Both the position numbers and the translations under genes were made by a program. Of a stretch of 64,000 nucleotides of DNA, positions 1 to 64,000 are shown one piece after another. Below the pieces are notes generated by a model. The model ran no database searches and was not told where the DNA came from. It worked only from the letters and a program-made list of their open reading frames with translations. Location: the IMG/VR virus record IMGVR_UViG_3300032312_001958; one strand, given 5' to 3'. The stretch comes from a virus. Its lineage: Duplodnaviria; Caudoviricetes. How positions within the stretch are numbered: the stretch's first letter is position 1; each line of letters begins with the position of its first letter.

Positions 1-137
1 AAGAATCTGAAGAAAAATCGTCCAGGTATACTGACAAACGAATTGATAAACTAATTGATACCTATTTTGATATCAAAAAAAATAAAGACCTTTTAAAAGG
101 ATAAAATAATAATGAACCCTTGTGACTTTTTTAGACT

Positions 138-518
138 ATGAATAATAAATTTAATATTGCGGTTATTGCCCACGACAATAAGAAGGCTGATATGGTTGCC
201 TTTATTATGAAGAGATTGGAGTTCTTCAAACGTAGAGCTAACATCTACGCGACAGGAACAACAGGTAAACACATTGAGTTTGCCGGTGTTAAAGTTAATA
301 GGTTACAATCAGGACCTATGGGTGGTGATGCTCAGATTGCCGCCAAAATTGTGGATAAAGAAATTGACTATGTTATCTTCTTTATTGACCCATTATCTTC
401 CCATCCTCATGAGGTAGATGTACAAATGGTTTTAAGAATATGTAATGTTACCGACACTCCAATTGCTACAAATTATTCAATGGCAAGTATGATGATAAAT
501 TATTTGGAAAGTGAGTAA
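138..518 (+). CDS. mgsA: methylglyoxal synthase
   Basis: IAHDNKK, ATGTTG, SGPMGGDAQI, FFIDPLSSHPH and RICNV..P.ATN motifs. Confidence 0.93.
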   Translation: MNNKFNIAVIAHDNKKADMVAFIMKRLEFFKRRANIYATGTTGKHIEFAGVKVNRLQSGPMGGDAQIAAKIVDKEIDYVIFFIDPLSSHPHEVDVQMVLRICNVTDTPIATNYSMASMMINYLESE

Positions 519-526
519 GTTTGATG

Positions 527-534
527 TATCTTTG
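527..534 (+). promoter_or_regulatory. Bacteroidota-type -7 promoter element (TAnnTTTG), representative copy
   Basis: TATCTTTG upstream of ORF 550; TATCTTTG/TATATTTG recurs at 3032, 3653, 5014, 5911, 8294, 9425, 10217, 20967, 22038, 49654, 49973, 53331, 53673, 60433 (+) and 35539, 41883, 49464 (-). Confidence 0.75.
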
Positions 535-549
535 TAAAAAATATAATAT

Positions 550-765
550 ATGAAAAAAGTTTTTAATTGGTTTTGGTTGATACTGTATTTTGCAATACCT
601 GTGTATTTTATTATAGTATTATTTGTATCTGCTTTTGGATACTGTAAATTAAATGAAATGTTTGATTACCAATGGTGGTTATTATTTTTCGCATTTGAGA
701 TTTGGTTTACCTCTGTTGCAGCAAAAAGAATTGATGAAGGTTACGAAAGAATAAAAGGAGAATAA
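550..765 (+). CDS. small membrane protein
   Basis: two hydrophobic segments; follows promoter motif. Confidence 0.6.
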   Translation: MKKVFNWFWLILYFAIPVYFIIVLFVSAFGYCKLNEMFDYQWWLLFFAFEIWFTSVAAKRIDEGYERIKGE

Positions 766-766
766 A

Positions 767-1216
767 ATGAAAATTTATTTAGATGATGTAAGAACACCAA
801 AAGATAAAGACTGGATGGTTGTTAGAAACTACCACGAGTTTGTAAATTTGGTTCAGAAATTAGGTATTAAGAATATTGGTACCATTTCATTGGACCACGA
901 TTTGGGGGACAGTGCTATGAATGAGTATCATACCAACGTATCTCCTAACTTCAAATTGGACTACAATAATATTTCAGAGAAGACTGGATATGATGCGGCT
1001 AAGTTCTTGGTTGATGAGTTCTATTCTCAATACCCTGAAAGGTTGGAGATGGATTATTGGACAAAGAAGAAAGAGCCAATTATGTTCCCAATTGTTTTGG
1101 TTCATTCTGCTAATCCTATTGGGTCTGCGAATATGATGGGATACATTAATAACTTCTTGATGAACGAAGCTAAACCACAAACCTGTGTTAGACACACAAT
1201 ACCTCACACCGTATGA
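767..1216 (+). CDS. cyclic-phosphate processing receiver-domain protein
   Basis: IYLDDVR, ISLDHDLG, TGYD and VHSANPIG motifs typical of this family. Confidence 0.8.
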   Translation: MKIYLDDVRTPKDKDWMVVRNYHEFVNLVQKLGIKNIGTISLDHDLGDSAMNEYHTNVSPNFKLDYNNISEKTGYDAAKFLVDEFYSQYPERLEMDYWTKKKEPIMFPIVLVHSANPIGSANMMGYINNFLMNEAKPQTCVRHTIPHTV

Positions 1217-1419
1217 CAAGTAGAATTGTAATTGATATTGAATTGACGATTGACCAAAGGATTGAAATCATTGAAAAGATTGACCAACACTTTGACATTC
1301 TTGATTTTGGAATTAATTCTAATTTTAATAAGGACACACAGGATGAAGATTTACATAAGACAATTGACAATCTTTATCCCGGTGTCCCAAGAAAGGTAAC
1401 CGCTTACTACATAATTTAA
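1213..1419 (+). CDS. hypothetical protein
   Basis: ATGA overlap with upstream gene. Confidence 0.55.
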   Translation: MTSRIVIDIELTIDQRIEIIEKIDQHFDILDFGINSNFNKDTQDEDLHKTIDNLYPGVPRKVTAYYII

Positions 1420-1430
1420 ATCAAAATAAT

Positions 1431-1709
1431 ATGCCAAATATTACAGCTTATAATGTTGATGTTGAAGTAGACATTAATGTTGACGATTTTCTATCCGGGT
1501 GTTCAAGTAGAGAGATTAAAGAATTGATTAACGTTCTTATTGAAGATGGATATTTAGAGAAACATCCTTTAGTTCCAGGTTATGATGAAAAGTTGGGTGT
1601 GATGGAAAAAGAGTTTTTGAATAAACTACATACCATCTCAAAAAAGTATTACTCAATGAGTGAGATGGAAATTGAAATGATTAATTATATTTACGAAAAA
1701 TACCGATAA
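1431..1709 (+). CDS. hypothetical protein
   Basis: in-operon ORF with A-rich upstream. Confidence 0.6.
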   Translation: MPNITAYNVDVEVDINVDDFLSGCSSREIKELINVLIEDGYLEKHPLVPGYDEKLGVMEKEFLNKLHTISKKYYSMSEMEIEMINYIYEKYR

Positions 1710-1710
1710 C

Positions 1711-1881
1711 ATGTTCTTCTTTATTAAAGCTTTCTTTTTTATTTGTTTATGGATTTTTTTATTCTGTATTGGGATAATAATTCTTGGAGAATATTTGGCA
1801 GATACGTTTAAAGGTAGTAAATTTGACAAATGGTGGAAACGAAACGTTATCACTCAAATGCCTGACGATTATGAAGATTAA
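1711..1881 (+). CDS. small membrane protein (not in ORF track)
   Basis: 56-aa ORF MFFFIKAFFFICLWIFLFCIGIIILG... fills the gap between genes. Confidence 0.5.
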   Translation: MFFFIKAFFFICLWIFLFCIGIIILGEYLADTFKGSKFDKWWKRNVITQMPDDYED

Positions 1882-2554
1882 AGTAACATTATTATCAGAT
1901 ACCCACACAAAGGAAAGAAATATCCTTGTGAATGGTGGTGACTTGATTTTACATAGTGGTGACATTATGAATTCAGGTTATGATTGGGAAGATTTGTATG
2001 ACTTCTTAACTTGGTTCAGTGAGTTACCTTATAAGATGAAAGTATTCACACCTGGTAATCACGACAGATATATTGAGGACAACCCTTTTGATGCTTGGAA
2101 GATGATTAATGAGTTCCACGACAAAGGTGTTCGTTGTTTGATTGATGACTTCGTTGAGTTTGAGGGATTGAAAATCTATGGTAGTCCTTGGCAACCTGAG
2201 TTCTACAATTGGGCATTCAACTTACCACGAAACGGATGGGAGATTGAACAAAAGTGGAAAGATATTCCTGATGATACGGATATCTTATTGACACACGGAC
2301 CGGCTTGGGGTATCTTGGATACAGTTGTTAATCGTCGTGATTTTAATCTTGGATGTGAGATGCTTGCAAAACGATTGGAAACATTACATCCTTTGATTCA
2401 CAACTGTGGGCATATTCATTCAGGTTATGGTTATGTTGAGAAGAACGGAACACACTTCTTCAACTCATCAGTGTTGGATGAGCGTTATTCTCACAACCAA
2501 AAACCTTTTGACATTACAATTAATTTAGAAAATAAACAAATAGATATAATATGA
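1871..2554 (+). CDS. calcineurin-like metallophosphoesterase (start revised to ATG 1871)
   Basis: SDTH, HSGD, GNHD, THGP and GHIH motifs. Confidence 0.88.
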   Translation: MKIKVTLLSDTHTKERNILVNGGDLILHSGDIMNSGYDWEDLYDFLTWFSELPYKMKVFTPGNHDRYIEDNPFDAWKMINEFHDKGVRCLIDDFVEFEGLKIYGSPWQPEFYNWAFNLPRNGWEIEQKWKDIPDDTDILLTHGPAWGILDTVVNRRDFNLGCEMLAKRLETLHPLIHNCGHIHSGYGYVEKNGTHFFNSSVLDERYSHNQKPFDITINLENKQIDII

Positions 2555-2820
2555 GAAAATCAAATTTTTATGTGGTGATGTTATTTGCATTACTGACAAT
2601 TATGGCAACAATGGTATCTTGTACCGATGCGACGATGAGTAAGATGGGTGGATATGGAGATACCTTTACGGTTAAGGTTCTTGGACCTGACACAATTATC
2701 ACCTACCATTCAACAGGTAAAGTGATTAGTGAGGAAAAATCTGATGGATATTATTTTACAAATCGTGAGAATGGAAAGTTGATTGAAGTTAGTGGTAACA
2801 TCATAATCGAACAAGAATAA
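2551..2820 (+). CDS. putative lipoprotein
   Basis: signal peptide ending MVS-C. Confidence 0.6.
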   Translation: MRKSNFYVVMLFALLTIMATMVSCTDATMSKMGGYGDTFTVKVLGPDTIITYHSTGKVISEEKSDGYYFTNRENGKLIEVSGNIIIEQE

Positions 2821-2913
2821 TGTTGGCACTCGGATGTTTACTATCGGGGATATGGACAGGAATGTTCATATCCTTTTTAATAACTAAACCTTTTTATAAT
2901 AAAGAAAAATAAT

Positions 2914-3051
2914 ATGGAAGATTTAAAAAAATATATTACAGAAAAAAAACAACAAGCTGAAAGGTTAAGAGATAATACTTCCCAAAAAGATTATTTTAAG
3001 GGACAAGTTGAAATTCTTGAAGAAATTTTGCTATATTTGCAAAATGATTGA
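2914..3051 (+). CDS. small hypothetical protein (not in ORF track)
   Basis: 45-aa ORF MEDLKKYITEKK... overlapping the next start. Confidence 0.45.
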   Translation: MEDLKKYITEKKQQAERLRDNTSQKDYFKGQVEILEEILLYLQND

Positions 3052-3646
3052 CAACATTGAATTAATAAAACCATTATTGAACTTTGAGAACGAGGGTGAC
3101 TTCTATATGCTCTACGTATTCAAACGAAAGAAAGACCAACCTGAAGGTGAGAGGGACAATCACCAGTCAGTTCGTACCATCAAAACTTATTGTGTTGATA
3201 GTGTTGAATATTTGGAGAAACGATATGATGAGATTAAACAACTTTGTGAGATGTTTAAAGCTCGGGCGTATATTCACGTTCAAAAACAAAACCATAAGGA
3301 TGTCTCTTTGGATATGATGGTGTCTTTGGCTGAAAAAATTCGTAATGGTCAGACCAATCAAAAGGGTTTATTTGATTCAGTTGTTGGACAGATTAAAACC
3401 TATGAGAAGAGGTGGATTGTTGATGTTGATAGTAAGGACACCAAAGAGTTATTAAAGGTTAAACTTGCAATTGATAGTTGTCCTCCTTTTGGGAAGGATA
3501 AAATCATAAGTGAAATCCCAACCAAAAATGGTTATCATCTTATCACTGAAAGATTTGATGTGATGGAGTTTAAAAAACACTTTCCTGAATTGGACCTACA
3601 AAAGAAAAATCCAACTTTGTTATTTTTACCTGAAAGTTTAAATTAA
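3044..3646 (+). CDS. conserved phage protein with AEP/PrimPol-like motifs (start revised)
   Basis: WIVDVD (hhhDhD) and PTKNGYH motifs; ATG directly after TATATTTG. Confidence 0.55.
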   Translation: MIDNIELIKPLLNFENEGDFYMLYVFKRKKDQPEGERDNHQSVRTIKTYCVDSVEYLEKRYDEIKQLCEMFKARAYIHVQKQNHKDVSLDMMVSLAEKIRNGQTNQKGLFDSVVGQIKTYEKRWIVDVDSKDTKELLKVKLAIDSCPPFGKDKIISEIPTKNGYHLITERFDVMEFKKHFPELDLQKKNPTLLFLPESLN

Positions 3647-3664
3647 TTTTTGTATCTTTGTCAA

Positions 3665-4726
3665 ATGAATGAAGTTCTAAACAAATATTTTGAAGAAGGG
3701 TTGGTGTACAAACAAGTACATCCAACTCTTCCTTTGACTATATGGAACTATACCGAGAATGTTCAATACGAAGGTAAATGGGACGATGTTACCCTACAAA
3801 CTCGTGGGTTAGTTACTGACGAGAAAGGTAATGTTGTTGCTCGTCCATTTAAAAAGTTCTTCAACATAGAAGAAGAAAGACATACTTCAACTTCTGAGTT
3901 TGATGTATACGAAAAGATGGATGGTTCTTTGGGAATACTATTCAACTACGAAGGCGAGTGGGTAATGGCGACTCGCGGTTCCTTTACTTCTGACCAAGCG
4001 GTTAAAGGGTTTGAGATGTTACAGAAGTATGACTATCAAAAATTACATAAGGACTACACTTACCTATTTGAAATAATATATGATGAGAATCGTATCGTTG
4101 TGAAATACCCATACGAAGATTTGGTATTACTCGGAATGATAAACACTGAAACTGGATATGAGGTTGATTTGTATGGTGAAGGTGTTGATGTTAGATTTAA
4201 GAACTTAATCAATAACCTTGGTTTCAAAGTTGTCAAAAAATACGATGGAATTCGGGATTATTCCGAATTGAAGGGGATGATAAAGCACGATGAAGAAGGT
4301 TTTGTTGTTCGTTTCTCTAATGGTGATAGAATGAAAGTTAAAGGTGAGGAGTATCTTCGTCTACATAAGATAATGACTAATGTGTCTACCACTGCGGTGT
4401 GGGAAATGTTGAGTGAGGGTAAAGATGTGTTGGAGTTATTAAAAGATGTCCCTGATGAATTTTATCAAAAGATAAAGATGTATGTTGCGGATTTAAGATA
4501 CCATCACTATCGTTATGGGGATTATGCTTACAAGATATATTCATACTTCCGTTATGGTAAGTATGGGGACAGAGAAACTGAACCATCAAAGAAGGAGTTT
4601 GCTCTACACCTACAAGGAAATGATACGCACCCAAAGATAAAGGCATTATGTTTTTTGATGTGGGATGGAAAGAGTACTGATAAAGTAATATGGAATTATT
4701 TAAAACCCGAATATAAAAAGTTATGA
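3665..4726 (+). CDS. RNA ligase, T4 Rnl1/RnlA family (start revised)
   Basis: RGLV...ARPFKKFFN, motif I EKMDGSL, ATRGSF, FEII, EEGFVV, MKVK. Confidence 0.88.
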   Translation: MNEVLNKYFEEGLVYKQVHPTLPLTIWNYTENVQYEGKWDDVTLQTRGLVTDEKGNVVARPFKKFFNIEEERHTSTSEFDVYEKMDGSLGILFNYEGEWVMATRGSFTSDQAVKGFEMLQKYDYQKLHKDYTYLFEIIYDENRIVVKYPYEDLVLLGMINTETGYEVDLYGEGVDVRFKNLINNLGFKVVKKYDGIRDYSELKGMIKHDEEGFVVRFSNGDRMKVKGEEYLRLHKIMTNVSTTAVWEMLSEGKDVLELLKDVPDEFYQKIKMYVADLRYHHYRYGDYAYKIYSYFRYGKYGDRETEPSKKEFALHLQGNDTHPKIKALCFLMWDGKSTDKVIWNYLKPEYKKL

Positions 4727-5001
4727 AAAAAATTATCTTCTCATCAACCACACTTATCCTTTTGGTTGTTGGAACCATTATGTCACTACTAATAATCTCA
4801 TCTTATCAAAAAAGTAATGGGTATTGGTATAAAGAGGCTCACTATGCCATTAAAGTTGAAAGACACGTACCAAGAAATGTCCACGAGGAAATGAACTTGT
4901 ATTATGACATTACACTTGAGAATGGTGTAACTATGAAGTCACTAAAACAAGTATCTGTTGGTGACACAATTTATTTTGATATGTATAAAGTTGGAAAATA
5001 A
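4723..5001 (+). CDS. membrane-anchored hypothetical protein
   Basis: N-terminal TM segment; ATGA overlap. Confidence 0.55.
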   Translation: MKKIIFSSTTLILLVVGTIMSLLIISSYQKSNGYWYKEAHYAIKVERHVPRNVHEEMNLYYDITLENGVTMKSLKQVSVGDTIYFDMYKVGK

Positions 5002-5025
5002 AAATTGTTGATGTATCTTTGTACA

Positions 5026-5265
5026 ATGAAAGCAAAATTAGAATTTGATTTAGACGATTTTGATGATAGAATGGCACACCTACGTTGTGTTAAGTCAACA
5101 GACATGGCCTCAATTTTATTTGAAATGACAATGAATGCCCGTAAAAGAATAACTATGGGTTATGATGGGACTGATGAGTATTATAGAGGAGTAGATGCCG
5201 TTTTTAATAAGTTGTATGAATTAATGGAGGAACATAATATAAACGTAGAAGAATTAATACGATGA
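5026..5265 (+). CDS. hypothetical phage protein (start revised)
   Basis: MKAKLEFDL start directly after TATCTTTG. Confidence 0.65.
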   Translation: MKAKLEFDLDDFDDRMAHLRCVKSTDMASILFEMTMNARKRITMGYDGTDEYYRGVDAVFNKLYELMEEHNINVEELIR

Positions 5266-5900
5266 AAACAAAATTCAAAGATACATTTTTTGATAGTTTC
5301 AAAAGAATGATAAACCGACAAAGATGGTATTGGAAAACTTGGGACTTTTTCAGATATGACATACCAAGATTTTTCCGTAATCTTTGGTTGTTCCGTAAGA
5401 ACTTATGGAATCACACTTGGTACAATGGTGATGGTTCTATCTTGCCTTGGGTGAAAACTGCGGTTGATGATATGACTTGGAGAATGGAAAGATACGGACA
5501 CGAAATTAGTGAGAGTCGTATGAAGAAAGTTGAAAAGATGAAACGACTTTCATACCTGATTGATGTTTGTGTTCACGATTCTTTTATTGATGTTGCTGAG
5601 AAAGAATTAGGTATTGAAATGATTTACCACGAGTGGGAATTTAAAGAGGTAACAGATGAAGAAACTATTAATCTTTCTGATGATAAAGAACATACTCTAT
5701 ATGAACTCGTGGATAAAGATACTCCTGAGGAAAAAGAACATAACGGTAAAATTATAAAGAGAGCACACGAAATTCAGAAAGAATATTGGGAAGAACTTTG
5801 TTATATTATTAAAGGACCTGACTACGACTCAATCAGAGAGTCAGGTGAAGATTTTTATGAAAAACTTGATGGAACCGATATTAGAGGTTGGTGGGATTAA
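5262..5900 (+). CDS. hypothetical phage protein
   Basis: 212-aa ORF ending GWWD. Confidence 0.7.
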   Translation: MKTKFKDTFFDSFKRMINRQRWYWKTWDFFRYDIPRFFRNLWLFRKNLWNHTWYNGDGSILPWVKTAVDDMTWRMERYGHEISESRMKKVEKMKRLSYLIDVCVHDSFIDVAEKELGIEMIYHEWEFKEVTDEETINLSDDKEHTLYELVDKDTPEEKEHNGKIIKRAHEIQKEYWEELCYIIKGPDYDSIRESGEDFYEKLDGTDIRGWWD

Positions 5901-5922
5901 AAATTATTAGTATATTTGCGGT

Positions 5923-6621
5923 ATGATTTTAAGAATTGAAAAAGATATAAAGGGAGTATTTCCAAACATTTGGATATGTTCTGACCCACACTACAATCAT
6001 AAGAATATTTGTAGAGGTACAACCAATTGGAGAACCACTGACAACCAAGTACCTGAAGAACAAACTCGTGACTTCCCAACGATTGAAAGGATGAACGAGT
6101 CAATCTTGAATGGTATCAATTGGAATGTGGGTCAGGACGATGTATTGATTTGTCTTGGTGACTGGTCTTTCGGTGGATTTGAATTCATTCAACAATTCAG
6201 AGATAGAATTGTATGTAAGAACGTTCATCTTGTATTAGGTAACCACGACCATCATATTGAAAGAAACAGGGAGAATATTAAATCAATATTCAGTTCCGTT
6301 TCGGAATACCTAAGAATTGTTGTGATAGAACCTGTGAAGAAAAACGAGGCAAAGCGTCACGAGTTTGTATGTATGCACTACCCAATTCAAAGTTGGGATG
6401 GATTGAATAAGGGTATTATTCACCTTCACGGACACGTTCACTTACCAAATGAACGAAAGTTCGGTAAAGGAAAAAAAATGGATGTTGGTTTTGATGGACA
6501 TCCTGAGTTTCGTCCTTACAATTTGTTGAGGGAGATTGTTCCATTAATGAATAAAAGAGAGATGTTGTCAGACATGCCAAACGACCATCATCTTGATAGA
6601 TTGTTAAATGCGGATAAGTAA
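5923..6621 (+). CDS. metallophosphoesterase (phage calcineurin-like)
   Basis: SDPHYNH, LGD, GNHD, HYP, HGHVH and DVGFD motifs. Confidence 0.88.
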   Translation: MILRIEKDIKGVFPNIWICSDPHYNHKNICRGTTNWRTTDNQVPEEQTRDFPTIERMNESILNGINWNVGQDDVLICLGDWSFGGFEFIQQFRDRIVCKNVHLVLGNHDHHIERNRENIKSIFSSVSEYLRIVVIEPVKKNEAKRHEFVCMHYPIQSWDGLNKGIIHLHGHVHLPNERKFGKGKKMDVGFDGHPEFRPYNLLREIVPLMNKREMLSDMPNDHHLDRLLNADK

Positions 6622-6622
6622 T

Positions 6623-6784
6623 ATGAAAAAAATGTCGGACCAAGATATGATGAGTGAAATAATCAGAGTTGAAACAATTTTGACAAAATCCATATTTGAG
6701 GGACATAAAGCTAGTACTGATGATGTCTACCAACCACTTAGGGAAAAAATTAAACACTATAGAGAAAAATTAGGAATAAGATGA
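6623..6784 (+). CDS. small hypothetical protein (not in ORF track)
   Basis: 53-aa ORF bridging two genes with ATGA overlap. Confidence 0.5.
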   Translation: MKKMSDQDMMSEIIRVETILTKSIFEGHKASTDDVYQPLREKIKHYREKLGIR

Positions 6785-7551
6785 TTGAAAAACTGATTAA
6801 AAATAGAACTCCATATCTCGGTAAGATGATATTGAAGTTTGAGAAACATCCACACTATTCAAGTAGTCAGGATGGTAAATTAAATAAAGTTCACCTTAAT
6901 TTAGGGTTCACCAAATTGGTGTCTAGGTTCATACCAAAGAAAGTTATGGGCGGCTCCAATGTTGACCCTGAAAAAGTTAAGTTAATTGAGAAATATACTG
7001 GTGGTGTTATCGGAACGCATTCTTTTGGAAAGGATAATGAACACACTTTGGAAGATTCATTTTTAACAAATGACGGAAAATACATTGGTGACATTAACAG
7101 AGCTTGGTGGTATTTCAGTAACGGAATGACTGTTTGTGAAGAATATCCACACGGAGTTGCAATCAAGTTGAAAACTTATGAACCAAATATTTTTATAACT
7201 AATGCTGTTAAAGATGATTTTGACCCCTTTGTGATTGAACAGATTGAGAATGATAATATTGAAGGTTATTATGGTTACTCACATCGTGGTGGGGCTTTGT
7301 TTAAAATTGGGGATAGAATTTTTGATGAGGAGTATAACCCTGTTGTTGAAGATTACAATGAGAAGGAGTTTAAAAAGTGGTCGAAAAAATACGCCAAGTC
7401 ATATAATAAGGCTGATGACTTTGACAAAAAATGGATTTATCGTAATGGAATTAATGCAGTAATACCATTCAACAAACGAGGAAAACATATGATTAAAAAT
7501 TGGTCAGACGCAAGAACTGCGGCAATTAATATGTCAAAATATCTATCATAA
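6781..7551 (+). CDS. hypothetical phage protein
   Basis: 256-aa ORF with YYGYSHRG..FKIGD motif. Confidence 0.7.
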   Translation: MIEKLIKNRTPYLGKMILKFEKHPHYSSSQDGKLNKVHLNLGFTKLVSRFIPKKVMGGSNVDPEKVKLIEKYTGGVIGTHSFGKDNEHTLEDSFLTNDGKYIGDINRAWWYFSNGMTVCEEYPHGVAIKLKTYEPNIFITNAVKDDFDPFVIEQIENDNIEGYYGYSHRGGALFKIGDRIFDEEYNPVVEDYNEKEFKKWSKKYAKSYNKADDFDKKWIYRNGINAVIPFNKRGKHMIKNWSDARTAAINMSKYLS

Positions 7552-7751
7552 TGACAGGTAAAGTATATAAAACAACAAAAGGTTGGTTCGTTGAAACTAA
7601 AAATAATGAAATCATACCAGTACATCCAAAAAGTGAATTGGATGAAATAAATAGTGGTAATAAAGTTGACTTTGATATTGTTGAAGAAGACAATAATGGA
7701 ATGAGTTATACCGAGACATATGAACTAATAAAATATGCAAAAATACTATGA
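7551..7751 (+). CDS. hypothetical protein (possible small OB-fold)
   Basis: TAATG coupling; GKV..KGWFV..VHP..G.KVDF pattern. Confidence 0.5.
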   Translation: MTGKVYKTTKGWFVETKNNEIIPVHPKSELDEINSGNKVDFDIVEEDNNGMSYTETYELIKYAKIL

Positions 7752-7887
7752 AAATAATACCATTCTTTGATTTAACTTGGAGTGATGATTTCAAGCAAGT
7801 TGGATTAATTCCAACAATCTTTGTAACTAAAAGTTATGGAAACCGATATAACCTATGTGTAAACTTTTTATGTTTTGATTTTGGATT

Positions 7888-8289
7888 ATGGATAATAAAA
7901 AGAAAATAAACGTCATTAAAGATTTAAAGGGTAAATATGAATATTACCTTACAGTTGGTAAACTCAAAAAGTTTTTGGAGGAACACCCCGAACTACCTGA
8001 TGACGCACTTGTTCTAACTCAAAGGGTTGAAGATGTTTATTACGAAAAGAATGGTTGGGGGGTTGTTTTGAAGGAAGGTGAACATTATCATAATGTTAAA
8101 ACTTATAACATCCGAATGGAAGAGGAAGTCCGTAGAAGAAAAAACGGAGAACACCCAAAGTATGATATGGAGGACCCGTCAAAACATATTCAGGAATTAA
8201 CTGATGATTTAAAAGACCAATACCATCCTGCGTTCTGTTGTTTGAAATATAAAGACGACGATAATCTTTATTTGGATTTACATTATTAA
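7888..8289 (+). CDS. hypothetical protein
   Basis: 133-aa ORF. Confidence 0.6.
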   Translation: MDNKKKINVIKDLKGKYEYYLTVGKLKKFLEEHPELPDDALVLTQRVEDVYYEKNGWGVVLKEGEHYHNVKTYNIRMEEEVRRRKNGEHPKYDMEDPSKHIQELTDDLKDQYHPAFCCLKYKDDDNLYLDLHY

Positions 8290-8305
8290 TTCGTATATTT
8301 GCATT

Positions 8306-8692
8306 ATGAAAACACTTTATATCGTAAGAGGATTACCAGGAAGTGGGAAAACTACTTTCGCACAAACACTTAACTGTCCTGTATTTGAAGCTGATATGTT
8401 CTTTGTTAACTCACAAGGTGTGTACAACTTTGACTTTACAAGAATTAAAGATGCTCACGCTTGGTGCCAGGAAATGGTTGAGGACCATATGTTCAATCAA
8501 CACGAGAAGATTGCCGTGTCAAACACATTCACACAGGAGTGGGAAATGAAATCGTATTACGATATGGCAAAGACATATGGGTACAAGGTATTCTCAATCG
8601 TTGTTGAGAATCGTCATGAAGGTGAGAATGTTCACGGAGTTCCTGCAGATAAGTTGGAAGTTATGAAAAAACGTTTTGAAATTTCTCTCTGA
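8306..8692 (+). CDS. P-loop kinase (AAA_33 / polynucleotide-kinase-like)
   Basis: RGLPGSGKT, EAD.FF, VSNTF and NVHGVP motifs. Confidence 0.85.
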   Translation: MKTLYIVRGLPGSGKTTFAQTLNCPVFEADMFFVNSQGVYNFDFTRIKDAHAWCQEMVEDHMFNQHEKIAVSNTFTQEWEMKSYYDMAKTYGYKVFSIVVENRHEGENVHGVPADKLEVMKKRFEISL

Positions 8693-8721
8693 AAAATACT
8701 GTTTTAAATCCTTTTTCCATA

Positions 8722-8728
8722 TATTTAT
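8722..8728 (+). promoter_or_regulatory. putative phage-specific (late) promoter motif TATTTAT, representative copy
   Basis: (A/G)TATTTAT recurs shortly upstream of starts at 8743, 12246, 17957, 21717, 32552, 35595, 36710, 37300, 43745, 50532, 52315, 52741, 54223, 55340, 57449, 59008, 60009, 61219, 63028 and, as ATAAATA(T/C), before minus-strand genes. Confidence 0.65.
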
Positions 8729-8742
8729 AATAAATTAAATTT

Positions 8743-9387
8743 ATGGGAAGTTATTATGTATATTGTCACCGAAATCCACTAACCAATGAAATATTTTATA
8801 TTGGTAAAGGGACTAAACATAGGGCATACGTTAATCAAAATAGGGGTAAACATTGGAATAATTATGTTAAAAAATACGGAATACCTATTGTTGAAATATT
8901 ATACGATAACCTAAATGAAGATGAGTCATTAATTTTAGAAAAAAAATTAATAAAAACTTTTGGTAGAAAAGAATTAGGTGTTGGGGAGTTAGTTAACTCA
9001 ACTGATGGTGGTGAAGGATGTAGTGGGTTAGTTCATTCCGATGAAGTTAAAAAAATCATTAGTGAATGTAGAAAAAATAAACATGGAAATAATAAAGGTA
9101 AAAAATTTACTCAAAAAAACAAACGAATAAAAGGACTAAAGAGAGGTAAATATAAAACTCGTAAAGATAAAGGTAAAATTTTTTCAGAGGAAATTAAAAA
9201 AAAATTTAGTGAAGGTAAAAGAAATAAATCTAAAAATATTTTACAATACGACTTAAAGAATAATTTCATAAAAGAATGGAGAAGTGCTGCCGATATTATA
9301 GATGATTTAGGGATAAAAGGGGTGTATAATTGTTTAAATGGGTATTCTAAATCTTCTGGGGGATTCATATGGAAATATGAAGAATAA
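8743..9387 (+). CDS. GIY-YIG homing endonuclease with NUMOD-type DNA-binding modules
   Basis: YVYCH..FYIGKG..R, E..LI, LVNSTDGGEG, HSDEVKKIISE, C-terminal QYDL..FIKEW.S..GGFIWKY. Confidence 0.85.
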   Translation: MGSYYVYCHRNPLTNEIFYIGKGTKHRAYVNQNRGKHWNNYVKKYGIPIVEILYDNLNEDESLILEKKLIKTFGRKELGVGELVNSTDGGEGCSGLVHSDEVKKIISECRKNKHGNNKGKKFTQKNKRIKGLKRGKYKTRKDKGKIFSEEIKKKFSEGKRNKSKNILQYDLKNNFIKEWRSAADIIDDLGIKGVYNCLNGYSKSSGGFIWKYEE

Positions 9388-9436
9388 TTTTTTAAAAAAG
9401 TTTTGGTATTTATAAAAATCGCAGTATATTTGTATT

Positions 9437-9587
9437 GTGAATCTCGGATGAAAATGACAGCACTTGAACGAATGAGTCAGGTCCTTAATACACTCAAAAG
9501 GTGGTGTCCGAGTGGGTAAGTTGGTCCAACCCTACCAACCGTATCAGAACGAAAAACTGAAGCCCTCACAGAAATGTGGGGGTTTTT
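9437..9587 (+). ncRNA. candidate structured small RNA
   Basis: GC-richer stretch between promoter 9425-9432 and a terminator; CTCGGA pairs with TCCGAG; only a 23-aa ORF inside. Confidence 0.4.
9561..9587 (+). terminator. intrinsic terminator
   Basis: CCCTCACA-GAAA-TGTGGGGG followed by T run. Confidence 0.75.
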
Positions 9588-10167
9588 AATTTCTTGGGTT
9601 TGGATATAATTTTAATTTGGATTGGTATTTTTTACCATAGAACTGTGTTCCTTTAATTTGGGTAACTAATGTAAGGTCATACCTTGGATTTTTACCGTAT
9701 TGTTTGTCAAACTTAACAATCATATGGTAGTTTGAACCATCGGCAGATGACATCTCAACGATATCATTATCTTTAATTCTTCCTATTAGAATTTGTTCGG
9801 CAATTTTGTCTCTGTTATTATATATTAAATCAATTCCTTCTAATGTATTAGGATTAACTATTTTTGGGTCGTAGTGTTTACCCTTTTCTTTATATTCAGG
9901 GTCCGACAATCTATATGTTCTTTTAATGTAGTGTTCTTTAGGATTAATTACAAACTCAACAGTTTTATCTTCACCTGTTCTTTTATCTTTGAAGTTACCC
10001 ACAAATGGATTAATTCTTCTCAATCTACGAGAAATGATTTCTTTACTAATATTTAACTCAACAGGGTTGATTTGTTCGTTTAATAAATCATTAACATTAC
10101 CAACAACTTTTATTTCAACTTTGTTATTAACGAATTCTCTTAATATTTGTCTAATTAACACTTCCAT
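9586..10167 (-). CDS. hypothetical protein with IRxILRE leader
   Basis: MEVLIRQILREF; TATTTAT motif upstream. Confidence 0.7.
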   Translation of the reverse strand: MEVLIRQILREFVNNKVEIKVVGNVNDLLNEQINPVELNISKEIISRRLRRINPFVGNFKDKRTGEDKTVEFVINPKEHYIKRTYRLSDPEYKEKGKHYDPKIVNPNTLEGIDLIYNNRDKIAEQILIGRIKDNDIVEMSSADGSNYHMIVKFDKQYGKNPRYDLTLVTQIKGTQFYGKKYQSKLKLYPNPRN

Positions 10168-10264
10168 TGTTAAATAAATATTTATGATTTAGTTTGGTGG
10201 AGTAAATATTTCACCATATATTTGTAGAACCAAAATGATAACACAATCTTTAAAACATAGAACA

Positions 10265-10390
10265 ATGAAAACTATTGAGGTTACAATGCAAGAGATATGG
10301 ATGGCAACTCGACCAATCGTTCAAAAGAGTAAGAAGGACTATACTCGTAAGCGTAAACACAAGAACCAATCTTGGGATAAGAATGACTAA
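10265..10390 (+). CDS. small basic protein with ArfA-like YxRKxKH motif (not in ORF track)
   Basis: MKTIEVTMQEIWMATRPIVQKSKKDYTRKRKHKNQSWDKND; alternative in-frame start at 10235. Confidence 0.55.
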   Translation: MKTIEVTMQEIWMATRPIVQKSKKDYTRKRKHKNQSWDKND

Positions 10391-10709
10391 CGAGTATATT
10401 ATCTGTGCGGCGATATGGTATAAAGAATTACCGACACAAACATTCTTACCAAAGAACCTTGATAAAGGTGTGGTAGTTTGTGGACACAGACACGGACATT
10501 GTATTGACATAATGAAAACACTTGGTCAGTTACGAAGTGTTGTTAAGGGACCTGATTCTGTTGGAGATTACGAACAGGGGTTCCTTTCAAATAAAAACAA
10601 ATTCTACGACAGGTTCGAATCAATGAGGTTAGCAATTGAGGCTGGTCAAGTGGAATATGACAAACTGTACAACCCAAGCATAGGTTTATTCTCCGAAGAT
10701 TTATATTAA
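10383..10709 (+). CDS. conserved hypothetical phage protein (start revised)
   Basis: IICAAIWY..GHRH..EQGFL..LFSEDLY. Confidence 0.7.
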   Translation: MTNEYIICAAIWYKELPTQTFLPKNLDKGVVVCGHRHGHCIDIMKTLGQLRSVVKGPDSVGDYEQGFLSNKNKFYDRFESMRLAIEAGQVEYDKLYNPSIGLFSEDLY

Positions 10710-10712
10710 GAC

Positions 10713-10739
10713 AAACCCATCGAATTCGATGGGTTTTTT
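10713..10739 (+). terminator. intrinsic terminator
   Basis: AAACCCATCGAATTCGATGGGTTT palindrome followed by Ts. Confidence 0.8.
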
Positions 10740-10798
10740 GTTAACATATAATTCATATTCTCTTAATACTCCATGTCTTTACTTTTCTATTTATTGGT

Positions 10799-11506
10799 AT
10801 GGAATTAAACAAACTTCTTACCATAGTTATTCCTTGTAAAAACGAGGGAAAGACAATAGACCAAACATTAACTCTGTTAAATTTCCAAGAGGGAATTGAA
10901 TATGTTAGAGTTATTGTTGCTGATAACTCTGATGATGATTATACGACATATTATTTAGAGCAAAGAAACAGGGATTACTTTGACCTGAGAATAATACAGG
11001 GAGGGTTACCGTCCAAAGCAAGGAATAACGGGGCTGAACAATCTGAAACACCATACATTCTATTTTTAGATTCGGATATATTTTTGAATGACCCAAAGTT
11101 AATCAAAGGTTGTTTAGATAAAATGGTTAATGGGAGATTGGACTTGGTAACCTGTAAAGTTAGAAGTTCAACAGGTAAATACAATTATGTTTTCAGGGTA
11201 TTTGATTTAATCCAAATAGTTTTCAGATTAATTACACCATTTTGTTTAGGTGGGTTTATGATGGTCAGAACTTCAACTTTTAATAGAATTGGAGGTTTTG
11301 ATGAATCAGCCAAAGTTGCTGAGGATTATCTGTTTTCAAAACAAATAAAGACAAACAAGTTTAAAATTTATGACTCAGTTGTTTTAACACCACCAAGAAG
11401 ATTTGAAAACAAAGGACTTTGGTATATGACAAAGTTAATGATTGGTTCATTTTTAAATCGTAATAATAAAAGTTTTTTTGAAGATGGTCAAAATTATTGG
11501 GGATGA
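10799..11506 (+). CDS. glycosyltransferase family 2
   Basis: IVIPCKNE, ARNNGA, LFLDSD, GGFDE..AED. Confidence 0.9.
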   Translation: MELNKLLTIVIPCKNEGKTIDQTLTLLNFQEGIEYVRVIVADNSDDDYTTYYLEQRNRDYFDLRIIQGGLPSKARNNGAEQSETPYILFLDSDIFLNDPKLIKGCLDKMVNGRLDLVTCKVRSSTGKYNYVFRVFDLIQIVFRLITPFCLGGFMMVRTSTFNRIGGFDESAKVAEDYLFSKQIKTNKFKIYDSVVLTPPRRFENKGLWYMTKLMIGSFLNRNNKSFFEDGQNYWG

Positions 11507-12219
11507 ATAAGTATAAAACAATTATAATGAGTGATTTACATCTTGGAGCAAGACAATCACAAACAGATAAGATAATAGAATTCTTGGATAATAATACTTC
11601 TGATATATTAATATTAAATGGTGATATTATTGATGGGTGGGCACTTAAAGGTAACGGTAAATGGACACCAAATTGTACCAAAATATTCAGAAAATTTATG
11701 AAGATGTCAGAGAAAGGAACTAAGGTTATTTACATACGAGGTAATCACGATGATTTTTTAAAGGATTTTATCCCATTCAAATTAAATAACATAAGGATTG
11801 TTAGAAAATATGTATATGTTGGTATTGATGGTAGAACTTATTTTTGTTTTCACGGAGATGTTTTGGACTTTGTAATTATGGAGGCAAGGTGGTTAGCGGT
11901 GATTGGTGGATATTCTTACGATATTGTCATTAAGTTCAATACGTTTTATAATAAGGTACGAAAGTGGTTTAATTTACCATATCATTCTTTAGCGAATACA
12001 ATTAAACAATCTGTAAAAGGTGCAATTAACTTTGTATCTGATTTTGAGACAAATGCTAAAGCTCTTGCCAATCAAAAGGGATATGATGTTGCAGTATGTG
12101 GACATATCCACCAGCCAAAGATGGAAATTGATTATATGAATTCTGGGGATTTTTGTGAAAACTCAACATGTTTGGTTGAACATTTTGATGGAACATGGGA
12201 CATAATTAATATGTCCTAA
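11503..12219 (+). CDS. LpxH-like UDP-2,3-diacylglucosamine diphosphatase family phosphoesterase
   Basis: SDLHLG, NGDIID, GNHD, HGD, GHIH, NSGDF. Confidence 0.82.
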   Translation: MNKYKTIIMSDLHLGARQSQTDKIIEFLDNNTSDILILNGDIIDGWALKGNGKWTPNCTKIFRKFMKMSEKGTKVIYIRGNHDDFLKDFIPFKLNNIRIVRKYVYVGIDGRTYFCFHGDVLDFVIMEARWLAVIGGYSYDIVIKFNTFYNKVRKWFNLPYHSLANTIKQSVKGAINFVSDFETNAKALANQKGYDVAVCGHIHQPKMEIDYMNSGDFCENSTCLVEHFDGTWDIINMS

Positions 12220-12245
12220 TTAAAGTTTTATTATATTTATAAAAT

Positions 12246-13517
12246 ATGATAAAAAATACAAAAATCTATTTACTATTATTAATTATTATAATGTCTGTTT
12301 TCTTTGTCGTTAAAACGTCAGTTTTACTTGAAATTCAAGAATCAACAAGAGTTACAAGAGGACTTGAATATATTTGTTTTATTTTGTTAATTCCTATATC
12401 AATATTACTGATTAAAGACTTTATCAAATCTACTAAAAATTCAATATCTAAAGAATCAGTAGATAAGCTAATTAAATTAGAAAATGAACTCACTAATAGA
12501 ATGAACGCAATTAATAAATCTAATGCGGTTATTGAGTTTGATTTAGAAGGGAATATTGTTTTTGCTAATGATTTGTTTATGAAAACTATGGGATATCTTT
12601 CACACGATGATATAGTTGGAAAACATCACAGAATATTTGTAGAAAATGAATATGAAAAAAGTGAGGATTATTGTCTTTTTTGGGGAAAATTAAGAAGTGG
12701 TGTATTATTTTCAGGGGAAATTGTTAGAGTTAAAAAAGATAAATCTTTGGTTTATTTACAAGCTACTTACAATCCTATTTTTGATACTGATGGTAAGATT
12801 TATCGTGTTATGAAAATTGCAATAGATATTACCGACAAAGTTTTACAGTCAAAAGAGATAGAAAGAAAGAATACATACTTGGAACATGCCGCTAAGATAT
12901 TAAGACACGACATGCATTCAGGTATTAACACTTACATGCCAAGAGGTGTTAACTCATTAGAAAGAAGGTTAACTCAAGAAGATATTATTAATCTTAAAAT
13001 TGAGGCTCCACTTAAAATGATTAAGGAGGGACTTAAACATTCACAGAAAGTTTACAAAGGTGTTTATGAGTTTACCAATCTTGTTAAGAAAGATGTGGTA
13101 TTGAACAAAGAAGAATGTAACATCAAGGACATACTCAAGGACTATTTGTCCTCGACGGCTTACGCAAGTCAGGTAGTGTTGGATGATAACCTACCAACAA
13201 TTGAATTAAATGAACCATTATTCTGTACTGCGGTGGATAACCTAATTAGAAATGGTTTAAAGTATAACGATTCTGAAACAAAGTTTGTTAACATATATTC
13301 TGAAGATAATTCAATTTCCGTACAAGATAATGGTAGAGGTATCACTCAAGAAGATTTTAATTATTTATCAAAACCTTATACTAGAAAAGAAGGACAGAAA
13401 GAATCAGGAACTGGTTTGGGTCTTAACATCTGTGTTGCGATTCTTGAAGAACATGGGTTTGAAATTACTTGTGAGAAAAATAAAATTGGAACTAAAATGA
13501 AAATTAAAATAAAATGA
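12246..13517 (+). CDS. membrane PAS/PAC sensor histidine kinase
   Basis: 2 TM; PAS (AVIEFDLEG..ANDLF...ATYNPI..KIAIDIT); H-box RHDMHS; N-box NLIRNGLKYN; DNGRG; GTGLGL. Confidence 0.92.
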   Translation: MIKNTKIYLLLLIIIMSVFFVVKTSVLLEIQESTRVTRGLEYICFILLIPISILLIKDFIKSTKNSISKESVDKLIKLENELTNRMNAINKSNAVIEFDLEGNIVFANDLFMKTMGYLSHDDIVGKHHRIFVENEYEKSEDYCLFWGKLRSGVLFSGEIVRVKKDKSLVYLQATYNPIFDTDGKIYRVMKIAIDITDKVLQSKEIERKNTYLEHAAKILRHDMHSGINTYMPRGVNSLERRLTQEDIINLKIEAPLKMIKEGLKHSQKVYKGVYEFTNLVKKDVVLNKEECNIKDILKDYLSSTAYASQVVLDDNLPTIELNEPLFCTAVDNLIRNGLKYNDSETKFVNIYSEDNSISVQDNGRGITQEDFNYLSKPYTRKEGQKESGTGLGLNICVAILEEHGFEITCEKNKIGTKMKIKIK

Positions 13518-14158
13518 GAAAGGTATTATTAGTTTTATTATTTGTGTTATTTGGAATGTTGTCTTATTCACAGACAAAGTACCCAATTAAAACCATCTTC
13601 AGAGGAGATTCTGTTGTTATTTTAACAATTCAGCAATCTGATAACATTAATAAGATGATTGAGAAAAACTTAAAATTAATAAAAGATAATAATGCGAAAG
13701 TTCAGGAGTATGTGGGTAGAATTAAAGTACTTGAACAAGAGGCTAATAACCAAAACGCTTATATTGATAGTTTGTCTAACGCTCTATTAAAGTGTCGGAA
13801 TAGTGTAGAAGTGGTGCAGTATAATTCAGATACATTATTAAAACAATATGATGAATTAAACCTAACAATCTATGAAATGGCGGTTGGACCAACACTTCTA
13901 TATACATTACCCCCATATAAAGACGTTTTATTCTTAAATCTAAAACATTTCAATATGTTTATTGATTCCGATGGGTCATTAATTCTTGAACGTATGACTC
14001 CGGTTCAAATGAAAAAATATGATAAGTGGAGAGAGACATATGGAAATGAGTCTTTAATGTATATTGATTATCAAAAAGTAATTAGGTTCCGAAATTTCCA
14101 AGACGAATTACTTGAAAGAGTTATATGGAAAAATAAATTTAATTACGATAGTAAATGA
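13514..14158 (+). CDS. exported coiled-coil protein
   Basis: signal peptide then heptad-rich region; ATGA-coupled between the two kinases. Confidence 0.75.
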   Translation: MRKVLLVLLFVLFGMLSYSQTKYPIKTIFRGDSVVILTIQQSDNINKMIEKNLKLIKDNNAKVQEYVGRIKVLEQEANNQNAYIDSLSNALLKCRNSVEVVQYNSDTLLKQYDELNLTIYEMAVGPTLLYTLPPYKDVLFLNLKHFNMFIDSDGSLILERMTPVQMKKYDKWRETYGNESLMYIDYQKVIRFRNFQDELLERVIWKNKFNYDSK

Positions 14159-15474
14159 AAAGAATAATCATTGTTTTACTCACACTATTTTGTTTCATTA
14201 ATGTTAACGGACAAGATACTTTAATTGATGGAATTAACGCAAGTTGGATAGACCCTGAAACTCAAACAGACAGTATGGTTGTATCTGAAATGAGAATTAG
14301 GGATTTAATTCCTGATAAGATTATGCCAAGTTGGATTGAACCTGATAAAATATTTGACAACCCAAAAGAATTAAGTCAGGAAGATGTGGAACTTTTGGAA
14401 GCGGATATTAAATTTATGACTGACCTCCCACAAAGTTATGATGAGTTACCTAAAGAAGATTTACAGAAAGTATTAACTCAAATTGATAATAAGATTATTG
14501 AATTAAGACAAGAGATTGACAATTTAATTAAGGCGAGAGCCAACGAGGAACTTATTAAAACAAAGAAAGGGACATTAACTGGTCTAGAAAAAGAAAAGAA
14601 TATCATCAACTTAACATTAACAGGTGGTGAACTTAAAGATGCAAATGGTAATTTGATTGGTCAGAATGATGAGTTAAAGATACAACAGGATAAACTTAAA
14701 AAATATCTTTATATTGCTTTAAGTGGTTTGGCTTTACTTGGTTTAGTAGTTGCGGTTGTGTTACAAAGAAAAAGAATACAGGTTCAAGATGTTGAAATTG
14801 AAGAACAACTTAATGACATTGCCAAAAAGAATAGTTATTTGGAACACGCAGCAAGAATCATCAGACACGATATGCACTCCGGTATTAACACTTATATGCC
14901 AAGAGGTATTACCTCATTAGAAAAAAGATTAACCACTGAAGACATTCAAAGATTAAAGATTGAAGGGGCGTTAAAAATGGTTAAGGAAGGTTTAAATCAT
15001 ACACAAAGAGTATATAAGAGTGTCTATGAATTCACCAATCTTGTTAAACAAAATGTTGTATTGAATAAAACTTTGGTTGACCCTAAAGATTTGATATGGA
15101 AATATATTTCACCAAATTCTTATAGTTCACAAGTTGAGGTATCTGATTTAAGTGAGATGGAGGTTAACGAAACTTTATTCTGTAACGCGGTTGAAAACTT
15201 AATTAAGAATGGTTTGTCATATAATGATAGTGAAGTTAAAAAAGTTAAAATATATAACGAAGAAGAATATTTAATAGTTGAGGACAACGGTAGAGGATTC
15301 TCACAAAAAGATTTTGAAAAACATTTAACGAAATATTCAAAAAAGGCAGATGTCACTGGTGATGAGAAAGGTCTTGGGTTGAATATATGTGTTGCGATAT
15401 TAGAAGAACATGGTTTCAAATTAACTTGTGAGAAAACTGAAAGTGGAACCAAAATGAAAATAAAAATAAAATAA
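14155..15474 (+). CDS. sensor histidine kinase with exported coiled-coil domain
   Basis: signal peptide, helical region, TM, RHDMHSGINTYMPRG, NLIKNG, DNGRG, KGLGL. Confidence 0.9.
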   Translation: MKRIIIVLLTLFCFINVNGQDTLIDGINASWIDPETQTDSMVVSEMRIRDLIPDKIMPSWIEPDKIFDNPKELSQEDVELLEADIKFMTDLPQSYDELPKEDLQKVLTQIDNKIIELRQEIDNLIKARANEELIKTKKGTLTGLEKEKNIINLTLTGGELKDANGNLIGQNDELKIQQDKLKKYLYIALSGLALLGLVVAVVLQRKRIQVQDVEIEEQLNDIAKKNSYLEHAARIIRHDMHSGINTYMPRGITSLEKRLTTEDIQRLKIEGALKMVKEGLNHTQRVYKSVYEFTNLVKQNVVLNKTLVDPKDLIWKYISPNSYSSQVEVSDLSEMEVNETLFCNAVENLIKNGLSYNDSEVKKVKIYNEEEYLIVEDNGRGFSQKDFEKHLTKYSKKADVTGDEKGLGLNICVAILEEHGFKLTCEKTESGTKMKIKIK

Positions 15475-15489
15475 AAGAGAAAGAAAAAA

Positions 15490-15921
15490 ATGATTGATTC
15501 AATCTTATTAGTGGATGACGAGGATTTATTCCACTTGGTTTTTGAGGACAGTTGCTCCTTGTTAGACATTACATTGTCATTAAAGAGTTTAAACAGCTCA
15601 GACGAAGCTGCTAAATTATTTGCCGATTGGCAGAAGAAATCTGACGGAAAACCTGAATGTGTGTTTGTTGATTTAAATATTATAGGTTCGTCATTTGATG
15701 GTATTGAACTTATCCGTAAGGTTAACTTTGAATATGGTAACCACGTAGTGATTGGTATTATATCTTCAAGTAATGAACCTGAAGAACAAGCTAAAGCGGT
15801 TCAGGCGGGAGCTCAGTTTTGGATTATTAAGTCCGATGATATTGAACCAAGATTGGAAGAATTCAAAAAAGATTACGAAGGATATAAAAACAGAACCGCA
15901 CCATTCAAAGTTTATAAATGA
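15490..15921 (+). CDS. single-domain response regulator (receiver)
   Basis: LLVDDE, FVDLN, DGIEL, ISSS, GAQFWIIK; no output domain. Confidence 0.9.
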   Translation: MIDSILLVDDEDLFHLVFEDSCSLLDITLSLKSLNSSDEAAKLFADWQKKSDGKPECVFVDLNIIGSSFDGIELIRKVNFEYGNHVVIGIISSSNEPEEQAKAVQAGAQFWIIKSDDIEPRLEEFKKDYEGYKNRTAPFKVYK

Positions 15922-16604
15922 TTGTTTTAGATAAAGATACAAAGAAGATATTAATTGAAACTTTGAAGACCAAGAACATTGGTCTTGAAGGTAACATTAC
16001 TAAATTAATAGACGCTCAAAATGATGAAGAGTTTAAAGAGTATCTTAAAACTTGTATTGAAAAAGATGTATCATCAAGACGGAAACGTTTAGAGATAACT
16101 AAACAAGTTCAGGTTCAGAACAAAGATTTAACCACACTCAACGAGGAAAACCAAAGAATGATGGAAGAACTTCAAAAAACATTAAAAAATGTTGAGGAGT
16201 CAAAACTAACATTTGAAGTTCAAAACAGAGAACTAAATGAATGGAAACAGGAGAATTTAAGATTGACAGATGAGCTCCAACAGGAAATGGTTAAATCAGA
16301 ACAGGCAAGAATAACTGCGGAAAATGCTAAAAACGAAGCGGAAAACAATTTAGATTTAATTCAAAAGAAAACTCAATTTGAGTTGATTAACAATATTGTT
16401 AGAGTTGCTCTTTATGTAATCATTGGTGTTGGAACCATAACTACTGGAATATATGTTTATTCTATGACAATAGGGATGGATACAGACATCATCGGTTCCA
16501 CTTGGAGTAATATGTTTGGTATCCTGTTAACAAACAGTTTCAGTATAGTGGGAACAATACTTGGGGTGAAGTATGGTGCGAGTCCTAACAAAGAAGATAA
16601 ATAA
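15918..16604 (+). CDS. coiled-coil protein with two C-terminal TM helices
   Basis: long E/Q/K heptads then two hydrophobic helices. Confidence 0.75.
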   Translation: MIVLDKDTKKILIETLKTKNIGLEGNITKLIDAQNDEEFKEYLKTCIEKDVSSRRKRLEITKQVQVQNKDLTTLNEENQRMMEELQKTLKNVEESKLTFEVQNRELNEWKQENLRLTDELQQEMVKSEQARITAENAKNEAENNLDLIQKKTQFELINNIVRVALYVIIGVGTITTGIYVYSMTIGMDTDIIGSTWSNMFGILLTNSFSIVGTILGVKYGASPNKEDK

Positions 16605-16622
16605 AAAATAAAAATAAAAAAA

Positions 16623-17159
16623 ATGAGTAGATTAAAAAAAATGTTATTTGGAGAAACACCTTACGTTAAGGTGGAAGATAAAAATCGTTTCTATTATATG
16701 TTGCAACAAATGCAATCAAATAGATGGAAAATTACAGGGATTATTTTATTCTTGTTTTTTTTCATAATTTTTGGTATCAATATGGCAGTTATGTTCCAAG
16801 TTGAGATTGCTGAAAATTGGAAAGAAATGTTGTTGATTTTATTTGGAGCCTTTGTAGGTAACTTGAATAAGGTTGTTGACTATTGGTTCAACTCTGAAGA
16901 TAGAGATAAGATGTTAATCCAAAAGGTTGATGAAGAAGACGGAAGTAGTTTATCAAATGTAAGTGAATTCCCAACAACTCCAAAACCACCACAAGAACCA
17001 ATTATTATTGTAAGACAAGAACCAACACCTGAACCAGTTGTTGAGGAACCACTACCATATGTTGAACCTGAAGTATACAACGAGGAACCACTACCATATG
17101 AAGAACCTTTAGCGGATGATGGATATGAAACTCCACCATCTGAAGAAGAAAATATTTAA
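16623..17159 (+). CDS. two-TM protein with Pro/Glu-rich tail
   Basis: two TM helices, VVDYWF, EEPLPY repeated twice. Confidence 0.75.
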   Translation: MSRLKKMLFGETPYVKVEDKNRFYYMLQQMQSNRWKITGIILFLFFFIIFGINMAVMFQVEIAENWKEMLLILFGAFVGNLNKVVDYWFNSEDRDKMLIQKVDEEDGSSLSNVSEFPTTPKPPQEPIIIVRQEPTPEPVVEEPLPYVEPEVYNEEPLPYEEPLADDGYETPPSEEENI

Positions 17160-17168
17160 AAAAAAAAG

Positions 17169-17196
17169 AAACCCGGTTTGATTGACCGGGTTTTTT
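17169..17196 (+). terminator. intrinsic terminator ending the two-component operon
   Basis: AAACCCGGT...ACCGGGTTTTTT. Confidence 0.8.
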
Positions 17197-17212
17197 GTTA
17201 CATATTTGTGGT

Positions 17213-17602
17213 ATGAAAAATTTTGACCTCAATAACTTTATGTTTGGATTCTTTGCAATTGTATTAATTTCTATTGGAATCCTGATGACTTATATCAGTC
17301 TTAACAATGATGAGAAGACAACCCCTCCCAAGAATGAACTAAAAATTCAAAAAAACGTTGATGACCCCGTAGTTAACGATACGACAATTGTTGAACAAAA
17401 AAGTAATAACCTTTGGCCGATTAGGGTTGAGAGTGTTGAAAAATCATATGAAAAGAACACACCTAAATGGCAAGTTGTAACTGAAAATGGAGTAATGTAT
17501 TACACCAATAAAAAACCAAAGGTCGGTGATATTGCTTTCTACTTAAATAATAATGATGAAATAACTGACAAGTATGGAAATGGAGTGGAAAGAACAAGAT
17601 AA
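17213..17602 (+). CDS. membrane-anchored hypothetical protein (start revised)
   Basis: N-terminal TM. Confidence 0.6.
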   Translation: MKNFDLNNFMFGFFAIVLISIGILMTYISLNNDEKTTPPKNELKIQKNVDDPVVNDTTIVEQKSNNLWPIRVESVEKSYEKNTPKWQVVTENGVMYYTNKKPKVGDIAFYLNNNDEITDKYGNGVERTR

Positions 17603-17789
17603 TAATGATTTTATCGCAATATACAAAAACTATATTCTTCGGGTAGAACAGATGGCACCACAAAAATGGTGGTGGGCGGTTTATAAAGACAACGAAGATT
17701 TATGTTATGATAACCCATTTACAAGAAATGCTGATTATGGAAAAAAACTTGCAGAACAATGTGTCCGAGAGGACGACACGAATGGTTAG
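17574..17789 (+). CDS. hypothetical protein
   Basis: LRVEQM..WWWAVY. Confidence 0.55.
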   Translation: MEMEWKEQDNNDFIAIYKNYILRVEQMAPQKWWWAVYKDNEDLCYDNPFTRNADYGKKLAEQCVREDDTNG

Positions 17790-17956
17790 GTTCCCAAATG
17801 AAAGTAACCCATTTGAAATTAAGTTAGATATGGATGAGTTTCATCCTGAAAAAGATTTTGGTGATGAACTATTTGGGGTTTGGAGAAGTGTATATATTTC
17901 GGTAAAAAAGTAATACTTAAACTTTATTTACAATATTTATTGTAAAATTAAAGCTT

Positions 17957-18793
17957 ATGTTACTAAAAGTAGGGTCTCAAGGAGATGACGTTAAAAAACT
18001 CCAAGCGAAATTAGGATTAACTGCCGATGGAATATTCGGTAATGGTACAGCTACCAAAGTAAAAGAATGGCAAGCGGCTAATGGTTTAACTGCTGATGGC
18101 ATTGTTGGTGAAGGTACATGGGGTAAAATGTTTGGGGCAACGACCCAACAATCTCAGGTAATAAAAGAAGATGTTGTAATTCCTGTTAGTTCAGAATTTA
18201 AATTACAGAATTTAAAGGGTCATATTCCTGACGCAGTAATTGCTCAAATTCCTGATACTGCTAAAAAATTCAACATTACTAACCCATTAAGATTGGCTCA
18301 TTTCTTAGCTCAGTGTGGTCATGAGTCAGGTGGATTTAAGGCGGTACAAGAGAATTTAAATTATTCTGCGGATGGACTTAAAAAAATCTTTGGTAAGTAT
18401 TTTCCTGGAAATTTAAATGAATCATACGCAAGACAACCTGAAAAGATTGCATCTCGTGTTTATGGTGGAAGAATGGGTAATGGTGATGAATCAACCGGTG
18501 AAGGATTTAAATTTCGTGGCAGAGGTTACATCCAATTAACTGGAAAGTCAAACTATACAAACTTCGCAAAATTCATTGGTGAGGATACAGTATCTAATCC
18601 TGATTTAGTTGCTACCAAATATCCATTGGCTTCTGCGGCATTTTTCTTTGACTCGAACAAACTTTGGTCTATTTGCGATAAGGGTGCGGATGATGCCACA
18701 GTAACTGCGGTAACTAAAAGAGTTAATGGAGGTACAATTGGATTACCTGATAGAATTAAACACTTCAAAGAATATTACAATTTATTAAAATGA
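17957..18793 (+). CDS. endolysin: peptidoglycan-binding domain + GH19 catalytic domain
   Basis: LKVGS.G.DVK.LQ..L..ADG.FG; HFLAQCGHESGGF, ENLNYS, FRGRGYIQLTG, VNGG..G..DR. Confidence 0.92.
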   Translation: MLLKVGSQGDDVKKLQAKLGLTADGIFGNGTATKVKEWQAANGLTADGIVGEGTWGKMFGATTQQSQVIKEDVVIPVSSEFKLQNLKGHIPDAVIAQIPDTAKKFNITNPLRLAHFLAQCGHESGGFKAVQENLNYSADGLKKIFGKYFPGNLNESYARQPEKIASRVYGGRMGNGDESTGEGFKFRGRGYIQLTGKSNYTNFAKFIGEDTVSNPDLVATKYPLASAAFFFDSNKLWSICDKGADDATVTAVTKRVNGGTIGLPDRIKHFKEYYNLLK

Positions 18794-19092
18794 GAAAATT
18801 TATACAAAATAAAATTGCCGATATTAAGAAGTTTTCTTTCTCTGAGATGACATCAAACTCAAACGGAAAAACATCTGGAAGTGGAACTATGGGTATCTAT
18901 ATAACTGCGATAGGTGGTGTTTGTTTCTTAATGGGATGTGTTGATAAAATGTTTTTAAATAAAGATATTGATGTTATAACACAGTCAATAATCTTCACAG
19001 GTATCGGAGCAACTCTTTTAGGGTACAGAAAATCAAAAGATAATACTGAAGTAATTGTAAAAGAAGAATCAAATGAAGAAATCATTAATTAA
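18790..19092 (+). CDS. putative holin
   Basis: two TM helices, charged tail, coupled to endolysin stop. Confidence 0.55.
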   Translation: MRKFIQNKIADIKKFSFSEMTSNSNGKTSGSGTMGIYITAIGGVCFLMGCVDKMFLNKDIDVITQSIIFTGIGATLLGYRKSKDNTEVIVKEESNEEIIN

Positions 19093-19399
19093 ATATTGGA
19101 AAGAAATAACTATTGGAATAGTTTTTATTTCTATGTTGGTCACTATTATTGTTTTATTTAATAAACCACAAGTTACTGTAACTATTGAAGACACTAAGAG
19201 AATTGAGATGTTAAGAGACTCAGTTAATGTTTTAAACAGACAGATGAGTGATTTAAGAGTTGCTTATGATAATAAACAAGGTGAAGTAATCACCAAAATT
19301 AAATACATTAAAGAAGAAAATGCTAAAGAAATTAGTAATCTTGGCAAGCTTAATCTTGTTCAACGTGACAGCGTTTGGTCAAGTTTTGAAGCCCCATAG
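19073..19399 (+). CDS. putative inner-membrane spanin-like protein
   Basis: N-terminal TM + coiled coil; position after endolysin/holin. Confidence 0.5.
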   Translation: MKKSLIKYWKEITIGIVFISMLVTIIVLFNKPQVTVTIEDTKRIEMLRDSVNVLNRQMSDLRVAYDNKQGEVITKIKYIKEENAKEISNLGKLNLVQRDSVWSSFEAP

Positions 19400-19760
19400 A
19401 ATTGTATATGAAGGTGACACAGGAGTGTTCTTCAATAAAAAACAAGAGTTACTGTTGTTAACCATTATTAAAACTGAAAAGTCCCAAAAGAAAGAGATTG
19501 AACAGTTATATATTTACAAAAATAATTGTGATGACCAACTATTAAAAGAACAAAAACATTCTGAGGACTTAAATCGTGCGTTTACAAGTATGGAAACAGA
19601 GGCTAAAACACAAAGAGACAAGTACCAAGAAGAGGTTGTCAAACATACTGAGACTAAAATGAAACTTGAAAAACAAGAAGGTAAAGTAAAAACCTTTAGA
19701 AACATTGCAATTGCTGAGGGTATTGGTTTAATTGGTATACTTTTTTTAGTTTTACGTTGA
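19320..19760 (+). CDS. exported coiled-coil protein with hydrophobic C-terminus (spanin-partner-like)
   Basis: signal peptide; overlaps the previous gene by 80 nt. Confidence 0.5.
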   Translation: MLKKLVILASLILFNVTAFGQVLKPHRIVYEGDTGVFFNKKQELLLLTIIKTEKSQKKEIEQLYIYKNNCDDQLLKEQKHSEDLNRAFTSMETEAKTQRDKYQEEVVKHTETKMKLEKQEGKVKTFRNIAIAEGIGLIGILFLVLR

Positions 19761-19792
19761 TTATATAATCAATATTTCTTATTAATTCTTTT

Positions 19793-20770
19793 ATGAAAAT
19801 TTTAGTAACAGGTGGACTCGGTTTTATCGGGTCCAATTTTTTTAATCATATGAAAGAAAAATACCCAAACTATGAGTTGGTTATTTTAGATTCTGAAACA
19901 TATGCGTCAGATAAGAAAAATATTAAAGACCATTTTAGAACTAGAATTATAAGTTTTGATATTCTTGAAAGGGACAGACTATTCAAGTTTTTTGAAAATT
20001 ATAAATTTGATGTTGTGGTACATTTTGCGGCTGAATCACATGTAGATAATTCAATTAGTAATCCATTAAAATTTGTTAATACAAATATTGTTGGTACTAT
20101 AAATTTATTAGATGCTTCATTGAAAAATAACATTAAATTATTTTATCACATATCGACTGATGAAGTTTTTGGGCATCTTGGACCGACAGGTTCATTTGAT
20201 GAAAAAACATCCTACGACCCAAGAAGTCCATACTCAGCTTCAAAAGCATCGTCTGACCATTTTGTTAGGGCTTATTACCATACGTATAATTTACCGGTTA
20301 TCATTTCGAATTGTTCAAACAATTATGGACCAAATCAACATGATGAAAAATTCATACCTACTGTCATTAAAAAAGTATTGAAAGGGGAAAACATTCCAAT
20401 ATATGGTAATGGAACAAATGTTAGAGATTGGTTATTTGTAATGGACCATGTTGATGCTATTGATAGAATATTACATAATGGTAAAATTGGTGAAACTTAC
20501 TGTGTTGGCGGTGATAATGAAATAAGTAATATTAGATTAGCTAAAATAATTTGTGATAAAATTGATAATTTAAAAGATTGGGGACAAAATTCTCATGAGT
20601 TAATTACTTTTGTTGAAGATAGGAAAGGACATGATTTTAGGTACTCAATAGATTATTCAAAGTTAAAAAAGACACTTGCTTGGGAACCAAAAACTAATTT
20701 TAGTGATGGAATTGATATTACCATAGATTATTATGTTAAAAAATTTGGTGAAGAAAAAAATTTGAACTAA
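19793..20770 (+). CDS. rfbB: dTDP-glucose 4,6-dehydratase
   Basis: GGLGFIG, HFAAESHVD, STDEV, YSASK, NCSNNYGP, DRKGHD.RY. Confidence 0.95.
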   Translation: MKILVTGGLGFIGSNFFNHMKEKYPNYELVILDSETYASDKKNIKDHFRTRIISFDILERDRLFKFFENYKFDVVVHFAAESHVDNSISNPLKFVNTNIVGTINLLDASLKNNIKLFYHISTDEVFGHLGPTGSFDEKTSYDPRSPYSASKASSDHFVRAYYHTYNLPVIISNCSNNYGPNQHDEKFIPTVIKKVLKGENIPIYGNGTNVRDWLFVMDHVDAIDRILHNGKIGETYCVGGDNEISNIRLAKIICDKIDNLKDWGQNSHELITFVEDRKGHDFRYSIDYSKLKKTLAWEPKTNFSDGIDITIDYYVKKFGEEKNLN

Positions 20771-20978
20771 ATTTGTAAAAAAATAAAAATATGAAAGGAA
20801 GAACATCTTTAATGGATATCATTTTAGTTAGTGTTATTGGTTATTTTGTTTTGAGGTCAATTAAGTTACTCAAAAATGACCCAAATAATGCATCTGCAGA
20901 ATCCAACGTAATGAAAATGTTGGAAAAAATATCAGACAAAATTAAGTAAAATCAAAAAAAAAGTATTATCTTTGTAAT

Positions 20979-21185
20979 ATGAAACGAGGAATAAAACTAA
21001 TTCACCCTGATTTTGGGACTATAATTGATAAGGAGTTTTCGGACAAAATACAGTTCAAACTTTTTATGGATTTACTTAATTTATCATTAAACAATGATAG
21101 GGTGTTCAGTATATATGATGGTAAAGACGATTTATTCCACATCCCAAATTACATAGTTAAACAATCAATTATTTTTACTTACTAA
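20979..21185 (+). CDS. hypothetical protein
   Basis: ATG directly after TATCTTTG. Confidence 0.6.
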   Translation: MKRGIKLIHPDFGTIIDKEFSDKIQFKLFMDLLNLSLNNDRVFSIYDGKDDLFHIPNYIVKQSIIFTY

Positions 21186-21186
21186 T

Positions 21187-21624
21187 ATGAAAAATTTACT
21201 TTTTATTTTATTTGTTTTGGTTGGATTGACTTCATGTGTTAAAGATGAGGAATATAATACAAATATTTCTCCATATCAAAACTATGATGTAACTATTGAT
21301 GAAAGTCAAATGAATGTACCTGGATTTAGTAATACTACTTGGGTTATTACTCAAATAACGTACACTAATCTTATCTCTGAGGAAAGAACTGATACATTAA
21401 CATTTACTGTTCAAAATAACTACTCATTTAATAGTCAACCGTCTACGTACTATTTTTACTCAACTCCGTCCAACTATAAATTGGAATTATATGATACACC
21501 TTGGGGTAATTTAGTTGGTACGTTGTATAATTACAATATGAATTATGGTGTGATTGAAGGTTTAACATTTGTTGATTTGATGGATAACACTAAAACTTAT
21601 AAAGTTTGGATGTATAAATTGTAA
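21187..21624 (+). CDS. putative lipoprotein
   Basis: lipobox LTS-C. Confidence 0.7.
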   Translation: MKNLLFILFVLVGLTSCVKDEEYNTNISPYQNYDVTIDESQMNVPGFSNTTWVITQITYTNLISEERTDTLTFTVQNNYSFNSQPSTYYFYSTPSNYKLELYDTPWGNLVGTLYNYNMNYGVIEGLTFVDLMDNTKTYKVWMYKL

Positions 21625-21674
21625 AGTCTTTGTTTTACAAAGTGGTGGACTGACTCTATCCGAGTTGGGCTCTT

Positions 21675-21702
21675 ACGAAGGGTGTATTTTTACACCCTTC
21701 GT
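21675..21702. terminator. perfect hairpin, terminator-like
   Basis: ACGAAGGGTGTA-TTTT-TACACCCTTCGT. Confidence 0.6.
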
Positions 21703-21716
21703 TATATTTATATGAT

Positions 21717-22013
21717 ATGGCTAAAATTAAAATTACACAAAAACAATTAGATAAGATTAGAGAGTCTATCGGTACCAATCATGATGGAAACAAGATGACT
21801 AAACAACAATTGTTCACAATTGCGACTCTTGCTTATAAAATGTGGGAGAATCTATCTGATGACGACCAATTAGAAGATTGGATGACTTCAAAAGTTGCTC
21901 AGACCGAACAAAGTATAATTGCTGTCACTAAGGCTTATTTTTATGATGAGGTTGAGGAGAAGATTGATGGGATGAGAACTTTGAATCCTGGTGATATTGT
22001 TATTGGTCAATAA
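21717..22013 (+). CDS. hypothetical protein with KITxxQL leader
   Basis: MAKIKITQKQL; LEDWMTSKV motif. Confidence 0.65.
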   Translation: MAKIKITQKQLDKIRESIGTNHDGNKMTKQQLFTIATLAYKMWENLSDDDQLEDWMTSKVAQTEQSIIAVTKAYFYDEVEEKIDGMRTLNPGDIVIGQ

Positions 22014-22049
22014 TTTGATTCTTCACTAATTCCGCATTATCTTTGTGGG

Positions 22050-22277
22050 GTGAAGAAGTATATCCACGTAAATCAACACAAAATAAGGGATAACAAAAAG
22101 AACAATACGTTAGACCCTGTTATTACTATTAAAGAAGGTAGAACGAACACTTATTGTTCTGAGGTTGAAATCTTGGGACCTAGTCGTGTTGTGTATGGTG
22201 GTAATGAAAAGACATTGTTGTCTTGTGGTGCTCGTGTGATAATTGAAACTGAATCTGAAATAAACATAATACGATGA
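22050..22277 (+). CDS. conserved hypothetical phage protein
   Basis: IHVNQH.IR.N..PVITIK..LSCGARV.IET. Confidence 0.75.
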   Translation: MKKYIHVNQHKIRDNKKNNTLDPVITIKEGRTNTYCSEVEILGPSRVVYGGNEKTLLSCGARVIIETESEINIIR

Positions 22278-22370
22278 ATAGAAAAACTAATGAAACTGAT
22301 TTGACAGGTTTGGTAATAATGATTATTATTTTTACAATTACACTTTTTGTAACTTTATTCTCAGTTTAAT

Positions 22371-22868
22371 ATGGCAACACTTGAATCACAATATTGGAAT
22401 TTTTTAGAAAAAAATCCAAAATCTACTCTTACATTTGAGGAGTGGAAACAAAAATGGGCGGACGATATGAAACCCATATTTGAGAAATTAAATAACCCTC
22501 CAATTGAATGGAACCTATATCAGAGATACGCTGATAGTTTTATAGGTCACGAAGACATCCCAAGTTTTGAATGGTTTAAACACGAACTGGAACACAACGA
22601 AGAGTTCAGGGAGAAGTATGGGGATAAGGACTCAATATATTGTCCTGTATGTTCGGGATGTGGTGAAGATGGTTGTTGTAAGGCAACAATGTGTCAAATG
22701 AGTCCTGATGGGAGTTATTGTGAAACTTACTTAAAAGATTTGAAGGTTGCTTATTATATGTATGATTGGTTTATGGAAAATGTGTATGATACATTAACCG
22801 AAGAACAGAAGGAAAAATCTGATGAGGCTTACGAACAAATACTAGATAAAGTATATGGAGAAAATTGA
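22371..22868 (+). CDS. hypothetical protein with Cys cluster
   Basis: CPVCSGCGEDGCC..C...C. Confidence 0.65.
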   Translation: MATLESQYWNFLEKNPKSTLTFEEWKQKWADDMKPIFEKLNNPPIEWNLYQRYADSFIGHEDIPSFEWFKHELEHNEEFREKYGDKDSIYCPVCSGCGEDGCCKATMCQMSPDGSYCETYLKDLKVAYYMYDWFMENVYDTLTEEQKEKSDEAYEQILDKVYGEN

Positions 22869-23097
22869 TAAACTACACGACGAACTTGAAAAGTTTGAAA
22901 TGGTTCGTTATAGAATGGATAATGAGGGTTTCCATTATTGTTTCAAAAACTATTCATCATTCAAAGAAGTTGAGGATGAAAAGTTCCACGAATTGAGAAG
23001 AAAGTATTTGGAGATATCTCACGAGCTTGAGGAGTATGTCAATTCAAAGATTAACATATTGAGAGATGAAATTGATGGATTGGAAGACATCATTTAA
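22855..23097 (+). CDS. hypothetical protein
   Basis: overlapping in-operon ORF. Confidence 0.6.
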   Translation: MEKIDKLHDELEKFEMVRYRMDNEGFHYCFKNYSSFKEVEDEKFHELRRKYLEISHELEEYVNSKINILRDEIDGLEDII

Positions 23098-23123
23098 ATA
23101 AGGAAAAAAAGAAATAGAAAGTT

Positions 23124-24428
23124 ATGAAAAACATTAAAATGATAATACCACGATTCGGTAATTTCACCAATGGATATTATGACATTAGAGGTATTATGTG
23201 GTTAGGTCGTCTAAATGGCATATGTACACGCTCAGACTACAACAATATAATTGAAGTCGGTAAATGGGTATGTTTACCAGAATACCATTTGAAAAAAGAT
23301 AAACAACCACAATTTTATAAATTAGAAATCATGGAACAAATAAATGTAAAAAATAATACCTTGGATAAACAATATCAAACATTACTCCAAACCATTTTAG
23401 ATTTTGGGGTGGAGAAGAAAGACCGAACTGGTACAGGAACCAAATCAATTTTTGGTTATACCATTCGTCATAATATGAAAGATGGATTTCCACTTCTTAC
23501 AACCAAGAAGATGGCTTGGAAAACTATGGTAACTGAATTACTATGGTTTTTAAGAGGTGATACCAACATCAAGTACCTTGTTGATAACAATTGTCATATT
23601 TGGGATGGTGATGCGTATAAGAGGTATTCGGTTATTGCTGGAGTATCAACCCAAGTTGAGACATTAACACAAGAAGAATTCATAAACAAAATCAAAACAG
23701 ATGATGAGTTTGCTTATAAGTGGGGTGATTTAGGTCCTGTGTATGGTGCACAATGGAGAAGTTGGCATTGGAGAAGTGAACCATTCCTACCAGAAGAAAA
23801 GGATATGATTTATACAACCGAAGATAAACCAGTAACTTGGTCAAAAGAAAAGTATATAGACCAAATCGCAAACCTAATCAACGACCTTAAAACAAACCCA
23901 GACTCAAGAAGAATGATGGTGAACTGCTGGAATGTAGGAGAACTGAACAAGATGGTGCTGCCACCTTGTCATTATGGATTTCAAGTTTATACAAGAGAGT
24001 TGAGTTTGGAGGAAAGATATGAGTTGATGAAAAAATTAGATAACTGGGTGTCAGTTCATTACAAAGAACCTAAAACAATGGAATATATGGATAAACATAA
24101 TATCCCAACCAGAGCAATCTCTTTAATGTGGAACCAAAGGTCGTGTGACGTTTTACTCGGAATCCCATTCAACATTGCTTCTTACGGGTTATTATTATTG
24201 ATGATTGCTGACGAAGTGAATATGGTTCCTGACGAATTGATTGGAAACTTAGGTGATACTCACATTTACCTAAATCATATTGAACAAGCGAAAGAACAGA
24301 TTGGTAGAGAACCATACGACTTACCAAAGGTTAGTGTTAGAGATGGTATCCATTGTTCATCTATTAATGATGTTATTTTGGAAAACTACCAATCACACCC
24401 ATCAATTAAAGCACCATTAAGTAATTAA
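23124..24428 (+). CDS. thyA: thymidylate synthase (core probably starts at 23331)
   Basis: DRTGTGT, FPLLTTK, ELLWFL, LGPVYG.QWR, LPPCH, QRSCD..LG.PFN.ASY, GD.HIY.NH. Confidence 0.95.
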   Translation: MKNIKMIIPRFGNFTNGYYDIRGIMWLGRLNGICTRSDYNNIIEVGKWVCLPEYHLKKDKQPQFYKLEIMEQINVKNNTLDKQYQTLLQTILDFGVEKKDRTGTGTKSIFGYTIRHNMKDGFPLLTTKKMAWKTMVTELLWFLRGDTNIKYLVDNNCHIWDGDAYKRYSVIAGVSTQVETLTQEEFINKIKTDDEFAYKWGDLGPVYGAQWRSWHWRSEPFLPEEKDMIYTTEDKPVTWSKEKYIDQIANLINDLKTNPDSRRMMVNCWNVGELNKMVLPPCHYGFQVYTRELSLEERYELMKKLDNWVSVHYKEPKTMEYMDKHNIPTRAISLMWNQRSCDVLLGIPFNIASYGLLLLMIADEVNMVPDELIGNLGDTHIYLNHIEQAKEQIGREPYDLPKVSVRDGIHCSSINDVILENYQSHPSIKAPLSN

Positions 24429-24431
24429 CCT

Positions 24432-24803
24432 ATGATATATATTTCATTTAAAAACAACAACAGTTTTAATCCCGACCTACACCAACAAATTTTTAATAAT
24501 CTTGACACTTCAATAGTGACATCATCAGATATTGAGGCTAAAACAACTTTTAAGGATAATCCAATTGGATATTTGGAATCAGTTATTAATGGTATTGATA
24601 AATTATTTTGTCTTCCATTTTCTGAAGGTGAAATAAGTTATTATAGTCAACAGGAGATAATGTTGGCGATGAGTAAAAATATAGAATGTTATTATGTTTC
24701 TTCAGTTTCTCCATTTAATTATGAACTCATAACTGATATTCAAAACTATACCGTTTTGGATTTAGAACAAACTACAATAAGAATTTCACAAGAATTAGGT
24801 TAA
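24432..24803 (+). CDS. hypothetical protein
   Basis: 123-aa ORF. Confidence 0.55.
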   Translation: MIYISFKNNNSFNPDLHQQIFNNLDTSIVTSSDIEAKTTFKDNPIGYLESVINGIDKLFCLPFSEGEISYYSQQEIMLAMSKNIECYYVSSVSPFNYELITDIQNYTVLDLEQTTIRISQELG

Positions 24804-24807
24804 AATT

Positions 24808-25002
24808 ATGGAAAATTTCACACACATATTAAATCGTATTAAAACTCAATTGGAAGATGTCAATTACGATAACGGAGATATGTCTGACATCGGAAATGAG
24901 ATTGGTGTAGTTCTTGGAGAGTTTATTACAACTGAAAGTGAATTACAAGATTTTATACACGGATTAAAACACGGAATATCTTTAAAAAATGGAACACACT
25001 GA
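24808..25002 (+). CDS. hypothetical protein
   Basis: in-operon ORF. Confidence 0.55.
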   Translation: MENFTHILNRIKTQLEDVNYDNGDMSDIGNEIGVVLGEFITTESELQDFIHGLKHGISLKNGTH

Positions 25003-25465
25003 TGATTTATGGTGTCAGTATTCTGATTTACCAAGCGTAATGTCTTACGATATGCCAAAAGAAAAGAAATACCCCGATAATGTTGTATGGAGTGAAGAAC
25101 GTGGATACTACGCTCACTTACTACCATACGCAACAAATGTCGGAGCTCCTGTGATTATTCCTGATAACATATCAACTTGGAAGAACGAGAAGATATTGAA
25201 GACAAACCACTACTTCAACAAGAAGTATGAGGAAATAAAGGAACAGTATAACAAATTGGTTGAGGAATTTGAATGGAACCAAATGGTTTATTCTTCAAAT
25301 TACAACTTTCAACCCATCATTGGTGAAAAATATTACTTGTATCGTAGAAATAATGGGGAAACTTTCTTATCTTTGATTACTCCAACTGAATGGAGACAAG
25401 AGTTCATTGGTGAGTTTGAGTTGGACTCTGATAATAAATGGAAAAAAATTGAATATGGACAATAA
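24989..25465 (+). CDS. DUF2452-like protein
   Basis: LLPYATNVGAP, F.P.IG..YYLY, FLSLI.P.EW. Confidence 0.7.
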   Translation: MEHTDDLWCQYSDLPSVMSYDMPKEKKYPDNVVWSEERGYYAHLLPYATNVGAPVIIPDNISTWKNEKILKTNHYFNKKYEEIKEQYNKLVEEFEWNQMVYSSNYNFQPIIGEKYYLYRRNNGETFLSLITPTEWRQEFIGEFELDSDNKWKKIEYGQ

Positions 25466-25654
25466 TAATTGGGAAGTTAAATGGGTATCAAATGAAGTTG
25501 CCCGAGCACTTGACTACTGGACAAGACACAAGAATGAAAATATGTCATTGTATAAAGTTGAGGTTGGAGACAGAACAATCGCAATGGATGAAAAAATGAC
25601 AATCACTCCTGTTGTGTTAAACGGCAAGAGAATAAAGATTACAATCACAGAAGA

Positions 25655-26539
25655 ATGAAAGGAATAATTTTAGCTGGAGGTTCGGGGACAAGATTACACC
25701 CGCTCACATTATCGGTGACCAAACAACTGTTACCAGTGTATGATAAGCCAATGATTTATTATCCACTTGCTACATTAATGTCAATGGGTATAAATGATAT
25801 TCTTATCATATCCACACCACAAGATAAACCATTATTCCAAAATCTATTGGGTAATGGAAGTCAGTGGGGAATTAGTTTAAGTTATGAGATTCAAGAGAAC
25901 CCCAATGGACTTGCTGAAGCATTTATAATCGGTGAGAAGTTCATTGGTGATGATTCGGTTTGTTTAATTCTTGGTGACAATATTTTCTATGGTATTGATA
26001 CCGATAAGGTAAAGGAACAGATTAAGAAATTGAGTAGAGAAATAGTTGTTGGAGCATTAGTATTTGGTTATCAGGTTAATGACCCTGAAAGATATGGTGT
26101 ATTGTCTTTTGATAAGAAAGGGAATGTCACAGGTATTCAGGAAAAACCAAAGAAACCAAAGTCAAACTATGCGGTTCCAGGTTTATATTTCTTTGACAAT
26201 TCAGTAGTTAAAGTTGCGCATAATGTTAAACCGTCCGATAGAGGTGAACTTGAAATCACAGACGTTATTCAACATTATTTAAATTGGGAGTTGTTGAGTG
26301 TACATAAGTTACCACGAGGTGTTGCTTGGCTTGATACGGGGACATTTGAGTCATTAAATCAAGCTGGACAATATGTTGAGACCATTCAAGAAAGACAAGG
26401 TCTTATGGTTGGTTGTATTGAAGAGATTGCCTACAATAATGGGTGGATTGACGTTGGTCAGTTAGAGAAACATGCCGAGAAATACGCAAAGAATTCATAC
26501 GGAAAATATTTAAAAAAACTTTCAACAATCATTGAATAA
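25655..26539 (+). CDS. rfbA: glucose-1-phosphate thymidylyltransferase
   Basis: [44 protein letters not shown]. Confidence 0.95.
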
Positions 26540-26566
26540 AGTTACTACTTATGTTATCATTTCACT

Positions 26567-26875
26567 ATGAAAATTTTTAACTTTAATATCAGAAACAATG
26601 AAGTAAACTCTTATTTAAAATCTGTTTGGACTGACGAATCAATGCAACATAATAGTTATCGTCATCTCGGATTCTTTTCATCAAGACATTTAAGTGGAGT
26701 GTTCTATACCAGTAAAAAAACAGGTAAGAAATTAAAAAGTACAACATATAGTTTTGGTGTTGATTTAATATGGGTTAGATATTGGATTTCATTTGTGATT
26801 GCTAGTGACTACAAGTACGAGACCACAAAGAAAAAGAATAAAAAAAAATACATTTTAGACATTTATAACGATTAA
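26567..26875 (+). CDS. hypothetical protein
   Basis: 102-aa ORF. Confidence 0.5.
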   Translation: MKIFNFNIRNNEVNSYLKSVWTDESMQHNSYRHLGFFSSRHLSGVFYTSKKTGKKLKSTTYSFGVDLIWVRYWISFVIASDYKYETTKKKNKKKYILDIYND

Positions 26876-27054
26876 TATGAACAACGAAGAATTGGTTGAA
26901 GAATTGTTATGGGAATCCCACAATAGAGGTTTGGGTGTTGAAGTTTTGGATAAAGCCAAAGAATTTCAAACCACTATGAAATTAACTTGGGTCGATGCAG
27001 TGTCAAAGGCTTATGTTGAATTGGATGTAGAAAACTACGAAATTGATTAATGAT

Positions 27055-28074
27055 ATGATATATAAATTTGAATACATTTGGTTAGATGGTTATAACCCTG
27101 AACCGAATTTAAGAAGTAAAACAAAGGTAATTCAAACTGAAAGTGAACCTACTTTGGAGAACTTACCTATTTGGAGTTTTGATGGGTCATCAACCAAACA
27201 AGCTGAAGGTAACTATTCTGATTGTATGTTACAACCTGTTAAGATGATAAAGGACCCACAAAGGAAGAATTCATATTTGGTACTTTGTGAAGTATTAAAT
27301 TCTGATTTAACTCCACATCCATCTAACCACAGGTCACAATTAAAAGATGACTCAAATATGTGGGTTGGTTTTGAACAAGAGTACTTTATATATGATGGTG
27401 AACTACCATTGGGACATACCAAAGGTAATATGAAACCACAAGGTGAATACTATTGTGGTATTGGAACCGAAAATGTTTCAGGACGTAATATCGTTGAACA
27501 CCATTTGGATATTTGTTTAGCTGCAGGACTTAACGTTACAGGTATTAATGCTGAAGTAGCCCTTGGACAATGGGAGTTCCAAGTGATGGGTAAAGGAACG
27601 TTGGACTCTTGTGACCAATTGATATTCTGTCGTTACTTATTACAACGACTTGTTGAATCATATAGTGTAAGAGTTGATTATCGTCCAAAACCACTACACG
27701 GAGATTGGAATGGTTCAGGATTACATACAAACTTCTCAACCAAACATATGAGAGAAGTTGGTGGTAAACCATACTTTGATATGTTGTTCTTTGCAATGGA
27801 ACAAAATCATTCAAAACATATTGAGAACTATGGTTCTGATAATCAAATGAGATTAACAGGTAAACACGAAACCCAGTCTATTGAAAAATTTAGTTGGGGA
27901 GTTTCTGACAGAGGTTCATCAATTAGAGTTCCACAGACAACTAAAAAGAATAATTGGAAGGGTTATATTGAAGATAGAAGACCTGCGTCAAATGCCAATC
28001 CATATTTGATTATGAAATCAATCTCTGAAACCGTTAATATGGTTGAAATGAATTTTAAAATGGCTAACGTGTAA
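27055..28074 (+). CDS. glnA: glutamine synthetase, type II-like
   Basis: EYIWLDG, LRSKT, FDGSST.QA, GINAEV..GQWEFQ, DWNGSG.HTNFST, RLTG.HET, EDRRP; ~340 aa. Confidence 0.92.
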   Translation: MIYKFEYIWLDGYNPEPNLRSKTKVIQTESEPTLENLPIWSFDGSSTKQAEGNYSDCMLQPVKMIKDPQRKNSYLVLCEVLNSDLTPHPSNHRSQLKDDSNMWVGFEQEYFIYDGELPLGHTKGNMKPQGEYYCGIGTENVSGRNIVEHHLDICLAAGLNVTGINAEVALGQWEFQVMGKGTLDSCDQLIFCRYLLQRLVESYSVRVDYRPKPLHGDWNGSGLHTNFSTKHMREVGGKPYFDMLFFAMEQNHSKHIENYGSDNQMRLTGKHETQSIEKFSWGVSDRGSSIRVPQTTKKNNWKGYIEDRRPASNANPYLIMKSISETVNMVEMNFKMANV

Positions 28075-28517
28075 TGGAACTTATCACTACTTACATATGT
28101 AAAAAAAGTGATATTGGTGTTCACGACAATATGTTTGGTGGAACAATTATGTCATTGATTGATGACTCAGCCGCATCATATGCCACACAGATATGTGACA
28201 CTACTAAAATGGTAACGATTAAGATTGATGAGCTAATCTTTAAGAGTCCTGTTAAAATTGGTAGTTTACTTAAAATTTATGGTAAAGTTGAAAAGTTTGG
28301 CACAACATCAATTAAGTTGTATATTGAAGTTAGAAAACATAATGTATATACTGGTAAACAAGAGGCGGTAACTCAAACATTTATCACATTTGTAAGAATT
28401 GATGGTGATGGTAAAGCGATTCCAATTCATGAACACGTTAAAATACGGTATTACGACAGATTAGAAAAATATGGGAAGGGACTTCTATCTTTAGAAGAGA
28501 AAGAAAAAAATGATTAG
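28074..28517 (+). CDS. acyl-CoA thioesterase (hotdog fold)
   Basis: N.FGG.....D, VT...D...F..PV, G.TS, FV.ID..G. Confidence 0.85.
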   Translation: MELITTYICKKSDIGVHDNMFGGTIMSLIDDSAASYATQICDTTKMVTIKIDELIFKSPVKIGSLLKIYGKVEKFGTTSIKLYIEVRKHNVYTGKQEAVTQTFITFVRIDGDGKAIPIHEHVKIRYYDRLEKYGKGLLSLEEKEKND

Positions 28518-28815
28518 TGAGTTAAGACCTCAAGACATTTTGTATTTAAAATACATAAGGGACAAAGTTTTGGTAAAATATAGTTTACCACTTGATTGTG
28601 TTTCTATTGAGTTCATGGATGATGAGTTTTATAGATTGATTTTCCCAATGAGGAAATTCCCATTTGAAGTTTTTATGTATAGATATGAAATAATTGATAA
28701 ATTATACGAAGAATTAAAAAGTTTAACTGAGGTGTTCTCAACTAAACGACTACATTTTATGAAAGTATATGTAGATTACAGACCAAAAAATAAAAATTTA
28801 TTATATTTAATTTAA
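28510..28815 (+). CDS. hypothetical protein
   Basis: coupled ORF. Confidence 0.55.
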   Translation: MISELRPQDILYLKYIRDKVLVKYSLPLDCVSIEFMDDEFYRLIFPMRKFPFEVFMYRYEIIDKLYEELKSLTEVFSTKRLHFMKVYVDYRPKNKNLLYLI

Positions 28816-29588
28816 TGGAAAATGAAGAAAAAATAGAACTTCTTAAAAATAAAATAATTGCCTTCTTTTATAAAAAAGGGGTTGAAGAAGTTAATGTACA
28901 AAATAAAGTGATGATGTTAAATGGTACACTTAATTTTAATAACATATTAAAATTTGAAATTAATGGGATAGAATACCCATTACCACAAACATCTTTATTT
29001 AATTTGGAACTTGATTATGTAAAAAGTCAGTTTGGAGTTTTTACATTTGTTAATGTTTACGAATATGATTCTAATGGTAATCCTATTGAAAAATTAGTTT
29101 GTGAATTCATTTTAAAGGGTGAGGATAAAATAATTAATTCGGTAAATTCTGAATTGGCAAATGCTTTAGGTTTCTCAATACCCGTCACATTAAATTATGA
29201 GGACATTTTAAGAAAGTATTCAGTTGTTAAGATGGATGATACTATCAAATATAGACTGAATACTAACATAGGTAACGTTGTTACGATTAAAAATTTTCCA
29301 ATTAACGAACACAGTAATTGGTTTATTAAATCATTGAATAATGAATATCAGGTTAGAGAAACTATTTTAAATGGATTTTCGAGCATTATGTATTACCAAC
29401 TAATTGATGATAGTGAGGCGTTGAGATATAATTTCCAAACTTTTAATAATTCAGGTGTAAGAGAAATAATGTTAAATAATTTTGATTCCCCATCATTTTA
29501 TGGAGAGTTAACTAATGTTTGTCAGTTAGAACTAGAAGAACGTTTTTTAGGTAGAATTGATATGACTCAGTTATTGAAATTTAATTAA
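28815..29588 (+). CDS. hypothetical protein
   Basis: 257-aa ORF. Confidence 0.65.
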   Translation: MENEEKIELLKNKIIAFFYKKGVEEVNVQNKVMMLNGTLNFNNILKFEINGIEYPLPQTSLFNLELDYVKSQFGVFTFVNVYEYDSNGNPIEKLVCEFILKGEDKIINSVNSELANALGFSIPVTLNYEDILRKYSVVKMDDTIKYRLNTNIGNVVTIKNFPINEHSNWFIKSLNNEYQVRETILNGFSSIMYYQLIDDSEALRYNFQTFNNSGVREIMLNNFDSPSFYGELTNVCQLELEERFLGRIDMTQLLKFN

Positions 29589-29809
29589 TATGATTCATGA
29601 AGTATTGTCTATACTTTTTTGGGTTGTTTTGTGTAGATTAACAATAATTTCTTTTAAGAAAAAAAAACCTACTAATGAGGAAGAAGTTAATAGTTTTTTT
29701 GGTCATTTAATACTTACCACTGTCATCTATTTAATCATTAAGTGGTTATTTTACTGAGTTCTGTGTATTTATTTTATATGAAAAAAGTTTACAATACTGG
29801 TGTTGATTT

Positions 29810-30796
29810 ATGAATAAGGAAACTAAAAAATTAAAAAAAATAAATCACGTGCTCAAATCTTTAATAAAAGAAGGGAATATTAAAAGTTTGAGATTATTAG
29901 ATGACGGAGAGTTTTATTCTGTGGTTGCTGAAGTAACATATCCTTATTCAATTAATCCTGAAATAGTTGAAAACATTATTGAAAATTTTTTAGAAAAAGT
30001 TAATGATGAATGGATTAGGATTGATAAAGACATTAGTGATATTGATTTAATTTTTATTGAAGAAACAAAAAAATTAAATGAATCAGTTAGTACTAAAAGA
30101 AAAAAAATAACTGAAAATGAAATTATGAAACTTGAAAAAATGTTGAATAAGTTCATGCCGAATTATTTTGAGTGGTGGGTTAACTGTAAAATTACTTTTT
30201 GTGATTACAGTAAAGTGTTTGATACTATAATTCTTGAAACTGAATTAAAAGTTTTAGATGAGTGGGCATACGAAAGTTTCAGAGAATATTACAACACAAC
30301 CAATTTTCCTAATATTCCTGAAGATGAATTAGTTTTGGAGGAGATAATCGGAAGTAAATTATCAAAAGATATTAACGAAAAAATTAAAGCAATTATTCAA
30401 TCTGTTTTGGGTGAAATTGTAGAAGTATTAATTTTTGACGCAGTGATTGTTGAGTTAGTTGAAAGAGATAATGTCCCTGATAAAATACTTGATGAACAGT
30501 TAACTAAACCAAACAACAATAGTATTTTAAAAGATTATAAAAAAATAATTTTTACAGGTAATACTCACCAAGAACTTGGACTTAGTCGTATAGAAACACC
30601 CCAAAGTCTATTAGATAAGATAAATAAAAATTTTTCAGTTCCTGTTTTTAGAATAAATTCTGAGGGATATGATTTTCCTGTTTATAGATTAGAAGGTAAA
30701 TTTGTACATAATGGTAAAAAATATACCATTGATTTAAGACCTGAAAAAGGTCCTAATTTTGCATTAATTGGTATAATAAAGATTCCAATAAATTAA
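29810..30796 (+). CDS. hypothetical multi-module protein
   Basis: 328-aa ORF; middle part resembles N-terminal half of 38428 ORF (K.L...F.WW). Confidence 0.65.
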   Translation: MNKETKKLKKINHVLKSLIKEGNIKSLRLLDDGEFYSVVAEVTYPYSINPEIVENIIENFLEKVNDEWIRIDKDISDIDLIFIEETKKLNESVSTKRKKITENEIMKLEKMLNKFMPNYFEWWVNCKITFCDYSKVFDTIILETELKVLDEWAYESFREYYNTTNFPNIPEDELVLEEIIGSKLSKDINEKIKAIIQSVLGEIVEVLIFDAVIVELVERDNVPDKILDEQLTKPNNNSILKDYKKIIFTGNTHQELGLSRIETPQSLLDKINKNFSVPVFRINSEGYDFPVYRLEGKFVHNGKKYTIDLRPEKGPNFALIGIIKIPIN

Positions 30797-31470
30797 TATC
30801 GTATTCTTTGACCACTAGGGTCGTAAAACATTACATCTAAATCAAGATACATATATTCTTTATTTGTTAGTAAAGTATTAGTCCAAATATAGTCCATTGC
30901 TGAGTCGTATTTGTTATCAAGATAATCAGAGAATGACTTTTCATTGAATAAGAAATCTAGTATGTCAAATAATCTTTTGTTAGTTTCTGCCGGCTCACCA
31001 TCATAGTGAGAGTCAGTTAACTGAATTTTAATTTGTATTCTGTTCGTATCACCATCAGATGTTATGTCAACAAATTCAGATATTACCTCAGAATCAAAAT
31101 CACCGTACCAAATGTTGGTTACATTTGAAACTAAACTCATCATTTGTCTTGTATCTGTTCTATTTAAATATACTTCATTTATACTGACCTCATCAAAGTA
31201 GAATTTAAAAAATTGTTTTAAGTAGTAAAAAGTTGAAGGACCTGGTGTAGATTGAGGAGGTATAAATTCAGTAAAAAAAGATATTACATCATTAAAAAAT
31301 TCAATAACTACATATGGATTGTATGATAAGTTATTGGGATTTGAAATGTATATATTAATTAAGTTTTTTGACTCATCATATTCTGATTTATATGTTAATC
31401 CACCAATATTAACTTTGTTGTTTTTAATAAGTGTGTTATAGAGTTTTTGAACTAATTTATTATCCACCAT
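30793..31470 (-). CDS. hypothetical protein, probable paralog of 33712-34413
   Basis: shared I.NPN.L.Y motif and C-terminal D..Y/W..hDhD/N.F. Confidence 0.65.
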   Translation of the reverse strand: MVDNKLVQKLYNTLIKNNKVNIGGLTYKSEYDESKNLINIYISNPNNLSYNPYVVIEFFNDVISFFTEFIPPQSTPGPSTFYYLKQFFKFYFDEVSINEVYLNRTDTRQMMSLVSNVTNIWYGDFDSEVISEFVDITSDGDTNRIQIKIQLTDSHYDGEPAETNKRLFDILDFLFNEKSFSDYLDNKYDSAMDYIWTNTLLTNKEYMYLDLDVMFYDPSGQRIRY

Positions 31471-31520
31471 AATATGATAAATATACTTTAAAGTTAATTA
31501 ATTTATTGTTAATATTGGGT

Positions 31521-32528
31521 ATGATTAATTATGCGGATGTAATTGTGGACCTTCAGGCGGGGGACACAGGGAAAGGTAAGGTATGTAATACTTTAAGTCA
31601 AACCCCAAATGAATATACACATGTTGTAAGATATAATGGAGGTGGAAATGCGGGTCACACTATATATAAAAAAGGTAAAAAGATAGTAACTCATTTTATT
31701 CCATCAGGAATTGTGAATGGTGTTAAGTCAATTATTGGACCAGGTTGTGTTGTTAACCCAATTAGTTTATTCCACGAGATTCAACAACTTGAGGCGAGTG
31801 GAATTGAAGTTATGGGTAATTTGTTTATTGATAAACGAGCTCACATTATTCGACCTGAACACACAACCGAGGACTCCAAAGACCAAGAGATTGGAACGAC
31901 TAAAACAGGTAATGGACCTGCATATCGTGATAAGTATTATCGTAAGGGAGTTAGAGTTGAACAAGCGGAATTACTTGAACAATATGTTTGTGATATCTAT
32001 GAGGAATTCCATGGTAAAGATGAGGTGAAGATTTTATTTGAAGGAGCTCAAGGATTTGAATTGGATATTGATTGGGGTGATTATCCTTACGTTACATCAT
32101 CTCATTGTACAGTAGGTAGTGCAGTTCTTAATGGAGTTCCACCCCAAAGAATTAGAAAGGTTTATGGAGTTTGTAAAGCATATAATACATATGTTGGGGC
32201 AAAACAATTTGAAGGACCTACTAAAATATTTGAAAAAATTAGGGAGGTGGGTAATGAATACGGTTCAACTACAGGAAGACCAAGACAAATTGGTTGGACT
32301 AATTTAGATGACTTAATTAGAGCTGCAAATATTAATGGAGTTACTAACTTAGTTGTAAATAAGGTTGATGTACTTGAGAAGGTAGGGACATTTATGTTAA
32401 TATATAAAAAACAATTAATAAGTTTTGTACATAAAGAATTCTTCAAAATATTTTTTGAAAACAACATTAAACAGAATTGTCCTTTGGTTAGAGAAATAAT
32501 CTTTTCGGAAAGTGCTGAAACAATCTAA
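31521..32528 (+). CDS. purA: adenylosuccinate synthetase (short form)
   Basis: Q.GDTGKGK, GGGNAGHT, IGTT..GNGPAY, FEGAQG..LD.DWG.YP.VTSS, GSTTGRPR, NKVD. Confidence 0.9.
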   Translation: MINYADVIVDLQAGDTGKGKVCNTLSQTPNEYTHVVRYNGGGNAGHTIYKKGKKIVTHFIPSGIVNGVKSIIGPGCVVNPISLFHEIQQLEASGIEVMGNLFIDKRAHIIRPEHTTEDSKDQEIGTTKTGNGPAYRDKYYRKGVRVEQAELLEQYVCDIYEEFHGKDEVKILFEGAQGFELDIDWGDYPYVTSSHCTVGSAVLNGVPPQRIRKVYGVCKAYNTYVGAKQFEGPTKIFEKIREVGNEYGSTTGRPRQIGWTNLDDLIRAANINGVTNLVVNKVDVLEKVGTFMLIYKKQLISFVHKEFFKIFFENNIKQNCPLVREIIFSESAETI

Positions 32529-32551
32529 AAAGGTTAATATTTATTTAAATA

Positions 32552-33715
32552 ATGAAAGATTTAATTAAGAAAGTTTTAACGGAACATTTGTTAACGGAGG
32601 GTGACCACCCAATACTTTACGATAAATATGAATTTGATGGTGCTAGTGTGTCACATTTTAAAACTGGAACCAATGTTTTTTTAGATAACAGTGTAAATAT
32701 TGTAAATGACACATTCCAAGACACTGAATGTATTGAAAATACTGATATATGTATTCCATTCACTACTTTAGTACATGGTGTTAACGAATACAGAGTACCT
32801 CAATGGGATAAGGACGGAAAACAAATCCTTAAAATCTCAATTAATGGTAATTTATATTTGACTTTAAAAGATTTTGAGAAGTACCTAAAAGGATATGATT
32901 TAGGTAGTTCTGATATAAATTTAGATGATATTGCTGCAAGAATAAAAACTGAAAAATTATTTTTATCGACACTTAATGAAATAATGGAAAACATTTATTC
33001 AAAATTAAAAAGTGAAGATGGCGAGCCATTATTTGGTGAATCAGTTAAGGATGATAAATGTAAAACTAACCGTGGGGTTATTAATTTCAGAGGAGTTAAG
33101 TATGGTGTTGGATATAAGTTAGTTTCAGACTGGTCAATATTAAATTATTTCAATACAAATTCAGGTGTGATTAAATTCTTATTAAGAGAATATATGAATG
33201 TAACTGAAGTTAACCTTTCTGACTTCACTAAAAACTTTAAAAATGAACAAACAAAATTTATAAATTGGATTAAAAAAAACCAAGTTTATCTTTTTGGTCC
33301 TGAATCTCAGTTTTTGGATAAGATGGAAAGAATAAATCTAACCTCATTAAATTCAGGTATCCAAAGAGAACAACAAGCGGTAATGATATTAATGAAGTTA
33401 CATAATCTTGGTGAGGAAGGGATAACAGAGTACTGTCCTGGGTCAATCGAGGATACAATATATGGTAGAGATGTAAGAATAAACTTAGAGACTCCAATTT
33501 ATTATCAGATAAAACCACTTAATGGTTTAATTAAAAAAACTGAAAATGGGTACCTTGTTCCAACTCACAGTATGAAAAGATACCCTAAGACTGTGGATAA
33601 ATTTATTTTTGTTGGTAAAAATGGTAAGTACATTATTTTCCAAAATGAGAATTATGAAGTTTCCAAAAAGGGGGATTTTGTGACTTTTAAAAATGAACCA
33701 ATAACACAAAACTAA
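32552..33715 (+). CDS. leader-bearing protein with possible C-terminal PD-(D/E)XK nuclease fold
   Basis: MKDLIKKVLTE leader; E...D...G.D......YQIK pattern. Confidence 0.5.
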   Translation: MKDLIKKVLTEHLLTEGDHPILYDKYEFDGASVSHFKTGTNVFLDNSVNIVNDTFQDTECIENTDICIPFTTLVHGVNEYRVPQWDKDGKQILKISINGNLYLTLKDFEKYLKGYDLGSSDINLDDIAARIKTEKLFLSTLNEIMENIYSKLKSEDGEPLFGESVKDDKCKTNRGVINFRGVKYGVGYKLVSDWSILNYFNTNSGVIKFLLREYMNVTEVNLSDFTKNFKNEQTKFINWIKKNQVYLFGPESQFLDKMERINLTSLNSGIQREQQAVMILMKLHNLGEEGITEYCPGSIEDTIYGRDVRINLETPIYYQIKPLNGLIKKTENGYLVPTHSMKRYPKTVDKFIFVGKNGKYIIFQNENYEVSKKGDFVTFKNEPITQN

Positions 33716-34413
33716 ATTGGGAATACATTAACGTCTATAAATTGCCAATTTGTGTCAATAAATGTTTTAGTATCTACAATAGGACTTAAACAATCCCAGA
33801 TTGGGTCCTCAAACAAAATTCTGTCTTCATTTTTGATATCAAATATGAATTCTTCAAAGTCTTTGGGGTCCATCATATAATATTTACCAGTAATTAAGTT
33901 GTCGACAAATACTGAGTTTGTTTTGAATCCGACATCAATTACAAATCTTTCACCATCTGATTCAATATAATATTCCAAATCTGAACAGTCGTAATGACCT
34001 TCTATTGTATAAATTATATTTTTATTATTTCTATATTTTATTGTTGCTTTTTTATTATGAATACATTCTTTAATTTTTTTTGAGTGACCGACATCTAAAT
34101 AAAAATCTGTCATACCATCATTAATTACATTAAATACTATTAATTTATTTGAAATTGTATAATTACTTAAATTAGTTCCGGCTAAAGATTGTATATTAGA
34201 TATAAAATCATCTTGAAAACTGACATATAGATTTGCAAGTGTATACGGTAAGTCATTTGGATTATATATTTCGATTAAAGGTACCTCATAATCAAAATTG
34301 TCTATACTTACCGTTACTTTTTCTTTAGAATTAATTAATTCTATTCCATAAAAATCCCAAGACTTAAAAAAAGTATCAAATACTTTTATAAATCTATTAA
34401 TTTCTTTAATCAT
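33712..34413 (-). CDS. hypothetical protein
   Basis: 233-aa ORF; paralog of 30793. Confidence 0.65.
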   Translation of the reverse strand: MIKEINRFIKVFDTFFKSWDFYGIELINSKEKVTVSIDNFDYEVPLIEIYNPNDLPYTLANLYVSFQDDFISNIQSLAGTNLSNYTISNKLIVFNVINDGMTDFYLDVGHSKKIKECIHNKKATIKYRNNKNIIYTIEGHYDCSDLEYYIESDGERFVIDVGFKTNSVFVDNLITGKYYMMDPKDFEEFIFDIKNEDRILFEDPIWDCLSPIVDTKTFIDTNWQFIDVNVFPI

Positions 34414-34712
34414 TAAAATTCTGGACTCATTATACGTTTTAGTTCATCTAAGTTTTTAGGGTATATAACGTTAGTGACTAAACCTTTAGAATCTTTGGTA
34501 TATGTTTTAATTCTATCGGAAATTTCAACATATTGTGCGGAACCATCAGGATTTTTAAATTCAAATTTATTTGAATTTATTTTTGTGATACCTTTACCTT
34601 TTTGTGACGAAAGAAAATTTACAATATCTTTATAATCACTAACTAATTGTTCATTGACTACTTTTTTAACTATTCTTTGTAAATCTGATTCTGTTAACTT
34701 TATAATTTTCAT
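34413..34712 (-). CDS. LTESDL-leader protein
   Basis: MKIIKLTESDLQRIVKKVVNEQ. Confidence 0.75.
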   Translation of the reverse strand: MKIIKLTESDLQRIVKKVVNEQLVSDYKDIVNFLSSQKGKGITKINSNKFEFKNPDGSAQYVEISDRIKTYTKDSKGLVTNVIYPKNLDELKRIMSPEF

Positions 34713-34747
34713 AATGTTTTTTATTATAAATACTAAATAAATGAAAT

Positions 34748-34771
34748 AAAAAACCCCCTTTTGGGGGTTTT
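34748..34771. terminator. intrinsic terminator (bidirectional-like)
   Basis: AAAACCCCC-TTTT-GGGGGTTTT. Confidence 0.75.
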
Positions 34772-34781
34772 CTTTTTATTC

Positions 34782-35030
34782 TTACAGACCGTACACTTCT
34801 CGGTATTTAACTCCTAAAAGTTCTTTAGCTTTGTTAATTGCTTGTTCTTTATTTTGGAGTCCTTTTTCTACCATTTTTTTAGAGTGATATATGATGTAAT
34901 CAGTTGAGATAACCTCACCAATTGCCCATTTATTTTTACTCTCTTTTGCTGGTTTTAGATTGTCTTTTGCATAGACATCATAAAACCCTACCTTACAGAT
35001 GTAACGACCTTTTGCTGAACTTTTTGCCAT
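34782..35030 (-). CDS. hypothetical basic protein
   Basis: 82-aa ORF followed by terminator. Confidence 0.6.
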   Translation of the reverse strand: MAKSSAKGRYICKVGFYDVYAKDNLKPAKESKNKWAIGEVISTDYIIYHSKKMVEKGLQNKEQAINKAKELLGVKYREVYGL

Positions 35031-35090
35031 AGTTTTTATTTTTATTTTGTTTGATAAATTTAAATGAAATTTTTTTTAATATCAATAGGT

Positions 35091-35534
35091 TTAAGATATA
35101 GAATTACTCAGAGCTATTTGAATATTTGAATATTCTTTGTTACCTGTGACTTCTTCTCCGCAATAGTCAGGAAGTTTTTTTAATTCTTTTTCAAATTCAA
35201 TTTCCACCCAACACTTACCGTTATCTAATACGTCAATATCTACTTGATTTCCGTCAAATTTTGTTTTGTATCTTGTTTTTTCTAATTTAACATCTGTAGA
35301 ATTATAAAGTTCTAATGCTTCATTTATTGGAATTTCATATTCGTATTCTAATTTAGTTACCTCATCTATTTTTGATTTATAAGTAATGGTTGCAGTAATG
35401 GTTTTTCCTTCAATAATCCTAACACGAAGATGTTTCTTACCTTTAACCATTAGATAACCTTGTTTAATTCTGACACCTTTTAAATCTTCAAAAACAGGGT
35501 ATTTCAGTTTAAATTTTCTCTCTTTCTCTATCAT
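35091..35534 (-). CDS. CYTH domain protein
   Basis: E.ERKF, QGYL, RVRI, EYEYEIP, KTRY, EIEF, EVTG...YSN. Confidence 0.88.
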   Translation of the reverse strand: MIEKERKFKLKYPVFEDLKGVRIKQGYLMVKGKKHLRVRIIEGKTITATITYKSKIDEVTKLEYEYEIPINEALELYNSTDVKLEKTRYKTKFDGNQVDIDVLDNGKCWVEIEFEKELKKLPDYCGEEVTGNKEYSNIQIALSNSIS

Positions 35535-35594
35535 AGTACAAATATAGTTAAAAATTACTATTAAATATAATATTTATAAAAGAATATTAAAACA

Positions 35595-36053
35595 ATGGGG
35601 ATAGAAAAAATAATCAAACAAGTGTTGAAAGAGGAATTTACCAATCAAATGTGTAAATCTCCTGAAGTTAATAGAAAGTTTAGGGAATATAAAATTTATC
35701 GTAATGGTAAATGTGGAACACAAGTATTTGACGAAATTAACAATAATATTAAAAAAATTAATAATTACCCAAAGACAGTAATTAATGTTGGGGTGTATTC
35801 AGGTAAAACAAAAAATGAAGTTTTATCAATATTAAATAAACAAAAACAAGAAAAACTATACCAACAATGCGGAGGTGTAATGTTTAAAGGTAAAGAACCA
35901 AGTCTTAAAGGTGGAAAGGTTGACCCTTGTACAATACCTTCAATAGTTAATGATTATAAAAATGAACAAGCCCGTAAAGCTTATAATATAACAATGGGAT
36001 ATCCTGAAAATGAAGATATATTCAGTGGAGGACCAATCTCACCAATGATATGA
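35595..36053 (+). CDS. IKxVLKEE-leader protein
   Basis: MGIEKIIKQVLKEE. Confidence 0.65.
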   Translation: MGIEKIIKQVLKEEFTNQMCKSPEVNRKFREYKIYRNGKCGTQVFDEINNNIKKINNYPKTVINVGVYSGKTKNEVLSILNKQKQEKLYQQCGGVMFKGKEPSLKGGKVDPCTIPSIVNDYKNEQARKAYNITMGYPENEDIFSGGPISPMI

Positions 36054-36433
36054 AATACCTAATCACAGAATCCCAACATGGGAGGTTAAAGAACTATATG
36101 ATATCATATTTTGATATACTGTTCCAGCCTGATTCAATTCATTATACTCATCCGTATGTTTACGATTATGAAGGGAATGAAACTGAAGACCGAAACGTGT
36201 TTGAATTTTATTATGGTAACTATATGGATGAGGATTTTGTCTTCACTTGGTATGGTAGTGATTACTATGATGAGGATGAGGATTATGACTTAAAAGTAAT
36301 GTCACCAATAGTACAAGTTGCAATTGATAGGTCATATGAACTTGATGGTATTTTTGGCGAAGATAAATGGGAAGAGACATTTAAAGAATGGTTCAAAGAA
36401 ACTTTCGGATTGGATGTTAAAACCGTAAAATAG
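36050..36433 (+). CDS. MKYLITESQ-family protein
   Basis: leader and C-terminal WF.ETFGL.VK. Confidence 0.75.
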   Translation: MKYLITESQHGRLKNYMISYFDILFQPDSIHYTHPYVYDYEGNETEDRNVFEFYYGNYMDEDFVFTWYGSDYYDEDEDYDLKVMSPIVQVAIDRSYELDGIFGEDKWEETFKEWFKETFGLDVKTVK

Positions 36434-36676
36434 TTACTTCATATTCTTTAAAACAATTTCAAGTACTCCAATAGTATCCTTATCTTTTTGAGTCTTCTTA
36501 GTCTTAGAATTAAGTTCTTTAAGTGCTAACACTAATTCTTCTTTTTTATTTGATTCTTTTCTAATTTGACGGTGTCCAGTACATTTTGACATGTGTAACT
36601 CATTCTCAAGCTCCAAGATACGAGACTCAAGGTACTTGATTCTTTGTTCATATTGGTATATAGTTGAGTTGTTCAT
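36434..36676 (-). CDS. hypothetical coiled-coil protein
   Basis: 80-aa ORF. Confidence 0.55.
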   Translation of the reverse strand: MNNSTIYQYEQRIKYLESRILELENELHMSKCTGHRQIRKESNKKEELVLALKELNSKTKKTQKDKDTIGVLEIVLKNMK

Positions 36677-36709
36677 ATAGAATACGAAGATACGACATAT
36701 TTATTAATT

Positions 36710-37141
36710 ATGAAAGAATTAATCAGGAAAGTTTTGACCGAATCACGAGAGGTGAAAACTAATGATTTTACAGGACTTGAAAAAGTTATTGTAAAAGATG
36801 CTGAAAAACTAATTAAAGATTATCCTTATTTAGATTCGGTTTACGGAGTTAATTCTATTGAAGAAGTTGGTGATAACTTAGAAGGTAGAGTTATTGTTAA
36901 GTTAAAACCTGGACTAAGTAAGTATTTCAGGAAAAGTAATAGTGATTATGACGAAGTTAATAATTTTTATATATATTATGGTATACAAGTTCATAATACA
37001 ATACCAAAGGATTTATCAGACTCTGCTGACATTTATACATTTGAAGCAAGGTTAGAGGATTCACTTAATCCCAAACTTGGGTTAAATACTAAAAATGGAA
37101 AATTCAACGTGTATTTCATTTTACTACCTATACGAGAATAA
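36710..37141 (+). CDS. IRKVLTE-leader protein
   Basis: MKELIRKVLTES. Confidence 0.7.
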   Translation: MKELIRKVLTESREVKTNDFTGLEKVIVKDAEKLIKDYPYLDSVYGVNSIEEVGDNLEGRVIVKLKPGLSKYFRKSNSDYDEVNNFYIYYGIQVHNTIPKDLSDSADIYTFEARLEDSLNPKLGLNTKNGKFNVYFILLPIRE

Positions 37142-37299
37142 TTTTGATTTATAAAAGAAACGGGCTTAGGACCGCTGTAGTTTAGGCTACATTAACCCCA
37201 TCGAATTCGCTACTCGGTGGGGTTTTCATTTAATATTAGATTTGTATATTTATATAATGTATACCTAAAAGTATTCAATAACAATGTATTTATTATAAT

Positions 37300-37629
37300 A
37301 TGATACTAACTTCTGAAAGAGCTGAAAAATTATTTAATTCGGATTATATTAAGAAAATATATCCAATGATTGACAAGATTGATGCTGAAGTTGTATGGGA
37401 TGGGGACGAAGATTTTCCTTTTTATAAAATTTATTTAACAGTAAAGTTAAACGACCCAACAATAACAAGTAAAAATATGTACGATAAGGGATTTGACCCA
37501 CATTATTTGTATCAGGAACATTTAAAGTACCTACTACAATTTTTAAATATTAACTCAAATACTGCAACTATAGAACAAGTGTATATTAAAACATTAGGAC
37601 CTGATGGGGAGGAAATAAATTATTACTAA
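37300..37629 (+). CDS. hypothetical protein
   Basis: TATTTAT upstream; IK..YP...I motif shared with 53347. Confidence 0.65.
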   Translation: MILTSERAEKLFNSDYIKKIYPMIDKIDAEVVWDGDEDFPFYKIYLTVKLNDPTITSKNMYDKGFDPHYLYQEHLKYLLQFLNINSNTATIEQVYIKTLGPDGEEINYY

Positions 37630-37630
37630 T

Positions 37631-38410
37631 ATGAGATTAAAAGAAGAAATATCGGATAATAATTTAAGTCGTAGATTAAAATTAGAAAAAATAATTGCAT
37701 CATTTGTTAAAGGAACATTTGACAAAAATATCTTGACTAATAATTTCCATGATGTTGAGGTTAATATTTTTAATACTGATTATGGAACACAATGTCATGT
37801 TACCGTTTTAATGAAAAATCCTTTTTCAGGTGAAGAGTCAGATAGATTTCATAATAGTTTGAGGAATGTTAGGTCAGTCATTCGTGATGTTTTTCCTGAG
37901 TTTAACGCAGGGATAAGTTTTAACACTGAAACACTTGATTCGTATAACAAAGGTAAATGGTGGTATGAGGAAAAAAAGAAACCAATCAAAGAGAGTGAGA
38001 ATAAGATATTAAATCTTATTGAAAGACAAGGACTATTTAATTTTCTTAATATATCTGAATTAAATCCATACCAGCTTGGTAAGACTTTTGATTTAGATTC
38101 TTTACCGAAAGGTGTTAAATACCAATTCTTGGATGATACTTCGGAACATTTAGTTAGTCAATGGATAAGTGATTATGTTAGTAGTGATAAAATGTCGTCT
38201 TTGATGTATAAAACTAAAACTGACAATGGTTATAGGAATTACGAACTTCAGTATTTTGGTGAGGGTGGAGTAACGGGAGAAAGATTTGATAATGAAGGTA
38301 AGTATCGTGGACTTGTAAACTTGGCTTACTCACAATTACCTGAACACATATTTAATAATTTATATGAAATAGTATTATATGATGTATATTATAAAGGTAT
38401 ATATAAGTAA
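37631..38410 (+). CDS. hypothetical two-module protein
   Basis: 259-aa ORF with internal IKESE. Confidence 0.65.
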   Translation: MRLKEEISDNNLSRRLKLEKIIASFVKGTFDKNILTNNFHDVEVNIFNTDYGTQCHVTVLMKNPFSGEESDRFHNSLRNVRSVIRDVFPEFNAGISFNTETLDSYNKGKWWYEEKKKPIKESENKILNLIERQGLFNFLNISELNPYQLGKTFDLDSLPKGVKYQFLDDTSEHLVSQWISDYVSSDKMSSLMYKTKTDNGYRNYELQYFGEGGVTGERFDNEGKYRGLVNLAYSQLPEHIFNNLYEIVLYDVYYKGIYK

Positions 38411-38427
38411 GATTGAAGAATTATATA

Positions 38428-39480
38428 ATGAAAGAGTCACTTAATTTAACCGAACCACAATTAAAAATATTCAATAAGGTATTGAATAAGAAACTATCCC
38501 AAAATTTCCCTTGGTGGTTTGAAGGTATTGAAATATTTCGTGCTGGATTTAATCATGGTCAGAAAAACTTGTATATGGATGGAAATATTTATGTTGATGC
38601 TGATTGGATGGGTGAGCAGTGGATAAAATATAATGATTATAAACCAGTACCTGAATTTGGAACTGATTATGATGAATACACTTTTTCAGATTTGATTGGG
38701 GTAAATGACGGATGGATTGATAGGCTCAAAGAAATATTTCTATCAGTATTCTATTCAATACACGGAGGGGACTACCCTAAATACCTATCATTTAGTTGGC
38801 TTAATGTTAAACCTGTTGAAACTAAAGAACAGATGAAAGAAAACAATTTTTTAAAAGAACATATTAGAAAAGTAATACAAGAAGAAGTTAGTAGAAAATT
38901 CTTGAAACCAAATGAGAAAACTGAAAAACTTATATTAGATAAATTGAATAAGATTTTTTCAGATATGAATATGTATCACACTGAAAGTTATAAAACAAGA
39001 CACGATATTGAGTTTTGTAAAAATGGTAAAAAAATGATGAATTTAGCATTGTTTTTTGAAGAAACTGATGACCGAAGACCAACATCTGAAAGAAAATTCA
39101 TGGAGTCATTTTTATTTATACCCAAAGAGTTCGTTAACGATATATTAAATTATATACCTATTAGAAAAAATTATCTTATTTACTTAATTGAAGAATGGTT
39201 TGAAGATAATTTTCTTGATGATGTAATAAATGAAATGGGTAGAGATGATATATCTATTGATGAATTAAGATTTACGGATAGAGTTGATGTATGTGTACCA
39301 CCAGTTACTGAAAAACCTGAAGGTGTTACCCAAGATGAGATGATTGAGGTTATTATGAAAAATACACTATGGCGTAAACAAAAATTATTGGATTTAGAAG
39401 AAAGAGAACCTGGGTCTATAGAAAATATGTATTTAATGAAACTTCGTAATAATGAAATTAACAGATTAGATAATAATTAA
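38428..39480 (+). CDS. hypothetical multi-module protein (start revised)
   Basis: internal leader-like LKEHIRKVIQEE. Confidence 0.7.
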   Translation: MKESLNLTEPQLKIFNKVLNKKLSQNFPWWFEGIEIFRAGFNHGQKNLYMDGNIYVDADWMGEQWIKYNDYKPVPEFGTDYDEYTFSDLIGVNDGWIDRLKEIFLSVFYSIHGGDYPKYLSFSWLNVKPVETKEQMKENNFLKEHIRKVIQEEVSRKFLKPNEKTEKLILDKLNKIFSDMNMYHTESYKTRHDIEFCKNGKKMMNLALFFEETDDRRPTSERKFMESFLFIPKEFVNDILNYIPIRKNYLIYLIEEWFEDNFLDDVINEMGRDDISIDELRFTDRVDVCVPPVTEKPEGVTQDEMIEVIMKNTLWRKQKLLDLEEREPGSIENMYLMKLRNNEINRLDNN

Positions 39481-39486
39481 AATATT

Positions 39487-39891
39487 ATGAACTTACAAGA
39501 ACACATAAGAAGAGTATTGAGGGAAACGGTTAACGAATCCAAAGATTGGAGAGAGTCGAATCAAAAATTAGAAAGAACTTTCAAATTCAAAGATTTTAAT
39601 GACTCAATTGATTTTGTTAATAAAGTTGCGAAAATTGCTGAAACACAAAACCATCATCCCGATATTGAAATAAAATATAACAAAGTAAAGATATCAATAA
39701 CAGACCACGAAAAAGGTGGAGTATCTGACAAATGTCATAAATTAGTAAAATCCATTGATGATATGGAAAATGAAGAATTAACAGAATATGCGAGAACATT
39801 AAAAAATGCGAGAAAACAGGGAATTGGGTTAAGATTTCCAAAGTCAGCAATAAAGGCAAATCCAGCAAGGTTTAGACCTTACAACAGGTAA
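39487..39891 (+). CDS. pterin-4-alpha-carbinolamine dehydratase with N-terminal leader
   Basis: W....L.R.F.FKDF...FVN.VA..AE..NHHPDI...Y.KV....TDH..GG. Confidence 0.85.
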   Translation: MNLQEHIRRVLRETVNESKDWRESNQKLERTFKFKDFNDSIDFVNKVAKIAETQNHHPDIEIKYNKVKISITDHEKGGVSDKCHKLVKSIDDMENEELTEYARTLKNARKQGIGLRFPKSAIKANPARFRPYNR

Positions 39892-39892
39892 T

Positions 39893-40375
39893 ATGAAAAA
39901 AATAATAAGACTAACAGAATCAGAACTTATTTCATTAGTTAAAAGAGTGATTAATGAAAGTGACCCAAAAGTTGGTACTGGTAAAAAACCAAAAGGTTCT
40001 GACAGAAGATTATATACTGATGAAAACCCAAAGGATACTGTATCGGTTAAGTTCAGAACAAAAGAAGACATTGTTGATACTTTAAACAAAGAAAGTTTCA
40101 AATCTAAATCACACGCTCGTCAGTCTCAGATTATAAATCTTATACATCAGAGATTACGAGTTGCTTTGGAAAGAGCAAAAGACCCTGAGGTTAAGAAAAG
40201 ATTAAGAACTGCCTTTGAATATATTGAGTCCAAAAAAGAACAATCTAAAAAGAAAACTCAAGAGATGAAAGAAGGTGAATTAACTGAGAAATGTTGGAAA
40301 GGATATACTCAAAAAGGAATGAAAACTATGTTCGGTAAGAGATACCCCAACTGTGTTAAAAAGACAAAGAAATGA
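39893..40375 (+). CDS. LTESEL-leader protein
   Basis: PK.GTGKKPKGS.RRLYTDENP.DTV; C-terminal CWKGY..PNCVK. Confidence 0.75.
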   Translation: MKKIIRLTESELISLVKRVINESDPKVGTGKKPKGSDRRLYTDENPKDTVSVKFRTKEDIVDTLNKESFKSKSHARQSQIINLIHQRLRVALERAKDPEVKKRLRTAFEYIESKKEQSKKKTQEMKEGELTEKCWKGYTQKGMKTMFGKRYPNCVKKTKK

Positions 40376-40411
40376 ACCTACAGGAATACATAAAGAAAGT
40401 TTTAAAACGTA

Positions 40412-41284
40412 ATGTCTAAAGGAAAAGATAGAATATTAAAGTTAATTGACGAGTTAGGTCTTTGGAATGCTAAAGAAGCTTTGGGTATTTCATTAACCAA
40501 AATTGTTAAATTAGTTGGGCTAAAGATTCATCCAAATTTGGCTGGCGAAATAATAATTGAAGGTATTAATAATGAAACCCTACCAACAGAATATAAAGAA
40601 TTTAAGATTTCAACAAATTCTGATGGCGTTGTTTATTGGGAAGGTAAATTTTATGGGGACCACTTCTTAGCTGATATGGTTGAAACAATATGGATAATGG
40701 CAACACCATTTTGGGATGGTGAAAGTTACACTCCAGTCGAAACTGATTGGTATTCGTTGGTTGATGGGTCTAAAAATACACTTATTGCTGAAATTGAAGG
40801 AGGTGGTGATTACTTTGAAACAATTAGTGATAAGGTTTTTTTTGATAGTGTAGAAGAGTTACATAATTGGTATAATGAGTATTATTTACCACGTGTGTAT
40901 AAAATAATTATGAATAACTTCTTACTTAGTCTACGACAAGATATGGATGATAGGTTAGATGACAATATGGGTTATAGTCCTATGAGAGAAAGTATTGCTA
41001 TAGTATTAAGAGAAGAAAGTGAAGGTGATGGTAATGTAGAAAAATTTATAAAAAAAGCCACAAATATAATCAATACAATTAAATTTCCTGCGGTTAAACG
41101 TATTGATTTTGATTACGACGAAATGATGGATGGATATCATGTTAATATATTTTTTGATAGACAATTTGCTATAGATAATCCCAAAAATTTTAATAAAGTA
41201 AAACAAAAAGCAGTCCAAGAAATTGGTTCAACCGTTACAAGTTATTTCCCGTTTAAATTTTTATTTTATTTGCATTACGAATAG
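40412..41284 (+). CDS. hypothetical two-module protein
   Basis: internal MRESIAIVLREE. Confidence 0.7.
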   Translation: MSKGKDRILKLIDELGLWNAKEALGISLTKIVKLVGLKIHPNLAGEIIIEGINNETLPTEYKEFKISTNSDGVVYWEGKFYGDHFLADMVETIWIMATPFWDGESYTPVETDWYSLVDGSKNTLIAEIEGGGDYFETISDKVFFDSVEELHNWYNEYYLPRVYKIIMNNFLLSLRQDMDDRLDDNMGYSPMRESIAIVLREESEGDGNVEKFIKKATNIINTIKFPAVKRIDFDYDEMMDGYHVNIFFDRQFAIDNPKNFNKVKQKAVQEIGSTVTSYFPFKFLFYLHYE

Positions 41285-41645
41285 TAATTACTTACTATCC
41301 AATATCTCTTCCACCAATTCATCTCCTCTCCACACACCTTCAATTTTTGTAAATACTTTATGATTTAATACCTCTTCCACCTTTTGTTCTCCCCACGTAC
41401 ATGCAATTGGGGTTGTTTCTACCTTATGATTTAATACCTCTTCCACCACGATTAATTCGGTTGAAGAAAACGTATTAGTTGTTTCTACCTTATGATTTAA
41501 TACCTCTTCCACCTGAACTTCTCAGTTCCAATCTCAGGCAGTGGTTGTTTCTACCTTATGATTTAATACCTCTTCCACCCTTTTCTTGTGTTTTCTGTCC
41601 AAAGGCAGAGTTATGGGTACCTTACTATTTAAGACCTCTTCCACC
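41280..41645 (-). repeat. CRISPR-like array: six 36-nt repeats, five unique 30-nt spacers, in frame with a CDS
   Basis: GTTGTTTCTACCTTATGATTTAATACCTCTTCCACC identical at 41412-41447, 41478-41513, 41544-41579; degenerate at 41280, 41346, 41610; exact 66-nt period. Confidence 0.92.
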
Positions 41646-41878
41646 CAAGAAGCAAGTATTGGCTCAAAGTCTTCACGTTCCAAAGAGAAAATCTCAAAGA
41701 AATTTGGAAAAAAACCATATCTCCAATACAATGCTCCACTATTCTCAAAATCAAAATACCAATACTTTTCTTCTCTATCAATGAACCATATGGAGCCATT
41801 GTATGGGATTATCTCCGCATTACCTAACTCTTTGTATAGACGTTTAAATATAATTTGTTTTAACTTATCTGAAACCAT
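41534..41878 (-). CDS. MKYLITES-family-related protein whose 3' end runs into the repeat array
   Basis: IIFKRL..WVEEVLNSKV matches the family pattern; stops at TGA inside a spacer; frame reopens to 41288. Confidence 0.7.
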   Translation of the reverse strand: MVSDKLKQIIFKRLYKELGNAEIIPYNGSIWFIDREEKYWYFDFENSGALYWRYGFFPNFFEIFSLEREDFEPILASWVEEVLNSKVPITLPLDRKHKKRVEEVLNHKVETTTA

Positions 41879-41914
41879 AGGACAAAGATAAGATAAAAAT
41901 TGTGGAACTACAAA

Positions 41915-42256
41915 TTAATATTCAGATGGTATTTTTAATGACGATTTGAGTTGCATTATCTTGTTGGACATTTGACCCTCCAAGTTTAGGGTTTTCTTAA
42001 CCCATTGTCCAACAACTCTGGTAGATTGATAATCGTTAAGAGAAAAGAAGGAAGAAACTTCTTTAATTAAATCCATATAAATAAAACACAATTCATTATT
42101 GGCGTGATTACCACCATATTTAATCTGAGCAAACTCATCATCGTTAGGGTGTTTAAAGTATGTACTGGCACCAATCTTAGATATTTCAAAATCTTGGCTA
42201 TTAAGATACTTGAATACGGATTTATCTAGTTGTGATTCGGTGATTAGGTATTTCAT
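41915..42256 (-). CDS. MKYLITESQ-family protein
   Basis: MKYLITESQLDKSVFKYL..AQI.Y..EVSSFFS..WV..TL. Confidence 0.8.
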   Translation of the reverse strand: MKYLITESQLDKSVFKYLNSQDFEISKIGASTYFKHPNDDEFAQIKYGGNHANNELCFIYMDLIKEVSSFFSLNDYQSTRVVGQWVKKTLNLEGQMSNKIMQLKSSLKIPSEY

Positions 42257-42624
42257 GAGAATGTTACACTTTTAACTGATTTAACTTCGTAGTCGGGGAA
42301 GTATTCATTAAATACATCTGACAGAATGAAATCGCTGTGAACCCACCAAATTGGATGGGGAAATGCCTCACCATATATATTATCAAGTTGTCTACTATAA
42401 TATAATTCACCACTTTGTTTTATATACATCATCATTAGTTTTCCTTCAGAGTCGAATAAACCAATTCTAAATTCACTTTCATCATATGAATCAACCAAAT
42501 TTACAAAATAAGGAACAAACTTATGTTTAAGTTTCTCATACTTTTCAGCGTACTCAATATTTCTCCAAGTTCTTTCAAGCTCGGTAATTAACTTATATTG
42601 TGATTCTGTTATAATGTATTTCAT
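42253..42624 (-). CDS. MKYIITESQ-leader protein
   Basis: leader. Confidence 0.78.
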   Translation of the reverse strand: MKYIITESQYKLITELERTWRNIEYAEKYEKLKHKFVPYFVNLVDSYDESEFRIGLFDSEGKLMMMYIKQSGELYYSRQLDNIYGEAFPHPIWWVHSDFILSDVFNEYFPDYEVKSVKSVTFS

Positions 42625-42647
42625 GTAGTGATAAATATCTTATTATT

Positions 42648-43013
42648 TTACTTAACTATTAATCTGTAATACATGTCACCATTTCCAGCATCATTAACAT
42701 CATCATAATTAATTTTAAGATTTAGTTTATCACCGACCCAATCCGCAATAACTTTTAATAATTTAGATTTAGGTATAGGTAAAAATAAAGTTACCAACTC
42801 AATTAATTCACGACTAACATATAACCAATCTCTAACTTCACCAAAAGCATTTAAGTGATAGACACTTATTTGTGCGGTATCATCTGATTCGTTATTTAAA
42901 AAATAAATGTAATTGTTAAATTTTTTACCATTATCCATTATAATAAAATTATGACTGTCCAAATATTTTTGTACAACATTTTCTAATTTAGATTCTGTGA
43001 TAATGTATTTCAT
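42648..43013 (-). CDS. MKYIITES-family protein
   Basis: leader; KYLD..AQI..WV..KL. Confidence 0.78.
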   Translation of the reverse strand: MKYIITESKLENVVQKYLDSHNFIIMDNGKKFNNYIYFLNNESDDTAQISVYHLNAFGEVRDWLYVSRELIELVTLFLPIPKSKLLKVIADWVGDKLNLKINYDDVNDAGNGDMYYRLIVK

Positions 43014-43366
43014 ATGTATAAATCAAGGAATTGTTCTAATGTTATTCCAAGAGCGGAGATACCCAAAAGGCTCATAAAGTTGGACTCTTCATACCCATCA
43101 CCTCTATTATCAAGAATCAATGGGTGGTTTGAACTATAATTCATTTGATATAATACCTTATGATTATCATCCAATTCTATAAGATACATCGGACCATAGT
43201 TATCACCTAATTGTCTTCTTCGTAAACCATCGTAAGTAAAATAGAAATCAAAATCATTCAGTATTTTATATATGCTCGGGTCAAGCTCCACACGACCTGT
43301 GAGGTCAATATTAAACTTGTTTTTAATAAATGTTTTTAATTTAGATTCAGTGATTAATAGTTTCAT
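43010..43366 (-). CDS. MKLLITES-leader protein (start revised)
   Basis: leader directly after ATATTTAT. Confidence 0.75.
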   Translation of the reverse strand: MKLLITESKLKTFIKNKFNIDLTGRVELDPSIYKILNDFDFYFTYDGLRRRQLGDNYGPMYLIELDDNHKVLYQMNYSSNHPLILDNRGDGYEESNFMSLLGISALGITLEQFLDLYI

Positions 43367-43379
43367 GTTATTATAAATA

Positions 43380-43712
43380 TTAATTAGACGGAATCTGCAT
43401 CCACTCAGATTTAATATTATTGGCCCACAAACAATAATCAATATCTACCTTTAAGGTCTCCCCAACCCATCTACCGATAGCTTCCCTAGCATCATAACCT
43501 TGCATAGAAAAGAAAGAAGCAACCTCACCAATTAATCCTGTATATATGACACATTTACTATCCTTATTAAAATATCTAATCTGTGCATATTCATCACCTT
43601 CTGAATTTACAAAGTATACACCATCACCTTTCTTAATCTGAATGAAGTCCTGATTATCCAAGTATTTAAAAATTAATTTGTCAAATTGTGATTCGGTGAT
43701 TAATACTTTCAT
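43380..43712 (-). CDS. MKVLITESQ-family protein (start revised)
   Basis: IFKYLDNQDFIQI..YFVNSEGDEYAQIRY. Confidence 0.8.
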   Translation of the reverse strand: MKVLITESQFDKLIFKYLDNQDFIQIKKGDGVYFVNSEGDEYAQIRYFNKDSKCVIYTGLIGEVASFFSMQGYDAREAIGRWVGETLKVDIDYCLWANNIKSEWMQIPSN

Positions 43713-43744
43713 ATAATAGTAAATATAATTATATTTATAATAAT

Positions 43745-44107
43745 ATGAACTTAGAAAAGACAATAAGAAGAATATTAAAGGAAGAGTCCAAAAAAGACAG
43801 GTTGATTGATAGATATATAACATCATTAATTAATCCTAGTAGTGGTAAATACAATCGTGATGATAAAAGGTTTGAGATGAGTGACAATGATGATAACCTA
43901 AATGCGATTATATTCTTTAACCAACAAGATGACGTGATGATGGTAATGATTGATGATAGTATATGGGAACAAGTATCCGATATGTTTTCAATAGATGATT
44001 GGAATGAGATGAATGATTATTTAGTTAAATGGTTCCAAGATAATTTTGACGGGTTAGAGGATTTATCTGAAGTAATTACATTTGATAACGCTGAATTTGC
44101 TTACTAA
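43745..44107 (+). CDS. IRRILKEE-leader protein
   Basis: MNLEKTIRRILKEE. Confidence 0.75.
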   Translation: MNLEKTIRRILKEESKKDRLIDRYITSLINPSSGKYNRDDKRFEMSDNDDNLNAIIFFNQQDDVMMVMIDDSIWEQVSDMFSIDDWNEMNDYLVKWFQDNFDGLEDLSEVITFDNAEFAY

Positions 44108-44108
44108 T

Positions 44109-44729
44109 ATGAACCTACAAGAAACAATAAGAAGAGTACTAAGAGAAGAATTATCACCAAGGATAAGAAGAAGACTTTCTATTGATGAAATGGAAAATGA
44201 GTTTCTTGAATCTTTTGAAGGTGCTTATCGTCTTACAAAAGACAGAAAGGTTTTAAGTTCACATTTTTTAGATGTGTTACTCTACACAACAATAACCTTT
44301 ATGATGGATAGTGTTCATTGGAGATTTGTTAGCACATTACCTGAAGATGAATTTTGGTATGATGATATACATAAAGAATTAGAAAATCATTATAGAGACA
44401 GAATTATACAGATGTATAATGAAAGGAAGGGAATTAAAGAATCAATATTAAGGGAAGAAACTGAGTTACCTGCTTATATTAGAAGAAGGGTGACCTCTGA
44501 TGACCTTGAGTGGTTGATTAGGGATGTTAAAATTTCTTTAAGTAGGGGAAAGAATAAAAGTGATGCCTTATATGATGCAATTCAAAATCTTATTTCGTCA
44601 AACAGAGAACTGTTAAAGGATTATGATATGTTCCAAGACGTGTATGCATTTGACGAACCACTAATTAGATATATCAATTCAAAATTGGACGAGGAACCGT
44701 TAAATGAATCTACATGTGGAAGATTATAA
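44109..44729 (+). CDS. IRRVLREE-leader protein with two related modules (start revised)
   Basis: LREELSPRIRRR and LREETELPAYIRRR. Confidence 0.75.
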   Translation: MNLQETIRRVLREELSPRIRRRLSIDEMENEFLESFEGAYRLTKDRKVLSSHFLDVLLYTTITFMMDSVHWRFVSTLPEDEFWYDDIHKELENHYRDRIIQMYNERKGIKESILREETELPAYIRRRVTSDDLEWLIRDVKISLSRGKNKSDALYDAIQNLISSNRELLKDYDMFQDVYAFDEPLIRYINSKLDEEPLNESTCGRL

Positions 44730-44749
44730 TGGGGAGTGGAAAATAATTA

Positions 44750-45058
44750 CTATCTAATTATAACTTCTTTAACTCTTCTATCCAAAGTATTCTCAACCCA
44801 TCTAGCAATAACATATTTAGAACTATTAAATTCTATAGAGAAGAAATCTTTAATCTCATCAATTAACTCAAAACTTATTACACACTCACCACTTCTAAAG
44901 TATTCGATTAATGAGTCGATTAATGAGTCGATATATTCACCACCTTCAGAATTGGCGAAGTATATTGCGTTTCCTCTTTTAATCTGAATAAAGTCCTGAT
45001 TGTCAAGATACTTAAAGATTATTCTATCTATTTGCGATTCTGTTATAAGGTATTTCAT
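44750..45058 (-). CDS. MKYLITESQ-family protein
   Basis: IFKYLDNQDFIQI; contains a 12-nt tandem duplication at 44904-44927. Confidence 0.8.
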   Translation of the reverse strand: MKYLITESQIDRIIFKYLDNQDFIQIKRGNAIYFANSEGGEYIDSLIDSLIEYFRSGECVISFELIDEIKDFFSIEFNSSKYVIARWVENTLDRRVKEVIIR

Positions 45059-45074
45059 TATTGATAAATATTAG

Positions 45075-45485
45075 TTAACAGTCACCTGTATTATGGACCT
45101 CAATATTATGACCTTTAATTAAACCGCCACCGAACTGATATAATGCCTTAGAAATAACATCTCTATACATACTTCTAAGACCTTCGTCAAACATATACCT
45201 TCCCTCATTCTCAGGAGCTGGCTTAGGTGTATAGACAACCAAATCCATAGAGTACTGAGTGGGTATGATAATATATTTACAATATATCAAAAGTGGGGAA
45301 ATATCATTTTTAAATATAGTTTTTGTTAGAAAGATAATATCTTCCTTAGTTCCCTTAATACCCATCTCATTAATAATCTCTTTAGGCGTCCTACTTGTCA
45401 TTTCACATAGTGCACGCATTCCAAATTTCTCTAATAAAGGTTTAAGGTTTTTATTACTTTGATTTTCGGTGATTATTACTTTCAT
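45075..45485 (-). CDS. MKVIITENQ-leader protein
   Basis: leader. Confidence 0.72.
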   Translation of the reverse strand: MKVIITENQSNKNLKPLLEKFGMRALCEMTSRTPKEIINEMGIKGTKEDIIFLTKTIFKNDISPLLIYCKYIIIPTQYSMDLVVYTPKPAPENEGRYMFDEGLRSMYRDVISKALYQFGGGLIKGHNIEVHNTGDC

Positions 45486-45493
45486 ATGATATA

Positions 45494-45823
45494 TTAGTTA
45501 TTAACTCTTATCCATACATTCGGTGCGGGTTTAGCCTCACGGGTTTGTACAACTATCATTTTGAGGGTATCCTCGACCCATCTACTGATAAGTTTAATGG
45601 ACTCGGAGATACTCAAAGAAAAGAAAGAAGACACTTCATTAATTAAACTTACGACAATGTAACACCAACCACTAATTTTATCATATCTAATCTCAGAGTA
45701 TTCATCATCTTCTGAATTAACAAAAAATATAGTTGCACCCTTTCTAATCTGAACAAAATCCTGATTGTCCAAATATTTAAAGATTGCTCTGTCTAATTGT
45801 GATTCTGATATTAAGTATTTCAT
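45494..45823 (-). CDS. MKYLISESQ-family protein
   Basis: IFKYLDNQDFVQI..WVEDTL. Confidence 0.8.
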   Translation of the reverse strand: MKYLISESQLDRAIFKYLDNQDFVQIRKGATIFFVNSEDDEYSEIRYDKISGWCYIVVSLINEVSSFFSLSISESIKLISRWVEDTLKMIVVQTREAKPAPNVWIRVNN

Positions 45824-45830
45824 AATTTAA

Positions 45831-46109
45831 TTAATTAGAGTTTAAGAATTTAAATAATGCTCTAACATAATCGGCACGTTTGACATAAAATTCAGTATCA
45901 TTACCATACTGTAAAAACTCATCACCTCTATGTTTATCAATGAACTTTTCAAGTAATTCATAAGCGTAGTCATCTCTGTCAGCAGAATCTTCAAAATCCT
46001 CGTCATCCATAATATAGTTATAATCATCTTTAAGCCCTTCCAATTCATCCATTGTAAACCTTCTAAGTAAAAATGTGTCTAATTGTGATTCTGTGATAAT
46101 GTATTTCAT
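45831..46109 (-). CDS. MKYIITESQ-leader protein (start revised)
   Basis: leader after ATATTTAT. Confidence 0.75.
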   Translation of the reverse strand: MKYIITESQLDTFLLRRFTMDELEGLKDDYNYIMDDEDFEDSADRDDYAYELLEKFIDKHRGDEFLQYGNDTEFYVKRADYVRALFKFLNSN

Positions 46110-46201
46110 ATGATAATAAATATGATAAAACCACAATTATTGGTAAAGCACATTTGATTAATCAAATTAAAAAACATATTATTGTTTTAAATTAACAATA
46201 T

Positions 46202-47590
46202 ATGAAAAACTTTACGGTATCCCAACTAATGGAAATGGGGGCACAATTTCAGAAAGACAGAAAAATCAACATATCTACTGACACAAAAACGGTACGTGAA
46301 TTATATGAGTTATACTTAGATGGTAAACTTGTATTACAGGATTGGTTTCAGCGTGGGTTTCACTGGGACCACAATAAGAAAGTAATGTTAATACATACAT
46401 TACTTAATACACCGAAACTTCTTACGGAGGTTGTGTTTTTCATTGATAATGATGGTAAATACTATGTTGCCGATGGTCAACAAAGACTTACATCTATTTT
46501 TAATTTTTTGGATGGTCACTACGATTATAATGGGGCGGATTTGGAACCGAGCACATTATTCTATGGTGTCAAATATGGTACCAAGGACTTTCAAAAGTGT
46601 TCAGACAAATTAAAGAATACTCCGATTAAAACGACGGAGATTGATAACTATGGTCTTGATGGGGATAAGATTAATATTCTAAAGTCATATGTCTTTATGA
46701 AATGGAATAATGGTTCAAACCTTAACGCAGCCGAGTTACGTGGAGGATTATATAGTACGGTGAATGCATTAATTAAACCATTGGTCGATGGGATGGATGA
46801 TAATACAAAACAAGCTCTAATCTTATCAAAGAAGTTTGGACGGAATAGAATCAATGAATTATATGAGAGATTGATATATCATATGGTTCAAAAAGATTTG
46901 GTTAGGGACCCGACACCGAAACAGTTGTTAAGTATTCACGGGGATAAAGAAATTGACAGTGACCAACAAAACATTCTAAGAGTATTAAATACTGTTACAT
47001 CGGCGGTTGTGACATATAGAAACACACATAAGACTTACCAAGCGGGTACAACGTCGTTACGTGATGTTATAGTGGCGTCAACCAAGTTAAGAAAGATGGG
47101 CAGACTTGTAACATTAGAAGATATGAAGAATTATATTATATCTACCATGTTAAAACTAAACACCGTATTTTCTCAGAACAATAAGTTCATTGTATATCAA
47201 AAGGCGGATATGGATAATATGAATGAGGAAATAAATAAAGAATGGTACCAAACATACTTTAGATTCTTCGGACGTGGACAAGATGGTCATACAATAAGAA
47301 GAGTTAAGTTCCTTGTAGATAATATGGATAAATTTGTAGATGTTATACAAAGAGATAAGATTCGTAACTTTCCACAAGATATGCAAATACGTGTACTGAA
47401 TAATCAGGATAACAAATGTACTCTATGTGGTGAACATCTTACTATGTCAGATGCCGAAGCTGACCATATAGTAGAACACTCTAAAGGAGGACTAACAGAA
47501 GAAAGTAATCTACAGATGTTACACAAAGAATGTCATAAAGAAAAGACACGTGGATTTAATACAAAGTTAGACTTATTTAATGTGGTATAA
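46202..47590 (+). CDS. DUF262 (ParB-like) + HNH endonuclease, GmrSD-like
   Basis: FQR.F.W, DGQQRL, F..WN.G..L...EL; C-terminal CTLC..EADHI..SKGG.T...NLQ.LH..CH..KT. Confidence 0.85.
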   Translation: MKNFTVSQLMEMGAQFQKDRKINISTDTKTVRELYELYLDGKLVLQDWFQRGFHWDHNKKVMLIHTLLNTPKLLTEVVFFIDNDGKYYVADGQQRLTSIFNFLDGHYDYNGADLEPSTLFYGVKYGTKDFQKCSDKLKNTPIKTTEIDNYGLDGDKINILKSYVFMKWNNGSNLNAAELRGGLYSTVNALIKPLVDGMDDNTKQALILSKKFGRNRINELYERLIYHMVQKDLVRDPTPKQLLSIHGDKEIDSDQQNILRVLNTVTSAVVTYRNTHKTYQAGTTSLRDVIVASTKLRKMGRLVTLEDMKNYIISTMLKLNTVFSQNNKFIVYQKADMDNMNEEINKEWYQTYFRFFGRGQDGHTIRRVKFLVDNMDKFVDVIQRDKIRNFPQDMQIRVLNNQDNKCTLCGEHLTMSDAEADHIVEHSKGGLTEESNLQMLHKECHKEKTRGFNTKLDLFNVV

Positions 47591-48371
47591 ATTACGAACT
47601 GAATAAACTCATTCCCCCATTCCACTGTCGTGTCGTTCCGTTACACTTCGTTTCACTACACTAATGGGTACATTTGTTTATTCACTTCCTAATTTAATCA
47701 GGTCAAGAACTTCCTAATTCCCCCCATATATAAAACCCCTAACGAAAGACACATAGTATGAGGGGACATTATAATTCCCTATGTGAATAATCATTCTATA
47801 TACTAAAAGGTATTATACCTACAGGTATAAATGAATGAGTATGTGATAGGTGATGTTATTCATTCCCCATATATAAATGGTGAAATACTATAGGGGACAA
47901 TTATGGTAAACCTGTAGGTTTATGTATTATGTCCCACTTTTTACCACCACTATAATTGTCCATATTATGTGTCTAATTGTGACAGGGGAAATCTTAAAAA
48001 CCCCGTTGAAGGACACTATAATACACTATTTCCGTTGAAGATTATAACGACTAAAGTCTGTCCACGCCATTTTCTTTATATGTCCTACTTTTATCTGGAT
48101 TTTATATATATTAAAAAAAACCCTTCTAACGCTATCGTCAGGACCATTTTTTTTACTTTTCATATGTACAAAAACCCCTCTTACGTATACGTCAGTGGGA
48201 AAAAGTGGTAATAATTTATTAACATAACACTACACAATATCACATATATTTATTATAATTATATGGTCAGAAACCCGTCAAGGGGATTGTCCCCCTTTTG
48301 TCGCTCGACTGACATTTTGACAAAATCAAGTTTTTTAACAAAAAGTTATTAACAATTTTCCCCCTTACGCT
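47591..48371. other. long non-coding region, origin-like candidate
   Basis: ~780 nt with no convincing ORF; many CCCC/GGGG tracts; TTATTAACA at 48216 and 48346. Confidence 0.4.
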
Positions 48372-48641
48372 ATGAAGAAGAAAGATATCAACAAAAATGT
48401 GGATGAGATATTAAGGTCCCTAAGGGTCCTTGTGGATGATGTGGGGGACTTCAAGGTGGTACAGTTGTATCACAATGGTGTTAAGGTGGGGAAGATGGAG
48501 TACATGATATCATCTACCCCATACCAAGGGGACATTAAACAGTTAACAAGTTATAAACTTGAGGAACCTTTCATGGAGTTGTTCGAGGGTGTTGAGAACC
48601 CCATTAAGATTCTTAACTCATTTGGTTCAATGTACGTTTAA
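48372..48641 (+). CDS. hypothetical protein
   Basis: 89-aa ORF. Confidence 0.5.
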   Translation: MKKKDINKNVDEILRSLRVLVDDVGDFKVVQLYHNGVKVGKMEYMISSTPYQGDIKQLTSYKLEEPFMELFEGVENPIKILNSFGSMYV

Positions 48642-49014
48642 CATTTTTCCATACCACACTTTTATATTTTAGTTCATTCCCCCTTGCTTCAATCTCGAAT
48701 GGGGAATCGTGGTAACCATTTTTCTTTACGGATGATTCGTAGTTTCTTTTCAACCCTTTTTGAATGTGGTGAGTATATTCATGGATGACCGTTCTGATAA
48801 ACATCTCCATAGTACCACAGTTTAAGGGGTTGATTATAATGTTGTACTCATAGTCATATTGTCCATAACAACTACCTAACCTATTGTTAATTTTAAACTT
48901 GGGGACAGGTTTGTTTCCATGACCAAGAATTTCTCTTGTCACCTTAATGGTTTCAATCCCCACGGTTCTTAGTTGTCGGGTGGTGTATGTGTTAAGGTTA
49001 TCTTTGAGTCTCAT
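48613..49014 (-). CDS. zincin-like metallopeptidase domain protein
   Basis: G.Y, TVIHEYTHH.Q, Y..SPFEIEAR. Confidence 0.75.
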   Translation of the reverse strand: MRLKDNLNTYTTRQLRTVGIETIKVTREILGHGNKPVPKFKINNRLGSCYGQYDYEYNIIINPLNCGTMEMFIRTVIHEYTHHIQKGLKRNYESSVKKNGYHDSPFEIEARGNELKYKSVVWKNVKRTLNQMS

Positions 49015-49017
49015 ATA

Positions 49018-49437
49018 TTAGTCGATGTATTTGAAAGTTATGTTACCCATGAAGTTTTCTCTGTATCTTGGACCTGAGATACAAGCCATCTCGAAGAACA
49101 TGGGGATTTTGGTTTTTTGAATCATCTTGTTAAAACAGAACTCAGCATGTGACTTTCTCTTTTTGAAGAATGATATTTGGGTTTCTCCCCATGCATACTT
49201 GGATGGGATTCTATTCTCACTGAAGTGGAACCCTGTCTTCTTTGTTGTAACTTCGATGTTCAACACACGAGAATATTCTTTGGTTGTCCAATTGTATTTG
49301 TCAGTTTCCCCAACTGATACAATACGAACTGTCACATCACCGAAACCATTCCATGTATCTTGGAAAGTTAATGAGTTGGTCTTCTGTAAGAACTTCTTAA
49401 CTAACTTGGTTGAGTATTTATCAGCTGTGATTTTCAT
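49018..49437 (-). CDS. hypothetical protein
   Basis: downstream of TATATTTG (49464-49471, minus). Confidence 0.65.
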   Translation of the reverse strand: MKITADKYSTKLVKKFLQKTNSLTFQDTWNGFGDVTVRIVSVGETDKYNWTTKEYSRVLNIEVTTKKTGFHFSENRIPSKYAWGETQISFFKKRKSHAEFCFNKMIQKTKIPMFFEMACISGPRYRENFMGNITFKYID

Positions 49438-49762
49438 GGTGGGTGTGGTGTTTTATTGTTCTACAAATATACGGCGATTATTTTTACCACACAAGAAAAA
49501 TCTTATCTTTTTTTCTTTAAAGCAGGGTGGAGTACACACTCCAAGCATTCTATTATGTGCCAGCCCTTTATCCCCTCATCGTTATAAGGTACGTAATACA
49601 AAGTTACGGCAAAAATAATTAATAAAAAAATAGGATGCTAACTTTATTCTCCGTATCTTTGTGTTGGTGCTTTTTTATATAAAAAAAAATATATAAGGCA
49701 CCAAGCTAAGTTACGGCAGAAAATCCATATACACAAATAAAGTTATTAACTATTTATACAGT

Positions 49763-49948
49763 ATGAAGAAATATATACTAACCCTAATTATGTTAGTTGT
49801 TATGATAACATCCTGTTCATCCCCACAACATGGGTTCGACTACCAACGACATGTTAAAATACAAAAAAAAATGGTTAAGAAAATGAATCGAACCAACAAA
49901 CGATTGGGTAAAACATATTTTTTAATTGAAAACCAATCTAATAAATAA
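49763..49948 (+). CDS. small putative lipoprotein
   Basis: lipobox ITS-C. Confidence 0.5.
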   Translation: MKKYILTLIMLVVMITSCSSPQHGFDYQRHVKIQKKMVKKMNRTNKRLGKTYFLIENQSNK

Positions 49949-49981
49949 TTTGTATATATAAAACCTTTGTTGTATATTTGT

Positions 49982-50260
49982 ATGATGAAACCAAAGGTAT
50001 ACACATTTAACGATATAGAATTTAAACCCCACGCAGCAGTGAAGGGTGGAGTTCAAGGTAAACTTATTCTCCCCAACAACATTACTGTATCTGTGGTAGG
50101 TGGTCCACAACTATATGGTGATGGTATAGATACATTCGAGGTGGCAGCATGGTACACCGACTCAAGTGATTGGATTCCCCTTAGTGACCACGATGATGTG
50201 AAAGGTTATGTAGAGAAGGATGAGATTGACTTCATATTATTTGAACTATCTAAAAAGTAA
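49982..50260 (+). CDS. conserved hypothetical phage protein (start revised)
   Basis: SVV.G..LYGDG..TFEVA..DV.GY. Confidence 0.7.
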   Translation: MMKPKVYTFNDIEFKPHAAVKGGVQGKLILPNNITVSVVGGPQLYGDGIDTFEVAAWYTDSSDWIPLSDHDDVKGYVEKDEIDFILFELSKK

Positions 50261-50531
50261 TTAACATATTGGGAGGGGGGAGTTGTTGATAAATATTCAT
50301 AACTCCCCCCCATATACGGGGTACTCCCCCTATACCCCTGACACCCCCCTCCCGTATCCCCCCTTATATAGGTCATTTTGTCAGTCAAAAGGGGGGTACA
50401 ATCCCGTCAATAAAATTTTGGGAAATTTTTTATGGAAAAGGGACCCTCTGTTTTAAAATGTTCCCTATATGTAAAAATAAATTTTTGGAAATTTTTTGGA
50501 AAATTTGTATTTATAGTAAACATTATATATT

Positions 50532-50873
50532 ATGAAAAAAGTTGTAAGATTAACGGAATCGGATTTAACCAATATTGTTAAACGTGTGATTAATGAGGAC
50601 AACTCAAATTTTCTTCGTAAGAGGTTAAATTTTATAAATAGAATTCTTGACGAGGTAATCAGTGAATTAAACCCTAGTGAATACGAGTCGGAAGATTATA
50701 ATGATTATAAGGAGGAGGTTCAGTGGAGAACATGGGGAACAATGTCGTATGAAATGGATTATGAGTTACCAAAGGGGGAAAAGACGGAGGAATTCTTTTC
50801 AATAATGGAAACACCTGAGATTATTGAAAAAATTAAGAAAGGATATTCTCGGTATAAGAAGATGAGAAAATAA
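50532..50873 (+). CDS. LTESDL-leader protein
   Basis: MKKVVRLTESDLTNIVKRVINED. Confidence 0.78.
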   Translation: MKKVVRLTESDLTNIVKRVINEDNSNFLRKRLNFINRILDEVISELNPSEYESEDYNDYKEEVQWRTWGTMSYEMDYELPKGEKTEEFFSIMETPEIIEKIKKGYSRYKKMRK

Positions 50874-50893
50874 AATTGTATATATTTTTCATT

Positions 50894-50923
50894 AACCCCT
50901 TTGATTTTTCAAGGGGTTTTTTT
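50894..50923 (+). terminator. intrinsic terminator
   Basis: AACCCCTTTGA...TCAAGGGGTTTTTTT. Confidence 0.7.
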
Positions 50924-50934
50924 ATTTTTGTATT

Positions 50935-51195
50935 ATGGAAGATAAGGAAAGAATACAGGAATTGGAAGGTACCATCTTTGACTTGAGGTCTGAGTTAAAT
51001 GAGTGTATTGATAAGGAAAGAATATATAGGGAAATATTATCTGAGATTAATGATTCTATTATTAATTTACTTCAAAGGGAACAGGAGAATGAGAGATTTA
51101 GGTTTGATGAGAAGATTGATTTTAGGAAGTATGTTATCAATGTGAAAAAGGACCTTGATGAATATAGAAGGTTGTATAGGAATATTAGTTTTTGA
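50935..51195 (+). CDS. coiled-coil protein duplicated as C-terminus of next gene
   Basis: ELEGTIFD..ECID.ERIYR..QREQENERFRFDEKIDFR.YVINVKKDLDEYRR in both. Confidence 0.7.
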   Translation: MEDKERIQELEGTIFDLRSELNECIDKERIYREILSEINDSIINLLQREQENERFRFDEKIDFRKYVINVKKDLDEYRRLYRNISF

Positions 51196-51288
51196 AAATT
51201 TATGTTTACAAAAATCCAAACCATCATATATTAATAATTGAATACACTCAATAATAGTTACAAGATTACTTAAATAAAAAATAACAAT

Positions 51289-52215
51289 ATGTCATACAAA
51301 GAAATTTTTAGTGGGATTTATGAAAATTATGGATTTGGAAGTTCTGAAAGTCGTTCAGGTCCTGGTAGTACTTTAGAAGAAACTAAATTAATTAGAGAAG
51401 AAATTAAAAAACTAATCGTTAAAAAAGGAATTAAGTCCGTTGTTGATATCCCATGTGGTGACTTTCATTGGATGAAAGAAATAGTTTTTAATTTTGACTC
51501 ATATATAGGGGGGGATATTGTAGAAAAAGCTATTGAAACAAATAATGAAAGATATAGCAATTCTAGAATAAAATTTATACACTTTGACCTTGTAAATGAT
51601 ACTATCCCTGAAGGAGATTTATTAATTGTCAGAGATGTTATAGGTCATTTTCCTATTGAGGATGGGAAAAAAATTATAGAAAATATACTTAAATCAAAAT
51701 GTAAATATCTTTTAAGTACTACATGGGCTAATAAAAGAGATAATGTTTGGAGTAAGTGTAGTCCTGGAGATGTTCATAGAGAAAATGAAGGAGTAGATTT
51801 TGGTAGATTTTATCCTGTTAACTTAATGGCAGCACCTTTTAATTTTCCTGAAGCTGATATTTTCTTAGAAGAAGATGTAAGAGTTGATAATTGGGAAAAT
51901 GGAAATAGGAAAGTATTAGCTTTATGGGATTTACAAAAAGTAAGAGATTATTTATTAACAGTAAAAGTTATTGAACCGGAACTTGAAGGTACGATTTTTG
52001 ACGAGGAGTCTGAGTTAAAGGAGTGTATTGATAGGGAAAGAATATATAGGAAGATATTATCTGAGATTGACAATTCTATTGATAATCTATTCCAGCGTGA
52101 ACAGGAAAATGAGAGGTTTAGGTTCGATGAGAAGATTGATTTTAGACAATATGTTATTAATGTGAAAAAGGATTTGGATGAGTATAGAAGAATATATAGG
52201 AATATTAATTTTTGA
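51289..52215 (+). CDS. class I SAM-dependent methyltransferase fused to duplicated coiled-coil module
   Basis: SRSGPGS, VVDIPCGD..W, YIGGDIV, DL.I.RDV..H, NL...PFNFP. Confidence 0.8.
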   Translation: MSYKEIFSGIYENYGFGSSESRSGPGSTLEETKLIREEIKKLIVKKGIKSVVDIPCGDFHWMKEIVFNFDSYIGGDIVEKAIETNNERYSNSRIKFIHFDLVNDTIPEGDLLIVRDVIGHFPIEDGKKIIENILKSKCKYLLSTTWANKRDNVWSKCSPGDVHRENEGVDFGRFYPVNLMAAPFNFPEADIFLEEDVRVDNWENGNRKVLALWDLQKVRDYLLTVKVIEPELEGTIFDEESELKECIDRERIYRKILSEIDNSIDNLFQREQENERFRFDEKIDFRQYVINVKKDLDEYRRIYRNINF

Positions 52216-52314
52216 GAACATGACCCCCATCTGTAAATGAAGAAAAAATAATTTTTTTTCCGTTGTTGTCAATCCCCCTACCCCCTTTTTTATTTTTAAC
52301 GTATTTATTGTAAT

Positions 52315-52623
52315 ATGAAATACATTATTACACCTGAACAGTTGGACAAAGTTATAACACCTTATTTTGATAGGGTGTTTAAAGATGCCGAGTGGAGTGA
52401 AAAATATATTGGTGGATATGGTGAAACGTGGCACGGTTTATTTAATCGGGATGGTGAGATGTTGGTCGGTCATCCAGAATCTGATAGTTCCACTTATTAT
52501 ACTGACGGAACATATTTTAGTAATATGTGGGAGTTCTTTAGTGTTGACGCAAAAGAATTTACTGATGCGATAGGTCGTTACATTAAAAAAACATATGGGT
52601 ATGAGTTTAGTAATATTTGGTAA
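52315..52623 (+). CDS. MKYIIT-family protein
   Basis: MKYIITPEQLDK..FFS..IGRY. Confidence 0.75.
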   Translation: MKYIITPEQLDKVITPYFDRVFKDAEWSEKYIGGYGETWHGLFNRDGEMLVGHPESDSSTYYTDGTYFSNMWEFFSVDAKEFTDAIGRYIKKTYGYEFSNIW

Positions 52624-52740
52624 TATGACCGTCCTACTTCTATATGGAATACCGTATTTGTGTAAATAAAAAATAATTTTTTTTTCCGTTGTTCCAATCC
52701 CCCCTACCCCCTTTTTTATTTTGATTATATTTATTCTTAT

Positions 52741-53280
52741 ATGAAATATATTATTACTGAAGCACAATATTCCGCATTGAGGAAACTAATTAAAAAACAC
52801 GAAGACACTATCAGTTTTTTAAAGACGGACATTTCAAGTGCAATTGAAACCGACGTAACTAATTTTTTAAACTCCAAGTTTCAAGGTAGATTTGGAACCC
52901 ATGGTTGGATGCAATATCCTGGATTTTTTATTTATCCTGATAAATTAACTTCTGAACTTGCAAAATATAATAGGAATGAGCCGGCTTTGATTATTTCATA
53001 TCATATAAAAAAATCTACGGGCAAAGTTGAGATTAATATTTTTTGGAATCCTAAAGTAAATTTTAATTATAAGACAGAAAATGGTATATGGAAACGAAAC
53101 ACATATCCCACAAACCGTATTAAGTGGGACTATATGAATGACCCTGATGGGGAAGAAGAATTCTATTCTAAATTGGAAAAGACCATTAATGGAAGAATTA
53201 GTGAAAAAGCTCAAAACAAAATTATTGATGATTTTGAAAAACTTTATAAGGAGGAGTATCAAACTAATATATTAAATTAA
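52741..53280 (+). CDS. MKYIITEAQ-leader protein
   Basis: leader. Confidence 0.75.
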   Translation: MKYIITEAQYSALRKLIKKHEDTISFLKTDISSAIETDVTNFLNSKFQGRFGTHGWMQYPGFFIYPDKLTSELAKYNRNEPALIISYHIKKSTGKVEINIFWNPKVNFNYKTENGIWKRNTYPTNRIKWDYMNDPDGEEEFYSKLEKTINGRISEKAQNKIIDDFEKLYKEEYQTNILN

Positions 53281-53346
53281 TTTCTAAAATTTTTTTTTTG
53301 TTTTTCAATCCCCCCTACCCCCTTTTTTTGTATCTTTGTATCTCAT

Positions 53347-53628
53347 ATGCAAAAACCCATTGAAAAAATCGTTAGTCATATTGTGGAAAAGAAATATCCA
53401 TTGTTTAAGGATATTCATGTGAGGTCAGAGAAGAATGTGTTTCGTTATCACAAATATGGGGAAAGTGGTATAGATTATTATATTACCTTGATTATTGATT
53501 TTAAAATATTCCTTATGGAATATTGGGAAAGGTGGAATGAAATTAAAAATTTAGTTATTGATACAATTAAATTTCTTGGTATTGAGAACACCATTAAGGT
53601 TCAAATTAAGTATTCCGATAAATTATAA
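53347..53628 (+). CDS. hypothetical protein
   Basis: follows TATCTTTG; terminator-like hairpin 53637-53668. Confidence 0.6.
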   Translation: MQKPIEKIVSHIVEKKYPLFKDIHVRSEKNVFRYHKYGESGIDYYITLIIDFKIFLMEYWERWNEIKNLVIDTIKFLGIENTIKVQIKYSDKL

Positions 53629-53684
53629 TAAAAACTAAACCCCATTCATTTGTTTGATGGGGTTTTTTGTTTTATATTTGCTCT

Positions 53685-54182
53685 ATGAATTTAGATAACT
53701 ACACTTTTGACGAACTTATTAAATTAAAGAATGAAGTTAACTTCCGAATCAATTCTTTTGAGGATGGGTATTTTTATATCTGTGATGTTCGTTCTTATGG
53801 TAGGAATTGGAAAGAGAATCATATAAATCCCCATACGGTTCAGGAACTATGTTATCATTATTTTGGTGATGAAGGTATTGTTGATGTTTATACAAACAAT
53901 CCTGATTTGAATATTGATAACTATGGTAATGTTATGTATGTTCTCACAAAAGAAGATTTGGAGAAATGGAAAAATTATACATTTTTGAAAAATCATATTC
54001 CTGGATGGGAAAAAGAGATTGAGGAGTGGGAAAACCGAGATAATGTTCCATTTAATCGTCGTCCATTATTTGCCCCCATCTATTCTGCTGAAGCTATTGA
54101 GGAGAGTAAAAAGGAAATGTCCGAACTTGAGGGTACATTTGTGGTACCTGTAAGTATTGAGAGACATTTTGAGGAAGAGTGA
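53685..54182 (+). CDS. hypothetical protein (start revised)
   Basis: ATG 4 nt after TATATTTG. Confidence 0.7.
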   Translation: MNLDNYTFDELIKLKNEVNFRINSFEDGYFYICDVRSYGRNWKENHINPHTVQELCYHYFGDEGIVDVYTNNPDLNIDNYGNVMYVLTKEDLEKWKNYTFLKNHIPGWEKEIEEWENRDNVPFNRRPLFAPIYSAEAIEESKKEMSELEGTFVVPVSIERHFEEE

Positions 54183-54222
54183 TTTTTTTTGTCATATAAT
54201 GTATTTATAATAAAACATTATT

Positions 54223-54654
54223 ATGAAACATCTTTTAAATAACATTTCTGAAGAAGAAAAAAACAGAATCCGCGAACAACACACAGGAGGTAAAAAAATC
54301 GTAATTGAAAACTTTAATAAATTGTTGAATAGCAAGTTGGGTGATGCTAAACCATTGATTAGTGAGCAAAAAACTGAAGACCCAACTAAAGACATGTATA
54401 GTGTTTTAATTGGTTATTTAGTTAAACTTTCAGAAGATGGAGGTAAAAAAGGAATCCAAGGATTGGATGACATGGCGGCAATCAAAGAAACGAGAATGTA
54501 TTTTGAAGCGTTGAGGGATGGAAAAACCCCAAAACCTTTGAGTAAGCCTGCTGAAATTGTTAAAAATTATGCAATGGCCGAAACAAGAAAAATACAAGGA
54601 CAAGAATTAGTTGCTTTAAAACAGTATGGTGAGAACGTTAAAACTAAACTTTAA
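54223..54654 (+). CDS. ISEEEKNRI-leader protein
   Basis: MKHLLNNISEEEKNRIREQH..LISEQ. Confidence 0.72.
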   Translation: MKHLLNNISEEEKNRIREQHTGGKKIVIENFNKLLNSKLGDAKPLISEQKTEDPTKDMYSVLIGYLVKLSEDGGKKGIQGLDDMAAIKETRMYFEALRDGKTPKPLSKPAEIVKNYAMAETRKIQGQELVALKQYGENVKTKL

Positions 54655-54971
54655 TGAAACTCAAAATATCCCAATCTAAGTTAACTACTCTTGCTCAAAC
54701 TGCGGTAGATAATACTCTGATGACCATTAAAAATGAATCAGAAGATTGGGGTATGGGTGAGATGTCTGAACTTGTTCAAGTTGATGGGGTAGAAAAAATT
54801 GAGGTAGTTAAAGTTGAAAAAAAAGGTAACCCATTTAAAATTGACGTGATATTCTATGTCAATGATGATGGAATATACTACAGTGAATTAATTGAGGAGA
54901 TATCTGCAAGGGTGGACCAAGATTGGATTCCTAATTCATACATACATGTTATTGAATTTATTAAAATTTAA
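54654..54971 (+). CDS. hypothetical protein with KISQSKL leader
   Basis: coupled ORF. Confidence 0.65.
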   Translation: MKLKISQSKLTTLAQTAVDNTLMTIKNESEDWGMGEMSELVQVDGVEKIEVVKVEKKGNPFKIDVIFYVNDDGIYYSELIEEISARVDQDWIPNSYIHVIEFIKI

Positions 54972-55327
54972 TAAGTAAAATCAACTTCTAAGTATACGTG
55001 ACTTAGAAAGTTATCAATATCTTTCACAATACTTTCAGTGAAATTGTCTAATAAGTATTCAGGGATATCATCTAAAGAATACCCTGTCTCAAATTGACCT
55101 CCAACACCCTGAAGAACTTCCAATGGTTTAACATAGACAACACCTTCGTATTTGAATTTACCTTCTTTTTCTTTATGTAAAGAAATCTTAGTTACTTTAT
55201 ATGGGATTCTAACATCAATTGGTAATTCGTTTTCAGAATATGGGGTATAGTAGTAATCTTCAAATACTCCGTTAGATTTTACAAACTTTTTAATTAATTC
55301 AATAGTGATTAATATATCTTTATCCAT
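54968..55327 (-). CDS. hypothetical protein
   Basis: 119-aa ORF. Confidence 0.55.
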   Translation of the reverse strand: MDKDILITIELIKKFVKSNGVFEDYYYTPYSENELPIDVRIPYKVTKISLHKEKEGKFKYEGVVYVKPLEVLQGVGGQFETGYSLDDIPEYLLDNFTESIVKDIDNFLSHVYLEVDFTY

Positions 55328-55339
55328 ATATTTATAAAT

Positions 55340-55849
55340 ATGTCAGATAACTTTTCACAGAAGATAATTTCTCAATTAGATAATGGAATGTCTCCATTAG
55401 AGATTGCGGAGTATTTTGGTGGTTTGGAACCATTTATTCAAAAGGTTTCGAGGTATCCTTATTTAAAAGCATTGGTTGATTCAAAGTTAGGAGGTGAACT
55501 TGAGTTTGAAACTGAAGTAAATGATTATTTTAAAAGATACAAAGTACCAGTACAAATAACTGAAATTGAAAAGGCCGATGACTTTGAAGAAATGTATGAC
55601 ATTTATGTTGATGTGGTAATACCAGAAGTTACAGATAAATCCGATATTGCAATTTTATTTAATTATTTACACAATATAGAACCTGATTATGCTGATGATT
55701 GGGCATACTTTAATGATATGAAATTTAATTCTGATACAATGACACATGTCGTGTCAATCAATGGTATTAATTGGAAAGATATGAACCTATTGATTAACAC
55801 GACAGAAGAAGACGTTGAAAGAATAATCCCTAACAAATACGAAATATAA
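55340..55849 (+). CDS. hypothetical protein
   Basis: 169-aa ORF after ATATTTAT. Confidence 0.65.
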   Translation: MSDNFSQKIISQLDNGMSPLEIAEYFGGLEPFIQKVSRYPYLKALVDSKLGGELEFETEVNDYFKRYKVPVQITEIEKADDFEEMYDIYVDVVIPEVTDKSDIAILFNYLHNIEPDYADDWAYFNDMKFNSDTMTHVVSINGINWKDMNLLINTTEEDVERIIPNKYEI

Positions 55850-55850
55850 T

Positions 55851-56327
55851 ATGGAAAGAAGTAGTTTAGAAAGATTTAATGATAAAATATTAATTAAAAT
55901 CATTGACATCATATTGAAAGATTTTGATGGTGATGAATGGAAAAATGTGTTTGATGATGCATTGTATTATGAAAAATATGAGTCAAATATCGGAGCTCTT
56001 GGGATTGATGTTGAAACAATTGATGTGGATTATATGTATTCATTGATTACATTAAACATTAGAGACGATTTTAAAATTCCATTAAATAGACCGAATCTTG
56101 CAAAATATGCTCAAGATGTTGATGTAAGTGAAAGGGTTATCCAAACAAACAGGTTTAGAAATTTTGTATATTCATATGATGAAAATATTGTCACTGAAAA
56201 GTTTAGATTTGAGGAAAGTGAAGGAATACTTTCAATATACGACGGTGAAATAATTAATACTGAGGTTCATGATAGTGAGTCCCATGATTGGGAATATTTT
56301 TCACCTGATAAGATAAAAGATATTTAA
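55851..56327 (+). CDS. hypothetical acidic protein
   Basis: 158-aa ORF. Confidence 0.65.
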   Translation: MERSSLERFNDKILIKIIDIILKDFDGDEWKNVFDDALYYEKYESNIGALGIDVETIDVDYMYSLITLNIRDDFKIPLNRPNLAKYAQDVDVSERVIQTNRFRNFVYSYDENIVTEKFRFEESEGILSIYDGEIINTEVHDSESHDWEYFSPDKIKDI

Positions 56328-56336
56328 AATATTCAC

Positions 56337-56450
56337 ATGGCAAAGGCAAAAAAACAAGGTAAACCAAAACGTAATAGACGTAACTTTTTTAAAAATCTTA
56401 AAAGGATTTTAAATAACGTAAAAGTATTGAGAGAAATTAAGGAATCTTAA
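56337..56450 (+). CDS. small basic protein (not in ORF track)
   Basis: MAKAKKQGKPKRNRRNFFKNLKRILNNVKVLREIKES; TAATG coupling. Confidence 0.5.
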   Translation: MAKAKKQGKPKRNRRNFFKNLKRILNNVKVLREIKES

Positions 56451-56752
56451 TGAAACATATTTTAACTGACAAACAAGTAAAACAAATTATAGAAAAAGGT
56501 GAAACTCTATTGAAATCTTTATTTAACGATGACGATAGGATATGCGGATTCAAAATATTTTTAAACGATGAACGTATAGATGATGATGATTCAGTTTTTG
56601 ATGTATATGTTTTGTTAAATAAAAAGTGGGTGATTGAAGACAATTGGTCAACCTTTAGGTCAGGACATATTCGAGACAAGGTTAAACAAACCGCATCTCA
56701 AATCATTAGTAAAAACATTGAAGTTTATAGTTACGCTAAAGATTGTAAATAA
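56450..56752 (+). CDS. MKHILTDKQ-leader protein
   Basis: leader variant. Confidence 0.65.
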   Translation: MKHILTDKQVKQIIEKGETLLKSLFNDDDRICGFKIFLNDERIDDDDSVFDVYVLLNKKWVIEDNWSTFRSGHIRDKVKQTASQIISKNIEVYSYAKDCK

Positions 56753-57364
56753 TTATTTTGATAAATGAGACATTAACACTCCCCCTAATGCGGTTGCGTG
56801 TACTTGTAAATGGTTAATTGACTCCATATCAAGTTTAGTTTTACGTTTAGTAAAATCTAAACCTAATGTACCAATAAATTTTTCATCTATTGATTTAATT
56901 GCGAACAGGTAACCTGATTTACAACCACTCTCTTCAGCAATATATTTTAAACCAAATGTTGAAACTGCATCGTCTTTAAAATCAGGAATCTCAATAACAT
57001 CATTTTCCAATAGTTGATTAATTGATTTACTAAACAAATTAACAGGAATGTTGTGGAAATTTGATTGTATTGAGTTAACACCCGCCCCAACTGTTTCATA
57101 CATCACACTAAATTTTGCCATTGACTTACCTGTTGGATAAAAATTACCTCCGTTATGAAACTGAGTAATCCAAACCCTGTCGGCTTTAAATTCATCTTTA
57201 ATGTGTTCAATTCTTGAGGTTATTAATTCTGAAACTTTTAAAGTCTCATGTACTAAATCTGGTTTTTTCTTACGTTTATTTAAAAAGTTTTTGACAAACA
57301 TAATTGATATTGGTCCTAAGACACCTGTGATAAACGCAACTACAATTTCTGATGATAATTCCAT
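56753..57364 (-). CDS. N-terminal TM + GAF-like domain protein
   Basis: TM then basic patch; ADRV.I.QFHNG; KS..LFAI......IG.LG.DF. Confidence 0.7.
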   Translation of the reverse strand: MELSSEIVVAFITGVLGPISIMFVKNFLNKRKKKPDLVHETLKVSELITSRIEHIKDEFKADRVWITQFHNGGNFYPTGKSMAKFSVMYETVGAGVNSIQSNFHNIPVNLFSKSINQLLENDVIEIPDFKDDAVSTFGLKYIAEESGCKSGYLFAIKSIDEKFIGTLGLDFTKRKTKLDMESINHLQVHATALGGVLMSHLSK

Positions 57365-57448
57365 TACAATATAAATTGAAATTTATTTACTAAATAAATA
57401 TAATCAATTAAATAAAAAAAGTCCAAAATTGATGATATTTATTAAAAT

Positions 57449-57874
57449 ATGAAAATTTCTTTACACGAAAACATTGGGAGAATTAAGTCATTATTATATG
57501 TTAATGAACAAGCCGGCTCCGCACCTTGTAAACAACCCAACCAGATAAAAACAACTTCAGGTGAGACCGAACTCATGGGATATATTTTAGATGTTCTTGA
57601 TGATAACAATATAAATTTAAAAAATTGTAAAGATAAAAAATGTATTGATGATAAAATGTTGGCTGAAAAAATTATAAGTGAGTTACTTAACTCTTTAGTT
57701 GATAAAAGAGATTTGGGTACTGAGTTAAGTTCTGAGAACAAAAGAAATTTTGACTACTACACTAAAATAATGAGAGGGATATTCCCGACGTATAATAAAG
57801 CTCACTATAATAGAGGCACATGCGCCATGAAATCAAAAGTTAGTAAAACAACTACAACAACATATTATAAATGA
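57449..57874 (+). CDS. hypothetical protein with LxENIxRIKSLL leader
   Basis: MKISLHENIGRIKSLLYVNEQ. Confidence 0.65.
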   Translation: MKISLHENIGRIKSLLYVNEQAGSAPCKQPNQIKTTSGETELMGYILDVLDDNNINLKNCKDKKCIDDKMLAEKIISELLNSLVDKRDLGTELSSENKRNFDYYTKIMRGIFPTYNKAHYNRGTCAMKSKVSKTTTTTYYK

Positions 57875-58983
57875 TTATGAGAACAAATTTATTTGAAATT
57901 AGTCAAGACGAAAAAAACAGAATTTTAAACCTTCATGAAGGTCACACAAAAAATCATTATTTAAATTTAATTAATGAAGAATCAACGTACAATCCTAAGT
58001 CAGAAGCAATTCAAAAAAAATTAAGTGAATTAGGTTACGGTAAAATTATTGGAAGTGCTGATGGTAAATACGGACAAAAAACAGCTTGTGCGGTTGCTAA
58101 ATTCCAAGAGGATAACAAATTAACCGTTGATGGTAAAGTTGGTAACGTAACTGCTACAAAACTTGGGGTTGATGCTTATTTTCCTAAAGGTGTTAGTATT
58201 ATTTCTTGTGGTACCAAAAATACTGACAATAAACAAAAAGTGACTGATGACTCAGGTAAACAAAATTGTAAGTCAGTTTTACCTGAAACATGTTCAAAAA
58301 TTAGTCCAAATAAGGAAACTACTATTGGTAATGGTGGAAGTGAGGGTTGTTCACAATATGTTGGACTGTCTATAGGTGAAAAATTAGGTGACGCTTGGAA
58401 AGCCTTTAACGCGGCTAAAAAATACGGAGTTAAATATAATATGTTTACAGACGGTTCAATTGATTGGAATAATGTAAGGAACAAAATGAAATCCAATAAA
58501 ATAAATTCATCAACTTGTGGTTGTTTTACTGAGGAAGGTGAAAGTAAAGATAAATCTTGTAGTTCAGGTTCTGAGATTGCCAAAACTATTAGTTCATTTT
58601 ATCCATCATCGTCTAATTTCAGTAATGGTTCGTTGAAAGTAGGTGATATAGTTGGTATGTATTACAGAGATTCAGGAAACAAAGGTAAAGCGTTTTGTGA
58701 AAGAGTTTTACAAAGAGGATTAGATGGTAGTGGTAATGTTAAAGATACTGACCCATTTACATTTAATACTCACGTTGGATATGTTGGAGCTATTAAAAAT
58801 GGTGTGCCAATAATTTATCATAGTGTGCACGGAACAAGATTAGCAACACCAGCAAACCAATTAAAAAGTAAAAACGGTAGTGCGATGATTGTTTGGGTAA
58901 CAGGTGGACCTCAAAGTGGGTCAGAAAATAAATCAAATCCTTTTGATTTATTTAATGATTTTAAAAATTTTTTAAAAAAATAA
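57871..58983 (+). CDS. peptidoglycan-binding domain + probable Cys/His (NlpC/P60-like) hydrolase, with leader
   Basis: IQKKL..LGY..ADG.YG..T..AV..FQ..N.L.VDG.VG..T; GCSQYV, LKVGDIVG, THVG, IYHS. Confidence 0.7.
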   Translation: MIMRTNLFEISQDEKNRILNLHEGHTKNHYLNLINEESTYNPKSEAIQKKLSELGYGKIIGSADGKYGQKTACAVAKFQEDNKLTVDGKVGNVTATKLGVDAYFPKGVSIISCGTKNTDNKQKVTDDSGKQNCKSVLPETCSKISPNKETTIGNGGSEGCSQYVGLSIGEKLGDAWKAFNAAKKYGVKYNMFTDGSIDWNNVRNKMKSNKINSSTCGCFTEEGESKDKSCSSGSEIAKTISSFYPSSSNFSNGSLKVGDIVGMYYRDSGNKGKAFCERVLQRGLDGSGNVKDTDPFTFNTHVGYVGAIKNGVPIIYHSVHGTRLATPANQLKSKNGSAMIVWVTGGPQSGSENKSNPFDLFNDFKNFLKK

Positions 58984-59007
58984 AGTATTTATATGTAAAT
59001 TAAAATT

Positions 59008-59442
59008 ATGAAAAAAATAGTTAGATTAACAGAATCAGATATTGTTAGATTAGTTAAAAAAGTAATCAACGAAAATAAAAAAATGTTGAATGAAGCTGAA
59101 GTTCCTATTGATTCAGGAGGTGCATACAAAGGACATTCAGTTGATGCCTTAGAAGTTGTTCAAGGAGGAAAACCATTCCTTGATGTGTTAATGTCTGATG
59201 GTTCAAGAAAAAGATATAAAGTTACTACTAAACTTGGTGATGTTAATTTCGATAAAGTATGGATGAGTGGGGATAAATTAGGTGTTAGATTTTATAGTGG
59301 TAGTGGTGGTAAAACAACTGATATAACTATTCCAAGTAATAAAACATATGATTTATTTGAGAAATTAAAAAATAAACCAGGAAATCATACAATTGTTAAT
59401 GATAGTTTAACAGAACCAAATATTCAATTTATTGCAGTATAA
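59008..59442 (+). CDS. LTESD-leader protein
   Basis: MKKIVRLTESDIVRLVKKVINE. Confidence 0.78.
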   Translation: MKKIVRLTESDIVRLVKKVINENKKMLNEAEVPIDSGGAYKGHSVDALEVVQGGKPFLDVLMSDGSRKRYKVTTKLGDVNFDKVWMSGDKLGVRFYSGSGGKTTDITIPSNKTYDLFEKLKNKPGNHTIVNDSLTEPNIQFIAV

Positions 59443-59461
59443 TATAATTTTAAATTTAAAT

Positions 59462-59489
59462 AAAAACCCCTCCAAAAGAGGGGTTTTTT
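59462..59489. terminator. bidirectional intrinsic terminator
   Basis: AAAAACCCCTC-CAAAA-GAGGGGTTTTTT between convergent genes. Confidence 0.85.
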
Positions 59490-59508
59490 AATATAATAGG
59501 ATTTTGTA

Positions 59509-59934
59509 TTAGTTAACCGATACAACTTCCAAATCAAAAATAAGTTTTTTACCTGCAAGTGGATGATTCATATCCAATACAACAGTATCTTCCTTAATTT
59601 CCGATACAGTAACGTTTACAGGTCCATATTGGTTCATACCCTGTAATTGGTCTCCAACTTTAACTTCGGCAGGAACTTTAGACTTTTCAACTTCTTGAAT
59701 TAACATTGGATTTGGTTCTCCATAAGCATTTTCAGGTTCGATTTCAATAGTTCTTGTTTCTCCAACTGACATACCCATTAGTCCGTTTTCAAAACCTGGA
59801 ATTAATTGACCTTGACCCAAAGTTGTAACTAATGGAGTACGACCTTCAATAAGAGAGCTATCAAAAATAGTCCCGTCTTCTAATTTTCCTGTGTAATTTA
59901 CGGTAACACTATCACCATTTTCAATTTTTTTCAT
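59509..59934 (-). CDS. FKBP-type peptidyl-prolyl isomerase (SlyD/FkpB-like)
   Basis: V.V.YTG.L.DG..FDSS, G.GQLIPGFE, P..AYG, D.NHPLAGK.L.F. Confidence 0.92.
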   Translation of the reverse strand: MKKIENGDSVTVNYTGKLEDGTIFDSSLIEGRTPLVTTLGQGQLIPGFENGLMGMSVGETRTIEIEPENAYGEPNPMLIQEVEKSKVPAEVKVGDQLQGMNQYGPVNVTVSEIKEDTVVLDMNHPLAGKKLIFDLEVVSVN

Positions 59935-60008
59935 AGTTTAATAATAAAATATTATTTTTTATTTGTCAAATACAAATTAAGATATATTTATATAGAAATA
60001 GAAAAATT

Positions 60009-60365
60009 ATGAAAAAAATACGTTTAACCGAATCAGAATTAACTGAGTTAATTAAGAACATTGTTAATGAAACTCAAGAAAAAGAGATGAAAGAAGAAAT
60101 GGAAAATTACTTCAACCCTGAAGCGATGGAAACAGGTGAGGCGATTGTTACCATTATTGGAACTGTAATTGGAATGTTAGGAATTGCAGGTTCTCACTAC
60201 ATTAAAGCGGCAATTAAAAAATTGAGAAAATCAGGTAATGATGCTGAAGCAGATAAGGTGGAAGGGGCATTACAAGCTGAAATGAGTAAAATGAAAAGTC
60301 GTGAGATGAGTTCTGATAAAGATGGACCAGTAATGGAAAGTCGTATTGTTAGAAGAAGAAAATAA
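60009..60365 (+). CDS. LTESEL-leader protein with one hydrophobic helix
   Basis: MKKIRLTESELTELIKNIVNE; AIVTIIGTVIGMLGIAG. Confidence 0.75.
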   Translation: MKKIRLTESELTELIKNIVNETQEKEMKEEMENYFNPEAMETGEAIVTIIGTVIGMLGIAGSHYIKAAIKKLRKSGNDAEADKVEGALQAEMSKMKSREMSSDKDGPVMESRIVRRRK

Positions 60366-60381
60366 AATATATAAAATTGTT

Positions 60382-60412
60382 AAAAACCCTCAATAGTGAG
60401 GGTTTTTTTTTT
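60382..60412 (+). terminator. intrinsic terminator
   Basis: AAAAACCCTCA-ATAG-TGAGGG followed by long T run. Confidence 0.8.
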
Positions 60413-60467
60413 GTACATTTAAAAAAAATGTGTATATTTGTTTAATAATTAAAACAATAACCCGACC

Positions 60468-60632
60468 ATGAAAAACTTCAAACTAAAATTAACAGCCTGT
60501 ATGATGGCTTTGGCAATTGATATGATTTTAATTGTAAATGCTCCAAATAAATCAGTATTCACTATTGGTATTTTGTTGGCAGTAATCCAATCGGTTTTAT
60601 GGGGTAAACTAATGTCTGAAATTAAAGAATAA
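60468..60632 (+). CDS. small two-TM protein (not in ORF track)
   Basis: 54 aa; own TATATTTG promoter (60433) and terminator (60633-60657). Confidence 0.55.
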   Translation: MKNFKLKLTACMMALAIDMILIVNAPNKSVFTIGILLAVIQSVLWGKLMSEIKE

Positions 60633-60657
60633 AAAAACCCCTCAAAGAGGGGTTTTT
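60633..60657. terminator. bidirectional intrinsic terminator
   Basis: AAAAACCCCTC-AAA-GAGGGGTTTTT. Confidence 0.8.
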
Positions 60658-60658
60658 A

Positions 60659-60754
60659 TTAGAATACTTCTACTTCTTCCGTCATTAACTGATAGGCTCT
60701 TGCAAGTCGTGTCATTCCACCACCAAAACGTGGGAAGAAATTGTGAGATAAAAA
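60659..60754 (-). pseudogene. 3' remnant of class II aaRS-like (AsnRS/AspRS-related) gene
   Basis: FLSHNFFPRFGGGMTRLARAYQLMTEEVEVF* resembles motif 3; no upstream body. Confidence 0.45.
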
Positions 60755-60765
60755 TATTTATTAAT

Positions 60766-60972
60766 ATGGAATTAGATAACATTAATCAATTAGTTTTTGA
60801 ATTTTTTGAAAGTAGGAGTGATTTAAAAAGTAAATTTTATGATTCACTTCATCGTTTAATTTTCGATAAAGAAAGTACTCATTTAAAAAATTTATTAATT
60901 TCTTATGAAAGTCAAATAATTGATTTTGAAAAAAGAAAAAATAAAAAAACTACAGAAAAAGAAAAAGAATAA
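60766..60972 (+). CDS. hypothetical protein (start revised)
   Basis: ATG after ATATTTAT. Confidence 0.5.
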   Translation: MELDNINQLVFEFFESRSDLKSKFYDSLHRLIFDKESTHLKNLLISYESQIIDFEKRKNKKTTEKEKE

Positions 60973-61218
60973 TTATTTTTTGATTAATGATAGATTTTGG
61001 TATTAAACATAAAAATGTTTGTCAACAGTGCAGACGAGAAAAAGAAGATTGTTGTGAATTAACATCTTCTTTGTCTGATAAAAAGTACATATTGTGTTTA
61101 TCTTGTGTACGATTTTTTGACTACTTCTTAAATCACCCAAAAACTTTAAGACAAAAAAATAAAAAATAGAAAACAACTATATTTTTAAGTTTTTTGTAAA
61201 GAATAATATTTATTCTAT

Positions 61219-62637
61219 ATGAAAGAATTATTAACTGAGGGTGGAATACGTAATATTAACGAATTATCTAAAAGATACAAAAAAGCGAAAATTTATTTTC
61301 ATATGGACTTAGATGGTGTTACAACCGCTTTGGCCATGAAAAAATATTTGGAAGATAACGGAATCAAAGTTGTTGAATCAGAAATTATACAATACGGAGA
61401 CAAAGAATTTTCAGTTAGAAAAGCCGATGCTCATGGGGAAGTTATGCCAGTGTTAGTAGATTTCGCACATGGTAAACCAATGTTTATCGTACATACGGAC
61501 CATCATGATAGACAAGCGGGGGCCGAGGATACAGGGTCTAAATCATTTAGACAAGCTCGTTCAAATGTTGAAACTTTATCTCAAATAATACCTGCAAATG
61601 AAATTTTTACTCCTGAAGATGTTTCAACAATATCTATGGTCGATAGTGCTGACTACGCTTCTAAAAATATCACACCTAAAATGGTGATGAACTACGTATT
61701 TAATTTTGAAAAAGACAAATCCGCCAAAGAAAATAGAATGATGTTGGGATTGGTAACTAACAAATTATTGTTGGCATTTAAAAACAAACCCAATTTTCTT
61801 GAGAATTTAGTTATGACTGCAAAACCGTCAATACTCTCAATATTTAACATAATTAGTAAGGTAGTAAAAGAAAAAAACTATCCATCATCATCTGAGTTAG
61901 AAAAGAATAAAGAAGGATATATTAAATCAATGAAAAGCAGTCCAAACGTAAAAGTTGAGGACGGAATAATTGTTCAATATGGTGGTGGTAGTATGATAAA
62001 GGCCGGTTCATATGATAGGTACACTCCATTTGAAAATAATCCTGACGCCGACTTTTTGGTTATTGCTTGGCCATTAGGTTTATTACAAGCGTCTTGTAAT
62101 CCATTTAAAAAAGAAAGAGAATTAAAAGGGGTAAATCTTGGTGAAATTGCTCAAGAAGTTTTGAGTAAATGGGAAAGTAAATTAAAAGATAAAGTTATAC
62201 CACTGTCAACAATTAAGTGGATTTCAGAATCTGATAAATCTTTTAGTGAACAATCTGTAGGATTCACATTCAAAGACTTTGCGGCAATTTACGGTGAAAA
62301 AATGATGGACATTGATAATGGTATGGAATATTTGGGTATTATAAAAGACCTAATGTCAAAACCATTTAAAAGTTTAACAGACCAAGAGAAAGAATTATTA
62401 GATAAATTGGGTGTAACTGCTTGGGACATAATACAGGCAAATTCTGGTGGTCACAAATGTATTACTAACATTTCAGGTTTAAATTTCTTTGGTAGAAGTA
62501 AAAGGCCACCTGAAGGGAAATACAGTAAACCTGCGGATAGTGAAGATGCTGTATATGTTAAATTCTTAAAGACATTACAAAAAGAATTCGTACAAAAATT
62601 ACAAGAAAAAATTAAAGAATCTAAATCGGTAAAATAA
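61219..62637 (+). CDS. DHH-family phosphoesterase
   Basis: H.DLDG, VLVDF, TDHH, VDSAD, GGH. Confidence 0.8.
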   Translation: MKELLTEGGIRNINELSKRYKKAKIYFHMDLDGVTTALAMKKYLEDNGIKVVESEIIQYGDKEFSVRKADAHGEVMPVLVDFAHGKPMFIVHTDHHDRQAGAEDTGSKSFRQARSNVETLSQIIPANEIFTPEDVSTISMVDSADYASKNITPKMVMNYVFNFEKDKSAKENRMMLGLVTNKLLLAFKNKPNFLENLVMTAKPSILSIFNIISKVVKEKNYPSSSELEKNKEGYIKSMKSSPNVKVEDGIIVQYGGGSMIKAGSYDRYTPFENNPDADFLVIAWPLGLLQASCNPFKKERELKGVNLGEIAQEVLSKWESKLKDKVIPLSTIKWISESDKSFSEQSVGFTFKDFAAIYGEKMMDIDNGMEYLGIIKDLMSKPFKSLTDQEKELLDKLGVTAWDIIQANSGGHKCITNISGLNFFGRSKRPPEGKYSKPADSEDAVYVKFLKTLQKEFVQKLQEKIKESKSVK

Positions 62638-62968
62638 TTTTATCTCCGACATTTATTTTATTTTTTTGACAATATCCTGAAGGTAATTCTAATACGTAAT
62701 TACCTGATGAGCAGTATCTTGGACAATCTTCAGAGTTACATTTTTCACATGAGTTGAATATCTTAACGATTTCAAATTTTTCATTTAGAAATAAAATGTC
62801 TAAATCAATTATACAATCTTTCATCCAAAAACAATCGTAATCATCACCAATTAAAAATAACATACACCCAAACCCATCAAAAGTTTTGTTTTGCATACCT
62901 TCCATTTTTTCTTTTGGTGTTGAACAAACCTTACATGTTAATTTTTTACCTTTAAGTGAAATTTTCAT
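62621..62968 (-). CDS. DUF192 family protein
   Basis: GM...MLF..FWMK....LDI.F..C..Y..YVLEL..G......GD. Confidence 0.85.
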   Translation of the reverse strand: MKISLKGKKLTCKVCSTPKEKMEGMQNKTFDGFGCMLFLIGDDYDCFWMKDCIIDLDILFLNEKFEIVKIFNSCEKCNSEDCPRYCSSGNYVLELPSGYCQKNKINVGDKIILPI

Positions 62969-63027
62969 ATTATATAAATAGATTGATTTTTTATTTGATT
63001 GTAGTATTTATAGTATATTGAAATGTT

Positions 63028-63390
63028 ATGAGTAAAAAAATTAATATAAACGAATCCGAAAAAGAAAGAATCCTCAATTTACATAATGACCCATCTTTAA
63101 AAAGAAAATTATTTGAAACTGAGGTACCTGAAACTTTAACTCCTGAAACTCTTAAGCCAAGAACTAAGGATGAATTTATGAAAGTTTTTAATATGGGACA
63201 AAATTACCCATGTTCATTCCAACACGGACATTTTAAAGTTGATGACACTCAATTAAATGCTCCTGATAAGGATGACTTTGAAATAAAAGATGGTACTACA
63301 GGAAACGTTTATCACGACGCGGTTAAAGTTTATTTCAAACCAAATCCGTCCTTTGAAGGACACAAACCTGTTGCGATTGTTTTATTTTAA
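63028..63390 (+). CDS. INESEKERILNLH-leader protein
   Basis: leader shared with 54223 and 57871. Confidence 0.7.
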   Translation: MSKKININESEKERILNLHNDPSLKRKLFETEVPETLTPETLKPRTKDEFMKVFNMGQNYPCSFQHGHFKVDDTQLNAPDKDDFEIKDGTTGNVYHDAVKVYFKPNPSFEGHKPVAIVLF

Positions 63391-64000
63391 AACTCTATTT
63401 GTTTTTCAAATAATACGTGATGTTCGTAATCTTCTTCGTTAACACCTATAGATAATTGAACCAAGTTGTCATCGGTATATATTTCAAAATAACCCTGAGA
63501 ACCTTCATTTATTTCCCATCCTCCATAATTTGATTCTAACATGTTATAAAGAAAGTCATTAAAGGATGCTGGCAATTCCACTTCTATATCTCCATTACCT
63601 AATCCACGTTCATCAATATATCCGCTATCACCACCTCCGTTGAAATCTACTCTAATGGTTCTAATTCCTTCTGATTTCCACTTGGTAATCTCCTCAATCA
63701 TTTCTTTATCAGTAATTTCTTTTTCATTACCATAATCTCTTGTATTTGTGATAGATTCTCTATCCTCAATAGACAATGATTGATTTTTAACGGTATATCT
63801 AACATAAATATTGTGATTATTATCCCAATCTATGTTATCCCAAATTGACTCATTATTTACAACTACTTCATATAATTTTTCAAAAAAATTTCTTAATTTT
63901 TCAGGAACTTTTGGTTCAAATGCTCCCTGGACGTATGGATGAAACCAACCAGAGTCAACGTCTCCTCCGGCATTAACGTAGAATTCTGCGGATATGTATT
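63387..64000 (-). CDS. hypothetical protein, probably 5'-partial, with F.GGGDSG motif
   Basis: frame stays open upstream of 63776; FNGGGDSG..GWEINEGSQG. Confidence 0.65.
   Translation of the reverse strand, partial: YISAEFYVNAGGDVDSGWFHPYVQGAFEPKVPEKLRNFFEKLYEVVVNNESIWDNIDWDNNHNIYVRYTVKNQSLSIEDRESITNTRDYGNEKEITDKEMIEEITKWKSEGIRTIRVDFNGGGDSGYIDERGLGNGDIEVELPASFNDFLYNMLESNYGGWEINEGSQGYFEIYTDDNLVQLSIGVNEEDYEHHVLFEKQIEF

Follow-up and report, generated by a model that had tools for sequence, protein, structure and literature searches.

For a lytic phage, the main life-history decision is when to lyse its host. To our knowledge, the only well-understood signal-dependent control of this decision is the lysis inhibition of the T-even phages and of ICP1, which works without general sensory machinery. 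In cells, the two-component system LytSR, with LrgAB/CidAB, connects signaling with cell lysis and with membrane proteins of the holin and antiholin type in staphylococci and Bacillus, LytR being a DNA-binding regulator of lrgAB transcription. Phosphorylated stand-alone receivers that bind a target protein are exemplified by CheY with FliM, and by DivK with DivL, PleC and DivJ in Caulobacter. In phage T4 (holin T, antiholins RI/RIII) and in ICP1 (TeaA/ArrA) the lysis time of a lytic phage is adjusted to a signal by direct protein interaction with a membrane component of the lysis machinery rather than by transcription; neither kinase nor receiver takes part, and the antiholin itself reads a periplasmic signal (PMC11413866, PMC7182436). 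We found no description in the literature of phage sensor kinases that time lysis through a membrane hairpin of the kind reported here.

The locus lies in a 64,000-nucleotide stretch of a Caudoviricetes genome (IMG/VR record IMGVR_UViG_3300032312_001958), hereafter the window, which comes from a giant, uncultured phage of freshwater. The features considered are the following:

12234–12240, plus strand: (A/G)TATTTAT gene-front, promoter-like motif, 5 nt before the ATG of HK1.
12246–13517, plus strand: HK1, a membrane-anchored PAS histidine kinase with PAS_9/PAS_3 and HATPase_c domains, two transmembrane (TM) helices (6–22 and 40–56) and a predicted phospho-His at His221.
13514–14158, plus strand: P2, an exported coiled-coil protein (signal peptide 4–20, coiled coil 32–96).
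14155–15474, plus strand: HK2, a histidine kinase with a periplasmic helical stalk and HATPase_c, predicted phospho-His at His238.
15490–15921, plus strand: RR, a stand-alone receiver of 143 residues, Response_reg only, predicted phospho-acceptor Asp61.
15918–16604, plus strand: P5, the conserved partner of RR, with a head (1–75), a coiled-coil stalk, and a juxtamembrane segment and TM hairpin at about 140–220.
16623–17159, plus strand: P6, a protein with two TM helices (40–56 and 69–85) and an acidic, proline-rich C-terminal tail.
17166–17196, plus strand: intrinsic terminator at the operon end, with A and T runs on both sides, also found in the terminator scan.
17934–17940, plus strand: second copy of the TATTTAT motif, 16 nt before the ATG of the endolysin.
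17957–18793, plus strand: endolysin without signal peptide, PG_binding_1 and GH19 by Pfam (phrog_181 endolysin, E 7e-68).
18790–19092, plus strand: L2, a 100-residue protein with two TM helices (35–51 and 62–78) that overlaps the stop codon of the lysin; it matches no family, and only its position and topology make it holin-like.
19073–19399, plus strand: L3, a protein with an N-terminal TM helix, spanin-like by position and topology only.
19320–19760, plus strand: L4, with a signal peptide, a coiled coil and a C-terminal TM helix, its first 40 residues as in P2.

The initial annotation described a tightly coupled six-gene unit with a promoter-like motif ahead and a terminator behind, and every part of this description was recovered. 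Six plus-strand open reading frames were confirmed at 12246–17159 in the order HK1, P2, HK2, RR, P5, P6, running from the TATTTAT motif to the strong terminator, with successive intergenic gaps of -4, -4, +15, -4 and +18 nt; P2 is translationally coupled to both kinases, and the start codon of P5 overlaps the stop codon of RR. The terminator hairpin has a folding energy of -18.4 kcal/mol (z -5.0), and none of 200 shuffled sequences folded as well. We lean, by a little more than an even chance, towards reading this unit as a branched two-component pathway of the phage that works by protein contact on a membrane hairpin protein, its output, through which host lysis would be modulated.

The unusual H-box that had been noted in both kinases is real, and the two cores share 62% identity across 223 residues. 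Comparison of the two sensor parts gave no similarity, HK1 carrying a PAS domain and HK2 a periplasmic stalk, and the suggestion of two different sensors is supported. The idea of a local duplication had to be given up, since the HK1 and HK2 cores fall into separate old clades common to the phage clade; on these clades, the kinase duplication is ancient and clade-wide. The Pfam HisKA model gave no match to either kinase at E <= 0.1, and no equivalog cut-off of NCBIfam was reached. The HK1 core nevertheless aligns with the DHp and CA domains of the Thermotoga kinase HK853 (PDB 2c2a/3dge) over about 190 residues (E 2e-9), with RHDMH placed on SHELR; this alignment assigns the H-box His to His221 in HK1 and His238 in HK2. 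The N, G1 and G2 boxes are in place, visible in the kinase alignments as NGLKYN, DNGRG and GxGLGL, and HATPase_c scores 59 and 47 bits in the two kinases against a cut-off of 26.4 bits. The difference from HK853 lies in the divergent H-box (RHDMHSGIN), which is under the Pfam HisKA threshold, and we class HK1 and HK2 by alignment as divergent class I HisKA-type kinases with their predicted catalytic residues intact.

The PAS domain of HK1 is closest to the FAD-binding PAS domains of MmoS, NifL and Aer (3ewk, E 3e-10; 2gj3, E 3e-8; 8dik, E 6e-5), its best solved relatives, LOV domains being weaker matches; the NifL model of NCBIfam also matches the PAS part (E 1e-12). By sequence, then, it is a flavin-type domain related to the FAD-binding PAS domains, differing from them in its low identity and in its output, which would here be a phage kinase or, in the fusions described below, the hairpin. 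HK2 has a signal-anchor TM helix (1–17), about 170 periplasmic residues and a second TM helix (187–203); among its relatives the periplasmic stalk is conserved and its N-terminal part variable (alignment A4). P2, which has no family match in Pfam, PHROGs or NCBIfam, is an accessory protein that co-occurs with HK2 and was detected together with it in 22 unique relatives. Its likeness to L4 is limited to the first 40 residues.

RR consists of a Response_reg domain (33.3 bits against a cut-off of 30.2 bits) with no output domain, which bears out the earlier view of a receiver without DNA-binding domain; very probably, it works by protein contact. Across 39 sequences (alignment A2) the residues D9, D10, D61, S92–94, F110, W111 and K114 are invariant and the mean column identity is 86%, and relatives of RR number more than 3,800 at 90% clustering. 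Natural HK-RR fusions, which are rare, support a cognate pair of kinase and receiver and, together with the fixed gene linkage, speak indirectly for phosphotransfer between the two; the two-component set is phage-borne and apparently intact. With two kinases and one receiver it is a branched two-component pathway, not the His-Asp-His-Asp phosphorelay that had been proposed.

The likely output of RR is P5. In 67 of 67 loci RR is directly followed by P5, with a gap of -3 to +6 nt, and in genomes and loci lacking the P5 head RR is missing too. P5 (228 residues, two C-terminal TM helices) belongs to a viral orphan family with 263 clusters among 1.84 billion proteins, and no structural relatives were found. 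In the AF2 model (pLDDT 83.5) the head is followed by a single helix, residues 37–185, which continues into TM1. TM2 hardly varies and contains many Gly, Thr, Ser and Asn residues (alignment A1), a pattern that speaks for a specific contact within the membrane and against a simple anchoring role. P6 likewise has two TM helices, so that the earlier mention of two such proteins is right in topology; the conserved partner, however, is P5 only, P6 being a lineage-specific accessory gene that is restricted to the closest relatives (L004–L025) and has only a weak match to phrog_38564.

Natural variants indicate that P5 is built of two modules, head and hairpin. A P5-type head with the same invariant residues occurs in a Bacteroidota cascade, where it follows a receiver 65–72% identical to RR and is fused to a HisKA and HATPase_c kinase, sitting on the helix that bears the phospho-His, at the place of sensor domains. 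The hairpin, in turn, occurs in PAS-PAS-hairpin fusions in 281 IMG/VR stretches, their PAS being 54% identical to that of HK1, and a GAF-hairpin fusion also exists. These sensor-hairpin forms have neither kinase nor receiver, and the hairpin itself would be the output of sensing. There is one hairpin gene per genome, trio and fusion forms being mutually exclusive. The invariant core of the trio form, HK-RR-P5, is found on phage genomes of 272–385 kb, and the contigs with the module are phage genomes that are 91–97% complete and carry a terminase. Among 185,579 cellular species genomes the hairpin was found on 8 MAG contigs; homologous operons are thus not mainly those of bacterial chromosomes, and the system is viral and essentially absent from cellular genomes.

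The hairpin protein has its place among lysis genes in hundreds of related phages. Of 53 fusion forms, 47 have a lysin within four genes on either side of the hairpin gene, as do 20 of the 43 trio forms; when holin-like genes are counted as well, the figures become 51/53 and 25/43, respectively, against a chance expectation of about 5%, which is a rough estimate. Four lysin families are represented (GH19, PG_binding_1 with an endolysin domain, Peptidase_M15_3 and GH24), and the lysin stands in three arrangements relative to the trio; P5 and the lysin are 11–90 bp apart in many relatives and 1.35 kb apart here. Other neighbors include a Phage_holin_4_1 holin (c6), the holin-like c3/c20 and spanin-like genes. 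A linkage to lysis is conserved in related phages, surviving both gene rearrangement and the exchange of lysin type.

From these features we propose the following scheme. HK1, tethered to the inner membrane, would read a cytoplasmic signal through its flavin-type PAS, probably the redox or energy state, while HK2 would read a periplasmic or envelope signal through its stalk, probably together with exported P2. Both kinases would autophosphorylate on the His of RHDMH and pass the phosphate to Asp61 of RR. Phosphorylated RR, having no output domain, would dock on the small helical head of P5 and act through it; because an unbroken helix joins head and TM hairpin, docking might alter how the hairpin packs or oligomerizes. 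The hairpin may then act on the lysis machinery, more likely as regulator or trigger of a separate holin (antiholin-like or depolarizing) than as the sole holin, so that release of the GH19 endolysin would be advanced or delayed. The phage would probably thereby read the state of the infected cell to set its lysis time.

Lysis genes of large phages often sit among other membrane or late genes, and adjacency could mirror common timing or location, not common function. The pathway might accordingly control another membrane process, such as superinfection exclusion, membrane potential or transport, or the anchoring of a replication or assembly structure, its closeness to lysis genes reflecting a shared cluster of envelope-directed or late genes. 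We think this unlikely, though it has points in its favor: about half of the trio-form loci have no recognizable lysin within four genes; the operon flanks encode envelope and sugar enzymes (GT2, a metallophosphoesterase and a dTDP-glucose dehydratase); and the operon has its own terminator, 798 nt separating the P6 stop codon from the lysin start in the window, where this terminator and three small genes make operon and lysin separate transcription units. The fusion forms speak against it, since their hairpin gene lies inside lysis cassettes in 51/53 cases and keeps its place while the lysin family changes, for which general clustering is a hard explanation. P5, P6 and L2 gave no match to holin families in Pfam, PHROGs and NCBIfam, nor P5 to antiholin families in the same collections, which in the case of P5 counts against lysis control by the hairpin and, for holins, in favor of this reading. 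Holin-like genes beside the hairpin genes also mean that the hairpin is not required to explain lysis, a further point against such control. We hold it improbable that P5 is the main holin, large and regulated like T4 gpt, with the receiver directly licensing hole formation. The classical holin position of P5, 11–25 bp upstream of the endolysin in many relatives, and the Gly/Ser/Thr-rich face of its TM hairpin would suit such a role, but separate small holin-like genes of 2–4 TM helices, including one of a Pfam holin family, adjoin the hairpin genes, and in the window L2 directly follows the lysin. This reading is a sub-case of lysis control by the hairpin, differing only in the role given to it.

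Very unlikely, in our judgment, is that kinases and receiver mainly target host signaling, by phosphorylating host response regulators or draining phosphate from host kinases, with P5 a mere membrane tether. Some jumbo phages (L026, L027, L033 and the 385-kb genome G408) do have HK2-like orphan kinases without RR or P5, and among cells the closest relatives belong to Bacteroidota, the phylum in which the hosts are probably found. A self-contained pathway is nonetheless indicated by how strictly RR and P5 are coupled, by fusions that do without both kinase and receiver, and by the extreme conservation seen in RR together with the P5 head.

Lysis control by the hairpin would resemble the T4 and ICP1 systems in its proposed direct action on a membrane protein that takes part in lysis, but P5 is unrelated to their proteins and the proposed input, His-Asp phosphotransfer or a fused PAS/GAF, lies on the cytoplasmic side. 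Unlike the cellular LytSR, the phage receiver lacks a DNA-binding domain and is coupled to the gene of a membrane partner. The Bacteroidota relative, a receiver followed by a kinase with a P5 head, recalls DivK acting on kinases; in contrast to CheY and DivK, the putative docking domain is of an undescribed family, and the target in the phage would be a TM hairpin where theirs is a motor or a kinase. The wider claim, that freshwater jumbo phages of a large, global clade time their lysis through a His-Asp pathway or through fused PAS/GAF sensors, either of which would switch a new type of holin-gating TM hairpin, falls in our view just short of an even chance. If true, it would make this the first lysis switch known in a virus to be under the control of phosphorylation, with an RR-binding head borrowed from a receiver-to-kinase cascade of Bacteroidota that is itself undescribed. 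Abundant giant phages of lake bacteria would turn the redox or energy state and the envelope state of the infected cell into a lysis decision, which would matter for burst size, for the dynamics of phage and host in lakes, and for explaining the presence of "cellular" signaling genes in jumbo phages. Two new candidate protein modules emerge from the sequences, a head that would dock the receiver and a TM hairpin driven by sensors. They could become synthetic-biology parts for signal-controlled lysis, and the domain swaps found in nature would allow a direct test of the hypothesis with only a few constructs.

The endolysin does start about 800 nt beyond the operon behind a second TATTTAT, as first annotated; the implied tie through a shared motif does not stand, because TATTTAT precedes 31 of the 110 genes in the window (28%). 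Its total there equals chance (53 copies, 54.5 expected), yet 31 of these copies are found at most 40 nt upstream of a same-strand gene start, a space that makes up 3.4% of the sequence. TATTTAT is a real but general, genome-wide gene-front signal; no -35-like element was seen with it, and its spacing to the ATG falls into two classes, 4–7 nt or 13–17 nt.

The six open reading frames described in the initial annotation are real and lie on the plus strand, with intergenic gaps of -4, -4, +15, -4 and +18 nt, and encode two histidine kinases (HK1 and HK2), a stand-alone receiver (RR) and three further proteins, P2, P5 and P6. RR consists of a receiver domain and nothing else, so that the reported absence of a DNA-binding domain holds. 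A strong hairpin at 17166-17196 (dG -18.4 kcal/mol, z -5.0) likewise agrees with the terminator placed behind the operon, and 798 nt lie between the end of P6 and the start of the GH19 endolysin, which is followed by the genes L2, L3 and L4. The kinase operon and the endolysin are separate transcription units in the window.

Genes of the signalling operon and genes following the GH19 endolysin (TM, transmembrane)
HK1, 12246-13517, + strand: two N-terminal TM helices, one PAS domain, HATPase_c
P2, 13514-14158, + strand: signal peptide and coiled coil
HK2, 14155-15474, + strand: signal-anchor, about 170 periplasmic residues, second TM helix, HATPase_c
RR, 15490-15921, + strand: receiver domain alone
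P5, 15918-16604, + strand: long coiled coil, two C-terminal TM helices
P6, 16623-17159, + strand: two TM helices; acidic, proline-rich tail
L2, after the GH19 endolysin: 2-TM protein
L3, after L2: N-terminal-TM protein
L4, 19320-19760: exported coiled-coil protein with a C-terminal TM helix, spanin-like

The TATTTAT motif had been noted as a promoter motif in front of both the kinase operon and the lysin, but it precedes 28% of genes and therefore provides no specific tie between the two. Its 53 copies in the window represent no excess over chance (54.5 expected), and 31 of them are found at most 40 nt upstream of a same-strand gene start (110 gene starts), a zone making up 3.4% of the sequence. 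The consensus, (A/G)TATTTAT, precedes the ATG by 4-7 or 13-17 nt and is frequently located directly behind a terminator; examples before genes are found at 8722, 10788, 32538, 36698, 52302 and 61207. No -35-like partner was seen for the copies before genes within the window, and the motif looks like a single-element promoter-like phage signal, with leaderless or very short-leader mRNAs. Sugar and envelope enzymes are encoded on both sides of the signalling and lysis region (10799-12219 and 19793-20770), namely a GT2 glycosyltransferase, a metallophosphoesterase and a dTDP-glucose 4,6-dehydratase, the last matching its model at 400 bits, over the cut-off.

Across 77 related IMG/VR loci the gene order HK1 - [P2 - HK2] - RR - P5 is invariant, with P2 and HK2 forming an accessory branch, and the RR-P5 junction is in every case an overlap or an abutment (spacing -3 to +6 nt). 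Of the two 2-TM proteins, P6 is limited to the nearest relatives and cannot be maintained as a conserved partner. With HK2, P2 and P6 all present, the window has an expanded version of the module. The trio of kinase, RR and P5 is present too on contigs of 42, 48 and 67% GC. RR is conserved far beyond the other genes, with every catalytic residue invariant and a mean column identity of 86%, and its family comprises more than 3,800 members (90% clustering). Natural fusions of kinase and receiver (hybrid kinases) occur but are rare (P0271, P0272 and P0273, one of them on a 190-kb contig); these were the sole fusions among the longer proteins, none of which joined RR to P5.

Over 223 residues the cores of HK1 and HK2 show 62% identity, and they have an unusual H-box (RHDMH) in common, while their sensor parts are unrelated, as the initial annotation had noted. 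Pfam HisKA did not reach E 0.1 on either protein, and neither met any NCBIfam equivalog cut-off. The kinase core aligns to HK853 (2c2a/3dge, E 2e-9) with RHDMH opposite SHELR; by this alignment the phospho-acceptor is predicted to be His221 in HK1 and His238 in HK2, and both proteins are divergent class I kinases. The local duplication proposed for them is not supported: a tree of 93 kinase cores places HK1-type apart from HK2-type sequences across the whole phage clade, and the duplication is therefore old. The PAS domain of HK1 has its nearest relatives in the FAD-binding PAS domains of MmoS, NifL and Aer, which would make redox or energy state a fair inference for the signal read by this kinase. 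In many HK2 relatives (e.g., L041:2423-3187 in the HK2 alignment, A4) the periplasmic domain contains a TPR-like insertion, CREIGxAFYNxGxYDxADWYL, as well as a WDQGVPxCP motif; both are missing from HK2 of the window, and the periplasmic sensor is therefore evolving fast. Orphan HK2-like kinases also occur in other jumbo phages (L026, L027, L033 and the 385-kb genome G408) with RR and P5 absent nearby, and in G408, which is 95% complete, neither was found anywhere. P2 gave no significant profile match to the HK2 periplasmic domain. It matches the spanin-like L4 in the signal peptide and about 20 residues beyond (hhalign probability 96.8%, 40 columns); as the match is limited to the first 40 residues, P2 was rejected as a duplicate of L4, and the common stretch may be an export or anchoring motif.

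In the alignment of P5, a conserved head (1-75) leads into a coiled coil whose length varies; the juxtamembrane segment after it is conserved, and TM2, rich in Gly, Thr, Ser and Asn, is nearly invariant. The AF2 model (pLDDT 83.5) shows a small helical head and an unbroken helix from 37 to 185 running into TM1, followed by a tight hairpin into TM2. P5 does not belong to a described holin or antiholin family; a fold search against the PDB returned nothing with E below 3.9, and a profile search against PDB sequences gave coiled-coil noise alone. An exhaustive profile search of 1.84 billion proteins recovered 263 clusters of the family, and the nearest atlas clusters are viral without exception.

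Natural variants divide P5 into a head and a hairpin half. In a first form, PAS or PAS-PAS is joined to the hairpin half, with kinase core, receiver and head all missing; it was found on 281 IMG/VR stretches (contigs up to 272 kb), and its PAS domain is 54% identical to that of HK1. A second form joins GAF to the same hairpin half. In a third, a coiled coil connects the P5 head, with the same invariant residues, to a kinase of canonical HisKA and HATPase_c type, where the head sits on the phospho-His-bearing helix in the place of sensor domains; this gene directly follows a 143-aa receiver 65-72% identical to RR of the window, with a kinase bearing the identical atypical H-box upstream. Whole genomes have one hairpin gene each, the trio genomes one RR and the fusion genome no RR. 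These architectures lead to the conclusion that the head accompanies the receiver whatever the output, and that the hairpin serves as output for cytoplasmic sensors, which drive it regardless of the input. One contig with the head-kinase gene carries a T9SS cargo gene and is therefore Bacteroidota chromosomal DNA. The Bacteroidota three-gene cascade of RHDMH kinase, 143-aa receiver and kinase with the P5 head as input domain (L169:179-2523, L172:3088-6463) appears to be an undescribed receiver-to-kinase relay; the head was not found in the 401 Bacteroidota genomes sampled, the cellular form being seen on metagenome contigs only. Short hits that might have been hairpin proteins of about 100 aa on their own were discounted, since they resemble fragments, frame errors or chimeras; fusions of the head to FecCD (P0197) or an RpoC-like piece (P0132) also look like chimeric assemblies and were left aside.

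To examine the link to lysis, neighbours were clustered for 105 unique hairpin genes, and proportions were taken from genes with at least six neighbours. Four lysin families were present (GH19, PG_binding_1 with an endolysin domain, Peptidase_M15_3 and GH24 lysozyme), together with the Pfam holin family Phage_holin_4_1, a 2-TM family of 85-90 aa (clusters c3/c20) and spanin-like genes. For the fusion form, a lysin lies within ±4 genes in 47/53 cases, and a lysin or holin-like gene in 51/53; for the trio form the values are 20/43 and 25/43. For a gene picked at random from a phage with about 400 genes, the value would by rough estimate be near 5%. Roughly half of the trio loci have no recognisable lysin nearby. 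Around the trio, GH19 lies 18-90 bp upstream in divergent orientation, upstream in the same orientation, or downstream of P5 at a distance of 11-25 bp, and a GAF-hairpin gene is followed by genes for a 2-TM protein, a TM/coiled-coil protein and a lipoprotein, then GH19 and a glucosaminidase. Neither P6 nor L2 gave a significant profile match to the holin-like clusters c3/c20. Most loci have separate holin-like genes as well, for which reason the hairpin would more likely regulate or trigger the holin than be the sole holin.

Among the closest known phenomena are CheY and DivK, single-domain receivers that act by contact, and LytSR-LrgAB, which is a cellular system acting by transcription. Lysis inhibition in T4 and ICP1 also ranks among them (PMC11413866, PMC7182436). 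The literature searched, including two jumbo-phage surveys, yielded no description of the present system, although the coverage of this search cannot prove it unpublished.

A search of 185,579 species genomes detected the hairpin on just eight MAG contigs of scattered taxonomy, phage-like wherever judgeable. Contigs bearing the module include genomes of 272-385 kb (CheckV completeness 91-97%), each with a T4-type large terminase. The window DNA itself is phage, encoding a ThyA-type thymidylate synthase, RNA ligase, HNH endonuclease and endolysins; its proteins are 97-99% identical to those of the nearest record, an IMG/VR contig, and INPHARED phage records gave zero DNA or protein matches, with no cultured or deposited relative found. 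The thymidylate synthase (23124-24428) is extended at its N-terminus by about 80 residues, contains an internal insertion, and could be a pyrimidine hydroxymethylase-type variant. A short adenylosuccinate-synthase-like gene (31506-32528, 340 aa) scores best with PurA models, yet under their cut-offs; the PurZ model, which would point to a 2-aminoadenine genome, reaches 125.6 bits where its cut-off is 300, and this assignment was not adopted. A second peptidoglycan-binding-domain protein, encoded at 57871-58983 and remote from the lysis cassette, has 270 unassigned C-terminal residues, a SleB-like N-terminus and matches to endolysin PHROGs.

Follow-up and report, generated by a model that had tools for sequence, protein, structure and literature searches.

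We describe a gene of a large lake-water phage whose 3′ part is built like a CRISPR array, with six repeats of 36 nt and five spacers of 30 nt, and whose relatives carry such arrays in an open reading frame. The gene starts at position 41878 on the minus strand of a stretch of 64,000 nt from the tailed-phage record IMGVR_UViG_3300032312_001958 (Caudoviricetes), and this whole stretch is referred to as the window. We hold it to be moderately likely that the gene contains a translated CRISPR-type array which grows by the insertion of units next to the gene body, probably through the Cas1-Cas2 of a host acting in trans, with the reading frame kept by selection. The wider proposition, to which we would give about an even chance, is that host Cas1-Cas2, acting on a gene end that mimics a CRISPR repeat, adds cellular DNA to a phage protein in 30-nt pieces that become 10-residue cassettes, and that selection keeps the readable and useful ones. 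Such a system would be a protein diversity generator built on CRISPR adaptation.

A preliminary description of the locus, made from the letters of the sequence, had reported six repeats with a 66-nt period, five unrelated spacers and three identical central copies, continuing the ORF that starts at 41878 on the minus strand. Our analysis confirmed this arrangement. Repeats follow each other at a start-to-start distance of exactly 66 nt (Table 1). The three central copies agree in every base (100% identity), and identity to them is 64%, 86% and 81% in the outer copies. The spacers, called inserts in the following, are 23-47% identical to one another, a level no different from that of their likeness to flanking DNA (10-33%). 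As in CRISPR arrays, near-identical direct repeats of fixed length thus alternate with unique spacers of fixed length, in the window and likewise in 56 arrays of relatives. A position-weight scan of the window for this repeat type returned five matches, all at the array, and none in the shuffled window. On the minus strand the frame of the gene continues through the array to a TAA codon within the last, degenerate repeat. Its sole interruptions are the TGA codons at 41534-41536 and 41522-41524, both in the spacer in which they had been noticed. Since insert 2 carries these two codons, the product of the window gene ends at 114 residues and the three units downstream are left unread. A total of 7 positions distinguish repeat 1 from repeats 2-4, a pattern that would not be expected from a recent duplication of the first repeat.

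Table 1. Features of the array gene in the window (positions in plus-strand numbering)
Feature	Position	Strand	Remarks
TAnnTTTG motif, candidate promoter (Bacteroidota -7 type)	41883..41890	-	directly upstream of the ATG
Present ORF of the array gene, 114 aa	41534..41878	-	head domain, repeat 1, insert 1, repeat 2 and start of insert 2; stop is the first TGA (41534-41536)
Repeat 1	41610..41645	-	native last helix of the head domain encoded here; identity to the central repeats 81%; PWM 51.9 bits
Insert 1, 30 nt	41580..41609	-	private to the window
Repeat 2	41544..41579	-	identical to repeats 3 and 4; 55.3 bits
Insert 2	41514..41543	-	two in-frame TGA; no other of the 168 families bears a stop
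Formerly translated tail (three units and terminal repeat)	41288..41533	-	downstream of the TGA codons; frame still open
Repeat 3	41478..41513	-	one of three identical central copies
Insert 3	41448..41477	-	private to the window
Repeat 4	41412..41447	-	one of three identical central copies
Insert 4	41382..41411	-	same 10-residue cassette as the first, translated cassette of ortholog P0121
Repeat 5	41346..41381	-	86% identical to the central repeats; 44.1 bits
Insert 5	41316..41345	-	8-9 of 10 residues common to orthologs P0065, P0051 and P0121; translated there
Terminal degenerate repeat (64%)	41280..41315	-	contains the original stop TAA (41288-41290); shares a few bases with the end of the convergent gene 40412-41284

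By protein search, the gene belongs to a family of at least 893 protein clusters, all of them unnamed or annotated as 'hypothetical' and some located on contigs of about 294 kb. In its members, 2-11 units of 66 nt come after a head domain of about 90 residues, and every unit is read as 12 constant and 10 variable residues (36-nt repeat and 30-nt insert). A scan of IMG/VR for the repeat core detected about 35 arrays, spread over 14 contigs with lengths of up to 241 kb. Up to four array genes stand in tandem on one contig, with 330-430 nt between the arrays, which corresponds to the head domain of the next gene. The family occurs in jumbo phages with genomes of about 300 kb, in which the majority of genes lack annotation. 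Family members drawn from NCBI are located in bulk metagenome assemblies. The family is abundant in lakes, and in a full-text search of the literature we found no published description of it or of translated CRISPR-type arrays; the paper PMC10392669 deals with other repeat systems.

The head domain is recognized by its length of about 90 residues, a conserved Y15, an FFS[LMI] motif and W78 followed by V-[EK]-x-x-L, and all of these hallmarks are present in the window gene. The head domain can be aligned with array-less paralogs from the window and from G001, the nearest virus record (alignment A2). As the invariant Trp and the V-[EK]-x-x-L behind it are common to all of them, the first “repeat” corresponds to the native C-terminal helix of the family. 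The alignment thereby bears out the earlier observation that the repeat peptide resembles the C-terminal motif of neighbouring paralogs. An AlphaFold model of the 114-residue ORF (pLDDT 73) places a helix, four strands and two helices in residues 1-88, followed by a disordered tail. Searches with the head domain gave no match in Pfam, PHROG or PDB (best PDB Z 4.7), and its matches in the ESM-Atlas are clusters of viral hypothetical proteins of 101-114 aa. The head domain is a phage-specific domain with an alpha/beta fold predicted at moderate confidence. For the repeat region, a model of low confidence (pLDDT 40-57) gives a solenoid with one unit per turn and has generic solenoid/LRR matches only.

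In the relatives, the reading frame is open through all repeats and inserts in every case. Not a single in-frame stop occurs in 167 insert families (1,670 codons), and the two TGA codons of the window are the only stops in all 168 families (1,680 codons). From shuffled sequences, about 0.63 stops would be expected in each insert, and 24-56 stops per 73 inserts occur in the other frames. The ratio pN/pS amounts to 0.39 for the inserts (p=0.01) and to 0.68 for the repeats, and variation of the repeats is concentrated at third codon positions. From this pattern, the arrays of the relatives appear to be translated, with both repeats and inserts under purifying selection at the protein level. The units downstream of the TGA-bearing insert in the window are the same cassettes that are translated in the orthologs P0121 and P0065, and the peptide of the terminal repeat also forms the end of P0065. 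The window allele is therefore the truncated one. Its stop-bearing insert shows that insertion ignores coding and is direct evidence on this point. An alternative genetic code with TGA as a sense codon was considered and rejected on the grounds that TGA is absent from the 1,670 insert codons of the relatives.

Comparison among relatives revealed a turnover of the array by whole units. The similarity between inserts is bimodal, with either 1-3 or at least 12 mismatches and almost no intermediates, and within none of the 56 arrays is an insert duplicated. In orthologous arrays, head domains differ by 2.5% per site and shared inserts by only 1.2%, yet 40% of the inserts are unshared; the change is thus due to the replacement of entire units and not to mutation. 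The order of shared inserts is kept in 314 of 319 pairs, with five conflicts. The arrays are also polar. The fraction of inserts that are shared is 0.15 next to the gene and reaches 0.52 at the distal position, and the mismatch between flanking repeats climbs from 2.4 to 6.8 along the array, the proximal repeats being the most uniform. Polar growth, conserved order and a degenerate trailer repeat (the terminal copy in the window) are features of CRISPR arrays. Taken together, the comparison suggests that these arrays evolve like a CRISPR array and unlike a coding repeat. Two further comparisons addressed predictions of recent insertion: private inserts showed no enrichment between identical repeats in the 56 arrays, and no clear excess of synonymous-site conservation was seen in the codons that precede the first repeat.

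The boundary between constant and variable sequence lies one base before the Val codon and hence out of codon phase. In 77 of 78 families the first repeat codon is preceded by a G, and the last repeat codon has a free wobble base. As a consequence of the fixed G, the last residue of a cassette is limited to NNG codons (261 of 268 cassettes). With boundaries that had been set beforehand from conservation alone, the consensus repeat was compared with the CRISPR-2 (VI-B) repeat of Flavobacterium columnare as printed in Table 4 of PMC5395568. In register and in the transcribed orientation, 23 of 36 positions agree, a value reached by one of 200,000 shuffles; the II-C repeat or the opposite strand yields only 11-17 of 36. 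The agreement takes in the leader-distal end, which is common to VI-B and II-C repeats. In F. columnare, the VI-B array has 36-bp repeats and gains new spacers of mostly 30 bp, which are loaded in trans by the II-C Cas1 and about half of which derive from the host genome; VI-B and II-C repeats share only their leader-distal end (PMC8092290).

A resemblance to a Cas13b-associated repeat had been suggested in the preliminary description for Prevotella and could be verified here for F. columnare instead. Its remark that the terminal hairpin is missing also holds, as the window repeat lacks terminal pairing. A VI-B repeat is characterized by a length of 36 nt, paired ends and a central hairpin bound by Cas13b, and the central hairpin or stem of the published repeat is absent from the phage repeat as well. 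A scan of the locus with Rfam found no CRISPR-DR family and returned snoRNA and sRNA matches at chance level only. The repeat core had no match in 185,579 species genomes.

The inserts differ in composition from the genes that carry them. Their GC content is 44% (0.48, 0.42 and 0.38 by codon position) as compared with 0.31, 0.29 and 0.30 in head domains, and their amino-acid composition correlates with the expectation for random codons (r=0.87) and much less with the composition of head domains (r=0.39). A GC content of 44% is higher than we would expect for a Flavobacterium source. Counted over the other five frames, stop-free frames are in excess of shuffled inserts by 0.46 (z=6.4); in control sets, coding DNA in random frames reached an excess of 0.33 and coding DNA in its true frame one of 0.09. 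The dinucleotide TpA is depleted in the inserts (odds 0.62). Both the excess of stop-free frames and the depletion of TpA argue that the inserts are not products of random synthesis. These properties match natural DNA that would have been captured in a random frame and subsequently filtered.

For the origin of this DNA, the preliminary description had proposed a search of the spacers against phage and host genomes; no protospacer was found in related phages or GenBank phages. In detail, 246 kb of related phage loci, five large related contigs, GenBank phages and PLSDB plasmids gave matches at chance level only. Bacterial genomes were searched with the core of one GC-rich insert alone, which had no match in 185,579 species genomes, and the TGA-bearing insert had none in IMG/VR and JGI metagenome contigs.

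The window is gene-dense, has a GC content of about 31% and encodes phage-type functions. Histidine-kinase homologs proved to be from phages without exception, and homologs of Gmd are at most 55% identical. A tRNA scan of the window found none. In agreement with the preliminary description, no cas gene is present: a Pfam scan of 30 ORFs revealed no Cas, integrase or RT domain, and with 472 aa the largest ORF falls short of the size needed for a cas13b beside the array. Cas1, Cas2 and RT (RVT_1) are likewise absent from five relatives whose sequences are 45-82% complete, so that an enzyme of this kind would have to come from a host. In the nearest virus record, both flanks of the array gene are kept (97% and 90% identity), and the same slot is occupied by a different, array-less paralog. 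The 3′ ends of neighbouring paralogs contain no other repeat types; only the conserved 5′ ends and the W-V motif recur. Megablast of the region and tblastn of the protein gave no match among GenBank phages. Scans for sigma-70 promoters and terminators near the array yielded nothing above shuffled sequences. Ahead of other ORFs in the window, the TAnnTTTG motif is commonest at -20 to -11 (8 of 14 occurrences), and such a fixed distance fits a putative Bacteroidota host.

Part of these observations could also be read as the remains of an array that no longer grows. A host array of VI-B type might have been captured once and fused to the gene, and would since have changed by loss, swapping and shuffling of units from an old cassette pool, with no integration at present. 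Hybrid repeats and deletions are indeed seen, which means active recombination between repeats, and repeat variants travel together with inserts (L010 vs L014). The five order conflicts, the private inserts unenriched between identical repeats, the lack of protospacers in the collections searched and the slow evolution of inserts under purifying selection point in the same direction. We nevertheless regard this explanation as unlikely. The pool is very large, with 249 families of cassettes counted over 120 proteins and 168 over 56 DNA arrays, and the composition of the inserts shows no drift towards the 31% GC of the genome. Moreover, the gene-proximal position is by far the most variable and the proximal repeats are the most homogeneous, and the stop-bearing insert of the window, flanked by identical repeats, looks recent. 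Recombination between repeats had also figured among the initial proposals, as a library of cassettes exchanging C-terminal peptides; the hybrid repeats and deletions support the recombination as such, but it removes or swaps units and leaves the origin of new ones unexplained.

If the arrays were functional RNA, their transcripts would serve as crRNA arrays or as decoys for host Cas13b or Cas9, and translation would be incidental, for example protecting the transcript. The coding strand carries the repeat in the transcribed VI-B orientation, and huge phages are known with cas-less arrays that may use host Cas proteins (PMC7162821). As an RNA decoy or mini-array, this idea was part of the preliminary description, and we disfavour it because the insert codons of the relatives are free of stops and purifying selection acts on the protein, synonymous changes exceeding non-synonymous ones in repeats and inserts. 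The absent VI-B hairpin, the unpaired ends of the window repeat, the failure to match a CRISPR-DR family in Rfam and the lack of insert targets in related phages, GenBank phages and plasmids add to this, so that a functional RNA is very unlikely. An ordinary protein tandem repeat of 22 residues, arisen by slippage or unequal crossing-over and with 10-residue loops under diversifying selection, would make the likeness to CRISPR a coincidence. Such a repeat is suggested by a unit that is a multiple of three, the frame that is open in all relatives, the derivation of the repeat from the family's own C-terminal helix and the modelled solenoid of low confidence. It should, however, leave graded divergence and recent duplicates, and instead there are 0 duplicated inserts within 56 non-identical arrays, almost no intermediates between identical and unrelated inserts, and shared inserts that evolve more slowly than the head domain. 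Spacers that can be aligned or are fixed across relatives had been named beforehand as the mark of a protein repeat, and the spacers are neither. With the boundary out of codon phase and its invariant third-position G, the GC-rich inserts of random-codon composition and the in-register match to a CRISPR repeat, we judge this origin highly improbable. Least probable of all is a phage-encoded inserter of another kind, neither Cas1 nor reverse transcriptase, that adds the units. Genomes of about 300 kb with mostly unannotated genes leave room for one, but no candidate gene adjoins the arrays, and in their 36+30 layout as well as their repeat ends the arrays agree with a known substrate of Cas1-Cas2 (PMC8092290).

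The preferred reading, growth of a translated array by unit insertion, can be outlined as follows. At the DNA level, the array would be of CRISPR type and related to the type VI-B arrays of Flavobacterium, with the gene body standing where a leader is usually found and a 36-nt repeat that re-encodes the last helix of the head domain. New units would join singly at the gene-proximal end by the spacer-integration reaction. The likeliest enzyme would be a type II-C-like Cas1-Cas2 of the Bacteroidota host working in trans, as on the Cas1-less VI-B array of F. columnare. Inserts would be pieces of natural DNA captured regardless of reading frame. As the array would be translated, new inserts with stops would be purged by selection and those kept would stay under purifying selection, while recombination between repeats may delete units and distal repeats may decay.

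A gene end that gains 22-codon cassettes in the manner of CRISPR had been the first of the initial proposals and fits best, by virtue of the polar and ordered turnover, the absence of duplicates, the replacement of whole units in place of hypermutation, the out-of-phase boundary, the VI-B similarity and the natural-DNA character of the inserts. Because no protospacer was found, we infer the role of Cas1-Cas2 and the source of the inserts in this proposal. As for the function of the array, our guess is that it diversifies a displayed peptide surface for the conflict between phage and host.

If units are added by spacer integration, CRISPR adaptation gains a second output besides guide RNAs, namely the extension and diversification of proteins. 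A phage would then exploit the immune machinery of its host, and a new generator of diversity would stand alongside DGRs and cassette-assembled receptors. The same process would account for a part of the cas-less arrays in huge phages and would provide a natural scaffold tolerating arbitrary 10-residue inserts. Even on the more modest reading, in which a CRISPR array was exapted and now serves as a coding repeat, this remains a family for which we found no published description.

Several known systems combine a constant scaffold with a hypervariable part and diversify at one locus, such as DGRs, lamprey VLRs and TALE repeats. The phage arrays resemble DGRs and cassette-built binding proteins in this constant scaffold repeat and hypervariable part at one locus. 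They differ from DGRs in the absence of a reverse transcriptase and of a template repeat, in variable parts that are mutually unrelated instead of mutated copies, and in the gain and loss of whole units. A DGR has a reverse transcriptase and a template repeat whose differences from the variable region fall mainly at adenines; a DGR target was accordingly rejected as a candidate, with no RVT_1 in the five relatives and no relationship among the inserts. Closer to the proposed reaction are the off-target “neo-CRISPR” integrations at genomic leader-repeat-like sites, which Nivala et al. reportedly observed in 2018 as rare laboratory events in E. coli. They resemble the present case in that an array can arise outside a CRISPR locus when Cas1-Cas2 integrates a spacer and the repeat-like sequence flanking it is duplicated, and differ from it in that they do not form a conserved, translated gene family.

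Among natural arrays, the compact cas-less CRISPR arrays of huge phages, with a median of six repeats, are comparable (Al-Shayeb et al. 2020, PMC7162821). Like the arrays of the family, they occur in phages of more than 200 kb, have few repeats and go without Cas1, Cas2 and Cas4. Some contain host-like repeats, and reliance on host Cas proteins has been supposed for them. In contrast to the family, they are described as non-coding guide arrays, some with phage or host targets, and in-frame translation is not reported for them. The VI-B array of F. columnare (Hoikkala et al. 2021, PMC8092290) differs in that the phage array lies inside an ORF, is free of stops in relatives and under selection at the protein level, and has no central hairpin, no nearby Cas13b gene and no protospacers found. 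The two nevertheless share the 36-nt repeat, the 30-nt spacers and the lack of adaptation genes of their own; the phage array probably grows, like that of F. columnare, at the end facing the transcription start, and in both the spacers need not target anything useful.

The slot of the array gene, the minus-strand reading frame that ends in 36-nt repeats with 30-nt inserts, is a swap site. Both of its flanks are kept in G001, the nearest virus record, with 97% and 90% identity, and the slot is occupied there by a different paralog of the array-gene family, which comprises 111 aa and carries no array. At its 3′ end, the array gene faces a convergent gene, the final bases of which are overlapped by the terminal degenerate repeat. 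Since the two stop codons are separated by three bases only, there is no space for a terminator between these genes.

Next to the slot, about ten small paralogous genes are clustered, with 5′ ends nearly identical in DNA and a W-V motif conserved close to their 3′ ends. A second small family on the opposite strand likewise shows conserved 5′ ends. On the metagenome contig L046, three array genes are arranged in tandem, one of them with at least 11 units of repeat and insert, and identical pairs are frequent among neighbouring repeats of these arrays. Window-wide, the motif TAnnTTTG was found 5′ of 13 of the 95 ORFs (for example at 41883-41890), with 8 of its 14 occurrences in the bin from -20 to -11; this placement suggests candidate Bacteroidota-type promoters with very short leaders.

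Coordinates of the features in the window and of compared loci
Feature	Position	Strand	Match or remark
Array-gene slot	41287-41919		compared with L001 2376-2770, a locus from the G001 comparison
Convergent gene	40412-41284		junction with the array gene at 41280-41290
Paralog cluster	41915-46136	-	
Second small family	43745-44729	+	
GmrSD_N + HNH protein, 462 aa	46202-47590	+	adjoins paralog cluster
Tad6 match, 256 aa	6781-7551	+	Pfam Tad6, E 3e-17
Two PAS/HATPase histidine kinases	12246-17196	+	
Short adenylosuccinate-synthetase homolog, 340 aa	31506-32528	+	Pfam E 1e-85
Tandem array genes	L046 1-2602		

Phage adenylosuccinate-synthetase homologs of about 340 aa can include PurZ-type enzymes, which serve 2-aminoadenine DNA synthesis. 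Close homologs of the first histidine kinase number thousands, every one on phage contigs, and some show an additional fused GAF domain, with a response regulator coming after them; the signalling module is conserved throughout the phage group of the window. Judging by its domains, the GmrSD_N + HNH protein would be a phage-encoded restriction-type nuclease. The Tad6-matching protein is a candidate anti-defence gene product, Tad6 being a Pfam family of inhibitors of type I Thoeris.
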